Source: an uncultured Methanosarcinales archaeon (lineage in GTDB: Archaea > Nanobdellota > Nanobdellia > Woesearchaeales > GW2011-AR9). Taken from it: 43,910 bases of DNA. The stretch covers positions 1 to 43,910 of the forward strand of contig CAYWPT010000004.1 of assembly GCA_964460605.1 (NCBI GenBank). The letters run 5' to 3'. The notes under the pieces are model-generated. The model did not search any database. It saw nothing but the letters and a program-made list of their open reading frames with translations, and was not told the DNA's origin. This document shows positions 1 to 43,910 of the stretch, piece after piece. Position 1 is the stretch's first letter, and the number at the start of each line of letters is the position of its first letter. The translations under genes and the position numbers were made by a program.

Positions 1-717
1 AAAGGAAAAAAAGCAGAAGACATGCTAAAGCAGATGACTCGTGGAAAAAGTTTTCATGAATTACAAGTCCCATTCAAAACTGTTGCATACAATATTTCTA
101 AAAAAAGAAAGGAGGTATTTTCAAAAGGGAAGGTTGCAAAAGCAGTGCGTGCTTCCATGGCAATGCCAGGAGTTTTTAATCCTGCAAAAATAGGTAAAGA
201 CTATTACATTGATGGTGGAGTTGTTGATCCTAACCCTGTTGATCTACTCAAGGACATGGGTGCCGATGTAATAATCTCAGTTGATTTATATGATAAAGAT
301 ATGAGTAAAAGAAAAAAAAATGTAAAAGATAAAGATTTCTTAGCTAGCTTAAAAGAACGTTTTTTAGCAGAAGAGTTATTACTCATTGATAATTATTTAG
401 ACCTAAATCGTTGGCCGGGGTTTTTTAAGAAAGTGGTTGTATTAGTCATAAGAAAATTATCACTTCCTGCAAGAATTGTTCGTATGATGGCAGGAAAGGA
501 ACTTCCAATGATAGCTAAAGTAATGTTTGAGAGTCAAGCAGTGATGTTTGCTGAATTAAGTAAAATAAAATCAGATAATTCTCAAGCTAATGTGCGCATA
601 GTACCACATTTTAAAGATCTACGTTGGTATGACTTAAACAAGATTGATAAATTCATTAAACTAGGTGAAGAGGAAGCACGTAAGAAAATCCCTGAGATAA
701 AGAGGTTATTGAGGTAA
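1..717 (+). CDS. Patatin-like phospholipase (RssA/NTE-like), 5'-truncated by window edge
   Basis: Frame open from base 1; 'AVRASMAMPGVF' and 'YIDGGVVDPNPV' (DGG catalytic Asp motif); GxSxG lies upstream of the window. Confidence 0.85.
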   Translation, partial: KGKKAEDMLKQMTRGKSFHELQVPFKTVAYNISKKRKEVFSKGKVAKAVRASMAMPGVFNPAKIGKDYYIDGGVVDPNPVDLLKDMGADVIISVDLYDKDMSKRKKNVKDKDFLASLKERFLAEELLLIDNYLDLNRWPGFFKKVVVLVIRKLSLPARIVRMMAGKELPMIAKVMFESQAVMFAELSKIKSDNSQANVRIVPHFKDLRWYDLNKIDKFIKLGEEEARKKIPEIKRLLR

Positions 718-1311
718 TTTTCTAAGAAGGTCTTTATCTTTTAATCTAAAGTGTAAAAATGGGTTTTCTTCTTTTAACTTATCTGCACTTAGACCACTAT
801 GTTTCTTATCATATTCTTGAAGAAGTGGATGACGCAAAGGGACCTCATCTAGACGCCCATCAAGTCTTATTCTGGTATAAAGTCCTGATTGTTGGTAATG
901 TAATTCGCCTCTACTCAAATCACCATGGTACTTTCTATAAAATGCTACTGGGTCATCACCAAAATCTCTTTTAGTCCTCGGCAAATCACTTATTAAACCA
1001 TTTTTCCTGAGCACTTGATACAACGAAGGATCAATTTCTGCTAATTTACCCCTTGTAATTCCTGGGTGATGTTTTTGACAATATGCTAAAGGATTTCCAC
1101 CAAAATCTCTTCTGTCTGTTTTTGGAACTATAGAGAGTTTTCCTTCTCTTCGTAATTTTCGATATAAACCTTTGTCCCTCCTAAGAAGTTCTCCCCTATC
1201 AGAATGAGTATGGAATCTATTGTAGTGTTCTACAGGATCACTTGTTTTCCAAACATCTTTCCATAAAGGGAATTCTTCTTGTTCACTATTAGCTATATCT
1301 TCTAAAGACAT
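706..1311 (-). CDS. Hypothetical protein with ~4 internal ~45-aa repeats
   Basis: Repeated pattern DP/NPxxxYxxxH..xRGELxxxDxGLYxxLRxxGxL; TATA-like TTTAAATA upstream. Confidence 0.7.
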   Translation of the reverse strand: MSLEDIANSEQEEFPLWKDVWKTSDPVEHYNRFHTHSDRGELLRRDKGLYRKLRREGKLSIVPKTDRRDFGGNPLAYCQKHHPGITRGKLAEIDPSLYQVLRKNGLISDLPRTKRDFGDDPVAFYRKYHGDLSRGELHYQQSGLYTRIRLDGRLDEVPLRHPLLQEYDKKHSGLSADKLKEENPFLHFRLKDKDLLRKLPQ

Positions 1312-1353
1312 GAAAATAAAAAAATTTTATCTATTTAAAAATATTTTTAAGGA

Positions 1354-1809
1354 TTATTCATCTTTTATTTTGATTCGTTGTAATCCTTTATACTTTAATC
1401 TTAATTTCTTTTTGTTTTTTACGCCAATGAGAGTAATTTCTTTAGCCATTGCTTTTACTAAATATTCATCACCACCATAGACAACAATATCACCTTTAGT
1501 AAAAGGAGTTTTTCTGAAAAGAACAGTTGTTCTGTAAATCTCTTTACCATCTTTCCTTGAGAATAATGAAGATGTGACATTTAATTCCCCACCAAATCTT
1601 TGTTGTAATCTTTTCCCTAAGCCCAAGGTATACTGGTTATCAGCAATATAGTAATCTAATCCGTTTGTTACTTCTTCAACTTTTGCTACAGGTATTTTAG
1701 ATTGATGGAGTTCTCTCTCTACATAATCTACGATCTCTTGATTTACTAATCTAAGTTGTAGAGTTGATTCGTAATAGTTCGGATGCTTACCTTCAATGCT
1801 TCTTACCAT
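1354..1809 (-). CDS. NMD3-related protein (C-terminal part, no N-terminal Zn fingers)
   Basis: 'YYESTLQLR', 'NGLDYY', 'SLFSRKDGKEIYRTTVLFR' resemble the archaeal NMD3 C-terminal region. Confidence 0.65.
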   Translation of the reverse strand: MVRSIEGKHPNYYESTLQLRLVNQEIVDYVERELHQSKIPVAKVEEVTNGLDYYIADNQYTLGLGKRLQQRFGGELNVTSSLFSRKDGKEIYRTTVLFRKTPFTKGDIVVYGGDEYLVKAMAKEITLIGVKNKKKLRLKYKGLQRIKIKDE

Positions 1810-1848
1810 ATTGGATATTTAGAAATAAGTGTGTTTAATAAATCTTGC

Positions 1849-2871
1849 TTAAATATTAGGACACATTTTGTTGCTAGAATACTCTTCTGTCTTTGCAATG
1901 CCGCTCTTGTTCACAATTTCAAAGAATTTTGGAAAATCAATGTATTGCTTTTTGCTTAGGTCTTTTCTTATGAGACATAAGACTCTGCTTGGTTTGTGTT
2001 CACTTACAATTTCATATTCATCTAATTGTTCGATAAGTTTTTTGGTGAAATTGTCTACTTCATCGTGCATGGGCATATTAACCCTTTCTAAATATTGTCT
2101 TGAGGCTCCGACATGCATGTAACCTTTTACTTCAATAAAATCGGGTTGACCAATGTTGATAAGTTTTTTGTAGCCTTCTACATCTGTATCATTAAGACCT
2201 TTGATAACTGTTAATCTCACACATGACCTAAATCCTTTTTTCTTCATGATTTCTAGGCTTTTTATGAGTCTCTCATAATAATCAGGAAATAAAGGTTGAT
2301 CAATTTCTTTTAAGAGTACTTTGTTTGGTGCATCTATTGAGATATAAAATTGAGTCACATTCTCCATCTTTTCAATTTGTTCTGGATACTGGGCATTAGT
2401 TACCAAGAATGTTGAAATATGTTGTTTATGAAATTCTTTGAGAATTTTGTTTATTTCTGGGTATGATACTGGTTCTCCAGTAAGTGAGAGTGCAACATGA
2501 CGTACTTCTTTTGATTGTTGGTACAATTTTTCATGTGTTTTATCATTACCACCAAAGCCCAATAATAGTTTGATGTGCGCTTTAATACTCTCTTCAATAA
2601 TAAAGTTAGGATCATCAATTGGTCCAGACCATTCTTTTTGTACAGGAGCTTTTTCTCCTCGCCAACAAAACTTACATCTGTTTGCACAAAACATACTCGT
2701 AGTCATTTGTAGACATTGATGAGAACGGATTCCGTAGAATTTGAATTTATAACAACCACCTTCTGATCTAAGCATATTCTTAGTCCAACCACAGACTTTT
2801 ACTGCACTGTGCTTTCCAACCATGCGATATTGTTGACGTTCAAGGTCTTGCTTTTGTTTATCACTGAGCAT
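1849..2871 (-). CDS. taw1: 4-demethylwyosine synthase (radical SAM, TYW1/Taw1)
   Basis: 'HSAVKVCGWT', 'CYKFKFYGIRSHQCLQMT', CxxxCxxC (CANRCKFC), 'ALSLTGEP', 'EVKGYMHVGAS'. Confidence 0.95.
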   Translation of the reverse strand: MLSDKQKQDLERQQYRMVGKHSAVKVCGWTKNMLRSEGGCYKFKFYGIRSHQCLQMTTSMFCANRCKFCWRGEKAPVQKEWSGPIDDPNFIIEESIKAHIKLLLGFGGNDKTHEKLYQQSKEVRHVALSLTGEPVSYPEINKILKEFHKQHISTFLVTNAQYPEQIEKMENVTQFYISIDAPNKVLLKEIDQPLFPDYYERLIKSLEIMKKKGFRSCVRLTVIKGLNDTDVEGYKKLINIGQPDFIEVKGYMHVGASRQYLERVNMPMHDEVDNFTKKLIEQLDEYEIVSEHKPSRVLCLIRKDLSKKQYIDFPKFFEIVNKSGIAKTEEYSSNKMCPNI

Positions 2872-2910
2872 AATGTTGAGAAATTGATGGTTTCTTATTA
2901 AAAGTTGTGG

Positions 2911-3795
2911 CTAATCCTTAGCAAAAACTTCTTCTAATAAGTTTTCTGCATGATCTAAACTAAATCTTTTTCTTGGGTCTTCTTTTGTAAGACCAGCTAT
3001 TACCATGTTTACATATTCTTCCATATGTGATCTTGGTTTTGGTATTACTGTTTTTCTACCATGAGTGATTGCTAAACGATAAGTTTCAAAAGGATCTATT
3101 GAGCCATTGAAGGGCTTAAAAGGTGTTTCTCCATGCATTAAGTCCATCAAAGTTGCTCCCGCTTGGAAAGCTTCTGTTCTTTCATCAACAACATAATCTA
3201 AAAGAGTTTCTGGAGCCATATAACATGCAGTGCCCCTTCTTCTATAATCTTCTCCTTCTCTGGTAACTGCATCAAAATCATGTAATAAAACTCTTTTATC
3301 AAAAAGGAGATTCTCTGGTTTAATATCACTATGAAATATGCCCTTCTCATGAAGGTATCTTAAAACTGGAATAAGTGATAATCCAAGCCTAGCAATCTTT
3401 CTAGGTTTTCTTCTATACTGCGTTGGAGATAAACTTATTGCATTAAGATAATCCATCACCACCATCACAAGCCCATCATCTTCAATTAATTCATATACAC
3501 CTGGAATTTGATCATGGGACAAGCCACCTAATACCTCATATTCAATTCTTAGTGGTTCGTTATCATCATTGTCATCTAATGGAATTTTTACAGCGTAATC
3601 ATTACCCTCTAAATCATTTACCCAGAAGATCTCATGAAAACCCCCCTCATTAATCTTTATTGGAGTGAAATAACCATAATCTCTAAGAACCCTTTTAATC
3701 TTTTTAATACGTAATTCTTCACTACCAACTGCAAAAGGGTCTGTAAATAAGTGATCAGGGTATCCTTCCCTGGCAATTTCTAGTTCAGTATTCAT
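2911..3795 (-). CDS. Hanks-type Ser/Thr protein kinase
   Basis: Gly-loop 'EGGFHEIF', 'AVKIP', 'HSDIKPEN', DFD in place of DFG, 'GTACYMAPE', 'DPRKR'. Confidence 0.88.
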   Translation of the reverse strand: MNTELEIAREGYPDHLFTDPFAVGSEELRIKKIKRVLRDYGYFTPIKINEGGFHEIFWVNDLEGNDYAVKIPLDDNDDNEPLRIEYEVLGGLSHDQIPGVYELIEDDGLVMVVMDYLNAISLSPTQYRRKPRKIARLGLSLIPVLRYLHEKGIFHSDIKPENLLFDKRVLLHDFDAVTREGEDYRRRGTACYMAPETLLDYVVDERTEAFQAGATLMDLMHGETPFKPFNGSIDPFETYRLAITHGRKTVIPKPRSHMEEYVNMVIAGLTKEDPRKRFSLDHAENLLEEVFAKD

Positions 3796-3873
3796 CTTAG
3801 TTTGCTTTTACTAAACCTTTTATAAAACTTTTCCAGGATAAGATTTATAAAGAGAAAGCCGCCAAAAAGTAAC

Positions 3874-4080
3874 ATGACACTTACAAAAAAAGAGAAGGCA
3901 GTTTTACAGATATTGGTTGGTAAAGAACTTAACAATGTCAAGGAAGATAGTGCAAAACTAATGCTCAGCAATTCACCATTTTTTGGAAAGGTTGACTTAG
4001 ATGATAATGATATTGAATTTATCAAAAATGAAGAGAGATACATTGCTTTTTTGAGGGATTTAGTTAAAAAATTGAAATAA
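3874..4080 (+). CDS. Small hypothetical protein, first gene of pfdA-ftsY run
   Basis: TTTATAAA upstream; stop 1 nt before pfdA start. Confidence 0.6.
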   Translation: MTLTKKEKAVLQILVGKELNNVKEDSAKLMLSNSPFFGKVDLDDNDIEFIKNEERYIAFLRDLVKKLK

Positions 4081-4081
4081 A

Positions 4082-4480
4082 ATGGATATGAACAAACAAC
4101 AAGGGGTTATGCAATTACAACAAATGCAGGAACAATTAGAACACTTATCTCAACAACAAGAGATTATGCAACAGCAACTTTTAGACATTGAGATTAGTAA
4201 AAACGCTTTATTAGAAATAGAACAAACTCCAGAAGGTACTGAAATTTTAAGTCAAGTAGCTAATGGTGTTTTTGTAAAAACTAAACTAGTAAAAGGAGAT
4301 AGTTTTATCGTAAATATTGGAGCAAACGCTACTGCTGAGAAAAAAACTATTGAATTAATTTCTATGTATGAAGATCAAGAAGGAAAGTTAGTAGGACATA
4401 TTGAGAGTCTTCAACAAACTATTCAAGATTTAAGTACTGAGATTATAAGTAAAATTAATAAGTTAGAACAAGAGGCATAA
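4082..4480 (+). CDS. pfdA: Prefoldin alpha subunit
   Basis: Coiled-coil ends around beta-hairpin core 'EILSQVANGVFV...IVNIGAN...EK'; conserved archaeal adjacency to ftsY. Confidence 0.9.
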   Translation: MDMNKQQGVMQLQQMQEQLEHLSQQQEIMQQQLLDIEISKNALLEIEQTPEGTEILSQVANGVFVKTKLVKGDSFIVNIGANATAEKKTIELISMYEDQEGKLVGHIESLQQTIQDLSTEIISKINKLEQEA

Positions 4481-4484
4481 ATAG

Positions 4485-5975
4485 ATGTTTGGAAAATTAA
4501 AGGATAAATTAAAATCTGCATTATCCGTATTTTCTAGTAAAACTGAAGAGGAAGCTGAAGATATTCCTCAAGAAGAAGTTGATAAAATTATTGCTCAAAA
4601 AGAAGAGAAGCTTGAAGCCAAGGAAAAGTCAGGTAAGAAAAAAACTGTTTCTAAGAAAAAAGAAAAAGCAGTTGAAGAAGCTCCTGAAGAAAAAATTGAT
4701 GAATTTAAAGAGGAAGTTGCTCCTGAACTAATACGTCGTGCTGAGGAAGAGAGTGCTACTGAAACCGAAGTAGATGCAAAAGTTATGCCTCATGTAGCTA
4801 AAGTTGAAAGAAAGGTTGAAGAGAGCGTTATTGAAAATTCACCCACTAAAGTTAAAAAAGAAATTTCTAAATCAGTTAAAGAGAAAGAAATAATTCCAAT
4901 AAAGGTAAAAGAAGAATTTAAACCAAAAGAAAAAGAGATTGAAACTTTAAAAGAAGCAGTTGTTAAAGAAAAAGAAGAGAGTAAAGTTGAGAAAAAAGAA
5001 GTTCAAGCTGAAGATATTATTAAAGAAGCTGCACAGGAAGCACAAAGCAACAAAGTTGCTAGTGCCGATTCAAAGAATCAGGAGCCTAAAAAAGGATTTT
5101 TTGGCAGATTTAAAGAGACACTTACTACTAAAAAAATTAATGCTGAAAAATTTGAAGAATTATTCTGGGATTTAGAAATGGTTTTGCTTGAAAGCAATGT
5201 TTCTGTAAAAGTAATTGAGAAAATAAAAATAGATTTACAAGAAGAATTAGTTGACAAGCCTCTTCCACGAGATGTTATGGGGAAAATCCAAGAAGTTCTC
5301 AAAAAAACCTTGCATGAGATCCTCTCAGTTGAACAAATTGATTTACTTTCTAAAATTGATGAGAAGAAAAAAGAAGGAAAACCTTTTGTCATTATGTTTT
5401 TTGGCATCAACGGTGCTGGAAAAACAACTAGCATTGCAAAACTCACTCATTTATTACAATCAAAAAAATATTCAGTAGTTCTTGCTGCTGGAGATACTTT
5501 TAGAGCAGCAGCAATTCAGCAACTTGAAGAACATGCTAATAAATTAGGTGTGAAGATGATTAAACACGATTATGGATCAGATGCTGCAGCAGTTGCTTTT
5601 GATGCAGTACAATATGCTGAGAAAAGCGCTGTAGACGTTGTTTTAATCGATACTGCAGGACGTTTACATTCTAATACTAATCTGATGAATGAACTGGATA
5701 AAATCAACCGTGTAGCTAAGCCTGACTTCAAAGTCTTTGTAGGGGAAAGCATCACAGGAAATGACTGTATAGAACAAGCAGAGAAGTTTAATGAGCTCGT
5801 ACAATTAGATGGCGCAATTTTAACTAAAGCAGATATTGATGAGAATGGTGGAGCTCCACTGAGTATTGCATACACCATTAAAAAACCAATTTTATATTTA
5901 GGGATGGGTCAAGAGTATAAAGATCTTGAGAAATTTAATCCTGATTTAATTCTAGAAAGGCTTGGTTTTGATTAA
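4485..5975 (+). CDS. ftsY: SRP receptor FtsY with long charged N-terminal region
   Basis: GINGAGKTT, DTFRAAA, DTAGR, TKAD, GQEY.DL motifs. Confidence 0.96.
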   Translation: MFGKLKDKLKSALSVFSSKTEEEAEDIPQEEVDKIIAQKEEKLEAKEKSGKKKTVSKKKEKAVEEAPEEKIDEFKEEVAPELIRRAEEESATETEVDAKVMPHVAKVERKVEESVIENSPTKVKKEISKSVKEKEIIPIKVKEEFKPKEKEIETLKEAVVKEKEESKVEKKEVQAEDIIKEAAQEAQSNKVASADSKNQEPKKGFFGRFKETLTTKKINAEKFEELFWDLEMVLLESNVSVKVIEKIKIDLQEELVDKPLPRDVMGKIQEVLKKTLHEILSVEQIDLLSKIDEKKKEGKPFVIMFFGINGAGKTTSIAKLTHLLQSKKYSVVLAAGDTFRAAAIQQLEEHANKLGVKMIKHDYGSDAAAVAFDAVQYAEKSAVDVVLIDTAGRLHSNTNLMNELDKINRVAKPDFKVFVGESITGNDCIEQAEKFNELVQLDGAILTKADIDENGGAPLSIAYTIKKPILYLGMGQEYKDLEKFNPDLILERLGFD

Positions 5976-6041
5976 CAATAATAGTTGTAAAGCCAACTAT
6001 TTTTGAAATGTAAAATTAAAAATTTTCCATAAAGAAAAAAA

Positions 6042-6728
6042 CTAATAAATTTTGTATTCTGGTTTCAAACGTGCTTTAAGCATTACTACTTCTCCACGTT
6101 GTAATGCTCTTCCAAGATCAGATCCATCTTTACCTACAACATTTGCATATCCAGTATTTTCAAAATGGTCTCCTAATTCTTCATCACGAACATCGAATCG
6201 TGTTGCAATAGTTCCAAAGTGATCATTTGCTTGAACTCTGTAAGAAAACTCTACCCAACCATTGTTTGGTTTTCCAGCATTTAATACAGAAAAAGGACCC
6301 ATGTGTTCTGGATCAAACCTGTGTTCACTTGCAGGTCCGTAGACCGGCTCATCTGCTAAAATGTAAACATCTTGTCCTTCTCGAATACTCTCTAAAGAGC
6401 TACCGCCGACATTAACAACTTCAATTGGGATAACATGCATAGAATCTGCAGTCCCGTCTGTAATTTGACCCAGTTGATACTCTTTCCAAGCTCTTTGTAC
6501 TTGCGTTTGATTAGATACTTCAGAATCTCTATTAAAATTGTAAACTAATTTTCCTCTACTGTTTTTTCCAACGTAAGTAAAAATCTCTTCTGGCTGAGCA
6601 ACTTCTACAACTGGTGTAGGAGCAACTTGAGAAACTGGTGCCGGAGCTTCATTACATGCACTTAATGCAAGTAAACCCGCTGCTAAAATTCTCTTTTCTA
6701 AATTTAATCCATCTATCATTTTTATCAT
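6042..6728 (-). CDS. Lipoprotein with C-terminal LysM-like domain
   Basis: Lipobox 'LLALSAC'; 'YRVQANDHFGTIATRF...LQRGEVVML' fits LysM pattern YxVxxGDxxxxIAxxF...LxxGQxL. Confidence 0.6.
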   Translation of the reverse strand: MIKMIDGLNLEKRILAAGLLALSACNEAPAPVSQVAPTPVVEVAQPEEIFTYVGKNSRGKLVYNFNRDSEVSNQTQVQRAWKEYQLGQITDGTADSMHVIPIEVVNVGGSSLESIREGQDVYILADEPVYGPASEHRFDPEHMGPFSVLNAGKPNNGWVEFSYRVQANDHFGTIATRFDVRDEELGDHFENTGYANVVGKDGSDLGRALQRGEVVMLKARLKPEYKIY

Positions 6729-6755
6729 CTCTTTGTATTTAATAAAATAAAAAAA

Positions 6756-7109
6756 TTAAAGTTTGTAAGATTCACAAAGATCTCCAGTATTATAAGATCC
6801 ATCTGTATTAAGACCTTCAAACTTAAGTAAAGACATTCCTTCGTCTCCTTTGATTGGAGTACATTCTTCTCCACTATTAAACCTGTATACTCTACCGACT
6901 TCGTCTAATCTTGGCTCATTTACATCGGTAACATAAACCCATTCGTCTCCAGCCATGTAATCAGGGATAACTTGAGTATCTGGCATTCCATTACCAGCTA
7001 CAAAGCCAGCAATACCTGTTGCTGCAACTAATCCTGCTAATCCTAGGGTTCTTCCCCATCCAGCCTTTCTTGGGGTTACTATCTCTGTATTTTCATTTGG
7101 GTTTGACAT
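6756..7109 (-). CDS. Small membrane-anchored exported protein
   Basis: N-terminal hydrophobic segment 'TLGLAGLVAATGIAGFVAG'; Cys pair; GGAGG RBS upstream. Confidence 0.65.
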   Translation of the reverse strand: MSNPNENTEIVTPRKAGWGRTLGLAGLVAATGIAGFVAGNGMPDTQVIPDYMAGDEWVYVTDVNEPRLDEVGRVYRFNSGEECTPIKGDEGMSLLKFEGLNTDGSYNTGDLCESYKL

Positions 7110-7199
7110 TTTAATATAATCCTCCGATAATAATCGTTATAGTGTATAATTGGGCTTTTACTTTAAAAAGCTTTCTATTTATTCATCTCTACAGAGTAG

Positions 7200-8726
7200 T
7201 TACACTAAATCATGCCTAGCTTTCATATGTCCATAGACAATATTTGAGACCCCACGAATAACATTTCCACGAGTTGAAATCCATGAACCGTAACTTCCAG
7301 TTCTTCTATCTTTTTCAATTATCCCAATTATTGTGTAAGGTACTCTTGCACCATCACGTCCACGAGCTGAGAGTATTCCCATATCTCCACAGAGCATTGC
7401 TGTACTTCCTGTTTTATTCCATACACCAGTTCCTGTTGGAACTCTCGAAGCTCCTGAATAAATTCTATCTCTTCCTGGTAAAGCCATCACTCTTCTTAGT
7501 TCTCTTGATTGTGGAAGGTTTCCATTCCAGAGCTGAAACAAGAATCTACTATAATCATGAGCAGATGCTTTATTCCTATAAGTTCTTCCACTTGTTGGGA
7601 TATACTCAACAATTTGAGTGTCCGGAACTACATGCCCATACTCACGCTGCAAAACTCTTTGCACTGCTAATGGACCGCCTACTGCTCTCATAAGCCAATT
7701 AGTTGCACCATTGCTACTTCTTTGAATTGAAGCTTCTAAGTTTGCCCTACTCTGAGGACCATAAGTTAATCTTCCTCTATTTACTTCATGCATAAATGCT
7801 AAAGCCACAAGTGGTTTTACCATACTTGCACATTGTCGCGGAACATCTTCATTAATTGAAACTAGTTTATCTCCTGTTAAAAAATCATAGACAGACCATG
7901 AGGTATGTTCATCATCTGAAACTCTTCCTGCTCTTCTTTGCCCTGCAATATATCTTTCAATTTCTGCTTCAAGATCACCAGAAGTTGCTGCTACAACACG
8001 CGGAGTTGATCTCTCAACTCTTTGAACTCTTTCTCTTTGGATAACTTCATCTAGATGAGATGATTCACCAAAAATAACATCATTATTTCTCTCAACTATT
8101 GGAGTCGCACCATTATTGTATCCGCCGGATCTAAGTAAACCAGCAAGCCTTTGTGAAGCCGAAGCTGCTCCACTATGATCTCCGGATCTCTTATAGACTA
8201 GAGCAAACTCTCCATCATTTCTTTTTTCAATAACTAACTGCTTTCTAATACTATCTCCTAGAATCCCTTCAACTTCAGCGTAATCTCTTTTGAGTGCATC
8301 AAGGTTCGCACCTTTACCAAAAGCAACATTCCAAAGTCTATGATATCCAGAATCTTGAATATCAACTGCTATTTTAAAACCATGAGGAACTAATGTTCTT
8401 GCATGACTTGCTGCAACTCTTTTTGAAGATGCTTGATCACCATCACGATCATAAATTATCCCAAAGTGCCCATCAGTATCTTGAACAACATGAACATCTT
8501 CAGCAACTCCAGGACCTAAAAGAGCTACAATCTCATCTCGAAGACCGAATGCTTCATCAATGCTAGTAAGTCCAAAATCTCGAGAACTGTAAGAAACGTC
8601 AAACAAACCAGACTCGTCTTGTGCTGCAGCTGAAGAAGGCACACTCAGAGCTCCAACTAGTGCACTCGCGCCTAAGGCATTGAGTACATCTCTTCTACTA
8701 GGATTTCTTAATGTTTCGTCGGACAT
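7200..8726 (-). CDS. Tat-exported class A beta-lactamase/PBP-like serine hydrolase with two N-terminal repeats
   Basis: Twin-arginine 'SRRDVL' + h-region + AxA; SxxK (SMVK), SxN (SSN), KTG (NKTGS). Confidence 0.85.
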   Translation of the reverse strand: MSDETLRNPSRRDVLNALGASALVGALSVPSSAAAQDESGLFDVSYSSRDFGLTSIDEAFGLRDEIVALLGPGVAEDVHVVQDTDGHFGIIYDRDGDQASSKRVAASHARTLVPHGFKIAVDIQDSGYHRLWNVAFGKGANLDALKRDYAEVEGILGDSIRKQLVIEKRNDGEFALVYKRSGDHSGAASASQRLAGLLRSGGYNNGATPIVERNNDVIFGESSHLDEVIQRERVQRVERSTPRVVAATSGDLEAEIERYIAGQRRAGRVSDDEHTSWSVYDFLTGDKLVSINEDVPRQCASMVKPLVALAFMHEVNRGRLTYGPQSRANLEASIQRSSNGATNWLMRAVGGPLAVQRVLQREYGHVVPDTQIVEYIPTSGRTYRNKASAHDYSRFLFQLWNGNLPQSRELRRVMALPGRDRIYSGASRVPTGTGVWNKTGSTAMLCGDMGILSARGRDGARVPYTIIGIIEKDRRTGSYGSWISTRGNVIRGVSNIVYGHMKARHDLV

Positions 8727-8832
8727 TCTTATCTCTTAAGGCTCTATAATTAATAAGTGATTTAAGATAAAATTCTTATTTTAAGCTTAAATAGTAGAGA
8801 ATTGGCTTATTTATAAACTTTTCCATCATTAT

Positions 8833-9123
8833 TCACCGGTAAGTAGTAATTTGTGAGTAACAGCCTTCTTCTGCTGGGTATTGCCTACAATACTCAAGAA
8901 GAACACCAGAAAGCTCTGGTTTTGGAGATATAATCTCTTCAGAGGGACCACAAGATTTAGGAAGAAAGCGAGGACTTGGAAGGCTACATTTCTCTCCAGG
9001 TATGGGTTCCATAAAGACAGTTAGTTCTCTATCCGCAGAATCAGAAAAAGCTGGCACTGCTGGCATAGAAGGCTTAAGAAGTAAAGCGAGTCCTGAGATG
9101 AGTAATGTTCTGTTTCTCGTCAC
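8833..9123 (-). CDS. Small secreted Cys-containing hypothetical protein
   Basis: GTG start, signal-like N-terminus, 4 Cys, TTTAAATA upstream on minus strand. Confidence 0.5.
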   Translation of the reverse strand: MTRNRTLLISGLALLLKPSMPAVPAFSDSADRELTVFMEPIPGEKCSLPSPRFLPKSCGPSEEIISPKPELSGVLLEYCRQYPAEEGCYSQITTYR

Positions 9124-9177
9124 GAGGGAATTAGAATATTCCTGAAATATTTAAATTCTCTGAAACATACAAGAGCA

Positions 9178-9185
9178 TTTAAATA
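9178..9185 (+). promoter_or_regulatory. Archaeal TATA box for lig (likely leaderless transcript)
   Basis: TTTAAATA ending ~22 nt before ATG 9207; similar spacing at 10961, 11315 and 14450. Confidence 0.6.
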
Positions 9186-9206
9186 GGAGCAAAAGTTCCA
9201 ATTTTC

Positions 9207-10943
9207 ATGGATTTTAAGCAATTAGCAGCTGTGTATGAGAATCTTGAAAATACGAGTTCTGGTAATCAAATGAGAGAAATTCTAGCAGAATTTTTCAAAG
9301 AAGTTCCAGTAAATAAGATCCATCTTCTTGCCCATTTAGTTATTGGAAAATTTGCTCCAGACTATGAAAACACTGTGCTTGGTATTGCTGAGAAGTCCCT
9401 TTTGAAGGCACTTGCTAAAGCTTCTGGGCGAAGCGAGAAAGAAGTCAAGGAACTTGCTAAAAAAGAGGGTGATGTTGGCCTTGCTGCAGCCCATTTGTTT
9501 AAGAAAAAACCAATGACACTTGTTCCAGTTGGCACATTGACCATTGATGAGCTTGAAGAAAAGGTCAAAAAGATCATATCTCTTTCTGGAAAAGGAAGTC
9601 AAGAAGAAAAAGAAAAAATTATTATGAGCATGCTGCAAAAATGCTCATCTCAAGAAGCAAAATATCTTTCTCGTTTATTATTAGGTAATATGAGAATTGG
9701 CGTTGCTGATATGACTGTCCTTGATTCATTAGCAATGGCTTTTACTGGTGATAAGAAGAATAAAAAATTGCTTGAGCGCGCCTACAATGTTAATCCTGAT
9801 GCAGGAGCAATAGCAGAGATTGTTGCTGAGAAAGGATTGAAAGGCTTAGAGAAAATTAAAATTGTAGTTGGGCACCCCATTAAAGTAATGCTTGCGCAAC
9901 GAGTTAAGAAAATTTCTGAAATCTTTGAGAAGATCAATGGAGAGATTGCAATTGAAACCAAATATGATGGTGAACGTGTACAAGTACATATGGACAAAGA
10001 GGGACTTGTAAATTTGTATAGTAGAAGAATGGAGAACATTACTTATCAATTCCCAGATATTGTTGAGTACCTACATTCTGAATTAAAAGGAGTGAAAGAC
10101 ATCATCTTTGAAGCTGAAATTATTCCTCTAGGAAAGAAAGGAGAACATTTACATTTTCAAACCTTAATGAAAAGGAAAAGGAAAACTGAAATTGAAAAGT
10201 TTGTCAAAGAGATCCCGGTTGTCCTCTATTGTTTTGATCTTCTTTATCTCAATGGAAAAGAATTAGTACAAGAGAATTATCCTGTTCGTATTAAAAAATT
10301 GAAGAGCATTATTAGTAATGATCATTTGCGTATGAGTGAGACCATTTACACTACTTCTGTTGATGAAGCTGAGGAATTTTTTAATGATCGTATTGAGAAA
10401 GGCTATGAGGGGATCATGGTCAAATCTCAAGAGGATGAAAAATCTGTCTATAAAGCAGGTGCTCGTGATTGGGCTTGGATTAAATGGAAAAAAGAGTATA
10501 TGGGAGATGTTGTGGACACTTATGATTTAGTTGTCATTGGTGCTTTTTATGGTAAAGGTAAACGTTCTGGCAGATATGGTTCATTATTATGTGCTACTTA
10601 TAATCATAAGGATGATGCTTTTGAATCAGTTAGTAAGTTAGGTACTGGAATGACCGATAAAACACTCTCTGAATTGCCTTTGGTTCTTGATGATCATAAA
10701 GTAGACAAGAAACCTGCACGGGTTATTGTGAAAAAAGAAATGTATCCCGATGAATGGTTTGAACCCACTGTTGTTGTCGAAGTTCTTGCTGCTGAGATTA
10801 CTCGTGGCAGTCTTCATTGTTGTGCTGTGAAAGATGGTCGTGGAATAGCTTTGCGATTTCCAAGATTTATTCAAATTCGTGATAATAAAAGTGCTGAGCA
10901 GGCGACCACTAGTAAAGAATTGAGTGATTTGTATGAAAGATAG
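9207..10943 (+). CDS. lig: ATP-dependent DNA ligase
   Basis: KYDGER (motif I), FDLLY, EGIMVK, WIKWK, LRFPRF. Confidence 0.97.
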   Translation: MDFKQLAAVYENLENTSSGNQMREILAEFFKEVPVNKIHLLAHLVIGKFAPDYENTVLGIAEKSLLKALAKASGRSEKEVKELAKKEGDVGLAAAHLFKKKPMTLVPVGTLTIDELEEKVKKIISLSGKGSQEEKEKIIMSMLQKCSSQEAKYLSRLLLGNMRIGVADMTVLDSLAMAFTGDKKNKKLLERAYNVNPDAGAIAEIVAEKGLKGLEKIKIVVGHPIKVMLAQRVKKISEIFEKINGEIAIETKYDGERVQVHMDKEGLVNLYSRRMENITYQFPDIVEYLHSELKGVKDIIFEAEIIPLGKKGEHLHFQTLMKRKRKTEIEKFVKEIPVVLYCFDLLYLNGKELVQENYPVRIKKLKSIISNDHLRMSETIYTTSVDEAEEFFNDRIEKGYEGIMVKSQEDEKSVYKAGARDWAWIKWKKEYMGDVVDTYDLVVIGAFYGKGKRSGRYGSLLCATYNHKDDAFESVSKLGTGMTDKTLSELPLVLDDHKVDKKPARVIVKKEMYPDEWFEPTVVVEVLAAEITRGSLHCCAVKDGRGIALRFPRFIQIRDNKSAEQATTSKELSDLYER

Positions 10944-10989
10944 ATTTTTTTTGGTCAATATTTAAATAAATCAAGATTATTCTCCACTT

Positions 10990-11160
10990 ATGGGAATTGA
11001 AAATTTAATGAAAGTATCAGGTAAAGAGATTGATGGAAGGACGCGAGTCCCACTTTATGCTCCTAAACAAGATAGTGATAAAGAGCCAGCTAAAGTTAAA
11101 AAAACTCAATACAATCCAAATGTTGATTTTAAAATTCCTGATGGAGATTTTGTTTGCTAA
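10990..11160 (+). CDS. 56-aa small protein missed by the ORF track (MGIENLMKVSG...KIPDGDFVC)
   Basis: ATG..TAA open frame; TTTAAATA at 10961-10968 at the locus-typical spacing; T-run after the stop. Confidence 0.6.
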   Translation: MGIENLMKVSGKEIDGRTRVPLYAPKQDSDKEPAKVKKTQYNPNVDFKIPDGDFVC

Positions 11161-11203
11161 TCCTCAAATCCTTAGATAATTTACTATTTTTTTGTCTTGC
11201 AGC

Positions 11204-11230
11204 ATAATCTAATGCATAGATTATCTTTTT
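11204..11230 (+). terminator. Inverted repeat plus T-run between the small ORF and the radical SAM cassette
   Basis: ATAATCTA-ATGCA-TAGATTAT followed by CTTTTT. Confidence 0.35.
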
Positions 11231-11344
11231 GTCTGTTAAATCTAATCTCATTATTTACATAAAGAATAAAACACATATAAAATTTTCTATTTGACAAAAA
11301 TATACAAAAGAGATTTTATAAGTTGTTTTCCAATTTTTAATATT

Positions 11345-12295
11345 ATGTCAAAAGACCAAAGAGGCATTATAGATATAATTGAGACTATGAGACTGCCTTA
11401 TTTAAGAGTTAGTGTTACTGCAAGGTGCAATGCTGCTTGTAAATTTTGTCATAACGAAGGCCAAATAATCCCAAAAAATGGAAGGGGAGAAAATGTGGGC
11501 ATTTCAGAAGCAAGACTATCTTTAGATGATTATACCATTATTGCAGATACTTTTCAAGGAACTTTTAATAAAGCAAAATTTACAGGAGGGGAACCAACTA
11601 TTATCAGTAACTTAGAAGAAATAATCAGAATTTTTGCAGAAAGAGATTATGAAACTTCCATAACCACAAATGGATTTTTATTAGATGAAGATAAACAAAA
11701 AGCCTTACGTGATTCAGGCTTAGATAAAATAAATGTAAGTATCCCTAGTACTGACCCAGAAGTATACAGAGAGATGTTTGGCTATACAGGTGATTTAGAA
11801 ATGGTTTTTGGGAATATCAAAACTCTTGAAAGGTATTTTCCAAAAAAAGCAAAGATAAATTTTATGGGCCTTAGAGGAGTCACAGTTCCTTCATCCCTTG
11901 AAGCTTTGGCAAGGATAAGTGAGGAATCAGGCATAACCATAAGTTGCTTAGAACCTGCCCTATCCAGAACTTGCCAAGAACCAATTTCTGTTGAGGTTAT
12001 AGATTACTTAAGAAGAATATTTGGTGAACCAGAAGTTTATGTTGTCAAAGATGACTTTACTTCAAAAAGATTCTTTAAATATCTGGATGGTGGAGTTTGG
12101 GAGGTAGATGACTTTAGAGGAAGAGAATATAGATCAGAAGCCTTTGATAATGATATCTGTTTAGAATGCCCAAAAGAGAAGATCTGTGTTGAAGGCCCAT
12201 ATGCATTGAGAATATTAGTAAATGGAACAGCTAAACCTTGTTTAATTAGGAATGATAATCATTTTCCATTTTTAAGAGTCAGGAGATATGGATAA
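11345..12295 (+). CDS. MoaA-like radical SAM enzyme with C-terminal Cys cluster
   Basis: 'YLRVSVTARCNAACKFCHNEG', 'FTGGEP', 'ITTNG', C-terminal C-x2-C-x5-C-x17-C; ATG 11345 preferred over TTG 11291 because TTTATAAG at 11315-11322 precedes it. Confidence 0.85.
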   Translation: MSKDQRGIIDIIETMRLPYLRVSVTARCNAACKFCHNEGQIIPKNGRGENVGISEARLSLDDYTIIADTFQGTFNKAKFTGGEPTIISNLEEIIRIFAERDYETSITTNGFLLDEDKQKALRDSGLDKINVSIPSTDPEVYREMFGYTGDLEMVFGNIKTLERYFPKKAKINFMGLRGVTVPSSLEALARISEESGITISCLEPALSRTCQEPISVEVIDYLRRIFGEPEVYVVKDDFTSKRFFKYLDGGVWEVDDFRGREYRSEAFDNDICLECPKEKICVEGPYALRILVNGTAKPCLIRNDNHFPFLRVRRYG

Positions 12296-12836
12296 AATGA
12301 AAAAAGTAATTTGTTTAACTGGACTCTCAGGGTCAGGAAAATCAACATTTTTGGAATATTGCCAAGAGAGAGGTATCCCTAATTTTTATACTGGAGATAT
12401 TATCCCAAAAAATGCCTCAGAAGAAGAAAAAATATCCTTTGGGATTGGATTAAATGAAAGAACTTCTTTTATTAAGAGAGCTCTAACCGCAGCACAAAGA
12501 AGGTATCTCGATTTTGAAACAGTAATTATTGATTCTATTCGTTCAGTTGAAGAATTAGCTTACATAAGAAGCCAATCTCAAGAAAATTTACTTATAGGAC
12601 TAACTTGTTGTAATAGAGAAAGAATAGAAAGAATTAAAAGAAGAGACCCAACTATACAGGTTGAGCAGATTGTTGATAGAGATAATAAAGATCGTGGTTA
12701 TTACGATGGTTATAATTTTGATGTTCCAAAATTATTGGAACTTGCAGATTATGTTATTGATACTAGTAGGAGTCATGAAGATACAAAACAAAGATACTCA
12801 GAGATCTTAGAGGAGGTTTTAAATAATGGAAATTGA
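12288..12836 (+). CDS. P-loop nucleotide kinase (UPF0200 / dephospho-CoA-kinase-like fold)
   Basis: 'LTGLSGSGKST', 'IIDSIRS', lid 'RIERIKRR', 'ADYVID'; overlaps the upstream stop. Confidence 0.8.
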   Translation: MDKMKKVICLTGLSGSGKSTFLEYCQERGIPNFYTGDIIPKNASEEEKISFGIGLNERTSFIKRALTAAQRRYLDFETVIIDSIRSVEELAYIRSQSQENLLIGLTCCNRERIERIKRRDPTIQVEQIVDRDNKDRGYYDGYNFDVPKLLELADYVIDTSRSHEDTKQRYSEILEEVLNNGN

Positions 12837-13365
12837 AGCTAAATTTATTTGTAATGATTTTGAAATTATAAAACAAAAAGCAATAGAACAAGGTTTTGAA
12901 TTAAAAAAAAAAAAACACCAGATTGACACTTATTTTATTGTGAATAAAATCATTGATAATAGACGGTCTTACCTTCGCATTAGAGAGGATAAAATAAAAG
13001 ATACATTATCCCTTGATTTTCACCAAGTTCTGTCTCTTTTAGAAACTGAAGAATATGAAAGTGATATAAGCAGTAAAGAAGCTATAGAAAAATTATTAGA
13101 ATCCCTTGGATATAAGATAATATGTGTTGTTAATAAAAAAAGAGAACAATATACTGACGGAAAATTTACATTAACATTTGATTCAGTAGTAAGTTTAGGG
13201 AATTTTGTGGAATTAGAGATTGAGTCTCAATTAAACGAGGAACTAAATAAAGAATTTTATGATATGTGTCAAAAATTAAATTTAAATGAAGACGATAGAA
13301 TTAAGAAGAAAGGCTACCCAGACTTATTAATTGAAAAAAAGGAGAAGTCTCCAAAAGTTGGTTGA
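12826..13365 (+). CDS. CYTH / class IV adenylate cyclase-like triphosphate tunnel metalloenzyme
   Basis: ExExK 'MEIEAKF', 'QIDTYF', 'YLRIRE', 'LGNFVELEI', 'GYPDLL'; GAGGAGG RBS upstream. Confidence 0.88.
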   Translation: MEIEAKFICNDFEIIKQKAIEQGFELKKKKHQIDTYFIVNKIIDNRRSYLRIREDKIKDTLSLDFHQVLSLLETEEYESDISSKEAIEKLLESLGYKIICVVNKKREQYTDGKFTLTFDSVVSLGNFVELEIESQLNEELNKEFYDMCQKLNLNEDDRIKKKGYPDLLIEKKEKSPKVG

Positions 13366-13940
13366 TCAAAAAATTTATGCCCTTGTTTATGCAAGAGCCA
13401 TAAAATATCTCGAAGCATTAAATGAAAATCTTAAATACCATTCTAGCCTTCATACACTTTCCGTTTTAGAAAATTGTGTATTATTAGCAAAAAAAGAAAA
13501 CATTAATTTAAAAGATACTTTTTTATTAAAAACCGCAGCACTTTATCATGATTTAGGTTTTCTTAGAAGATATGATAATAATGAAGAATTAGCATGTGAT
13601 ATCGCAAGGAAGATTTACTTAAATTGGGATATACAAATGAAGAGCTTAAAATAATCATAGATTTAATTCTCTCTACAAGACTCCCACAAAAACCAGTAAA
13701 CAAAATACAGAAAATTCTCTGCGATGCAGACCTTAGCCACTTAGGCAAAGATAATTTTTTTACAACCACTGAACTTTTAAGGCAAGAGATAAGTATACAT
13801 AAAGAAAAAATAAGTAAAAAAGAGTGGGTAAGAATAAATCTAAAATTTTTTGAGGGTCATTCTTATCACACTAACAGTGCTAAAATGTTATACTCAAAAA
13901 AAAAGAGAATATAGATGTTCTTAAAAAATCTCTTCTATAG
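13358..13940 (+). pseudogene. HD-domain phosphohydrolase split by frameshift(s)
   Basis: 'YHSSLHTLSV' and 'AALYHDLGF' in ORF 13331-13654; 'ILCDADL' in ORF 13624-13914; adding one base at ~13610 joins them (DIARKDLLKLGY); could be a sequencing error. Confidence 0.75.
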
Positions 13941-14397
13941 AATATGTCTTTCCATTAAATGCAACTTCTTCATCTACTTCTTTACCAAAAAAAGCTCTAG
14001 CTAATGGAGCACCCATACTCATAATTCTTATGCTAAGACCACCAAAATCAACTATTTCTCCACCACCAGCAGGTAATATCGCAAAATAGCTCAATCTTTC
14101 TGTTTGTTCATCATAAGCAGAAAAAACAGCCCCCATATTTACTTCATCTCTTCTTTCAGGAAGTTTATTACCCATCATTCTTTCTAAATTAGTTAAATCA
14201 TCAAGTTTCTTTATAATATCATCGGACCTAGCTGCTGCAAGTGATTGAAGCTCTTCTTTCATTGACCCATATCTTGTCTGGGCTGCACCTTCTTCTTTAT
14301 TGGCATAATCTATATTTTCTCTTATATGTGAGGAAGCGTGATCAATCGATTTAGATACTTGTCTATGTACATTTGTATAAAATTCTAAAATATCCAT
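13921..14397 (-). CDS. GreA/GreB-family-like protein
   Basis: Coiled-coil N-terminus with 'AQTRYGS'; C-terminal 'GAV...MSMGAPLARAFFGKEVDEEV..NGKTYSIEEI' matches the GreA/B C-domain pattern. Confidence 0.65.
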   Translation of the reverse strand: MDILEFYTNVHRQVSKSIDHASSHIRENIDYANKEEGAAQTRYGSMKEELQSLAAARSDDIIKKLDDLTNLERMMGNKLPERRDEVNMGAVFSAYDEQTERLSYFAILPAGGGEIVDFGGLSIRIMSMGAPLARAFFGKEVDEEVAFNGKTYSIEEIF

Positions 14398-14479
14398 ATT
14401 TTACAAAAAAAAGGTTTATTTATAATATTTTTGTTTAAAACACAAATTTTTTAAATAAACCTCCTGAATCTCTTTATAT

Positions 14480-16783
14480 ATGACTGAGTTGATTATTACA
14501 GAGAAACCTTCTTCTGCAAAGAAAATGGCTGCAGCTTTAGCTGATGGAAAGCCCGTTGTAAAAAGATTCAAGAAGACTGCATATTATGAATTAAGCCACA
14601 AGGGTAAAGAAATTGTGATTACTTCTGCAGTAGGTCATTTGTATGGATTAGTGGAAGCCGAGAATACTAGCTGGTCTTATCCTAGCTTTAAAATTAAGTG
14701 GCAAGCATCCAATATTGGGAATAAAGCACTTGCTTACGTTAAAGACTATATTGATACTATTAAGAAACTTTCTAAAACTGCCGATGAATTTACCGTTGCA
14801 TGCGATTATGACGTTGAAGGGGAAGTGATTGGTCTGAATGTTATGCGTTTTGCTTGTGGGCAAAAAGATGCACACAGAATGAAATTTTCTACCTTAACTA
14901 AAGGAGATTTAGTAAAATCTTATGAGGGTAAATTAAAAACTATTGATTGGGGTCAAGCTCTAGCTGGTGAGACAAGACATAAATTAGATTGGTTGTATGG
15001 TATTAACTTATCACGTGCACTTACTTCAGCTGTGAAAGCTACTGGAAAGTTTAAAGTTATGAGCGCAGGTAGAGTGCAAGGTCCAGCTTTGAAATTATTA
15101 GTTGATCGTGAGAAAGAGATTATGGCATTTAAGCCAGAACCTTATTGGCAGATTTCTTTGAATGGTAAGCATGGTAGTTCTGCTGTTGAGGCTTGGCATA
15201 GTGCTGATAAGATTTTTGATAAAGAGAGAGTTGCTGAGATTTTATCTAAGGTTGAAGGTGCTAAAGAAGCTTCTATTAAAGAGATCAAAAGAACACAGAG
15301 AAAACAAGCGCCACCTACACCATTTAATTTAACAGATTTACAAAGTGAGTCTTATTCGCAATTTAAAATAACTCCAAAAGATACTCTTTCCATTGCTCAA
15401 GAACTCTATGTAGCTGGAGTAACATCTTATCCAAGAACTTCTTCACAAAAGTTAGACCCTAAATTAGGTTTTAAGAAAATATTAACAGATCTAACTCGTA
15501 ATCCTTTGTATAAAGGTTTAGCTAGTGAATTATTGAAGAAAGATAAGTTAGTTCCTAATGATGGTAAGAAATCAGATCCTGCGCATCCAGCGATTTATCC
15601 AACAGGGATTGTTCCCGGAGACTTACATCCGCGAACACGTAAGGTCTATGATTTAATTGTTAAAAGATTTTTAGCAACTTTTGCTGACCCTGCTCTGCGT
15701 GAGACAATGACAGTAAGGTTAGATGTTAAATCAGAAGAATTTAGTACTAAAGGTACTCGAACACTCAAAGAAAATTGGCATGTTTTCTATAAACCCTATG
15801 TACGTTTAGAAGAGATTACTTTACCTGATATGAAAGAAGGTGAGAAAGTTAATATTGATAAGATAATTAAACATAATAAAGAAACACAACCCCCTAAACG
15901 ATTCAATCAGTCTTCTATTATTAAAGAGTTAGAAAAAAGGAATTTAGGAACTAAAGCTACTCGTGCTGATATTTTAGATCGTTTGTTTAAACGTGGTTAT
16001 ATTGATGGTGTGAAAATTACTGCAACTGAATTAGGTATTGAAACCGTTGGAGTTTTAGAGAAATATGTGCCTGAGATTGTTGATGAGAAATTAACAGTTG
16101 ATTTTGAAGAAAGCATGGCTAAGATTCGTGAAGGTAAAGAAAAAGAAAACAATGTTATTGCTAAGGCTGAAAAGCAATTAGAAAAGTTATTGGCTGATTT
16201 CAAGAAGAAAGAAAAAGAGGTTGGTGAAGAAATTTTGAAATCTCTGCATGAGAGTTGGAATGCTGCTAATTTCATGGGAACTTGTCCTGCATGTAAAGAA
16301 GGAAAATTAATGATGCGTATGGGTAAGTTCGGTCGTTTTGTTGCTTGTAATAAATATCCTGATTGTAAAACTACATTCAATGTTCCTAAAACTGGTGTAG
16401 TAAAGTTTTCAGGTGAGTATGATGAGAATGCATTCCCAATTATTGAAGCTGGAAAAGGTAGACAAAAAGGTAAATTTAGTCTTGCTGGTCATGTTGCTAC
16501 TATGAATGGTGTTTCTGCTAAGAAAGAAGAAACAGAGAAAAAGTATGATGCCGAAGGTATGACTTGTCCTGCTTGTAACAAAGGCCAAATGGTTTTACGT
16601 AAAGGCTTTTACGGTGAGTTTTTAGGATGTAACAACTATCCTAAATGTCAAACATTAATGAATATCAAAGATGGTGTTGTGCAGGTTGATAAACCGATTA
16701 CTAAAAAGCCAAAAGCTAAGACTGCAAAGAAAAAGACAGTTAAGAAGAAAAGTGTTAAAAAGAAAGCAGTAAAAAAGAAGTAA
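14480..16783 (+). CDS. topA: Type IA DNA topoisomerase with Zn ribbons and Lys-rich tail
   Basis: TOPRIM 'ITEKPS', 'DYDVEGE', 'SAGRVQ', catalytic 'SYPRT', two CPAC...C..YP.C ribbons. Confidence 0.96.
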   Translation: MTELIITEKPSSAKKMAAALADGKPVVKRFKKTAYYELSHKGKEIVITSAVGHLYGLVEAENTSWSYPSFKIKWQASNIGNKALAYVKDYIDTIKKLSKTADEFTVACDYDVEGEVIGLNVMRFACGQKDAHRMKFSTLTKGDLVKSYEGKLKTIDWGQALAGETRHKLDWLYGINLSRALTSAVKATGKFKVMSAGRVQGPALKLLVDREKEIMAFKPEPYWQISLNGKHGSSAVEAWHSADKIFDKERVAEILSKVEGAKEASIKEIKRTQRKQAPPTPFNLTDLQSESYSQFKITPKDTLSIAQELYVAGVTSYPRTSSQKLDPKLGFKKILTDLTRNPLYKGLASELLKKDKLVPNDGKKSDPAHPAIYPTGIVPGDLHPRTRKVYDLIVKRFLATFADPALRETMTVRLDVKSEEFSTKGTRTLKENWHVFYKPYVRLEEITLPDMKEGEKVNIDKIIKHNKETQPPKRFNQSSIIKELEKRNLGTKATRADILDRLFKRGYIDGVKITATELGIETVGVLEKYVPEIVDEKLTVDFEESMAKIREGKEKENNVIAKAEKQLEKLLADFKKKEKEVGEEILKSLHESWNAANFMGTCPACKEGKLMMRMGKFGRFVACNKYPDCKTTFNVPKTGVVKFSGEYDENAFPIIEAGKGRQKGKFSLAGHVATMNGVSAKKEETEKKYDAEGMTCPACNKGQMVLRKGFYGEFLGCNNYPKCQTLMNIKDGVVQVDKPITKKPKAKTAKKKTVKKKSVKKKAVKKK

Positions 16784-16784
16784 G

Positions 16785-17555
16785 ATGACATTATCGATAA
16801 TTGGCTTAGGTCTTTGGAATGAGGAGGACATCACTGTACGTGGGCTTGAATTAGTTCAAAAAGCTTCAAAAGTATACTTAGAAGATTATACTTCATTATT
16901 ACAATGTTCTGTTAAGGATTTAGAAGGATTATATGGTAAAAAGATTATTTTATCTAACCGTGATTCATCCGAACAAGGTATGGAAAAGATTATTGAAGAA
17001 GCCAAAACAGAAGATGTTTGTTTCTTAGTTATCGGCGATCCTTTTTCAGCAACAACCCATATGGAAATTTGGAAGACTGCTAAAGAAGCAGGTGTTTCTG
17101 TAGAGGTTATTGGGAATAGTTCTGTTCTTACAGCTGTAGGTATTACTGGTTTACAATTGTATAAATTTGGGAAAGTGACTAGCATTCCTTTCTTAGATGA
17201 TTTCCCTGAATTAGTGACACCATATAATGTTTATTCTGTAAATAAAGAAAAAGGGATGCATACACTTTGTCTTTTAGATATCAAAGCTGATGTTGATCGA
17301 TTTATGACAGTTGCTCAGGCTATTTCTGTTCTTGAAGATATTGAGAAACGTGAAGGAAAAGGTTTGATAACAGAGGATTTATTTGTTGTTGGTTGCGCGC
17401 GATTAGGATGTAATGATTATATTGTGCGTAGTGGTAAGTTATCTGAGATTAAAAAAATTGATTTTGGTAAAGCTCCACATTGTTTGATCATTCCTGAGGA
17501 CATGCACTTTTCTGAAGAAGAATGTTTAGCTGTGCATAATAGGGAGATAAGATGA
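16785..17555 (+). CDS. dph5: Diphthine synthase
   Basis: 'IGLGL', 'YLEDYTS', 'GDPFSATTH', 'GLQLYKFG', 'HTLCLLDI'. Confidence 0.96.
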   Translation: MTLSIIGLGLWNEEDITVRGLELVQKASKVYLEDYTSLLQCSVKDLEGLYGKKIILSNRDSSEQGMEKIIEEAKTEDVCFLVIGDPFSATTHMEIWKTAKEAGVSVEVIGNSSVLTAVGITGLQLYKFGKVTSIPFLDDFPELVTPYNVYSVNKEKGMHTLCLLDIKADVDRFMTVAQAISVLEDIEKREGKGLITEDLFVVGCARLGCNDYIVRSGKLSEIKKIDFGKAPHCLIIPEDMHFSEEECLAVHNREIR

Positions 17556-18406
17556 AAAAAATTACCTCCTTAGAAGGTTTTGTTGATATGGGAGGAGGGG
17601 TTTTTGTCAGTATGGAATCTTATATAGATAATATCATTAACTCTAGCCCGAGTGACTTATATAAGTCTGTTGAGGACTTATTTAATGGGAAAGAAAGGTT
17701 TACACCTAAACAACTTAAAGATGCTGCTGCGGAAATTAATAGAAAGTTAAGGCCAGAAAGTTATGGAGGAATGGTAAAGATAAATTTTGAAAGAAAATAT
17801 TTTCCATCTGGCATAGGAAAATTTGATGAAGTGTATAGATTAGATTCATTTACATCAGCCCATAATGAAAGACAATTACGTAGAATCTCCTTTTATTTTG
17901 AAGGTCTTTGTCCAAATGAAAGAACCCATAGATTCTCAATCAAAGAAATAGAAGCTCTTTTTCAAAAGTATGGGAAACAAGAACCTTCATCCGGAGAGAC
18001 AGAACTCACAGTACTCATAGAAAGAGATTCACAAGTTGAATTACCACTTTGGAAAAATCCTCAAAAAAGAATTGGATTAGGAGGTTTTTCCTATGGCTTT
18101 GATCAGAATGGGAGAGACAAATATTTTTATAATGGTCTTTTGCTCTCAAGAACAAGAACTCAAAAAGTTTGTGATTTCTTTAGAAGACAAGTTCATCTCT
18201 CATCTTATCTTGGAGATCATAGGGAAGGACTTACAATTCTTCGAAATAAAGCATCAGACTATGTTTTATCTATCTCTTCTGACTTGTCACTCCCAGACGA
18301 AAGAGAAATAATTGATGAATCAAAGGCGAGACTTTCTTATAAAGGAGATAATTTAACCATAGAAAATATTGGTTCAACATATTTATGTGTTAATTTCGCT
18401 GAATAA
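17552..18406 (+). CDS. Hypothetical protein
   Basis: 284-aa ORF with ATGA overlap on dph5; no recognised motif. Confidence 0.65.
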   Translation: MKKITSLEGFVDMGGGVFVSMESYIDNIINSSPSDLYKSVEDLFNGKERFTPKQLKDAAAEINRKLRPESYGGMVKINFERKYFPSGIGKFDEVYRLDSFTSAHNERQLRRISFYFEGLCPNERTHRFSIKEIEALFQKYGKQEPSSGETELTVLIERDSQVELPLWKNPQKRIGLGGFSYGFDQNGRDKYFYNGLLLSRTRTQKVCDFFRRQVHLSSYLGDHREGLTILRNKASDYVLSISSDLSLPDEREIIDESKARLSYKGDNLTIENIGSTYLCVNFAE

Positions 18407-18521
18407 AATGAAAAAAAGATTTATATATTTCAGGATTAAATTTTATAAGAAAAACTATTTTGTTAAACAATTAGCCAGCGCAGGAGTAGATATCCAAAGA
18501 CTATTATAAAAGATGATTACC

Positions 18522-19121
18522 TTAATGATAATCTACATTTCTTGATTGAATTGCACCAGTATTTTGATATAAATGTAATAAAACCCTAGAATTAAAAGGG
18601 TCTTTTAACCAATTTGAAAAACTTTCCCTGTCTGCTGCTGATACATCCCTTAAGTTTTGAGATCCATTACTCATCACATATTCTGTCATCATGGTATGTA
18701 CAGTGTTTTCTGCCTGACCATGAGACATTGCTGCTGAGTTTGATGTAGTATTTGAAGCCTGGTAAGCTTCGTTATCAAAATTTTGTTTATACACATTAGA
18801 TTCTACTTCTGTACTAAAAGAATTATTTGCACTTGTTTGTGTTTGAGGTCCTTGCGCATAGTCTGTTTGAGCAAAGCGGTCTGCGTTTGTAAAACCATAA
18901 CTGATGTCATCTGTATTTGTCTCTTTTGTTTCTTCAGATTCTTCCTCAGCTAGATCTTCCAAGTGTTTATCTCCTAGTGTTTCTTCTTTCTCTTCCTTTG
19001 CTTCAGAGAGTAATTTTTTTTCTAATTTAGATAAAGCATCCTCTTCTGCTACCATCTCCTTTACTTTAGGTAAAGTAATAGGTCCAACTAGTCCAATTCC
19101 AAGATTATCTAAAATTACCAT
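18522..19121 (-). CDS. Hypothetical acidic, low-complexity protein
   Basis: 199-aa ORF directly downstream of proS. Confidence 0.65.
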   Translation of the reverse strand: MVILDNLGIGLVGPITLPKVKEMVAEEDALSKLEKKLLSEAKEEKEETLGDKHLEDLAEEESEETKETNTDDISYGFTNADRFAQTDYAQGPQTQTSANNSFSTEVESNVYKQNFDNEAYQASNTTSNSAAMSHGQAENTVHTMMTEYVMSNGSQNLRDVSAADRESFSNWLKDPFNSRVLLHLYQNTGAIQSRNVDYH

Positions 19122-19147
19122 GTTCTAAATTAAGCCCACCCCTGAGC

Positions 19148-20614
19148 TTAGTAACTTTTACCTAAATAAAAGTATTTTTGTGCTTTTTCCTTGCAAACAA
19201 AACATTTCTGATCTGCTTTCATCTTTGGCTGTTTGAAAGGTGCGTTAAGTGATTTTGCACCACCTGTTTCTTCTTTGAAATGTTCTTCACATTCAGGAAG
19301 CGCGCACCAAGGAGCAAATACCATTTTTTTCTCTTTGTTGATCTCTTTTTTAGCTTCTGCTAAAGTTGTTACTTCAACAACACTTTCCTTAAGATGTTTG
19401 TTTGCTTTTTTGTATAAGTTATCATGCATTGCATCTAATTGTTTTGCAACTTCTACTTCTATATCTTTGATTTTTACTGCTTTTTTATTATTAGTATCTC
19501 TTCTCGTGATAACTACTTCCCCTTTTTCTAGATCTCTTGGTCCAATTTCTATTCTAAGTGGGGTTCCTTTTGTTTCCCACTCATTAAATTTCCAGCCAGG
19601 AGAGTATTTATCTCTGTCATCAACATGTACCCTGTGATTTTTTGCTAGTTTTTCTTCAATAGCGTCTACTTCTTTCATTACTTGAGTTTTTGTTTTATCA
19701 AATAAAATTGGAATAATGACTACTTGTTCTTGAGCAATCTTTGGAGGTAGTACTAAACCTTTATCGTCAGAGTGCATCATAATTACTACACCAATAGTTC
19801 TTGTTGAAAATCCCCATGAATTTTGCCAAACATGTTCTTTTTTACCTTCATTGTTTGTAAAAGAAATATTGAAAGCTTTTTTTCTTGAAAAATTTTGACC
19901 CAAGTGGTGTGAAGTACAGCCTTGGATTGCTTTTCCATTAGGGAAAAATGATTCTAATGACAAAGTATAATCTGCACCTGCAAACTTTTCTTTCTCTGAT
20001 TTCCTTCCAGCTAAAACAGGAATTGCTAAAAGTTCTTTGAATGTTTGTTCATAGAATTTAAGTATGGTGTGTGTCTCATTCATTGCATCTTTTTGCTCAG
20101 CAAATGCGGTATGACCTTCTTGCCATAAGAATTCTCTTGAACGTAAGAAAGGAGTACAATGTTTAAATTCCCACCTTACTACATTACACCATTGGTTTAA
20201 TCTGATCGGAAGATCTTTGTAAGAGCGCACCCATTTTCCATAAGCATCATACATAATTGTCTCTGAAGTTGGTCGTACTGCTAAACGTTCTTTTAATTTA
20301 GTGTTTCCACCATGTTCAACCCAAGCAACTTCAGGAGCAAAACCTTCAACGTGGCTTGATTCCTTTTGTAGTAATGATTCTGGGATGAATAATGGAAAAT
20401 AAGCATTTTTTACACCATCTTCTTTGAATTTTTTATCTAAAAAGTTTTTTATTTCTTCCCAGATGAAAAATGATCTCGGCCTTAAGATATAACAACCTGA
20501 AACAGGACTGTACTCAATTAATTCTGCTTTTTGAATAATCTGCGTAAACCATTCAGAGGCATCTTGCTCTCTAGTAATGGTTAATCCTTGAGTTACTTTT
20601 TTACCTTTTGACAT
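19148..20614 (-). CDS. proS: Proline--tRNA ligase (archaeal/eukaryote type)
   Basis: 'RPTSET', 'QWCNVVRWE...FLRSREFLWQEGHT', 'SWGFSTR', C-terminal Zn domain. Confidence 0.97.
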   Translation of the reverse strand: MSKGKKVTQGLTITREQDASEWFTQIIQKAELIEYSPVSGCYILRPRSFFIWEEIKNFLDKKFKEDGVKNAYFPLFIPESLLQKESSHVEGFAPEVAWVEHGGNTKLKERLAVRPTSETIMYDAYGKWVRSYKDLPIRLNQWCNVVRWEFKHCTPFLRSREFLWQEGHTAFAEQKDAMNETHTILKFYEQTFKELLAIPVLAGRKSEKEKFAGADYTLSLESFFPNGKAIQGCTSHHLGQNFSRKKAFNISFTNNEGKKEHVWQNSWGFSTRTIGVVIMMHSDDKGLVLPPKIAQEQVVIIPILFDKTKTQVMKEVDAIEEKLAKNHRVHVDDRDKYSPGWKFNEWETKGTPLRIEIGPRDLEKGEVVITRRDTNNKKAVKIKDIEVEVAKQLDAMHDNLYKKANKHLKESVVEVTTLAEAKKEINKEKKMVFAPWCALPECEEHFKEETGGAKSLNAPFKQPKMKADQKCFVCKEKAQKYFYLGKSY

Positions 20615-20653
20615 AGAAATAGAAGATTCTACTTATTTTTATAAAACTTTGGT

Positions 20654-21346
20654 CTAAGCATGCTGGCCTAGTTCAGATCCTAAGGTTAATCTTACCCTCT
20701 TAGCTTCTAATTTAGCCATCTCTTCTCTTGCAGTCAAGCCTTCTTGAGGTACAGGCACATATTCAGGAGCTATCCCATCAGAATCAGAAACATCATAACG
20801 ACCTTCTAAAACTGGTTCTCTCTCAAGCCAAAATCTTGCAGCTACACTTGGTTCTCTGTGTCCTGCAATAGAAGACATAATTGAAGAAGCAACCCTTCTC
20901 CTATATGCTCCCAATTTCCCAATAGTTTCTTTAAACCTTTTTGAAGAAAAACCACCGTGTTCTTCTTCATCAAATCTATCTACAAGAGTAACCCTTCCAG
21001 TTAAAGGAGACCTTCTATAATTAAAACGAAGCTCAACATTATTACTTGGTTCATATCCATCTCTTGCAGTCAGAGGAACAGTATGACTTTGTATCTCTGG
21101 CCTTAGTAGATTACCCCAAGGTGTGAAGGTTCTTAGGAACCATTTTTTTGCATTGAAAGAAGGCATAATTGGTCCAGGAGCGCTCAATTGTGCATTCGAT
21201 AAAGCAGTAGCTAATTCACCTAAATGCATAGCCGAGATCACTACTTCTTCTCCCCTGAAAAGATTAATAGTTCTCCCCCTAATTGATGCAGAAGACATAG
21301 CATAATTGCTTCCGATTAGAATTTTGGGAAGATTATAAGAATTCAT
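20654..21346 (-). CDS. Hypothetical protein
   Basis: 230-aa ORF with upstream TTTAAATA; no motif recognised. Confidence 0.6.
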   Translation of the reverse strand: MNSYNLPKILIGSNYAMSSASIRGRTINLFRGEEVVISAMHLGELATALSNAQLSAPGPIMPSFNAKKWFLRTFTPWGNLLRPEIQSHTVPLTARDGYEPSNNVELRFNYRRSPLTGRVTLVDRFDEEEHGGFSSKRFKETIGKLGAYRRRVASSIMSSIAGHREPSVAARFWLEREPVLEGRYDVSDSDGIAPEYVPVPQEGLTAREEMAKLEAKRVRLTLGSELGQHA

Positions 21347-21471
21347 ACAGAAAAGGAAGTAGTTTTTCTATTTAAATATTTTGTTTTCGACGTGAAAAAA
21401 ATCTATTGAAAAGAAGTTATTTAGAAAAAAGAGATATCCAAAAAATATGAAAAAAGAAAAAGAAAAAAAAC

Positions 21472-21520
21472 CTTGCCGGAAGTGCAAAGGGGTGGTTGTT
21501 AGAAACAGCTACCCGGCAAG
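21472..21520. terminator. GC-rich stem-loop downstream of ftsZ with T-runs on both strands
   Basis: CTTGCCG...CGGCAAG outer stem and GGTGGTTGTT-AGA-AACAGCTACC inner stem; long T-run follows on the minus strand. Confidence 0.55.
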
Positions 21521-21535
21521 ACTTTTTCTAAGGTT

Positions 21536-22609
21536 TTAAACTAATTCAATGCCTAATTCGTTTGTTAGGCTTTGAGCTCTTTTCTGAGCTTTTTGTTGAT
21601 CAACTTTTCCAAGGATCCAAGGCGAGTTTACCCCAGTAATGATAGTCATTACAGTTACTTTTCCCTTCATGTTTTCGTCAACTCTTGCTCCCCAGATCAC
21701 GTTTGCGTCTTCATCCAAACTTTCGGTGATTAATTCACCTATGTTACTGATTTCCTGTAAAGTTAAGTCAGGACCACCAGTTACGTGGATTAATGCCCCT
21801 GTTGCCCCCTGGTAATCAATATCTAAAAGAGGGTTTCCAAGTGCACCACGTACAGCTTCTTCAATTCTGCTATTGGTGTCTGAACTTCCTACACCAATTG
21901 CTGCCACTCCACCATTGGTCATAATTGCACGTACATCTGCGTAATCTAAGTTTACTAAACTCGGTACTGCAATGGTTTCTACAATTCCTTTGATCATTGT
22001 TGCGATTAGTTCATTTGCTACAGCAAAAGCTTGTTTAATTGGTAAATTTCCTGCAATTTGTACTAATCTATTGTTATCAATTACAATAACAGTATCTGAC
22101 ACTTGTCTTAGTTGTTGTAGACCAAATTCAGCCTTATCACATCGAGCTTTCTCAATGTTGAAGGGCATGGTTACAGTTCCAATAACAATTGCTCCAGTAT
22201 CTTTAGCTACTTGAGCTACAACAGGTGCTGCACCAGTTCCAGTTCCACCACCCATACCAGCACATACAAATACCATGTCTGATGTTTTGAGTGATTCTTT
22301 AATTCTCATTAAACTTTCTTGAGCCGCTTCTGCACCTTTACTAGGATATCCACCACATCCTAAACCACGAGTACAATCCTTACCAATTAAGAACTTTTGA
22401 TCAGCCCCAGTAATAGTTAAATGTTGATGGTCTGTGTTAGTTGCAATAATTTCTGCACCTTTGATGCCTTTTTTGTAAAGCCACCCTACCATATTGTTAC
22501 CTGCTCCACCAACACCAATAACTTTGATGTTTGCCTGTGACATGTTTTCAAAGTTGTCTTCAGGCGCTGTGCTTTGATTATTCAAAGCATTTTCTACAAT
22601 AAATTCCAT
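21536..22609 (-). CDS. ftsZ: Cell division protein FtsZ
   Basis: GVGGAGNN, GMGGGTGTG, NLDYADV; start moved to ATG 22609 (MEFIVE), which follows a GAGGTG RBS. Confidence 0.97.
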   Translation of the reverse strand: MEFIVENALNNQSTAPEDNFENMSQANIKVIGVGGAGNNMVGWLYKKGIKGAEIIATNTDHQHLTITGADQKFLIGKDCTRGLGCGGYPSKGAEAAQESLMRIKESLKTSDMVFVCAGMGGGTGTGAAPVVAQVAKDTGAIVIGTVTMPFNIEKARCDKAEFGLQQLRQVSDTVIVIDNNRLVQIAGNLPIKQAFAVANELIATMIKGIVETIAVPSLVNLDYADVRAIMTNGGVAAIGVGSSDTNSRIEEAVRGALGNPLLDIDYQGATGALIHVTGGPDLTLQEISNIGELITESLDEDANVIWGARVDENMKGKVTVMTIITGVNSPWILGKVDQQKAQKRAQSLTNELGIELV

Positions 22610-22980
22610 TTTCTTTCCACCTCTATATGTTCTGGCACCCCTCAACCCAGATTTTTAAAGTCTGGATGTTTTCACATTGCTGAAACTATATACTCTAGCA
22701 TGTAAATCATTATATACCAGTTGAACATTATATTTTCTATCACGCTAATTACTAACGTGCATACTACCGACTAATACATACAAGAAATTGCGTAACTGAC
22801 ATTACTACTGACAAATACTACCGAAACGAAACTTTAAATTCACACGACTTATTTTCTTCGAACAGAGTTCGAGTAATTAAAACTGACAATACTAAGAATA
22901 ATAAACTTCTATTTAAATGTGATTGAGTACTTAAAGATAGTTAATAACCATTAATATCTGTATTCTATCAACGCTAAAAC

Positions 22981-23709
22981 TTATTTTGGCCCATGATTTT
23001 GTTTTTTAGAAAGTTTTCTTAATTTCTCTTTTACTTTAGTTCTAAAACCATTAGGATGAAGTTGTAATTTTTCTTTAATATGTTCTACACCTGCGCCAAA
23101 ATCATCTTTTACTTGTTTTAAATTCCCTGCCAAATTTTCAGCAGGTATTTTGTAATACCAATTTGAAAAATCTTCAATTGTTCCACCCCAACCATTGAGA
23201 AATACCACCCCTTCTAAAGGAAATTTTGGAGGTTTATTTGGTACATGTTTAGGATGACCAATGGCAATAATAGCTTGGGGCCTTATATGAGGAGGAATGG
23301 CAAAGGTATCTTTTAATTGTGGCTCATCAAAAGCACCAATCCATCGAGAAGCTAAACCTAAAGAATGTGCTTCAAGCATCATATTTTGAATTGCTGCTGC
23401 ACAATTTTGAATAGTATATAATTTAGAACCACGAATACCATAATATCTTTCTGCCTTTTCAGGGTCTCCGCAGACGATAACCAAAGCAAAAGCATTTGCA
23501 ATTTCATATTGTTGATGAGCAATTTCTGCAAGAGTGTGTTTTTTATCACCATCAGTTACTACAATAAATTTCCAATTTTGTAAATTTCCTGAACTTGGAG
23601 CATACCTAGCAGCATCAATGCATTTACTAATTTTCTCCCAACTTACCGGTTTTGGATAAAATTCCTCTACATTTCTCCTTGTTTTTATTAATTCTAGAAT
23701 ATCTCCCAT
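22981..23709 (-). CDS. Nitroreductase family protein
   Basis: 'IKTRRNV..F', 'APSSGNLQNWKF', 'AAIQNMMLEAHSLGL..WIG'. Confidence 0.9.
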   Translation of the reverse strand: MGDILELIKTRRNVEEFYPKPVSWEKISKCIDAARYAPSSGNLQNWKFIVVTDGDKKHTLAEIAHQQYEIANAFALVIVCGDPEKAERYYGIRGSKLYTIQNCAAAIQNMMLEAHSLGLASRWIGAFDEPQLKDTFAIPPHIRPQAIIAIGHPKHVPNKPPKFPLEGVVFLNGWGGTIEDFSNWYYKIPAENLAGNLKQVKDDFGAGVEHIKEKLQLHPNGFRTKVKEKLRKLSKKQNHGPK

Positions 23710-23761
23710 CTCTTTAAGCTAGAAGACTTTGTGCCTTTTTATATTTTACCTTAATTGAGAA

Positions 23762-24016
23762 TTACTTTTTAGAAAAACTAGCAGTCAGACCCATTACTTC
23801 CACTAAGTTAGCATTAATTGATTCTGCTAATTCTAAAGCAACTTCTTTTTTATTTTTACCATCTATGAAACTTCTTAAGAATCTTACTTTGATCATTCTT
23901 CTTTTCTTAAAAGCAGTTCTAATCTGTAGAATTACATTATCATTAATTCCATGCTTACCAATAATTACAATAGGGTCTAAAGTTCTAGATACTAATTTAA
24001 GTTTTTTTGATACCAT
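23762..24016 (-). CDS. YhbY/CRM-domain RNA-binding protein
   Basis: 'LDPIVIIGKHGI', 'MIKVRFL'; likely start ATG 24016. Confidence 0.85.
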   Translation of the reverse strand: MVSKKLKLVSRTLDPIVIIGKHGINDNVILQIRTAFKKRRMIKVRFLRSFIDGKNKKEVALELAESINANLVEVMGLTASFSKK

Positions 24017-24039
24017 AAAAATAAGAAAAAATAACCACA

Positions 24040-25224
24040 CTAAAAATCTTTTGGTAAAATACTGCTAAAAACATCATCCACTTCATCTTTGTCTTCATCT
24101 TCATCACATAAATCTTTTTTAAGATCTTCATAACCCTCAGTAGTTCTACGACCACAAAAAAGATTAGTTAAATCATCATTATTAATTGTCCCTTTATTTT
24201 GTCTTATAAGGCTTGCAGCAAGATCAGCAAGATTTGAAAAACTTCCGGGAAAATGTTCTACTCCCTGTTCAGGATCACAAAAAGGATTTTCCCCATTATC
24301 TTCTTCACATTCAGCTTCAAGAGTGTCATAATATGCATTAACACAACCTTCAATATCAACAGTAGGTTCATTATCAAAAAAATTGAAACCAGAATTTGCA
24401 AGTGATGGACCCATTGAAACCGCAAAAGCTCCTAAAAACATTGAAATCTGAGCAGCTCTATAACCCGCATTAGCAAGAAAACCTCTAGGAACTAAATCTC
24501 TAGGACTAGATAGATCATCAGTTATTACATAATCAAGATAAACTACATTACTACCCTCATTAGTTTCAGAAACAACATCATCTAAAGGTGTGTTGTTAAA
24601 ATCATCAAGGCCTTCATTAAAAAATGAGTATCCTTGACCATTATCTAAAAGTGAGGTACAAGGAATCGCTTGTTTAGAGTCTTGTGAATTTGTAGAATCA
24701 TCATCTAATCGAGATTCATATTCACCATCACTCTCAAAAACAGTTGTATCTAAATCTGTTTTAGAAGGGGTATAACCACTATTAGCAGGAAAATCATGAA
24801 CAACAATACCACTATAATCATCATCTTGAACTGGTCTTTCTTTTTCATTCCTAGTTTTAAAAAGAGTTGTAAATTTTGAGCTAATAGAACTTTCGTCTAC
24901 ATAAGTGTTACTCCTTTCATTACGACGATTAACCCTTGAAGAAAGGTCTTCATAAACACTTTTAAGTCTTAAAGCGTCTTCATCATTTAAATCTTCTAAT
25001 TCAGAAGAATACTCATCAATTATTTTTTCAACATTCCTTACTCTATCACGGAGAAACCAATTATTATTAACTTTACTAGTATCTTCCTCAACTTCGAAAT
25101 CACCTACTAAAGAAAAAGAAGAGGCATAATTATTTTGTAAATGTTTTACATTTTTACCTAAAGCTATATCTTTAATAAGGTCTATGATTTTATTACTTTG
25201 ACTACTATATTGATTATTTTGCAT
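24040..25224 (-). CDS. Acidic single-pass membrane protein with Cys-containing C-terminal domain
   Basis: Hydrophobic 'ISMFLGAFAVSMG' segment; D/E-rich; third gene of a co-oriented run. Confidence 0.7.
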   Translation of the reverse strand: MQNNQYSSQSNKIIDLIKDIALGKNVKHLQNNYASSFSLVGDFEVEEDTSKVNNNWFLRDRVRNVEKIIDEYSSELEDLNDEDALRLKSVYEDLSSRVNRRNERSNTYVDESSISSKFTTLFKTRNEKERPVQDDDYSGIVVHDFPANSGYTPSKTDLDTTVFESDGEYESRLDDDSTNSQDSKQAIPCTSLLDNGQGYSFFNEGLDDFNNTPLDDVVSETNEGSNVVYLDYVITDDLSSPRDLVPRGFLANAGYRAAQISMFLGAFAVSMGPSLANSGFNFFDNEPTVDIEGCVNAYYDTLEAECEEDNGENPFCDPEQGVEHFPGSFSNLADLAASLIRQNKGTINNDDLTNLFCGRRTTEGYEDLKKDLCDEDEDKDEVDDVFSSILPKDF

Positions 25225-25236
25225 TTTTTTACATTT

Positions 25237-25770
25237 TTATTTTAATTGATTTAATAATGGTTCTAAAAGTTGATAATATATTGCTGATCCCACTAATGCA
25301 CTCCCTACAAAATAAGTAAATGGAGAATCTAATACTCTTGAAAGTGTTTGATGTGGTGAAAAATTTAGACCATCATCTATTGAAATTGGTTCAGTAATCT
25401 CTTCTTCTAAATTAACTGCAGGAGGACATTCTATTGTAGTTTCAGATTTCCTTAAATTATATCCAGTAGCAATAATTCTTACTAATTCATCTTCTGATAC
25501 AGCTCTTGGTGCATCAGAAGAATCCTCAAATGAAACAAGATAATTTGCAATCGCTCCACCATCACTACTTAAATTTAAAAAATGAATGTCATCATAACCC
25601 AACCCACCTAATATTAAGTCTATATCTCTTGGTTTGACAACTCTTCCGACAAGGTATTCTCTATTCAAACGATCTATTAATGGTTGATATTTTTCCCTAT
25701 CTGTTTGAGGGTCATCTGTTTGAGTGAGTGCAGTTTGATCTTGACTATTAATGTGCAGTATATTATTCAT
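25237..25770 (-). CDS. Hypothetical protein with C-terminal transmembrane segment
   Basis: 'FTYFVGSALVGSAIYYQLL' near the C-terminus. Confidence 0.7.
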   Translation of the reverse strand: MNNILHINSQDQTALTQTDDPQTDREKYQPLIDRLNREYLVGRVVKPRDIDLILGGLGYDDIHFLNLSSDGGAIANYLVSFEDSSDAPRAVSEDELVRIIATGYNLRKSETTIECPPAVNLEEEITEPISIDDGLNFSPHQTLSRVLDSPFTYFVGSALVGSAIYYQLLEPLLNQLK

Positions 25771-25789
25771 TATTAAATTCCCCTAAATA

Positions 25790-27154
25790 TTAAAACCTAA
25801 TACCTAAACTCGCATTAGCTCCTACAGCACCAAGTGTAATTTCACCATTTTGAACAATGAACCCACCTTCAGCAGCTACACCAAGGTCCACATTTTCACC
25901 TAAACCAAGATTAATACCAACATTTAAAGGTTGAACATATAACCCTCCTAAACGAGCAGCACTATCTGTAAGATTTTGTTCTGCAAGATCTGCACCTGCA
26001 TAATTTTCTACAAGATTACCCCTAGCAGTACTTGAACAATCACAATCATAATGTTCACCATTGTTATTTCCACTATTAGAAAAACCAGAATATCCTGGAC
26101 TTTCAAGGAAATCTTGACCTAATGGAACAACAAAAAGGTCTACACCTGAAGATACTCTCCCAGAAAGAGATACACCTTTCCCTAATTTAGCACTAGGAGT
26201 TTCATAAGCAATATCTGCTGTAATATTTGCCCCAACAATAGTTTTTTCTAAATCTGAATCTGAAGTGATTACTGCACCGATACCCAATAAAGCACCCAAA
26301 TAACCATTATCGCCATCTTTGAATGGTGCTCTAATACCTGCTTTAATTGTAGGTAGAGCAACAACATAATCATCTTCAGAATTAGAAGCATAAACCACAC
26401 TGTTTTCTGTAGCAATTATTGCTTCAACTCCAGTTGCACTTCTATCTAAAAAATTTTCTTGATTTAAAGGAGATAAACTGTCATCTAAAGAAGCAACAGC
26501 ACTTTCTTGAACAAGACTTGGTTTTTCCGTAGCACTTGGGTCAAAAACACAAACAGCCTTAGAAATTCTTGGTTTTTCATATTGACAACCGAATACAGGT
26601 TTATGCCAATCTTCAAGAGCAACAAGTTTATCCTCACTAGCCTTATAACCATTATGGACCTCAATTTCAGGATTACTTATACAATAAAAATCATTACTCA
26701 AATCACCACCATTTGTAACTATATCAAAAGCAGCATCAATTATATTTTGGTCTGTACCTTCTGGGAATAAACTAAGCATATCCTCAGTTCCACAAGCAAC
26801 TGTTTTCTCTTCTACAGCAATTGTTTCTAAATCTAAAGACCCTCCCTCAGTTTTAACACTAGAAAAAGAAGTTGAAGTTGATTCTAAACCACTTGAACCA
26901 CTACAATCACAATCATCATTCTTATTAGAGATAAAACGACCAAGGTCTAAACCGGCTACACCACATTCTGGCATATTAGCATAAGAAGATGTATTTAAAC
27001 CATAAAGAGAACCCATAACTGCAGGTAATCCTAAACCTAATAAAAGACCAGCAGCAGTTGCACCCCTTTTTTTAATTAATTGAATTTGATTTGTTAAATT
27101 TTTGTTTTCTTCCTGAAGTCTACCAGTTAAATTATCATCATTATTATTATTCAT
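25790..27154 (-). CDS. Membrane-anchored protein with Cys-rich middle and putative C-terminal beta-barrel
   Basis: N-terminal TM; alternating hydrophobic/Gly strands in the last ~215 aa ending 'ANASLGIRF'; AGGTGA RBS. Confidence 0.7.
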   Translation of the reverse strand: MNNNNDDNLTGRLQEENKNLTNQIQLIKKRGATAAGLLLGLGLPAVMGSLYGLNTSSYANMPECGVAGLDLGRFISNKNDDCDCSGSSGLESTSTSFSSVKTEGGSLDLETIAVEEKTVACGTEDMLSLFPEGTDQNIIDAAFDIVTNGGDLSNDFYCISNPEIEVHNGYKASEDKLVALEDWHKPVFGCQYEKPRISKAVCVFDPSATEKPSLVQESAVASLDDSLSPLNQENFLDRSATGVEAIIATENSVVYASNSEDDYVVALPTIKAGIRAPFKDGDNGYLGALLGIGAVITSDSDLEKTIVGANITADIAYETPSAKLGKGVSLSGRVSSGVDLFVVPLGQDFLESPGYSGFSNSGNNNGEHYDCDCSSTARGNLVENYAGADLAEQNLTDSAARLGGLYVQPLNVGINLGLGENVDLGVAAEGGFIVQNGEITLGAVGANASLGIRF

Positions 27155-27257
27155 TTTTTCACCTTAATTAAATATTTAAACCTAAAACCATATCTTTTGT
27201 TAAAAATGTGACTTGATTTATAAATGTTCCTAGAATGGCATTACTATTAAGTAACAA

Positions 27258-27458
27258 TCAAAACAAGAAAAGGACAAATGAAATTAAAATTAATGAAATT
27301 CCAACCACTATTAATGAGTATGCTACTTTTTCTTGGATTGTGATAGTTTTAAAATTCTTTAATCTGCTAAGAACTAAATTATTATATTTAGAAAATTTTT
27401 GATTTAATTCTATAAATGATTGCTTGAGTGCCACAGTATTGAATTTAAGCTTTGCCAT
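27258..27458 (-). CDS. Small C-terminally anchored membrane protein (66 aa)
   Basis: ATG 27458 (MAKLKF...) avoids overlap with rps6e; long hydrophobic C-terminus; TTTATA upstream. Confidence 0.6.
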   Translation of the reverse strand: MAKLKFNTVALKQSFIELNQKFSKYNNLVLSRLKNFKTITIQEKVAYSLIVVGISLILISFVLFLF

Positions 27459-27510
27459 AATTGAAAGAAAGAGATAAGGATATAAAAAAGTATTGAAAAA
27501 ATAATTAAAA

Positions 27511-27957
27511 CTATTCTTTAGATTTCTCTTTAGGAGCTTCTTCAACTTTAGCTTCTTCAAACAAAGAGACAGAACCTTCTTTTACAACTTTCAGGTTAAT
27601 TTGAACAGTTTTAGTTCCTATTTCTTCACCAGCAACTGTTCGTCTTTTAATTAGACCTTTTTGTTTACGGTTTTTATTCTTTTTAGTAGACCTTTTCTTA
27701 CCTGAAAAACCTACACCTTTTCCAATCATAACTGCTTTTCTTTCTGATTGAATACCTTTTCTCATAGGGAATCCTGATTTATCAGATCCGCCACTGATTA
27801 AAAATTCATATCCTGCAAATCCAAATTGATCACCTTTGATAAGCTCACCAATTCTTTTACGCATTAAAAATTCAGCAGCATCACCAGAGATCTCTTTCTG
27901 AATGCTTTTACCATCTTTAGTGGACATTACTACTTTAAAATTTAATTCTGCTACCAT
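27511..27957 (-). CDS. rps6e: 30S ribosomal protein eS6
   Basis: 'ISGGSDKSGFPM', 'RRTVAG', 'QINLKV'. Confidence 0.95.
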   Translation of the reverse strand: MVAELNFKVVMSTKDGKSIQKEISGDAAEFLMRKRIGELIKGDQFGFAGYEFLISGGSDKSGFPMRKGIQSERKAVMIGKGVGFSGKKRSTKKNKNRKQKGLIKRRTVAGEEIGTKTVQINLKVVKEGSVSLFEEAKVEEAPKEKSKE

Positions 27958-28061
27958 ATTAATTTCTCCCCGAGAATAAAGGTTCTTTTTGAACTCAGCC
28001 CAAATAGGGTTTCTCAGCTAATATAAGCTTAATCTGTACTTCTTTTATAAATTAATCGTTC

Positions 28062-28286
28062 TTATTTAAGCACATGAATGATATTTACAGGACAATCTTT
28101 TGCTGCTTTTTCATTCTCTTCGACATCAGCATGCGTGATTTCTAGAATTTCAACTTCTTTCTTTTTATGAGAACCCTTCAGATTAGATTTACCATCTTCT
28201 TCATTCATTCCCCAAAAAGCAGGTGCTAACTCAACACAAGAATTACAACCTATACATTTGTTTCTATAATGAACTATCTTTACCAT
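28062..28286 (-). CDS. Monocluster ferredoxin
   Basis: CIGCNSC...CP; start overlaps the U32 stop. Confidence 0.9.
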   Translation of the reverse strand: MVKIVHYRNKCIGCNSCVELAPAFWGMNEEDGKSNLKGSHKKKEVEILEITHADVEENEKAAKDCPVNIIHVLK

Positions 28287-29566
28287 GCGACATCTACTTT
28301 TTGTACTTCCTCTTTTGCATCTTTAATCAAAAATAATTTATCATTAGCACGAATCTTAGCAGAAATTGGCATTGTAAAATCATCTCCTTTAGTAACTTTT
28401 TCCACATCATTCTCTTCAAGACGTAAAGAACTAACTTCCCCTTCAACAACACCAGTAGTTGGACCAGTTACTAAAAACTTATCTCCTTTACTTAACTCTA
28501 CTTTCCCTGCTTCGAAAAGAAACTCAGCAATACCCACTTTTTCAAAATAATTTTTAGCAACCCCTAAAAAAAATTTCTCATGAGTAGATTTGCTTCCGTA
28601 AGCTCCTGACCATTCACCTAATTCCTTTCCTAAGTAATATCCACCATGCCAAAACCCACGATTGAACACTTTAGATAAGTTTTCAGTCCATTGTTTTACT
28701 TTTTCTTCCTTGTTCTCTTGATAAGTACCAACCAAGTATTGGTCAACAGCTTCTCGATACGTACGAATTACCATATCAACATAATCTGGACTACGACCTC
28801 TACCTTCAAACTTCAATACTTTTACACCAGCATCTAAAATCTGATCAATAAAACCAACAGTACATAAATCTTTTGGTGACATCACATATTTGTTATCTAA
28901 AACTAATTCGTCACCAGTTTCTTCATCAATTACCCGATATTTTCTTCGACAGTTTTGTAGACATGCTCCACGGTTAGCAGAAGCATTGTAAGTGCCAAGA
29001 CTCATATAACATTTTCCAGAAACAGCAACACAAAGTGCACCATGAGCAAATAATTCTATCTCTAATAAATCACCTTTAGGACCTTTAATCTGTTCCTCTT
29101 TGATAGTATCACAAATTTTCTTGATTTGTTTAAGTGTTAATTCTCTTGCAAGTACAATAACATCAGCAAATTTAGCATAAAATTTTACTGCTTCAATATT
29201 AGTTACGTTACACTGAGTAGAAATGTGTACTTCTAAATTAATAGTGTTCGCATAAGAAATTGCTGAAATATCAGAAGCGATTACAGCAGAGATTTTAGCA
29301 ACTTTAGCAGCATCACAAATATTTTTCATTAAAGTTACATCATGATCATAAAGCACAGTGTTCAAAGTCAAATAAGATTTAACATTCTTTTCTTCACAGA
29401 TACTTGCTATTTTCTTCAAATCTTCAAGAGTAAAATTATTTGCAGCTCTCGCTCGCATATTCAATTGTTCAATACCAAAATATACTGAATCACAACCAGC
29501 ATTGATTGCCGCCATTAATGATTCATAACTCCCTGCAGGAGCCATAATTTCTACTTCTTTTTGCAT
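28280..29566 (-). CDS. Peptidase U32 family Fe-S protein (TrhP/PrtC-like)
   Basis: 'APAGS', 'HISTQ', 'LARELTL', 'HGALCVAVSGKC', 'ANRGACLQNCR', 'KFEGRGR'. Confidence 0.92.
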   Translation of the reverse strand: MQKEVEIMAPAGSYESLMAAINAGCDSVYFGIEQLNMRARAANNFTLEDLKKIASICEEKNVKSYLTLNTVLYDHDVTLMKNICDAAKVAKISAVIASDISAISYANTINLEVHISTQCNVTNIEAVKFYAKFADVIVLARELTLKQIKKICDTIKEEQIKGPKGDLLEIELFAHGALCVAVSGKCYMSLGTYNASANRGACLQNCRRKYRVIDEETGDELVLDNKYVMSPKDLCTVGFIDQILDAGVKVLKFEGRGRSPDYVDMVIRTYREAVDQYLVGTYQENKEEKVKQWTENLSKVFNRGFWHGGYYLGKELGEWSGAYGSKSTHEKFFLGVAKNYFEKVGIAEFLFEAGKVELSKGDKFLVTGPTTGVVEGEVSSLRLEENDVEKVTKGDDFTMPISAKIRANDKLFLIKDAKEEVQKVDVAW

Positions 29567-29647
29567 AACAAAGAAAATTAGAAGGTTATTTTTAAATCTT
29601 CACATGGAACAATAGCTTTTAATAGATGGCTAACATTATTTTAAAAA

Positions 29648-29986
29648 ATGATTAAACAAAAATCACATTGGTGGTGGCTAACTATATTTGCTCATCCTTA
29701 CACTAGTACCACTATTTGCCCACACATTTATCTCACAAGATCATATCATTTGCAAGAAAAAGAAGTACAGGAGTATCTTATCCTTCATGAAAATGTGCAT
29801 TTAAAACAACAAAAAGAGACAGGTTTGCTTAAATTTCTTTTCTTATATATCTTTGTATTTCCCTTATTTTGGAACCCTTATCGTTACAAATGGGAATTGG
29901 AAGCTTATCAAAAAGCAGGAATGAAGAAAGAAACCGCAAAAAAATATACTAAAGCTTGGAATTATGGCTTTTTGTTAAATAAATAA
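29648..29986 (+). CDS. Small membrane-associated zincin-like protein
   Basis: HExxH ('LHENVH'), hydrophobic stretch, downstream 'ELEAY'. Confidence 0.65.
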   Translation: MIKQKSHWWWLTIFAHPYTSTTICPHIYLTRSYHLQEKEVQEYLILHENVHLKQQKETGLLKFLFLYIFVFPLFWNPYRYKWELEAYQKAGMKKETAKKYTKAWNYGFLLNK

Positions 29987-30571
29987 TTACCAAGCATGAT
30001 ACTTTCCAACCATATCAAAGTATTTCTTTAATTCAGCTTGAAGCTTATAAGTATGATAATACAAGTTATCCCAGTACTGGATTTCAAATTCTTTTTGCAT
30101 CATTTTCATGTACAAAGTACCAAACATTTTAGCCCAGACCTGACCTTCTTTCTTCTTATCACCAAACTTCTTTTGCCAATCAAATTCTACTTTAGAAGTA
30201 ATTCGTAATTGAATTCTTGCGTTTGTTAAATGTTTTACCTTTCCGTCAACTTCTACATCAACTTCACGTAAATCAAATGCGAGACCACTGATGTGAATTC
30301 GGTATATAACAAAATCATTAATTTTTTTGTGCATCTCCCATTCCCATTCTTGTTCTGCACCCTTAGGACTTGGAACCTTATGCTTGTAATTTTGTTCGTT
30401 CCAAATGTAATTGTAACCTTTAGCCCAATCAATCATAGCAGCATACATGCCATCAAAATCAAAAATGCCATTATAACGCAAAGTCATATCATTTACTGGC
30501 CATTTTGCAGCAGCACCCTTCTGTAAATCCATCTTCCTGAAGGTTTTTTGCGCTATGTTTAATTTACCCAT
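29987..30571 (-). CDS. Hypothetical protein
   Basis: 194-aa globular-looking ORF with upstream TATA-like tract; function unknown. Confidence 0.7.
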   Translation of the reverse strand: MGKLNIAQKTFRKMDLQKGAAAKWPVNDMTLRYNGIFDFDGMYAAMIDWAKGYNYIWNEQNYKHKVPSPKGAEQEWEWEMHKKINDFVIYRIHISGLAFDLREVDVEVDGKVKHLTNARIQLRITSKVEFDWQKKFGDKKKEGQVWAKMFGTLYMKMMQKEFEIQYWDNLYYHTYKLQAELKKYFDMVGKYHAW

Positions 30572-30672
30572 AGAATATAGAGAGATAATTTATATATAAA
30601 GTTTCTTAAAGTAAACTGCTTTGTGAACTTCAAAAAAGTGACCTTTTTTGTAAAGCTTACTAGAAAAAAAGA

Positions 30673-33600
30673 TCAAAGAACATTAAAACTTAAAGTAAAA
30701 GTCTCAACCTTTACAGAATACTCTTGTGTATGTTGAGCACTAACAACAGCATTTTTACTAATCTCAATTTGTTCAGCCCCCACTTTTTCTTTAATATCTT
30801 TAGTATAGGCAACTAAACGTGTATCCATGTTCAATGAAGTTTGAATGTGTAACTTAATCCTGTCAGCTCTTTTCAATCCAGCATCTTTACGCATACTTTG
30901 TACTTGGCGCATAATTTCTCGTGCATATCCTTCGGTCATTAAATCATCATTGTATTGAGTGTTTAAGTATACTAAACCGCCTTTGAATTCAGCAGCTTTG
31001 TATTGGTCGGGAATGTCATGTTTTACATCAAGCATATCTAGCGTGATTGCAATTTGTTGCTCTTCTAACTCAAAAGTGTAATCACCATCTCCTAAAGCTT
31101 TAGAAATTTCTTCAGCAGGAGTTACTTTAATCTCTTGAGCAATTTTTTGAGTTAATTTTCCATACTTTTTCCCAATAGCTGCAAAGTTAGCAGAGTATTC
31201 TTCTTTCAAGTCTGCCATTTTTTCTTGCACAGTTATTTTTTTAGCGTTCAATTGTTGTTCAAGTAATGGAGTTAACCTTTCAATCCCGTTCCTAAGTTGT
31301 GGATTAGTACTTACAAAAACAAATTCTTTTACTGGCCACCTAAGACCTAAACTTGCTTTTTCCCTAGTATTCAAAGCTGCTTGTAAAATTGATGCAAATA
31401 ATTGCATGTCCCTTTCAAGTTCTTCATTGATTTTTGAATCATCCACTTGTGGCCACATATAGTGTGATAATGATTTTTCTTCTAAAGTAAAGTGCTCTTT
31501 GAAGTTTAAGTAAAATGCTTCACAAATAAATGGGATTACTAATTGCATCATTTGGATACCTTCTAAAAAGACTTTACCCATGGTTCTTGCAACAGCTGCT
31601 TTCTCTTCTCTGCTACCTAAAGCAATTTTATCTCGTACTGATTGCACATAAGTTCTACTTAAATCTAAAAATAATTCTTCTAATGGAGTAATAACTTCAT
31701 CTAATCTATATGTTTCCATTAATTCAGTTACTTCTTTTTTTGTACTCTCTAATCGTGAGAGCATAAACTTTTCTTCATTAGCTAAATGCTGCTCGACATC
31801 TTGCATTGGCAAAGTGAAAGGATTAATGTTTGCTTCATTTCCTAAATCAATGAGCATCTTGTGTAAGTTCCACATAATATTCATGTTTCTTGACTTTACA
31901 GTTAACTCATCCCATGAAAAATTAATATCTTCACCAGCATTATTTTGAGTCATGTAGTAACGCATAGTATCTACTGAACTTTTGTCAATAACCTCGTAAG
32001 GAGAGATAACGTTTCCAATACTTTTACTCATCTTTACGCCATCAACATCAGTTACAAAACCATGCATGTACACTGATTTGAAACTTGGTTTATCAAGAGC
32101 AAGCATGGAAGCCACCATCAATAAATTGTACCAACCACGAATCTGATCTTTACCTTCCAGAATAAAATCTACTGGGAACCATTGATCAAGTAAATCTGGG
32201 TTAGTTGGATAATCTAAACAGTTCCATGAGGTTGTTCCTGCATCAATCCATACATCTAGAACATCAGGCACTCTTCGATAGGTTTTTCCATTCTTTTTGA
32301 TAAGAACATCATCAATATGGGGGATGTGCATTTCTTCAACTTTTACCCCAGATAATTCTTCTAATTCTTTTAAATTTTCAACAACAATATAATCATCATC
32401 GTTCTCTTCGTTAATCCAGATTGGTACTGGTGTTCCCCAATACCTTTGTTTAGTAATAGAGTTGTCTCTTAAATTTTCTAACCATGAAGTGAATGCGTTT
32501 TTACCTGCTTCAGGGTTCCACTTAATCTTTTTATTTGCAGCAAGCATTTGTTCTTTAAGATCTTCAACTTTGAAGAACCATTGTTTAGTTGTTCTAAAAA
32601 TAACTGGTTCATGACTTCTCTCACCATGAGGATAATCGTGTACATAAGTCTCTTTTGCTAAGAGTGCATCTGCCCAATGAATTGCTTGGATAAATTTAAC
32701 ATCATCTGTTTTTGCTTTGTAACCAGAGAATTGCCCAAGGTTTTGGAAAAATCCTGCTTCATCCACACAATTGAATGGAAGAATTTTGTTCTCATGTCCT
32801 ACCTCATAATCCTCAGGACCGCAACCTGGTGCACAGTGTACTAAACCAGTGCCTGCAGAATCGTCAACATATTCTTTGCTCAGAAGAATAGAATAAAGTT
32901 TAGGGTTTTCTTGTAATTCTTTAGGGAAGTGTTCTTTAACATTAAGAGGGTGCCTATACTTTTTTCCTTCTAATGTTGCTCCCTTATATTCTCCTAGTAA
33001 CTTATAATCATCTTTTTCTACTTTTGCTTTTTCTAAAACCTTTTCATGTAATGATTTTGCTAGTGTCCAAATTTCTTCACCCACTTTTACATCAACATAA
33101 TCTAATTCTGGGTTCACCATTATTGCTAAATTTAATGGAATTGTCCAAGGAGTAGTTGTCCATACCACAAAATAATGTTGTGGATTATCAACAGATTGTA
33201 ATTTTACATAAATTGAAGTATCTTTGATATTCTTATATTCTAATTCATGTTTAGCTACAGAAGTTTGTGTTGCAGCATCCCAATGCATTGTTCTCAGACC
33301 CCTATAGAGTCTTCCTTTTTTATGAGCTTGAGATATTAACCACCATTCTGCTTGCATAAACGCGTTGGAAATTGGTTGATAAGGGTTAGTAAAATCTAAA
33401 CTAGCCCCAATACGTTGGAAATCAACGTTCATTTTTTCCATCATCTCAATACAGAACTTTTTACATTCTTGAGTGAATTTTTCTACACCAAATTTTTCAA
33501 TGTCTACCTTGTCCTTTAATTCAAATTTAGCCATTACTTTTTGTTCAGTCGGAAGACCATGCATATCATAACCCATCCTGTCCCAAACATTAAAACCATT

Positions 33601-33813
33601 CATACGTTTGTACCTTAAGACCATGTCTTTGAGTGCCATGTTCCAAGCGTGTCCTAAATGAATTCTTCCACTGGTATATGGTGGACCTTCTAAAAAGTAA
33701 TATTTTTTTCCGTCTTTATTCCTTTTTCTGAGATCTTCTACTACTTCATTAGCTTTCCAGAATTGTAGAATTGAAGGTTCAATTTCTTTAGGTTTAAATG
33801 AGCTATACTTCAT
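30673..33813 (-). CDS. ileS: Isoleucine--tRNA ligase
   Basis: EGPPY..HLGH, GYDMHGLP, WTTTPWT, GTGLVH, EGKDQIRGW, KMSKS. Confidence 0.97.
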   Translation of the reverse strand: MKYSSFKPKEIEPSILQFWKANEVVEDLRKRNKDGKKYYFLEGPPYTSGRIHLGHAWNMALKDMVLRYKRMNGFNVWDRMGYDMHGLPTEQKVMAKFELKDKVDIEKFGVEKFTQECKKFCIEMMEKMNVDFQRIGASLDFTNPYQPISNAFMQAEWWLISQAHKKGRLYRGLRTMHWDAATQTSVAKHELEYKNIKDTSIYVKLQSVDNPQHYFVVWTTTPWTIPLNLAIMVNPELDYVDVKVGEEIWTLAKSLHEKVLEKAKVEKDDYKLLGEYKGATLEGKKYRHPLNVKEHFPKELQENPKLYSILLSKEYVDDSAGTGLVHCAPGCGPEDYEVGHENKILPFNCVDEAGFFQNLGQFSGYKAKTDDVKFIQAIHWADALLAKETYVHDYPHGERSHEPVIFRTTKQWFFKVEDLKEQMLAANKKIKWNPEAGKNAFTSWLENLRDNSITKQRYWGTPVPIWINEENDDDYIVVENLKELEELSGVKVEEMHIPHIDDVLIKKNGKTYRRVPDVLDVWIDAGTTSWNCLDYPTNPDLLDQWFPVDFILEGKDQIRGWYNLLMVASMLALDKPSFKSVYMHGFVTDVDGVKMSKSIGNVISPYEVIDKSSVDTMRYYMTQNNAGEDINFSWDELTVKSRNMNIMWNLHKMLIDLGNEANINPFTLPMQDVEQHLANEEKFMLSRLESTKKEVTELMETYRLDEVITPLEELFLDLSRTYVQSVRDKIALGSREEKAAVARTMGKVFLEGIQMMQLVIPFICEAFYLNFKEHFTLEEKSLSHYMWPQVDDSKINEELERDMQLFASILQAALNTREKASLGLRWPVKEFVFVSTNPQLRNGIERLTPLLEQQLNAKKITVQEKMADLKEEYSANFAAIGKKYGKLTQKIAQEIKVTPAEEISKALGDGDYTFELEEQQIAITLDMLDVKHDIPDQYKAAEFKGGLVYLNTQYNDDLMTEGYAREIMRQVQSMRKDAGLKRADRIKLHIQTSLNMDTRLVAYTKDIKEKVGAEQIEISKNAVVSAQHTQEYSVKVETFTLSFNVL

Positions 33814-33863
33814 AGTGCAATGTGAATGGGAATTCTTTTAAAAAACTATTGATAGAAGATACT

Positions 33864-34946
33864 TTATTTCAAGTTAATAACGTAACCACGACCACGCTTA
33901 ATACGCTCTATCTGTTCTTGGAATTCTAAACCGTTGAGAATAGTTAAAACTGTCTCTTCAGGTAAGTGTGATAATTCTTTCATAAATTTACTTTGAGGCA
34001 CAGAACCACCATTAGCTTTTAAGATTCTGAGTACTTGTGAGACATATTTAGCGCTGTCCTCATCTATCTCTGGTGTTGTACTTGCTTCCTCTACTTTAGT
34101 ACTTTTCTTTTTCTCAGCTTCTTCTAATAATTCACCAGCATCAAATAATTCGCTTTCAAGTGCAAAGGTTTCTTCATCAACTTCAACTTCAACGTCTTTA
34201 GCAACTTCTTTTTCCTGTACATCTTCTAAAACTTCTTTTGTTTTATTTACTTGCACCTTAGTTGATTTTTCAACTTTGACTTCTTTCTCTTCTTCTTTGA
34301 TAAGTTCATCTAGCATTTCAGCTGTTAGTTCTTGATTTTTAGCTTCTACTGTTATGGAGGGTGTTTTTTCCTCTTTTTTTGAAACTTCTTCTTTTTTCTC
34401 TACAACTTTTTTTGTTGCCTTTGGCCCAGAGCCAATAGTGATCTCCTTTATTTTTGTAGTTTCCTTTTTTGTATCAGGTTTTTTATTTTTTCTTAGTCTG
34501 TTTCTGAGTAAGAAGAGCGTAAAGAATAAAACAAAGAAGAGTACAAATGTTAATAATAACTCTTTTAAGAATAATGCCGGGCTTGCGAATTTAGCTAAAG
34601 TAAAGCTTTCATCAAATAAAGATTCTTGTTGCGCATAATTTGGGAATAATACTAAATCGTGATATTGTTTTTCATTACCAATTACTCCAACTTCTTCTGT
34701 AGTTCCAAATTTATCAGAGCTTGCAGTGATAGTATAAGTTCCAGGTTCTACTTGAAAACGATAAATACCATTCTCAGAATAAATCTCTTGTACTGGGTTT
34801 GTTGAAATACTTACAGTAACACTCTCAATTAAACTTAATTTATGATTATATAAATTACCTTCCAATGTCAGAGCTTGAGCTGACGTAATAAGAATTAAAA
34901 GTATACTCAAAAATACAAATACTCTGAGTCTTGTCTTCATGCACAT
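33864..34946 (-). CDS. Signal peptide + beta-sandwich + TM + charged linker + C-terminal wHTH protein
   Basis: 'PGTYTITAS' (carboxypeptidase-regulatory-like), TM, C-terminal 'GGSVPQS...IERIKRGRGYVINL'. Confidence 0.75.
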   Translation of the reverse strand: MCMKTRLRVFVFLSILLILITSAQALTLEGNLYNHKLSLIESVTVSISTNPVQEIYSENGIYRFQVEPGTYTITASSDKFGTTEEVGVIGNEKQYHDLVLFPNYAQQESLFDESFTLAKFASPALFLKELLLTFVLFFVLFFTLFLLRNRLRKNKKPDTKKETTKIKEITIGSGPKATKKVVEKKEEVSKKEEKTPSITVEAKNQELTAEMLDELIKEEEKEVKVEKSTKVQVNKTKEVLEDVQEKEVAKDVEVEVDEETFALESELFDAGELLEEAEKKKSTKVEEASTTPEIDEDSAKYVSQVLRILKANGGSVPQSKFMKELSHLPEETVLTILNGLEFQEQIERIKRGRGYVINLK

Positions 34947-35055
34947 TATGTGTGAATTTTAATTTAAATACTTTGTTATGCTTGAAGAAATAGTATTAGA
35001 ATAGATTGCTTGCATTATCTTAATCTTTAAATATGTCTTTTTCGCTTAAGAATGT

Positions 35056-35652
35056 ATGAAAAGGTTCTTAGCATTAATGGTCCTTGTACTTTTTTTGGTA
35101 TCTTTAGGGATTGTCATTGCAGATAATCATGAAGAAGGTGATTTGCTTCCCAGAGTTATGCATGTTATAGAATTAGCTGAGTTTAAATCAAGTTCTTCTC
35201 TAGATAAAGAGTTTTTTGTAGAGAAATTAGAAACATTTGCTGTGCTTGAACAAGAATTAGCTGAGAGTGATGATATAGGTAGAATAAAAGACATCCATTC
35301 AGAGATTCAAGCAGAATGGGGAGAATGTATTTTATTAGTGCGTTATACTGCAGTAGAAAGTAAAAAAGCTGAGTTAGCTGATTTCTTTGCTTTTAAAGAA
35401 GATATACAAGAAGCTCTTTTTTATCGTGGACGTATCTCTTTAGCTCGAGGTGGAGACAAAGATAGAATTAGTCAAAGTATTGCTTCGTTTAATTCTAAGT
35501 TGAGTGAAGCTGAGAGCATGTTTACTTCTGTAGCTTCAATTAGGAAAGGTGATGCAGGCAGTTTAAATGATGTTTTTGCTTCATTGGAAGAAGTTGAAGT
35601 GAAATTGTTAGAAGCGCAAGAAATAATGCAAGAGTTTGTTTTGAGTAATTAG
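35056..35652 (+). CDS. Secreted alpha-helical protein
   Basis: Signal peptide ending VIA; helical E-rich body. Confidence 0.7.
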   Translation: MKRFLALMVLVLFLVSLGIVIADNHEEGDLLPRVMHVIELAEFKSSSSLDKEFFVEKLETFAVLEQELAESDDIGRIKDIHSEIQAEWGECILLVRYTAVESKKAELADFFAFKEDIQEALFYRGRISLARGGDKDRISQSIASFNSKLSEAESMFTSVASIRKGDAGSLNDVFASLEEVEVKLLEAQEIMQEFVLSN

Positions 35653-35654
35653 AT

Positions 35655-36419
35655 TTATTTAAGAATTATCACATTACCTCGTCCTTTCTTGATTTTTTCA
35701 ATCTTTCCTTTGTGGACAAGGTCTGTTAATACTAAACTCACCTTAGCTTCAGATATATCCATGAGCTCTTTTCTGAGTTGTTTTTGGGAAACTCTTCCTT
35801 CGTTAGTTTTTAAAAATGTAAGTACTCTCTTTGATAAAACATCATCTGATTCTTCCTTAGTTTTAGGTTCGGATTCTTTTACTAAATCTGCTTTCTCTTC
35901 TTCAGATTCTACTTTTTTTTCTTTCTTAGGTTCTTCTACTTTTGGCTCTTCTTTCTTCTTTTCATCTTTGAAAACTTTAGTTCTCAATAGTACAAAAAGT
36001 CCAATTCCTATGAATGCCAATAATACAATAAGGTCTATACTCAAACCATATTTGGGATCTATTTCAATATCTGCAGTGTTTGGATCTAAATCATCCCATA
36101 AATCATCTTCATCAGCAAAACTTGGGAATAAGAATAAGTCATATATTATATCATCTTCTTGAATTGATATAGATTCCACCGCTTCTAAATCAGCCCATCT
36201 TGCCTTTAGAATATAATCACCCTTTGCTAATTCAAAAGAATATGTTGAGCTTTCTGCTAAGATTTTCTGAGTAGTATCACCACTAATATCTATGATTGCA
36301 TCATTTAACTCATTTAATTGATAATCATAGATGATTCCTGAGATAGTCGTAGCTGATGCTGGTTGTATTGTTAATAAAATCATAGATATAATAAATAATA
36401 CAGATAAATAAAGTTTCAT
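35655..36419 (-). CDS. Membrane-tethered wHTH protein, paralog of 33864-34946
   Basis: Same architecture; shared 'DLxLFP' and 'GRVSQKQLRK...SEAKVSLVLTDL...GKIEKIKKGRGNVIILK'. Confidence 0.8.
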   Translation of the reverse strand: MKLYLSVLFIISMILLTIQPASATTISGIIYDYQLNELNDAIIDISGDTTQKILAESSTYSFELAKGDYILKARWADLEAVESISIQEDDIIYDLFLFPSFADEDDLWDDLDPNTADIEIDPKYGLSIDLIVLLAFIGIGLFVLLRTKVFKDEKKKEEPKVEEPKKEKKVESEEEKADLVKESEPKTKEESDDVLSKRVLTFLKTNEGRVSQKQLRKELMDISEAKVSLVLTDLVHKGKIEKIKKGRGNVIILK

Positions 36420-36686
36420 AATTTTTCAAAAATTGAATAGTATAAAAATCTTGTTAAAAATTAATAATTTCGCCCAATCTCTTAAAAATCTACTCTGTTT
36501 TATCATCTAGCGGTTATTTCAACCCGGAGATTTAATTTAAAGAAGAATAAAGTTTTGTAAAGAGTTAGAAGAAAAATATCACCTTATTTGTTAGTGATTC
36601 TAAAAGTATCTTTAAAAAGAAGATTGAAGATTGTAAATGTCATAACACAAAATTAAAGAGGTTGAGAGACTTCAGAGGTTAAAAAA

Positions 36687-37730
36687 ATGGTTAAAAAAAT
36701 AATGGGATTGTTATTACTTATGGTAATGATGATGAGTATGGTTCCTGTAGCATTTGCTCAAACAGATTCTACAGCTGATGATAATATAGTGGACGATGAA
36801 TCAGATGTATTAACATCTATAAAAAATGAAAAGACTAGGATTAAATTAATTGATGGAGAATTATTTAAAGTTAAAAGAACTAAAGAAATAAGTAAAATAG
36901 GTGTAGATTTCCAAAAAAAGAAAATTTCAGCTAAAGATAAAGTAAAAGAATTTAAAAAAGATTTAGAAAGATTACAAAATTTAAAAGAAAATCATAAAGA
37001 AAAAAAAGAGAAATATTTAATCAAAAGTAAAGATGCTAAGAGATTACATAAAGAACTTAGAGAGTGCAGGTCAACACAAGAGGATTGTAGTGATTTATTT
37101 CATAAAAGAAATAATATAATTAGACAACAAATTTTATCAGCATCTGAATACATTACATCAGCTTTAGATAAATTAGAAAATCGTGTTGAAGCCTCAGAAA
37201 CTTTAGATGAAGATGAGAAGGATTTTCTTTTTGAAGAAATCGCAACTGACAGATTAGCTATAGAAAATGCAGTAAATAATCTTAAAGGATTAAGTGAAGA
37301 TGAAGACGTTAACGGTGAAGAAATCCGTGAAGCAATTAAAGAGCTAAAAGTTGTTATGAAGACAGCACATCCTAATTTTAAATGGACAATTGCTATATTA
37401 ATTAATAGTAAAATTAATGGAATTGTAGAAGATTTTGATACTAGTGTTGAAAAAATTGAAGATAAGATTAGTTTAGCTGAAGAAGAAGGATACGACACAT
37501 CAAATCTTGAAGATTTATTAGGGGAATATGATACATTAGTTGAAAATGCTAGAAACAATCATCAAGCCGCCCAGGATTTGTACATCTCTGCATTTAATGA
37601 TGGAAGAAATCAAGATGTTGCAGAAGAAGGACGTGCCTTACAACAAGATGCTCGTGAAAATCTTCGTGAAGCTAAAAGTGTTCTTAAAAAAATATTCCAA
37701 GAATTAAGAACTTTAGAAGCTAGTGAATAG
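36687..37730 (+). CDS. Secreted coiled-coil protein
   Basis: Signal peptide ending AFA; long heptad helices; GAGGT RBS. Confidence 0.75.
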   Translation: MVKKIMGLLLLMVMMMSMVPVAFAQTDSTADDNIVDDESDVLTSIKNEKTRIKLIDGELFKVKRTKEISKIGVDFQKKKISAKDKVKEFKKDLERLQNLKENHKEKKEKYLIKSKDAKRLHKELRECRSTQEDCSDLFHKRNNIIRQQILSASEYITSALDKLENRVEASETLDEDEKDFLFEEIATDRLAIENAVNNLKGLSEDEDVNGEEIREAIKELKVVMKTAHPNFKWTIAILINSKINGIVEDFDTSVEKIEDKISLAEEEGYDTSNLEDLLGEYDTLVENARNNHQAAQDLYISAFNDGRNQDVAEEGRALQQDARENLREAKSVLKKIFQELRTLEASE

Positions 37731-37833
37731 TTCCAGAAGTAATCAAAGATTACTATTGTGCAAATAAAGTAGTTTCTTTATTTTGCCATTTTCTTTTTTT
37801 TATTATTATATAACATTCTTACTTAAACCCAAC

Positions 37834-37871
37834 GAGTACTCAGGGAATCGCCTCTTTTTCCCTGGGTGCTC
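37834..37871 (+). other. 14-bp GC-rich hairpin in intergenic region
   Basis: GAGTACTCAGGGAA / TTCCCTGGGTGCTC pair fully on the + strand using two G-U wobbles. Confidence 0.55.
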
Positions 37872-38054
37872 TTATTTTCTTGACAAATATGTCACACTTC
37901 CCCCCACAATTTTTATAAGTAATTAAAGTATATTCTAGAGCACATAGTTAAAATGTCACAGTAGTGACTTTAAAAGAAATGACAGAGGAAGATTAAATGG
38001 CTAACAAAAATCAAAGATTTTTGGGACCCATTTTAAAACTAGGAGAAATTTAAA

Positions 38055-39929
38055 ATGGCTAAGAAAGCGACTAAGAAGACTACAGATAAAAAAAGAAAAA
38101 ATAACGATAAACCGACATTACCTAAAATGTCTCCAGAGATGGAGAAAAAGTATGCAAAATTAAAATCAAAATTAGACAAATTTGAAAAGAAAGTTGTGGA
38201 AAAGTTTGGTGATTATATTATGGGGATTGCTATCATGCCCCCAGCAAAACCTAAACCAGCTCATCCTGGTGCTCCAAAAGCTTCTGCAAAGGAAGAAAAA
38301 AAGCCTAATCCAGATAGAGTTGATTTAATAGTTATTGTGGATGACACCACCTCCAAAAAGATGAACAAAGATGAACTACATAAAAAGTTCTCAACTATTA
38401 TTGACAAAATTGCAGAAGAGATCGATAAAAATCTTTATACACAAAGTGTTCTCTTAACAGACATCTGGCAAAATTGTTACGATGGTAAACATGACCTTAA
38501 CAAATTAATTGCTATGTCTACAGTAATCTATGATACAGGTATGCTCTCAGCTATTAAAATTTCTGAAATCCATAAAAGTATGGTGATCAAAAAGTTCGAG
38601 AAGTATATCGTAAGTTATGTTCTTGGTGGATCACTCACACAAGGTAGAGCAACACCCTCAAGTGATATTGATGTATGGATAGTAATTGATGATACTGATG
38701 TAAAAAAGATGTCTCGTGCTGAATTAAAAGACAAATTGAGGGGAATCATTATTAGTATGGGTATTGAAGCTGGTGAACTCACTGGCATCAAAAACAAATT
38801 GAATATTCAATGTTGGATTTTAACAGAATATTGGGACGCTTTGAAGGAAGCTAACCCAGTAATGTTTACTTTACTTCGTGATGGTGTACCATTTTATGAT
38901 AGAGGTATGTTTATGCCTTGGAAACAATTGCTTAGAATGGGTAAAATCAAACCAAGTAGAGAATCTATTGACATGTTTATGGACTCAGGTCGTAAAATGA
39001 TTAAACGTGTTGAATATGATATGAAAAGGATTGGTATGGATGATTTATTCTATGCAGTACTTACCCCATCACAAGCAGCATTAATGCTTTATGGTGTAGC
39101 TCCACCTACTCCAAGAGAAACAGTAGAAATTATGGAAGATGTTTTTGTGAAAAAAGAAAAACTTCTTGAGAAAAAGTATGTTGACATTCTCAAAGGCCAC
39201 ATTAAAGTTAGAAAAGAACTTGAACACGGGAGTAGAAAAGAAATTTCTGGTAAAGAGATTGATGCTATGATCAAAGATACTAAAGATTTCATGAACAGAA
39301 TTGAGAAATTGTTTGAACAAATTGAAGAACAACATAACGCAAAAACAATTGATCACCTTTATGATGAAGTCTTAACCATCTCACGCGATATTTTACGTGG
39401 AGAAGGTTTTGATAAGATCAAAGATACTGAAGTTATAAAGAAATTTGAGGATGAATTAGTTAGTACTGGAAAAATTCCTAAAAAATTCTTAAGTGACTTA
39501 GAAGAAATTGTTTCTGCTAAAAAGAAATTTGATCAAGGAAAACTTAACAAAGTCGAAATTGAGAAAGCACGTAAATCAAGCATTGGTTTAATCAGATACT
39601 TAGTTGAATACATGCAAAGAAAACGTGGAAGATCACTTGAACGTGCTAAGATCAGAGTAAAACATGGTAAGAAGTTTGGTGAAATTACTTTACTTGGTAA
39701 AGAAGGCTTTGTTATCATGGATATCGATGCTCGTGAGAACTTAGAGATTTTCAAAGGCCCTATTGATGAAAAAGGAAGTTTAGGTGCCTTATCTAAAAGT
39801 AATTTAGAAGAATTTGAAGCTGCATTAGCAAAAGCCAACTTTTCTGAAAGAGTTTTCATCAAAGAAGCAATCTTTGAAGACTTGAAGAAAATCTTTGGTC
39901 GTGATGTAGAAGTTCTTCTGCATTATTAA
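38055..39929 (+). CDS. Nucleotidyltransferase (pol-beta/MNT-like) domain protein with HEPN-like helical region
   Basis: 'GGSLTQGRATPSSDIDVWIVIDD' (GS-x-DxD); degenerate N-terminal copy 'VDLIVIVDD'; 'YAVLTPSQAALMLYG' helix; AGGAG RBS. Confidence 0.75.
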   Translation: MAKKATKKTTDKKRKNNDKPTLPKMSPEMEKKYAKLKSKLDKFEKKVVEKFGDYIMGIAIMPPAKPKPAHPGAPKASAKEEKKPNPDRVDLIVIVDDTTSKKMNKDELHKKFSTIIDKIAEEIDKNLYTQSVLLTDIWQNCYDGKHDLNKLIAMSTVIYDTGMLSAIKISEIHKSMVIKKFEKYIVSYVLGGSLTQGRATPSSDIDVWIVIDDTDVKKMSRAELKDKLRGIIISMGIEAGELTGIKNKLNIQCWILTEYWDALKEANPVMFTLLRDGVPFYDRGMFMPWKQLLRMGKIKPSRESIDMFMDSGRKMIKRVEYDMKRIGMDDLFYAVLTPSQAALMLYGVAPPTPRETVEIMEDVFVKKEKLLEKKYVDILKGHIKVRKELEHGSRKEISGKEIDAMIKDTKDFMNRIEKLFEQIEEQHNAKTIDHLYDEVLTISRDILRGEGFDKIKDTEVIKKFEDELVSTGKIPKKFLSDLEEIVSAKKKFDQGKLNKVEIEKARKSSIGLIRYLVEYMQRKRGRSLERAKIRVKHGKKFGEITLLGKEGFVIMDIDARENLEIFKGPIDEKGSLGALSKSNLEEFEAALAKANFSERVFIKEAIFEDLKKIFGRDVEVLLHY

Positions 39930-40009
39930 TTATTATTTTTTTATTCTTAATAAATATCTTAACAAAGTGATATTTAGTGTTGTAAAATATAATCAGTTGA
40001 TTAATAATT

Positions 40010-40105
40010 CTAAACTACCATACCTTTAGTAATAGCTAACAAAATTAGAATTAATGTAAAGAAAAACAAGATTATGTGTAAAATATCATCTAAGTCAAAA
40101 TTCAT
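40010..40105 (-). CDS. 31-aa hydrophobic peptide (MNFDLDDILHIILFFFTLILILLAITKGMVV)
   Basis: ATG overlaps the upstream stop (TAATG); single TM helix. Confidence 0.5.
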   Translation of the reverse strand: MNFDLDDILHIILFFFTLILILLAITKGMVV

Positions 40106-40218
40106 TAGAGAACACCAAGGGATTTTAGTATGGCTAAAAATATCCCAGCTATACATAAAACAATTCCTATTACATTAATTACATTTAGGAATGTTTTCCA
40201 AATATCTTTTTTAGCTAT
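40105..40218 (-). CDS. 37-aa hydrophobic peptide with ATA in the start position (xAKKDIWKTFLNVINVIGIVLCIAGIFLAILKSLGVL)
   Basis: AGGTGA RBS 4 nt before ATA; TTTATA box upstream; single TM helix. Confidence 0.45.
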   Translation of the reverse strand: MAKKDIWKTFLNVINVIGIVLCIAGIFLAILKSLGVL

Positions 40219-40445
40219 ATTTTCACCTTATGTTTTGAATATAAAAAGTTAATAGAGATAGTATATTTGTTTATCATATAAATTATGTTTTTTCAAGGTT
40301 AAATTAAGATCCCAACACAACTAGTGAACACACCAGTGGAAAAATCAGCTTCTAATCCAAGCAAAGTTTCAAGTAAGTATAACAGAAAATAATAAAAGAT
40401 CAATTCGCTTAAAATGACCGGTAATATTCTTTCCAAGATAAAGTG

Positions 40446-40725
40446 TATTGAGGGCACACCCATAAGTCGAATACACAAAACCACTTCAGTTGAATCCCAA
40501 ATACTTCTCGAACTTGCAACCCCCTGAACATGGAGATTACTCCTTAAGACTGCTTCCGTCAGGATCTGATCTGGTTCGAAGCAAATCCATCCCAGAGGAC
40601 AAGTCGTCAGCAAAGTATAAAGGACTAAAGCAATAATGCATAGCCTTCCGAAGGCTTCGGCTCCAAGTAAAGTCCATTCTTGGTAACAACGCAGGACTAG
40701 CACGCCAGCCTAGCTCTCCTCAACA
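40446..40725 (-). ncRNA. ffs: Signal recognition particle RNA (7S)
   Basis: Domain IV 'GAACCAGAUCAGAUCC-UGAC-GGAAGCAGUCUUAAG'; Alu-like 5' part 'GCUAGGCUGG...GUCC...UGUUACC'; termini pair (UUGAGG/CCUCAA); long helix 5 pairing; TTTATAAA at 40747-40754; ends approximate. Confidence 0.85.
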
Positions 40726-40900
40726 AATAAGAAAATAGAGAATCTGTTTATAAAGCTTTAGTTAAAAGAGATTAAATAAAATAAGAATTTATGAGTAATA
40801 ATACTCAAAAAAATAATCTCTTCATATGAAGCACTTAGATTATTAGAGCTTTCATCATTAACTTCTTCTGGTTTTTCACATGATAATCTAATCAAATGAT

Positions 40901-42451
40901 TTATTCTTCAACATCTGCCTCTTCTTCAACATCTGCCTCTTCTTCAACATCTGCCTCTTCTTCAACATCTGCCTCTTCTCCCTTATAGGACTCATCCTCA
41001 GCAATAACTTCCCCAGGGAGATTATCTTCAACTATGTCCCCCTCATCTTTATAATCTCCATTGTACTCATGTGAGTCTTCTATATCACCTGAAGTGGTAT
41101 CATAATCAACTTGATTATTTTCATAATCAACTTTCTTCAAATATGCATCACAAGCAGCGTAATCATAAATATTAGCATCTTCACATATTCCTGGAACCCC
41201 AATACTTATCCCACCATCATCTCTTAAGAAGTTATCAGGATAATCGTCACCTAAATTGTTCAAAGCACCATCATAACATGCTAATCTATCTAGAGGTTCT
41301 TCAATACCACCACAATCAAACCCATAACCAAAGTTTTTTCTATTTGAATCTTCTTCAACAACACCATAAATAAAACTTTCATCATTTAATTCATTCATGA
41401 TCTTATTACATTCATCCCAATAGAACATTGTACTTTCTAAATCAGAATCTATCACCCCATCATCTAGAGCTTCAACACATTCTTCTGGTGCTTCATTTTT
41501 AAAACGAAAATATTCACATTCTAATCTAGTCTCAATCCCAGCATCTAAACATTCCGAATCATAAATGTTTGATGAGTCTAGTTCAAAATAATCCACTTCA
41601 CTCATTTTTCCATCTTCAATTGATAAAAAAACGCCTTGTAAATAATCAGGCAGAGTACTCATTAAAGTGCCCATATCAACATTATCCATTATCGCACAAG
41701 CACTTTCATCACCTGCTTCACATTTAGCTGCATTTGGAGCAATAATGTTACATTGGTCTGCAAAACTTTTAATATTAATATCATCACATTCACAATTTTC
41801 TGGATCATCAAAACATTGAGTCATTATATTCGCGAAATCTTCAGCTTCAAGAATTTGATCTCCACTTAATTCTGAATCTAACTCTTGGAACCATTCAGGT
41901 GAACTCTCATCTGTCTTACATGTTTTTGCATATTCTACTGGGTCTAATTCAGACAGTGCTAGACAAAGTTCTTCAATTTGACTAGAAATTTTTGCAGAAG
42001 CTGCTATTTTCTCTTCTTGTTCTAATTGTACATCAATAAGGTCTTGTAATTCTTCAGCTTCAATTTCTTCAAATAAATCCTGTACTGCTTTTGCACTATT
42101 TCTTGCAGCTTCATCTAGTTCAGGAGAAACTTCTCTTTCTAAAACTAAACTAAATACTGCTGCTTTTTCTAAAGCTTCACGAGCTGCTTGAATATCACCT
42201 TGAGCAATTAAGTACTCAGCTTCTAAAATTTTCTCTTCACGTAATTTCAAAGCTTTCTTTGGATTATCAGTAGAATCAACTTCAAACAATTCATCTAGGA
42301 AATAAAAAAAACTATCTGGAGTAATTCCGGCACTTGTTGAAAATGTTCCCTCAACACCGTCATATAAATCATCAGAACCATCAGCAACTACTATCACTGA
42401 GCTTAATACAAGTATAAGCAATACACATAACATTATCAAAACTCTTTTCAT
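40901..42451 (-). CDS. Secreted acidic Cys-rich surface protein (DUF5667-like N-terminus)
   Basis: Signal peptide; 'AGITPDSFFYFLDE...REEKILE'; many Cys pairs; acidic repeat tail. Confidence 0.75.
   Translation of the reverse strand: MKRVLIMLCVLLILVLSSVIVVADGSDDLYDGVEGTFSTSAGITPDSFFYFLDELFEVDSTDNPKKALKLREEKILEAEYLIAQGDIQAAREALEKAAVFSLVLEREVSPELDEAARNSAKAVQDLFEEIEAEELQDLIDVQLEQEEKIAASAKISSQIEELCLALSELDPVEYAKTCKTDESSPEWFQELDSELSGDQILEAEDFANIMTQCFDDPENCECDDINIKSFADQCNIIAPNAAKCEAGDESACAIMDNVDMGTLMSTLPDYLQGVFLSIEDGKMSEVDYFELDSSNIYDSECLDAGIETRLECEYFRFKNEAPEECVEALDDGVIDSDLESTMFYWDECNKIMNELNDESFIYGVVEEDSNRKNFGYGFDCGGIEEPLDRLACYDGALNNLGDDYPDNFLRDDGGISIGVPGICEDANIYDYAACDAYLKKVDYENNQVDYDTTSGDIEDSHEYNGDYKDEGDIVEDNLPGEVIAEDESYKGEEADVEEEADVEEEADVEEEADVEE
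40904..40975. repeat. Perfect 18-bp tandem repeat x4 (encodes EADVEE)
   Basis: TTCTTCAACATCTGCCTC repeated four times with no spacers. Confidence 0.95.
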
Positions 42452-42492
42452 AGTATAATCAAATAGAAAAACTATTTAATTGTTTCTAAAAT

Positions 42493-43910
42493 CTACCCAA
42501 AATAATTTACTTCTTTATTCTCAATTTCTTTAGAACGAGCTGTTGAGAAATAGTTTGACAATTTTTTATAGATCTCTTCAACTTCTTTATCTACTGATGC
42601 ATGCACTACTTCTAAAGCATAAGTGAAATCTGCCATAAAAATCTCTTTAGCATCTGCATTTTTCCGTAATGCTTCCATTGCTGCTTCACGACAAAGCCCT
42701 TCAATATCTGCACCCACATACCCCTCAGTAGAACTTGCTAAAGAAGAGATATCAACATCTCTATTAAGAGGCATATATCTTGTATGAATTGCAAACAATT
42801 CTTTTCTAGATTCAGAGTCTGGAATTTCTGTTAAAATAACATTATCAAACCTACCTGGACGTAATAAAGCTGTGTCTAAAATATCAGGCCTATTAGTTGC
42901 AGCAATAATTACCACATCATTTAAACTCTCAAGCCCATCCATCTCAATCAATAATTGGTTTACTAAAGCTTCATTACTCTCACCAAAAGCGCTTGAACCA
43001 GTTCCGCGTTTTTTAGCAAAAGAATCAATTTCATCAAAGAAGATAATACTCGGTGCAGTTTGTCTAGCACGTTTGAAAACTTTTCGTAATTGTTCAGTTT
43101 CTTTTCCAACAACACCCTCTTGTAATAATGATGCACCATTGATTGCAATAAAATTAGCTTTACTCTGTTTAGCTACAGCTCTAGCCAATAAAGTTTTTCC
43201 AGTTCCAGGAGGACCATACAATAATACTCCCCGTGGTGGTCTAATACCCATTTTGTCAAACATTCCTTTATTTTTAATTGGCCATTCAACAGCTTCCTTC
43301 AACTTTTGTTTTACATGTTTTAATCCACCAATGTCTTTCCAAGATACTTCAGGAGTCTCAACTAATACTTCACGCATAGCGCTTGGTCTTACTACTTTAA
43401 GTGATTCTAAAAAGTCACTTTGACCAATAGATAATTTATCCAAAATTTCTTCTGGAATGTTTTCATCTTCTTCAATACCTTCAACTTTTAAATCAGGTAA
43501 AATTCTACGTAAGACAACCATTGCTGCTTCTTTAGCTAATGCTTGTAAATCTGCTCCAACAAATCCATGAGTAATACCAGCTAACTCCATAAGATCAATA
43601 TCTTCAGCTAAAGGCATATTTCTTGTATGAATTTTTAAAATCTCCAAACGACCATTTTTATCAGGTACACCAATTTCAATCTCTCTATCAAATCTTCCTG
43701 GTCTTCGCAAAGCAGGATCTAAGGAATTAGGCCTATTTGTAGCTGCGATAACAATAACTTTTCCTCGAGAACTCAAACCATCTAAATTCTTTAATAGTTC
43801 TGAAACAGGAGTGTTCAAAAACTCGTTAGTTCCCCTATCTTGTCTCTTAAAAGCAATACTATCTAACTCGTCAATAAATAGGATTGTAGGAGCGTTTTCT
43901 TTAGCACCTT
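42493..43910 (-). CDS. cdc48: CDC48/VCP-family AAA+ ATPase, 5'-truncated by window edge
   Basis: Frame open to the window edge (FIDELD); 'RPGRFDREI'; second module GPPGTGKT/FFDEID; C-terminal YFG. Confidence 0.93.
   Translation of the reverse strand, partial: GAKENAPTILFIDELDSIAFKRQDRGTNEFLNTPVSELLKNLDGLSSRGKVIVIAATNRPNSLDPALRRPGRFDREIEIGVPDKNGRLEILKIHTRNMPLAEDIDLMELAGITHGFVGADLQALAKEAAMVVLRRILPDLKVEGIEEDENIPEEILDKLSIGQSDFLESLKVVRPSAMREVLVETPEVSWKDIGGLKHVKQKLKEAVEWPIKNKGMFDKMGIRPPRGVLLYGPPGTGKTLLARAVAKQSKANFIAINGASLLQEGVVGKETEQLRKVFKRARQTAPSIIFFDEIDSFAKKRGTGSSAFGESNEALVNQLLIEMDGLESLNDVVIIAATNRPDILDTALLRPGRFDNVILTEIPDSESRKELFAIHTRYMPLNRDVDISSLASSTEGYVGADIEGLCREAAMEALRKNADAKEIFMADFTYALEVVHASVDKEVEEIYKKLSNYFSTARSKEIENKEVNYFG

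Follow-up and report, generated by a model that had tools for sequence, protein, structure and literature searches.

The question raised by this locus is whether a Woesearchaeal (DPANN) genome encodes, in a short run of genes, exported proteins directed at bacterial peptidoglycan, and whether such proteins point to a bacterial host or prey. The original prediction, made from the 43,910-nucleotide stretch of DNA analysed here (the window), was that four consecutive minus-strand genes, each with an export signal, form a toolkit of this kind. It was found that all four ORFs are present, between genes for an archaeal FtsY and an ATP-dependent DNA ligase, and the gene content of the window fits an archaeal (Woesearchaeota-type) identity. 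The locus is laid out as follows.

4485..5975, plus strand: FtsY (PF00448, E=2.7e-71), the left border of the slot
6042..6728, minus strand: 228-aa ORF, an orphan with a lipobox (LSAC at residues 21-24) and two putative divergent LysM-like repeats
6756..7109, minus strand: 117-aa ORF, an orphan; N-terminal TM segment at about residues 21-39
7200..8726, minus strand: 508-aa ORF (stop included), a PBP-A / class-A-beta-lactamase-like serine hydrolase, predicted to be exported
8833..9123, minus strand: putative 96-aa ORF with a GTG start, an orphan between the divergent hydrolase and ligase genes
9207..10943, plus strand: ATP-dependent DNA ligase (PF01068, PF04675, PF04679), the right border of the slot

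The Woesearchaeal (DPANN) genome has 0.86 Mb and is 89% complete in this assembly, and its region from 6042 to 9123 is best explained as a variable slot for secreted proteins, running from FtsY to the DNA ligase. The prefoldin-FtsY border adjoins the hydrolase family at three loci (G003/L048, G420/L181, and G303/L186), so that family members are adjacent to FtsY in two Woesearchaeal genera besides this one, and the ligase border is common to genomes G002 and G303.

The 508-aa protein, the only one of the four that falls into a recognisable family, matched PF13354 with 65.1 bits relative to a cut-off of 22 (E=7.4e-18), as did all 31 of the relatives aligned. The motifs S301-x-x-K304, S337-x-N339, and K438-T-G440 were invariant in the 31-sequence alignment, among 63 invariant columns in all. 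The parts of this protein are given below.

8619..8726, minus strand: signal region, residues 1-36, with an SRRDVL n-region, a hydrophobic core, and AAAQ
8346..8609, minus strand: N-terminal repeat 1, residues about 40-127, beta-alpha-alpha-beta-beta-alpha-beta in the AF2 model
8061..8345, minus strand: N-terminal repeat 2, residues about 128-222, of the same topology as repeat 1 in the AF2 model
7203..7994, minus strand: catalytic domain, residues about 245-508, with S301xxK304, S337xN339, and K438TG440

The AF2 model of the 508-aa protein had a pLDDT of 86.8, and in both fold searches with this model the matches were taken up by the catalytic domain. The top structural match was LRA-5 (PDB 8eo5), described as a class A beta-lactamase 'precursor' from a soil metagenome (VIA Z 28.6, rmsd 2.2, 235 aligned, 26% identity; Foldseek E=1e-13). 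Among solved chains, PBP-A (Tll2115 of Thermosynechococcus elongatus, PDB 2j7v/2j8y) matched best in sequence (profile E=8.1e-11), and it shares the fold (Z 28.4, rmsd 2.2, 234 aligned) and the SxxK, SxN, and KTG motifs with the 508-aa protein, although the identity is only 20%. The VIA matches to both proteins cover residues 244-504. Unlike the 508-aa protein, LRA-5 is a single-domain protein, and PBP-A has neither the RR-type signal nor the two repeats of about 90 aa. These results confirm that the protein is a serine hydrolase of the penicillin-binding fold, as had been read from its motifs.

By profile comparison, the two N-terminal repeats are a true tandem duplication, as repeat 1 aligned with repeat 2 at 99% in hhalign (E about 1e-18). 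A check for SPOR had been called for, and the repeats resemble it only weakly, in profile and in topology. In the AF2 model the repeats are like the SPOR domain (PF05036) in their beta-alpha-beta-beta-alpha-beta order and in length, and differ from it in an extra short helix. None of the 31 family members gave a Pfam match to SPOR at E<=1, and hhalign gave values of 8-26% against SPOR (26% over a short match for repeat 1, and a probability of only 8.5% for repeat 2, in register over 74 columns) relative to 0.1-8% for the LysM control. In the ESM Atlas the best matches of residues 38-225 were SPOR clusters at 0.85, which we take as a lead only.

The hydrolase family has more than 1000 relatives of the 508-aa protein, including 119 besides itself, all full length, among the matches listed. 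It is found mostly in Desulfobulbales, with a separate, deep, mainly Woesearchaeal clade of long branches. A phylogeny pointing to a bacterial donor had been called for; quick trees with SH-aLRT support recovered the separate clade, but these trees are unrooted, given the excessive length of the outgroups L004 and L006, and they are silent on the donor. Within the phylum the family is rare and patchy, being present in 15 of 401 genomes and full length in 7 of these.

The genes found beside family members were evaluated in bacteria and archaea. At 5 of the 16 bacterial loci scanned, a divergent VanY gene adjoins the family gene. Among the 15 archaeal loci scanned, 6 have wall-enzyme neighbours or fusions (SLT, M23, LysM-M15, deacetylase): PF13354 is fused to SLT at L187, SLT neighbours occur at L188 and, weakly, at L180, an M23 gene lies inside the FtsY-ligase slot at L186, a 3xLysM+M15 gene is a neighbour at L011, and a polysaccharide deacetylase gene is a neighbour at L182. 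SLT genes adjoin or are fused with the hydrolase family in genomes G026 and G023. The wall-hydrolase neighbours and fusions at the archaeal loci therefore support a peptidoglycan-directed role. In the host genome itself, searches for eight other peptidoglycan-hydrolase or wall-binding families found none (0/8), and neither a Mur ligase nor a D-Ala-D-Ala ligase was found.

PBP-A is described in PMC11189452 as a DD-carboxy/endopeptidase, and as damaging to the E. coli envelope through this activity. Its function, together with the VanY, SLT, and M23 gene neighbours, leads us to infer a DD-peptidase role. The 508-aa hydrolase very probably acts on peptidoglycan stem peptides. As the best explanation of the locus, to which we give about an even chance, the variable slot would supply an exported acyl-serine hydrolase that trims the wall of a neighbouring bacterium. 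After export, the two repeats of SPOR-like fold would anchor the enzyme to glycan strands in that bacterium's sacculus. Ser301, activated by Lys304 and aided by Ser337/Asn339 and the KTG strand, would then attack the D-Ala-D-Ala or cross-link peptide bond, so that the enzyme would act as a DD-carboxypeptidase/endopeptidase, trimming or un-crosslinking the bacterial wall locally at the contact site. The fold, the motifs, the family assignment, the long stay of the gene in the archaeon, and the company of other wall hydrolases across the lineage are observed, and the substrate, the glycan binding by the repeats, the way out of the cell, and the purpose belong to the proposal.

Several observations were counted against this mechanism: the invariant Glu374, the TatC count of 0/8 in carriers despite the conserved RR motif, and the 5/5 non-synonymous differences, all described below, as well as the occurrence of the family in only 15/401 genomes, the SPOR results (0/31 by Pfam, 8-26% by hhalign), and the 0/8 result for other wall families.

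A nutritional use of the same chemistry seems rather unlikely to us. The enzyme, with any LysM-like binder, would harvest D-Ala and peptides from free muropeptides or wall debris (necromass) for an auxotrophic cell and would leave the wall of a living host or prey alone, which would suit the small genome, the absence from the searched host genome of a glycan-cutting enzyme to open the sacculus, and the sporadic occurrence of the family, which is like that of accessory scavenging genes. However, in other members of the lineage the family is fused or adjacent to SLT and M23, which are cutters of intact walls, and domains that bind polymeric glycans, as the repeats may do, would be needless for soluble substrates.

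We consider it improbable that the fold was recruited anew after transfer, for a non-peptidoglycan substrate (for example esters, peptides of D-amino acids, or part of the cell's own envelope). Esterases and D-amino-acid amidases of the beta-lactamase fold did match the 508-aa model (Z 16-17), the three neighbouring ORFs are orphans, and the tree has long archaeal branches, but none of the 63 columns invariant with the bacterial members has been lost, the three catalytic motifs included, and the archaeal copies repeatedly accompany wall hydrolases.

The relationship to class A enzymes raises the question of beta-lactam hydrolysis or sensing, by a true class-A-type beta-lactamase that might shield a bacterial partner; this we hold to be very unlikely. 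Both PF13354 and the NCBIfam class A model match the protein, but the latter (bla_class_A) gave 36.5 bits, far below its cut-off of 200. When aligned to wild-type PBP-A and LRA-5, position 166 is occupied by the invariant, hydrophobic Ile376, opposite Leu158 of PBP-A (a Glu in PDB 2j9o) and Val166 of LRA-5. In the segment equivalent to the omega loop, two residues upstream of this position, there is an invariant Glu374, which is a difference from PBP-A, as is the archaeal origin of the protein. Glu374 can be aligned at position 166 with the activated LRA-5 V166E mutant, i.e., with a two-residue shift, and a deacylation of the beta-lactamase type is conceivable. The closest solved proteins are poor beta-lactamases as far as the available descriptions go, in which wild-type LRA-5 lacks Glu166 and has a biologically insignificant beta-lactamase activity. 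Furthermore, the archaeon has no beta-lactam target, and the VanY, SLT, and M23 neighbours indicate wall metabolism instead.

The fold search of the 508-aa model also returned PDB 5ceb at Z 17.1, which we take to be Bdellovibrio Bd3459, a predatory DD-endopeptidase of the PBP fold used on the wall of another cell. Bd3459 belongs to a PBP4/S13-type family much more distant from the 508-aa protein, and the analogy is functional only. We know of no DPANN archaeon with a proven bacterial host, and an exported enzyme with no known substrate but bacterial peptidoglycan is one of few sequence-level clues to DPANN-bacterium partnerships. A bacterial host or prey for this archaeon, which we infer here, is an idea already published for Woesearchaeota in the accessible portions of PMC9723730, on GH23/SLT lytic transglycosylases of Woesearchaeota/Nanoarchaeota, and of PMC12352652, a 2025 survey of archaeal peptidoglycan hydrolases. 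The enzymes in these two papers, as described there, are likewise exported and from DPANN archaea and are read as a sign of predation on or parasitism of bacteria, but these papers deal with enzymes that cut glycans and with a set list of Pfam domains, unlike the PF13354 hydrolase. The supplement of PMC12352652 lists S11, S13, VanY, SLT, and LysM, with no mention of PF13354 or 'Beta-lactamase2' in seven of its files; therefore, the family was apparently not counted by that survey. The gain is incremental, as the host or predation idea is in print and the gene is publicly annotated as a "serine hydrolase". With the PF13354 family, the published set of glycan cutters gains an enzyme that cuts peptides, and the 508-aa hydrolase is a soluble, easily expressed candidate for direct wall-binding and DD-peptidase tests.

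The three small ORFs that flank the hydrolase gene gave a different picture. None has a relative adjoining any of 85 other hydrolase-family loci (E<0.6), a convincing relative in 40 related genomes, or, in essence, any relative in large protein collections; in tblastn, the slots of G002, G003, and G004 that are syntenic with this one gave nothing below E=0.6, and PHROGs had no match for these ORFs or for the protein P0124. Because the small ORFs have no relatives at the other family loci, the four genes are not a conserved unit, and the proposal of a four-gene peptidoglycan toolkit is not supported. The three ORFs are best explained as lineage-specific secreted or membrane proteins rather than conserved enzyme partners.

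The 228-aa ORF had been described as a LysM-like lipoprotein, and this description is borne out in part, by its lipobox and by a resemblance to LysM at the level of profiles. Residues 12-24 read KRILAAGLLALSAC, in agreement with the lipobox consensus, which is [LVI][ASTVI][GAS]C preceded by a positive n-region and a hydrophobic core, with processing being putative. Among 1.84 billion representatives, the ORF matched only itself and, weakly, two others. An internal repeat is evident, with putative LysM-like repeats at about residues 45-130 and 150-228, and P0124, which has 40% identity to the C-terminal 72 aa, is the single other protein with this domain. In a two-sequence profile with P0124, the C-terminal domain matched LysM in hhalign at 91.3% (E=9.4e-7), spanning all 49 columns of the LysM (PF01476) alignment, relative to controls below 1%. 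The Y-x-V-x-x-x-D...IA..F start and G-x-x-V/L end of LysM are both retained in this domain, and two insertions, 13 residues in total, set it apart; its top matches in the ESM Atlas were all LysM (0.86). On the other side, Pfam gave only PF23473 on this ORF (E=0.18, 12.3 bits relative to a cut-off of 29.3), PF01476 had no match across the whole host genome, Pfam had nothing relevant on P0123 or P0124, and a PDB sequence search with P0124 gave a chance match (E=0.94). The single-sequence AF2 model of the ORF (pLDDT 37) is unusable and silent on a LysM fold. The 228-aa lipobox protein may, to judge from these alignments, carry two degenerate LysM-like modules.

The 117-aa ORF has a GGAGG sequence 11 nt upstream of its ATG and found no relative but itself, with no match in Pfam, NCBIfam, or PHROG. 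The 96-aa ORF, for which there were no relatives at the family loci, in the related genomes, or in the protein collections, has GC values of 0.53/0.51/0.27 by codon position. The signal peptide attributed to it is present with the GTG start and absent from the public call of 77 aa, which begins at Met20.

Export signals had been proposed for all four proteins and were judged by reading the sequences and by a crude hydropathy scan. All four passed the scan, and the lipobox, the TM segment, and the RR motif are visible. However, 12 of the 42 window ORFs also passed, and a second run of four passing ORFs lies at 33864-37730; therefore, four export signals in a row are not statistically remarkable and were rejected as a statistical signal. 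The Tat signal of the hydrolase stands in part: SRRDVL is visible, TIGR02811 matched the signal region (E=0.0012), and 9 of 11 archaeal homologues have the RR motif, but TIGR01409 gave 13.1 bits, below its cut-off of 16.7, and a search of the 89%-complete host genome (G000) found neither TatC nor TatA. TatC was found in none of the eight Woesearchaeal genomes that carry the full-length hydrolase gene (0/8), and in 2 of 41 relatives.

Since the RR motif is kept in most archaeal copies yet the carrier genomes lack TatC, it could conceivably be read by the Tat machinery of a bacterial partner, a speculation to which we attach a very slight chance. The folded enzyme would enter the cytoplasm of the host by way of a cell-cell connection, the Tat system of the host would export it to the periplasm, and there it would remodel the wall from inside. 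If this were true, the FtsY-ligase slot would be a fast-evolving host-interaction islet that swaps PBP-like, M23, and SLT cassettes and orphan secreted proteins.

In GC3, the three larger ORFs (0.18-0.21) are equal to the flanking archaeal genes, the remaining genes of the window having values of 0.11-0.37 (mostly 0.11-0.27), and only GC1 and GC2 differ. Logan contigs from two runs, which were assembled separately and may be source samples, span 4800-7759 (FtsY to hydrolase) and 7735-9700 (hydrolase to ligase) with 0 differences. Because GC3 is that of the host and per-run contigs bridge both junctions, the four ORFs are native archaeal DNA. A bacterial fragment mis-assembled or mis-binned into the archaeal contig is thus excluded within these data and has a negligible probability in our judgement, in spite of the slightly higher GC of the block (0.36-0.39 vs about 0.33), its proteins being rich in Gly, Ala, Arg, and Pro, and the majority of PF13354-family members being bacterial, as homologues also lie beside FtsY in the two other Woesearchaeal genera. 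The hydrolase gene has long been resident in the archaeon. In a second sample, all five differences observed (5/5) were non-synonymous at a depth of only about 4x, which could mean relaxed constraint.

Four minus-strand ORFs fill the interval between the archaeal FtsY gene and the ATP-dependent DNA ligase gene, and the original prediction took all four to be exported proteins directed at peptidoglycan. The part of that claim that stands is the 508-aa penicillin-binding-fold hydrolase, whereas its flanking genes are orphans and form no demonstrable toolkit. The remainder of the window consists of ordinary archaeal core genes (prefoldin, wyosine radical-SAM enzyme, S6e, NMD3, ProRS, IleRS, FtsZ, and topoisomerase), in a genome (G000) of 0.86 Mb in 34 contigs that is 89% complete.

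Features of the four-ORF block and its borders (window positions)
4485-5975, plus strand, FtsY (archaeal), left border of the block
6042-6728, minus strand, 228-aa ORF, between FtsY and DNA ligase
6756-7109, minus strand, 117-aa ORF, between FtsY and DNA ligase
7200-8726, minus strand, 508-aa ORF, between FtsY and DNA ligase
8833-9123, minus strand, 96-aa ORF with GTG start, between FtsY and DNA ligase
9207-10943, plus strand, ATP-dependent DNA ligase, right border of the block

The 508-aa protein matches PF13354 at 65.1 bits (Pfam cut-off 22) and the NCBIfam class A beta-lactamase model at only 36.5 (cut-off 200). Relatives gave 1006 matches among 8000 scored candidates and were encoded in 398 of 403 candidate stretches of one-genome-per-species contigs; among the matches listed (119 besides the query), identity was 39-52% over 85-100% of the protein. 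An alignment of 31 family sequences contains 63 invariant columns, including S301/K304, S337/N339, and K438/T439/G440. The AF2 model (pLDDT 86.8, pTM 0.81) consists of a signal helix, two repeats (residues 42-124 and 132-219), a low-confidence linker, and a C-terminal domain. In a fold search, LRA-5 (Z 28.6, rmsd 2.2, 235 aligned) and PBP-A (Z 28.4, rmsd 2.2, 234 aligned) tied as the best matches to the C-terminal domain, followed by other class A-like proteins and then by PBP4, PBP5, and class D enzymes at Z 17-22. PBP-A is also the best solved relative by sequence (E=8.1e-11).

PBP-A is described as a DD-carboxypeptidase/endopeptidase under whose action the E. coli envelope deteriorates (PMC11189452), and LRA-5 in its wild-type form, lacking Glu166, is reported to have insignificant beta-lactamase activity. 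In profile alignments, the invariant Ile376 of the 508-aa protein falls at position 166, on PBP-A Leu158 and LRA-5 Val166, whereas the Glu166 of the LRA-5 V166E mutant pairs with the invariant Glu374, two residues upstream. Position 166 is thus ambiguous, and the sequence does not settle the deacylation chemistry. The protein is probably an exported PBP-A-like DD-peptidase, and its predicted target is most likely bacterial peptidoglycan.

A mis-assembled bacterial fragment was considered as the source of the block, which has a GC content of 0.36-0.39 compared to about 0.33 and encodes proteins rich in Gly, Ala, Arg, and Pro. However, the GC excess lies in codon positions 1 and 2, and the GC3 of the three larger ORFs (0.18-0.21) is host-like, falling where the rest of the window's genes lie (0.11-0.37, mostly 0.11-0.27). 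When per-run Logan contigs were aligned to the window, one from sequencing run X1 covered 4800-7759 and another 7735-9700, both with 0 differences, and run X2 gave the same coverage picture; these runs are possibly the source samples, and hence not independent of the MAG reads, but each was assembled separately. Furthermore, hydrolase homologues directly adjoin prefoldin-FtsY in a second genus (G003, locus L048; G420, locus L181), and in a third (G303) the order is prefoldin-FtsY-PF13354 (341 aa)-Peptidase_M23-DNA ligase. Therefore, bacterial mis-assembly is very unlikely. The 508-aa hydrolase is a real, intact, and long-resident gene in the archaeon. Run X3, another sample of the same study, yielded block fragments that differ at five places, where sequence errors are possible at a depth of only ~4x. 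These lie in the hydrolase gene at window positions 7223, 8165, 8176, 8246, and 8251, and all five are non-synonymous (K502E, A188S, H184R, R161G, and S159N), with four in repeat 2.

The two N-terminal repeats share the order beta-alpha-alpha-beta-beta-alpha-beta in the AF2 model and are clear duplicates (hhalign 99%, E about 1e-18). The SPOR fold raised in the original prediction was recovered as a similar topology and, at the profile level, only as a weak resemblance: at E<=1, Pfam SPOR matched 0 of 31 members of the family, and comparison with an alignment of 30 SPOR domains from 25 Desulfobulbales-order genomes gave an hhalign probability of only 8-26%, with one alignment in register across 74 columns (LysM control, 0.1-8%). 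For residues 38-225, ESM Atlas placed SPOR clusters first at 0.85, which the tool grades as a lead only. Our reading is that the repeats form a domain specific to the family, SPOR-like in topology and of putative homology to SPOR.

The n-region of the 508-aa protein is SRRDVL, with a TIGR01409 score of 13.1, under the 16.7 cut-off. Of 11 full-length archaeal homologues, 9 carry an RR motif, as do 6 of 6 bacterial proteins from the clade they share; in the Desulfobulbales clade, a simple pattern picks one out in only 1 of 69 members. RR n-regions were seen at window 8619-8726 and at loci L048, L007, L011, L019, L040, L178, L180, and L181. TatC was found in none of the eight Woesearchaeal genomes with the full-length gene (G000, G003, G026, G251, G182, G258, G420, and G349; 79-96% complete) and in only 2 of 41 relatives, and no TatA was found in the 89% complete G000. 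There is, then, a conserved Tat-type signal without visible Tat machinery, and its simplest reading is an inherited RR-type signal with predicted export by Sec.

A wall-related neighbour or fusion was found at 6 of the 15 archaeal family loci scanned.

Wall-related contexts of archaeal family loci
L011, 3xLysM+Peptidase_M15_3 gene
L188, SLT
L180, SLT (weak, 25.0 bits)
L187, fusion with SLT
L186, M23
L182, polysaccharide deacetylase

The other nine loci, the window included, have no wall-related neighbour by Pfam, and a search of G000 for LysM, SLT, VanY, M23, NLPC_P60, Amidase_2, Mur_ligase_M, and Ddl found none of them. The fusion (L187:4102-5652, minus strand, genome G023) is a 516-aa Woesearchaeal protein with PF13354 at residues 98-282 and an SLT lytic transglycosylase domain at residues 370-490. 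At the bacterial family loci, a divergent VanY gene adjoins the hydrolase gene in 5 of 16 scanned. This pairing with a VanY D-Ala-D-Ala carboxypeptidase occurs in Desulfobulbales-type genomes (L015, L016, L038, L046, and L054), and what this large, uncharacterised hydrolase family does in bacteria may merit study of its own.

Woesearchaeal GH23/SLT genes have already been published with a "predatory/vampiristic" reading (PMC9723730), and a 2025 survey of 3,706 archaeal genomes reports that 175 encode peptidoglycan hydrolases, prominently in Nanoarchaeota, with a domain list that includes S11, S13, VanY, SLT, and LysM (PMC12352652). In a literature search on Woesearchaeota and penicillin-binding protein or DD-peptidase, none of the matches listed joined "woesearchaeota" and "dd-peptidase".

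Across the phylum sample, the hydrolase was matched at E<=1e-20 in 15 of 401 genomes, seven at full length and eight in the catalytic domain only; among close relatives it was matched in 4 of 41. Catalytic-only copies occur in other architectures, including the 516-aa fusion and a 6282-codon open frame, which may encode a giant surface protein and carries its PF13354-like domain (E=3.7e-29) at L177 (G254:C25:30209-30964). The family splits in two in both of the quick maximum-likelihood trees (85 and 52 rows; SH-aLRT as the only support measure, root not established), with support of 96 and 100 for the Desulfobulbales-type clade. The other side holds all archaeal rows (10 and 11), on long branches of poorly supported order, with a few bacterial rows (Eisenbacteria-type and two MAGs labelled Enterobacterales). 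No donor can be named because the root is not established. A single origin of the archaeal copies would be compatible with the starred branches. We infer a bacterium-to-archaeon direction of transfer from the distribution of the substrate and of the partner genes.

The content of the FtsY-ligase slot turns over within one genus: in the same-genus genome G002 (95% complete), the equivalent slot has no hydrolase but a pair of small, unrelated secreted ORFs. These ORFs (L101:3948-5020) encode 194 and 144 aa, contain Cys, and are each N-terminally hydrophobic. The slot of G303 (L186:3295-10459) holds the 341-aa protein, which is catalytic-only, and a 588-aa Peptidase_M23 protein, and this content suggests that the slot is an islet where wall-hydrolase genes recur within the archaeal family. 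The interval is best seen as a slot of variable content that takes secreted proteins, with wall-hydrolase genes in three genera of the family and, here, orphans in addition.

A conserved four-gene toolkit was not borne out: next to 85 other family loci, none of the 228-, 117-, and 96-aa ORFs has a relative, and 40 related genomes contain no convincing one. The 228-aa ORF has a lipobox (LSAC), a Pro/Ala-rich linker, and a C-terminal domain that recurs once more within the same ORF. Against 1.84 billion representatives, it gave only two weak matches, one of them the metagenomic protein P0124 (341 aa, no Pfam), with 40% identity to its C-terminal 72 residues. P0124 is the sole other protein with this domain, and its N-terminal 260 residues have no match in Pfam, PHROG, or PDB. 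The domain profile, built from two sequences only, aligned to LysM (30 domains from 26 genomes) with an hhalign probability of 91.3% (E=9.4e-7; all 49 columns, two insertions) and to the SPOR and hydrolase-repeat controls with <1%, and the top ESM Atlas matches were all LysM (0.86), whereas Pfam did not recognise LysM (PF23473 at E=0.18). Therefore, the lipobox protein may plausibly be LysM-like. The 117-aa ORF encodes a TM segment, and its start is preceded, 11 nt upstream, by GGAGG; it matched only itself among near-length candidates of a 5.8-billion-protein collection. The 96-aa ORF also matches only itself, its public gene call begins at Met20 and so omits the putative signal peptide, and it is uncertain as a real gene.

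Four hydrophobic N termini in a row are unremarkable here because 12 of 42 window ORFs pass a crude N-terminal hydrophobic-segment test and a second run of four lies at 33864-37730. Two of the ORFs with N-terminal TM segments there (window 33864-37730 and 35655-36419) end in DUF7343, apparently a winged-helix domain; in another Woesearchaeote, the hydrolase homologue is adjoined by a DUF7343 protein (L007:9357-10022). Three successive minus-strand ORFs at window 24040-27154 (394, 177, and 454 aa) encode acidic, Cys-containing proteins rich in Ser and Asn that have no Pfam match, and their GC3 is the window's lowest (0.11).

Follow-up and report, generated by a model that had tools for sequence, protein, structure and literature searches.

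By sequence, the closest characterised relative of the radical SAM enzyme (rSAM) at the locus described here is AbmM of the albomycin pathway, which exchanges the furanose ring oxygen for sulfur with its own cluster as the sulfur donor, and which works on a nucleotide sugar alongside a nucleoside kinase, AbmG, as set out in PMC12691670. The closest precedent for the cluster as a whole is thmA-thmB-thmC of Photorhabdus asymbiotica, for which the same source describes a radical SAM enzyme, a kinase and an NTPase, with 4'-thiothymidine as the product; ThmC is a nucleoside triphosphatase that confers self-resistance, ThmB is AbmG-like, and ThmA is given there as having no significant identity to the albomycin radical SAM enzymes (PMC12691670). 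These two systems displace the viperins and OxsB, which an earlier, sequence-only reading of the locus had put forward as precedents. The prokaryotic viperins (pVip, acting on NTP) and their kinase VakA have several points in common with the locus: a radical SAM enzyme and a nucleotide kinase that occur as a pair, a sporadic spread and weak HMM matches. By fold, the closest relative is the GTP 3',8-cyclase MoaA.

The window, i.e. the whole stretch of 43,910 nucleotides that was analysed, belongs to an uncultured archaeon. On its forward strand (11345-13914) it contains overlapping genes for rSAM, a P-loop kinase, a CYTH protein and a frameshifted HD protein, flanked by lig and topA:

9207-10943: ATP-dependent ligase (lig), neighbour 5' of the cassette
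11314-11321, + strand: TATA-like TTTTATAA, about 27 nt 5' of the rSAM ATG (read by eye)
11345-12295, + strand: radical SAM enzyme, 316 aa (PF04055, E 2e-23)
12288-12836, + strand: P-loop nucleotide kinase, 182 aa (AAA_18, E 1e-10)
12826-13365, + strand: CYTH / triphosphate-tunnel metalloenzyme (TTM), 179 aa (PF01928, E 2e-16)
13331-13654, + strand: HD phosphohydrolase, N-terminal part, with H...HD motif (PF01966, E 1.6e-5)
13624-13914, + strand: HD phosphohydrolase, C-terminal part, in a different frame (ORF call)
13921-14397, - strand: Gre/Gfh1-like factor, here called GreL, 158 aa (PF01272, 21.2 bits; GreA models)
14480-16783: topA, 3' of the cassette

The open reading frames and Pfam domains bear out the four co-oriented, overlapping genes that had been described for the lig-topA interval, with overlaps of 8 nt (rSAM/kinase) and 11 nt (kinase/CYTH). 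The motifs quoted at the time were all recovered (LRVSVTARCNAACKFCHNEG, KFTGGEP, SCLE, YALR, and Cx2Cx5Cx17C in CLECPKEKICVEGPYALRILVNGTAKPC), as was the missing C-terminal GG; the gene list was incomplete in that the GreL gene, on the opposite strand between HD and topA and convergent with the operon, had been overlooked. The element TTTTATAA is a possible promoter of a near-leaderless operon. The GC content of the cassette is 0.28-0.30, versus 0.34-0.37 in the flanks. Within the HD gene the frame breaks around 13605-13625, so that the gene is split, recoded or no longer functional (a pseudogene); the HD domain match (E 2e-5) is confined to the N-terminal half, and the true start is likely the TTG at 13358, overlapping the CYTH stop. 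The frameshift is genuine in the data: it recurs with 0 gaps in aligned contigs from each of the four public runs, two of which are possibly the source of the window; the remaining two represent additional samples from one of the two studies.

The rSAM protein contains the cluster motif CxxxCxFCHNEG, the motifs FTGGEP, TTNG and WExDDFR, and four C-terminal cysteines (C272, C275, C281 and C299) that are invariant in the family alignment (A1). It has much in common with MoaA (1tv7, 2fb2): the stretch LRxSxTxxCN...C..C, GGEP, TTNG, a C-terminal Fe-S domain and several of the basic residues that bind phosphate, as well as the closest fold. The AF2 model of rSAM (pLDDT 91.6) superposes best on MoaA (Z 24.4, 270 residues aligned), followed by the viperins at about Z 18. 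MoaA models are also its top-scoring named families, and one database names a member of the family (P0016) 'GTP 3',8-cyclase'. These points would suit a divergent but genuine MoaA that serves Mo/W cofactor synthesis among unrelated neighbours. The scores, however, amount to about one third of the cut-offs (TIGR02668, 121.6 bits against 325.25; TIGR02666, 108 against 284; also NF001199, 115.5 against 231), and there is no match to the Mob_synth_C domain (PF06463) in rSAM, whereas the true MoaAs of the same hit list do match. MoaA has three C-terminal cysteines (Cx2Cx13C) and a GG tail that counts as a significant feature of the enzyme; rSAM has four (Cx2Cx5Cx17C) and ends in ...RVRRYG, in a family of which the C-termini vary.

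Of the MoaA residues R17, K69, R71, K163, R192, R266 and R268, which function in substrate binding, rSAM keeps equivalents of R17, K69, K163 and R268 in the alignment. The earlier remark that several GTP-binding arginines are missing holds for R192 (here S) and R266 (here Y) but not for R71, of which the equivalent is a lysine and hence not lost. Given the fold neighbours and the basic residues that were kept, a nucleotide would be a plausible substrate for rSAM. As a separate observation, the title of PDB entry 2fb2 names MoaA R17/266/268.

In the tree, all 95 of the 95 Cx2Cx5C proteins fall on one side of a branch that separates them from the MoaA-motif proteins (SH-aLRT 93), so that rSAM groups outside the MoaA clade; the MoaA side is still supported (SH-aLRT 90) when the motif columns are left out, and the rSAM family itself is a clade (99 and 96). 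These were quick trees of 132 rows, midpoint-rooted only, and AbmM was not among the rows. Neither MoaC, MoCF_biosynth nor molybdopterin oxidoreductase was matched in the 0.86 Mb assembly (89% complete, so that absence is unproven), while the controls were positive in 11, 13 and 11 of 14 genomes; the profile search likewise agrees with the statement that the window itself is free of Moco genes. With neighbours that are nucleotide kinases and hydrolases and never MoaC in 19 loci, the sub-cut-off scores, the side of the tree and the cysteine motif leave the MoaA explanation close to refuted, in line with the sequence-only reading. The motif FCHNEG was also seen in a true archaeal MoaA (locus L044) that adjoins a MoaC-like ORF.

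Judged from its sequence, rSAM is a MoaA-derived enzyme of an AbmM-like Cx2Cx5Cx17C class, a class drawn up in this analysis rather than taken from a curated model. Among PDB entries, the one most similar to it in sequence is 8wm2 ('Crystal structure of AbmM'), with 54 bits versus 40 for MoaA when the single protein is used, and with 105 versus 94.6 bits for the family profile. The alignment of rSAM with 8wm2 spans only the N-terminal 130 residues and a weak C-terminal stretch, with the middle unaligned, and by fold AbmM is far behind MoaA (Z 17.0, rmsd 4.4, versus Z 24.4). The CxxxCxFCHNEG and auxiliary-cluster motifs are common to both enzymes: FCHNEG and Cx2Cx5Cx17C of 8wm2 align with the family profile, in which the latter is invariant. 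The Cx2Cx5C motif marks a large class, which takes in 95 of the 259 fetched proteins and surely contains several chemistries. Apart from the distance between the enzymes, the settings differ: AbmM comes from Streptomyces and its partner AbmG is dNK-like, whereas the hosts here are archaea and uncultured bacteria, the kinase is of the UPF0200/AAA_18 kind, and there is no siderophore-peptide cluster. The likeness to thmABC, in turn, is one of architecture: both are compact cassettes of a radical SAM enzyme, a kinase and an NTP hydrolase, with flanks that vary between genomes. There is, however, no Gre-like gene in thmABC, and ThmB is AbmG-like while the present kinase is not of the dNK type.

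The kinase is, by sequence, of the archaeal UPF0200/AdkA-like type. It contains the Walker A motif GLSGSGKST and conserved DSxRS and RxxRxxxRD motifs, the structure closest to it, that of the UPF0200 protein SSO1041 (3lw7/3h0k), matches along the whole length with 75 bits, and Pfam returns AAA_18 and AAA_17 with no match to dNK (PF01712). The nearest solved relatives of the CYTH protein are archaeal TTMs of the triphosphatase type (2dc4, 1yem and Saci_0718).

The rSAM family is rare, in that 24 of 1.84 billion cluster representatives match at E<=1e-30, and its hosts include Pacearchaeota, gut Alphaproteobacteria, Pseudobdellovibrionaceae, Verrucomicrobiota and Pirellulaceae. In all but one of the 19 informative loci (18), which cover archaea and four bacterial phyla, rSAM directly adjoins a kinase, CYTH or NUDIX gene; by partner, a kinase was found in 7 of these loci, CYTH in 9, NUDIX in 5 and GreL in 7. 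Many of the loci come from related MAGs (L011, L034 and L036 from Pacearchaeota; L009, L010 and L012 from gut Alphaproteobacteria) and the counts therefore overstate independence. The kinase homologues follow rSAM immediately in 7 other loci, the CYTH homologues (36-56% identity) lie beside it in 9 others, and two proteins are fusions, of rSAM with CYTH (P0124) and of rSAM with the kinase (P0130). CYTH and NUDIX substitute for each other between hosts. The verrucomicrobial and planctomycete loci combine kinase and GreL without a hydrolase, and the hydrolase is therefore not obligatory. A PfkB kinase is added in L033 and a HAD nucleotidase-like gene in L011, and distant relatives in Paenibacillaceae that share the motifs have as neighbours either MFS and NUDIX genes or dTMP-kinase-like, NDK and Mur-ligase genes. 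No exporter gene was linked to rSAM in the close family.

The linkage and the fusions support a functional tie between rSAM and enzymes of nucleotide phosphates, and they extend to three of the four genes that had been proposed as a unit; for these three, neither of the two outcomes that the earlier reading named as refuting has come about. HD drops out as a member of the cassette, with no homologue beside rSAM in any of the 19 other loci and a frameshift here. Together with the placement of rSAM outside MoaA, this conserved linkage makes the proposal that the locus makes, activates and turns over a modified nucleotide the best reading, although its HD partner, its viperin/OxsB precedent and its defence context were not supported.

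That defence context deserves separate treatment. In a viperin-like system, rSAM would dehydrate an NTP to a chain-terminating 3'-deoxy-3',4'-didehydro product, with the NTP fed in by the kinase, as happens in pVip-kinase systems, and with self-toxicity limited by the hydrolases. The viperin structures that come second by fold would fit this, as would the patchy, HGT-like spread, a match of rSAM to the viperin model NF038283 (58.1 bits) and to padloc pVip (E 2e-17), and matches of the kinase to the kinase part of an anti-phage dCTP deaminase model (E 8e-10) and, in padloc, to the kinase domain of a defence dCTPase (1e-13) and to VakA (3.5e-5). The two viperin matches lie on the N-terminal half, however, and cover no more than the radical SAM core that the families share (residues 42-161), and the 58.1 bits fall well short of the cut-off of 180 and also below the MoaA scores. 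Viperins are not known to have a C-terminal four-cysteine auxiliary cluster domain, which the present family has in addition to the core. No enrichment for defence islands was seen either: for 114 ORFs that flank the cassette in 15 loci, padloc returned generic ATPase matches only (mad3/mad8, 4 members each), which are ABC-type proteins, and no defence island could be recognised. The 50,697 phage and 72,556 plasmid records gave no close match. A Cas2-like ORF 3 kb from rSAM in locus L043, noticed by eye, would favour defence. Taken together, these results make a viperin-like system unlikely.

The overlooked GreL gene adds a component of another kind. In the protein, an antiparallel coiled coil whose tip is conserved makes up the N-terminal part, and a beta domain of the Gre type follows at the C-terminus; its PF01272 score is below the cut-off of 26.9, while GreA models match over the full length (E 9e-6). 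Its AF2 model is of moderate quality (pLDDT 76.5; 56-73 in the coiled coil) and resembles Gfh1, GreA and GreB in fold, with 139-144 residues aligned and Z between 8.6 and 11.6. Its coiled coil and C-terminal domain superpose on RNA polymerase-bound Gfh1 (3aoh) with Z 11.6 across 144 residues, and on GreA (1grj) with Z 11.1. GreL is the sole PF01272 match in this archaeal genome. As a conserved partner, it has homologues in 7 other loci of the family (alignment A2); of the 8 loci with at least one of the two genes, 7 have both GreL and the kinase. The coiled-coil tip of GreA carries paired acidic residues that drive transcript cleavage; the conserved tip of GreL (G-A-M-x-S-R-Y-D-T) appears not to have the paired D/E spacing. 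GreL differs from the Gre/Gfh1/Rnk secondary-channel factors apparently in its tip, and further in its sub-cut-off Pfam score and in its occurrence in an archaeal cassette for nucleotide modification. We know of no target for Gre-type factors on the archaeal RNA polymerase.

Another reading would be signalling, with rSAM making a modified NTP, CYTH acting as a class IV-type cyclase or, with NUDIX and HD, degrading an alarmone-like molecule, and GreL as the effector that relays the signal to a polymerase. HD proteins, NUDIX proteins and kinases are classic makers and breakers of alarmones and would fit such turnover, and DksA, which acts together with ppGpp on the polymerase, offers a model for GreL. 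In keeping with this, GreL has the complete Gre/Gfh1 architecture, is most conserved at the tip of the coiled coil and co-occurs with the kinase, and CYTH scores 55.8 bits (cut-off 57.95) with cyaB, the model for class IV adenylate cyclases. Against it, the interchange of CYTH and NUDIX and the triphosphatase-type relatives of CYTH suit hydrolysis over cyclisation, regulation that depends on the RNA polymerase of the host should not be transferable from archaea to bacteria or back, none of the 4 control archaea yielded a Gre-family domain, and the spread is too sporadic for a core regulator. We consider a signalling role quite unlikely.

Several observations indicate that the cassette is accessory and horizontally mobile: i) its patchy set of hosts; ii) its flanking genes, which vary from locus to locus; iii) its GC content; and iv) the variation of the lig-topA interval, which in a sister genome holds another insert of 5.4 kb, with neither cassette present in that genome. 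No close match to rSAM was found in 400 other genomes sampled from the phylum, including the same genus, with one weak match (36% identity, 73 bits). A second, paralogous cassette lies on another contig of the assembly and encodes rSAM2, an NDK-HD fusion and a NUDIX protein; the rSAM2/NDK-HD pair was also found in a further genome (G361). Just ahead of its cysteine motif, the rSAM2 gene has a stop and no ordinary start. Because of this and of the HD frameshift in all four runs, one or both cassettes may be decaying, and the locus could even be a remnant, acquired by transfer and non-functional in this archaeon, as the atypical GC content and the sister genome without either cassette might also suggest. 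The genes for rSAM, kinase, CYTH and GreL are intact, however, with tight overlaps, and 26 of the 26 invariant family residues are kept; since HD is not a core member elsewhere, its loss need not disable the cassette. A non-functional remnant therefore seems very improbable.

We favour the explanation that the locus is a mobile accessory cassette for an antimetabolite, namely a nucleotide or nucleoside with a modified ribose, possibly of the 4'-thio kind, and we would give this a probability of somewhat under 60%. Gene content, family placement, linkage, the fusions, the patchy spread and the lack of matches to a Moco pathway are observations, from which we infer the class of substrate, the chemistry, the parts played by the hydrolases and GreL, and the purpose. 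In such a pathway the P-loop kinase would provide or trap the phosphorylated substrate (NMP to NDP/NTP) or, alternatively, activate an intermediate in the manner of AbmG. With its MoaA-type core and an auxiliary [4Fe-4S] cluster ligated by the four cysteines, rSAM would take a hydrogen off the ribose of the bound nucleotide and then rewrite the sugar. Since AbmM, the closest characterised relative, swaps sulfur for oxygen, a 4'-thionucleotide is our leading, though tentative, guess for the product. The triphosphate hydrolases, CYTH here and NUDIX in other hosts, would remove phosphates from the product, either maturing it to the nucleoside or NMP or cleaning the NTP pool of the producer, as ThmC does for 4'-thiothymidine; HD would be a local, now broken, addition to this set. 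As a further accessory, GreL might protect or modulate a polymerase, or work with the kinase. The purpose of the product may be antagonistic or antiviral.

A more far-reaching version, which we regard as doubtful, would have the cassette as an undescribed, mobile system shared across domains that converts NTP or NDP into 4'-thio or otherwise ring-rewritten forms, with the kinase and CYTH/NUDIX/HD setting the phosphorylation state and GreL forming a polymerase arm. With its rebuilt tip, GreL could then shield the polymerase of the producer or aim the analogue at that of an invader. If true, this would extend thionucleotide-type pathways for the first time to archaea and to uncultured bacteria of gut and marine origin, and GreL would be the first Gre-family protein to be linked to small-molecule nucleotide chemistry. 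The presence of two such cassettes in a symbiont-sized genome of 0.86 Mb would then imply that warfare with nucleotide analogues matters to the lifestyle of this archaeon.

Overlapping same-strand genes for a radical SAM protein (rSAM), a P-loop kinase, a CYTH protein and an HD protein lie between the genes for an ATP-dependent DNA ligase (lig) and a topoisomerase (topA), as the sequence-only reading had described, with all four proposed folds backed by Pfam and NCBIfam matches and every quoted sequence detail of the rSAM found in the window protein. The description of a four-gene cassette was incomplete, as it left out a fifth gene, which is convergent with the others and encodes a Gre/Gfh1-like protein (GreL). 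The window is contig C4 of its parent assembly (0.86 Mb, 34 contigs, 89% complete), which encodes TBP and therefore belongs to an archaeon, one that may be DPANN-like to judge by its genome size and by related loci that carry the title Pacearchaeota. The features are:

9207-10943, ATP-dependent DNA ligase gene (lig), upstream flank of the cassette
11345-12295, + strand, radical SAM gene (ORF; Pfam/NCBIfam)
12288-12836, + strand, P-loop kinase gene, overlapping the rSAM gene by 8 nt (Pfam/NCBIfam)
12826-13365, + strand, CYTH gene, overlapping the kinase gene by 11 nt (Pfam/NCBIfam)
13331-13654 and 13624-13914, + strand, HD gene in two frames (Pfam/NCBIfam)
13921-14397, - strand, Gre/Gfh1-like gene (GreL), convergent with the cassette, weak GreA/GreB match, a partner in 7 other loci
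14480-16783, topA, downstream flank of the cassette

The frame break in the HD gene is spanned, without gaps or differences, by contigs of all four marine or seawater runs (4/4; two of these are possibly the source of the window), and it is therefore no artefact of a single assembly. Two further reading frames were noted by the way: one of 56 aa between lig and the cassette (10990-11160, +), which has no family match and may not be a gene, and one of 508 aa (7200-8726, -) with, by eye, a twin-arginine-like signal and an SxxK serine-hydrolase-like motif, which coincides with the GC maximum of the window (0.39 vs ~0.33) and may be foreign.

The top named matches of the rSAM are the MoaA equivalog models, yet its scores reach only about one third of their cut-offs. 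We ruled out a true MoaA on the basis of these scores, a missing Mob_synth_C domain, the tree described below and the lack of detected Moco genes. Mob_synth_C was not detected in the rSAM and is present in the true MoaAs that appear lower in the same list of homologues; matches to MoaC, MoCF_biosynth and molybdopterin oxidoreductases, the genome check proposed for a Moco pathway, were not found in the 89%-complete assembly, and the controls matched in 11-13 of 14 genomes. The close homologues of the rSAM (hereafter the family) are rare, with 24 cluster representatives at E<=1e-30 among 1.84 billion, and a word-index search recovered some 35 proteins at 40-48% identity, followed by a steep fall to true MoaAs (<=83 bits). 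The family alignment (36 sequences) contains 26 invariant residues, among them the CxxxCxFCHN cluster motif, GGEP, E..DFR and the C-terminal cysteines C272, C275, C281 and C299, which lie within the signature CxxCx5C(V/T)EGPYALR...PCLIRxDN. FCHNEG is not exclusive to the family: L044, a true MoaA from an archaeon with the Cx2Cx13C spacing and, by eye, a MoaC-like neighbour, has it too.

A quick maximum-likelihood tree was made of 132 rows, with protein length limited to 280-400 aa, or to 280-520 aa within the family. The rows were 48 family members, a further 47 Cx2Cx5C proteins (4 of which come from loci of Streptomyces and Paenibacillaceae), 36 MoaA-motif proteins (a random 35 out of 125, and the archaeal MoaA of L044) and rSAM2, a paralogue from the same genome. 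The root was not inferred; the family formed a clade (SH-aLRT 99) and one branch split all 95 Cx2Cx5C proteins from the MoaA-motif proteins (SH-aLRT 93). Removal of the motif columns left the family clade at 96 and the MoaA proteins on one side at 90, so that the rSAM falls outside the MoaA side either way. The Cx2Cx5C motif was present in 95 of the 259 proteins fetched, several of which are named MoaA in their source, and the family is part of a far bigger, unexplored Cx2Cx5Cx17C class.

Compared with all PDB sequences, the best match of the window rSAM was 8wm2 (54 bits, vs 40 for the MoaA 1tv7), an entry titled 'Crystal structure of AbmM', and the family profile gave the same order (105 bits, E 4e-29, vs 94.6 for MoaA). 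AbmM aligned to this profile has FCHNEG and an identical Cx2Cx5Cx17C spacing. The AF2 model of the rSAM (pLDDT 91.6) has MoaA (Z 24.4 over 270 residues), viperins (about Z 18) and AbmM (Z 17.0) as fold neighbours; AbmM is hence nearest among PDB entries by sequence, whereas MoaA is closer by fold. The rSAM is MoaA-derived, with a derived auxiliary-cluster motif that it has in common with AbmM. A profile alignment to Staphylococcus aureus MoaA showed that the equivalents of R17, K69, K163 and R268 are retained, that R71 is conservatively replaced by K at a position that varies across the family, and that R192 (S in the rSAM) and R266 (Y) are lost. These residues bind GTP in MoaA (the title of 2fb2 names R17/266/268), and the pattern fits a nucleotide-phosphate substrate with a base recognition unlike that of MoaA; with four cysteines as ligands, the cluster would have no iron free to bind the base as in MoaA. 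The window enzyme may share the chemistry of AbmM. According to Son et al. 2025 (PMC12691670), AbmM swaps the furanose oxygen for sulfur in albomycin biosynthesis, with its own [4Fe-4S] cluster as the sulfur donor and the nucleoside kinase AbmG as its working partner. The same paper describes that in Photorhabdus thmA (a radical SAM enzyme), thmB (an AbmG-like kinase) and thmC (a nucleoside triphosphatase) are enough for 4'-thiothymidine, and that thmC by itself gives self-resistance (PMC12691670).

More distant proteins with the same motif (25-28% identity) are found in Paenibacillaceae, where two (L024, L025) occur with an MFS transporter and NUDIX and a third (L021) adjoins a dTMP-kinase-like gene, NDK, a Mur ligase, a carrier protein and an N-oxygenase; these contexts look like clusters for secreted nucleoside natural products. 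As a separate observation, these three and Streptomyces loci (L018-L030) make up a distant Cx2Cx5Cx17C sister group in natural-product-like clusters; AbmM is not orthologous to this group, which reaches only 31 bits to 8wm2. The genome also contains a second cassette outside the window (contig C13, 16012-18466; L117 ~210-2667), in which the genes for rSAM2, an NDK-HD fusion and a NUDIX protein have overlapping stops and starts. rSAM2 is a MoaA-like paralogue on a long branch (25% identity to the window rSAM), and the rSAM2/NDK-HD pair is also present in another genome of the same order (G361) and was otherwise not found in 399 more genomes sampled from the phylum. The rSAM2 gene has an in-frame TGA and then no ATG, GTG or TTG ahead of the Cys motif, which could reflect an indel, recoding or an unusual start. 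This odd start and the HD frameshift would both agree with a cassette that is decaying in this particular genome, an explanation we regard as quite improbable.

Genome and metagenome scans placed loci of the family in Pacearchaeota, gut Alphaproteobacteria MAGs, Pseudobdellovibrionaceae, Verrucomicrobiota, Pirellulaceae and metagenome contigs. Besides the window, 19 loci were informative and Pfam-checked; duplicates (L032 of L017, L042 of L016), contigs ending in or at the rSAM or holding only a fragment (L031, L035, L041, L045) and L044, with its true MoaA, were left out. Many of the 19 derive from related MAGs, and the set does not amount to 19 independent observations. The genes beside the rSAM were:

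kinase: 7/19 loci (L008, L015, L016, L017, L033, L037, L043)
CYTH: 9/19 loci (L011, L014, L033, L034, L036, L037, L038, L039, L040)
NUDIX: 5/19 loci (L008, L009, L010, L012, L020; the rSAM of L020 is an N-terminal fragment only)
Gre-like gene: 7/19 loci (L014, L015, L016, L017, L033, L037, L043)
no adjacent partner: 1/19 loci (L013)

The proposed conserved neighbourhood therefore holds for the kinase and CYTH genes and fails for the HD gene, homologues of which occur in none of the 19. Of the 8 loci with GreL or the kinase (window included), 7 have both. The linkage of the rSAM to CYTH and kinase is clinched by two fusions, rSAM-CYTH (P0124, 480 aa) and rSAM-AAA_18 kinase (P0130, 498 aa). Extras confined to single loci were a PfkB kinase 3' of CYTH (L033) and a HAD nucleotidase-like gene (L011). 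That the loci occur in two domains and have flanks that differ from one to the next argues that the cassette genes move as one unit.

Other recurrent neighbours were observed. Four archaeal-type loci encode a protein of ~390-415 aa divergent from the rSAM (L011 4657-5895, L033 3603-4826, L036 784-2028 and L037 3704-4870, all -), without a counterpart in the window and with a weak C-terminal ArsR-type wHTH (Pfam in L011 and L033, by eye in L036 and L037), which may regulate the cassette. The gut alphaproteobacterial loci share a conserved ORF of 139-141 aa, convergent to rSAM(-NUDIX) and without Pfam match (L009 7376-7801 and L013 6966-7391, both -; equivalents in L010 and L012).

The best solved match of the kinase profile is the archaeal UPF0200/AdkA-like SSO1041 (full length, 75 bits), and the kinase is not dNK-like; further similarity was seen to the kinase domain found in defence dCTP deaminases and, at a weak level, to kinases associated with viperins. 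CYTH is nearest to archaeal triphosphate-tunnel enzymes. GreL is predicted (pLDDT 76.5) to consist of a long antiparallel coiled coil and a beta domain, and its model matches Gfh1 as bound to RNA polymerase with Z 11.6 over 144 residues, and GreA with Z 11.1; its conservation peaks at the tip of the coiled coil, where the motif differs from that of GreA. It is the sole GreA_GreB-type match in the assembly, and the Pfam family matched 9 bacterial and 0/4 archaeal controls. A word-index search confirmed one of 18 candidates, GreL itself; its look-alikes in the Atlas are bacterial GreA/GreB clusters (0.91-0.92), which is a lead only. A predicted complex of rSAM, kinase and GreL scored 0.25 against a mark of 0.32 and counts neither way.

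The window rSAM has no close match in 400 other genomes sampled from the phylum, the only match among them being weak (G357; 36% identity, 73 bits), and the one genome of the same genus has none. This sister genome (L116, G263:C1:278700-284300) likewise has lig and topA as neighbours, at 77% and 71% identity respectively, separated by 5.4 kb of unrelated genes for Cys-rich surface proteins (secreted or in the membrane), some with wHTH-like C-terminal ends; as it holds a different insert, the lig-topA gap is a variable insertion spot. The GC content of the cassette is 0.28-0.30, vs 0.34-0.37 in the flanks. Searches of phage and plasmid sequences by tblastn gave distant matches only (<=33% identity), in 17 phage and 162 plasmid records, and most of these were to true MoaA or to rSAMs of other kinds. 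The suggested enrichment near defence islands was not seen in a scan (padloc and Pfam; not a statistical test) of the 114 ORFs of at least 90 aa that flank 15 loci within 5 kb, which returned generic ATPase-type padloc matches only and mixed housekeeping Pfam families. A viperin-type role in defence, disfavoured by these flanking genes and by the family scores, is in our view unlikely. ASCH and GNAT domains were each found in 3 members of the 114 ORFs, and a Cas2-like ORF of 98 aa (by eye; L043 1362-1658, +) lies ~3 kb upstream of a verrucomicrobial-type rSAM-kinase-GreL cassette.

The simplest model is that the cassette would be a compact biosynthetic unit for a sugar-modified nucleotide or nucleoside analogue, with a layout like that of thmABC. 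The kinase would supply a phosphorylated substrate, the radical SAM enzyme would rewrite its ribose, and exchangeable triphosphate hydrolases would mature the product or shield the nucleotide pool of the producer; GreL may protect or target a polymerase, or work with the kinase. Because of the link to AbmM a 4'-thionucleotide is the leading specific candidate for the product, with roughly one chance in four. That the cassette would instead serve signalling we hold to be slightly less likely than a role in defence.

A literature search, in which the AbmM work was partially covered, found no description of the family or its gene combination. Compared with known rSAM nucleoside-analogue cassettes, the enzyme clade and the partners (CYTH, the UPF0200-type kinase and the Gre-like factor) are new, and the host range is unexpected. 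Natural ribose-modified nucleotides are, to our knowledge, few (viperin-made ddhNTPs, the 4'-thionucleosides known from albomycin and from Photorhabdus, and oxetanocin), and each of these groups has yielded antiviral or antibiotic chemistry. Family members are often named MoaA or cyclic pyranopterin phosphate synthase in the source databases; this mislabels what is a clade apart, which has gene partners of its own and has been carried by transfer into archaea and at least four bacterial phyla, and its recognition would correct the Moco-pathway annotation of genomes that, like the present one, are without a detected Moco pathway. Its few genes (the rSAM, the kinase, either CYTH or NUDIX, and in some loci GreL) could reveal a new nucleotide analogue, and could show a new way of self-protection and an unconventional function of a Gre-type factor.
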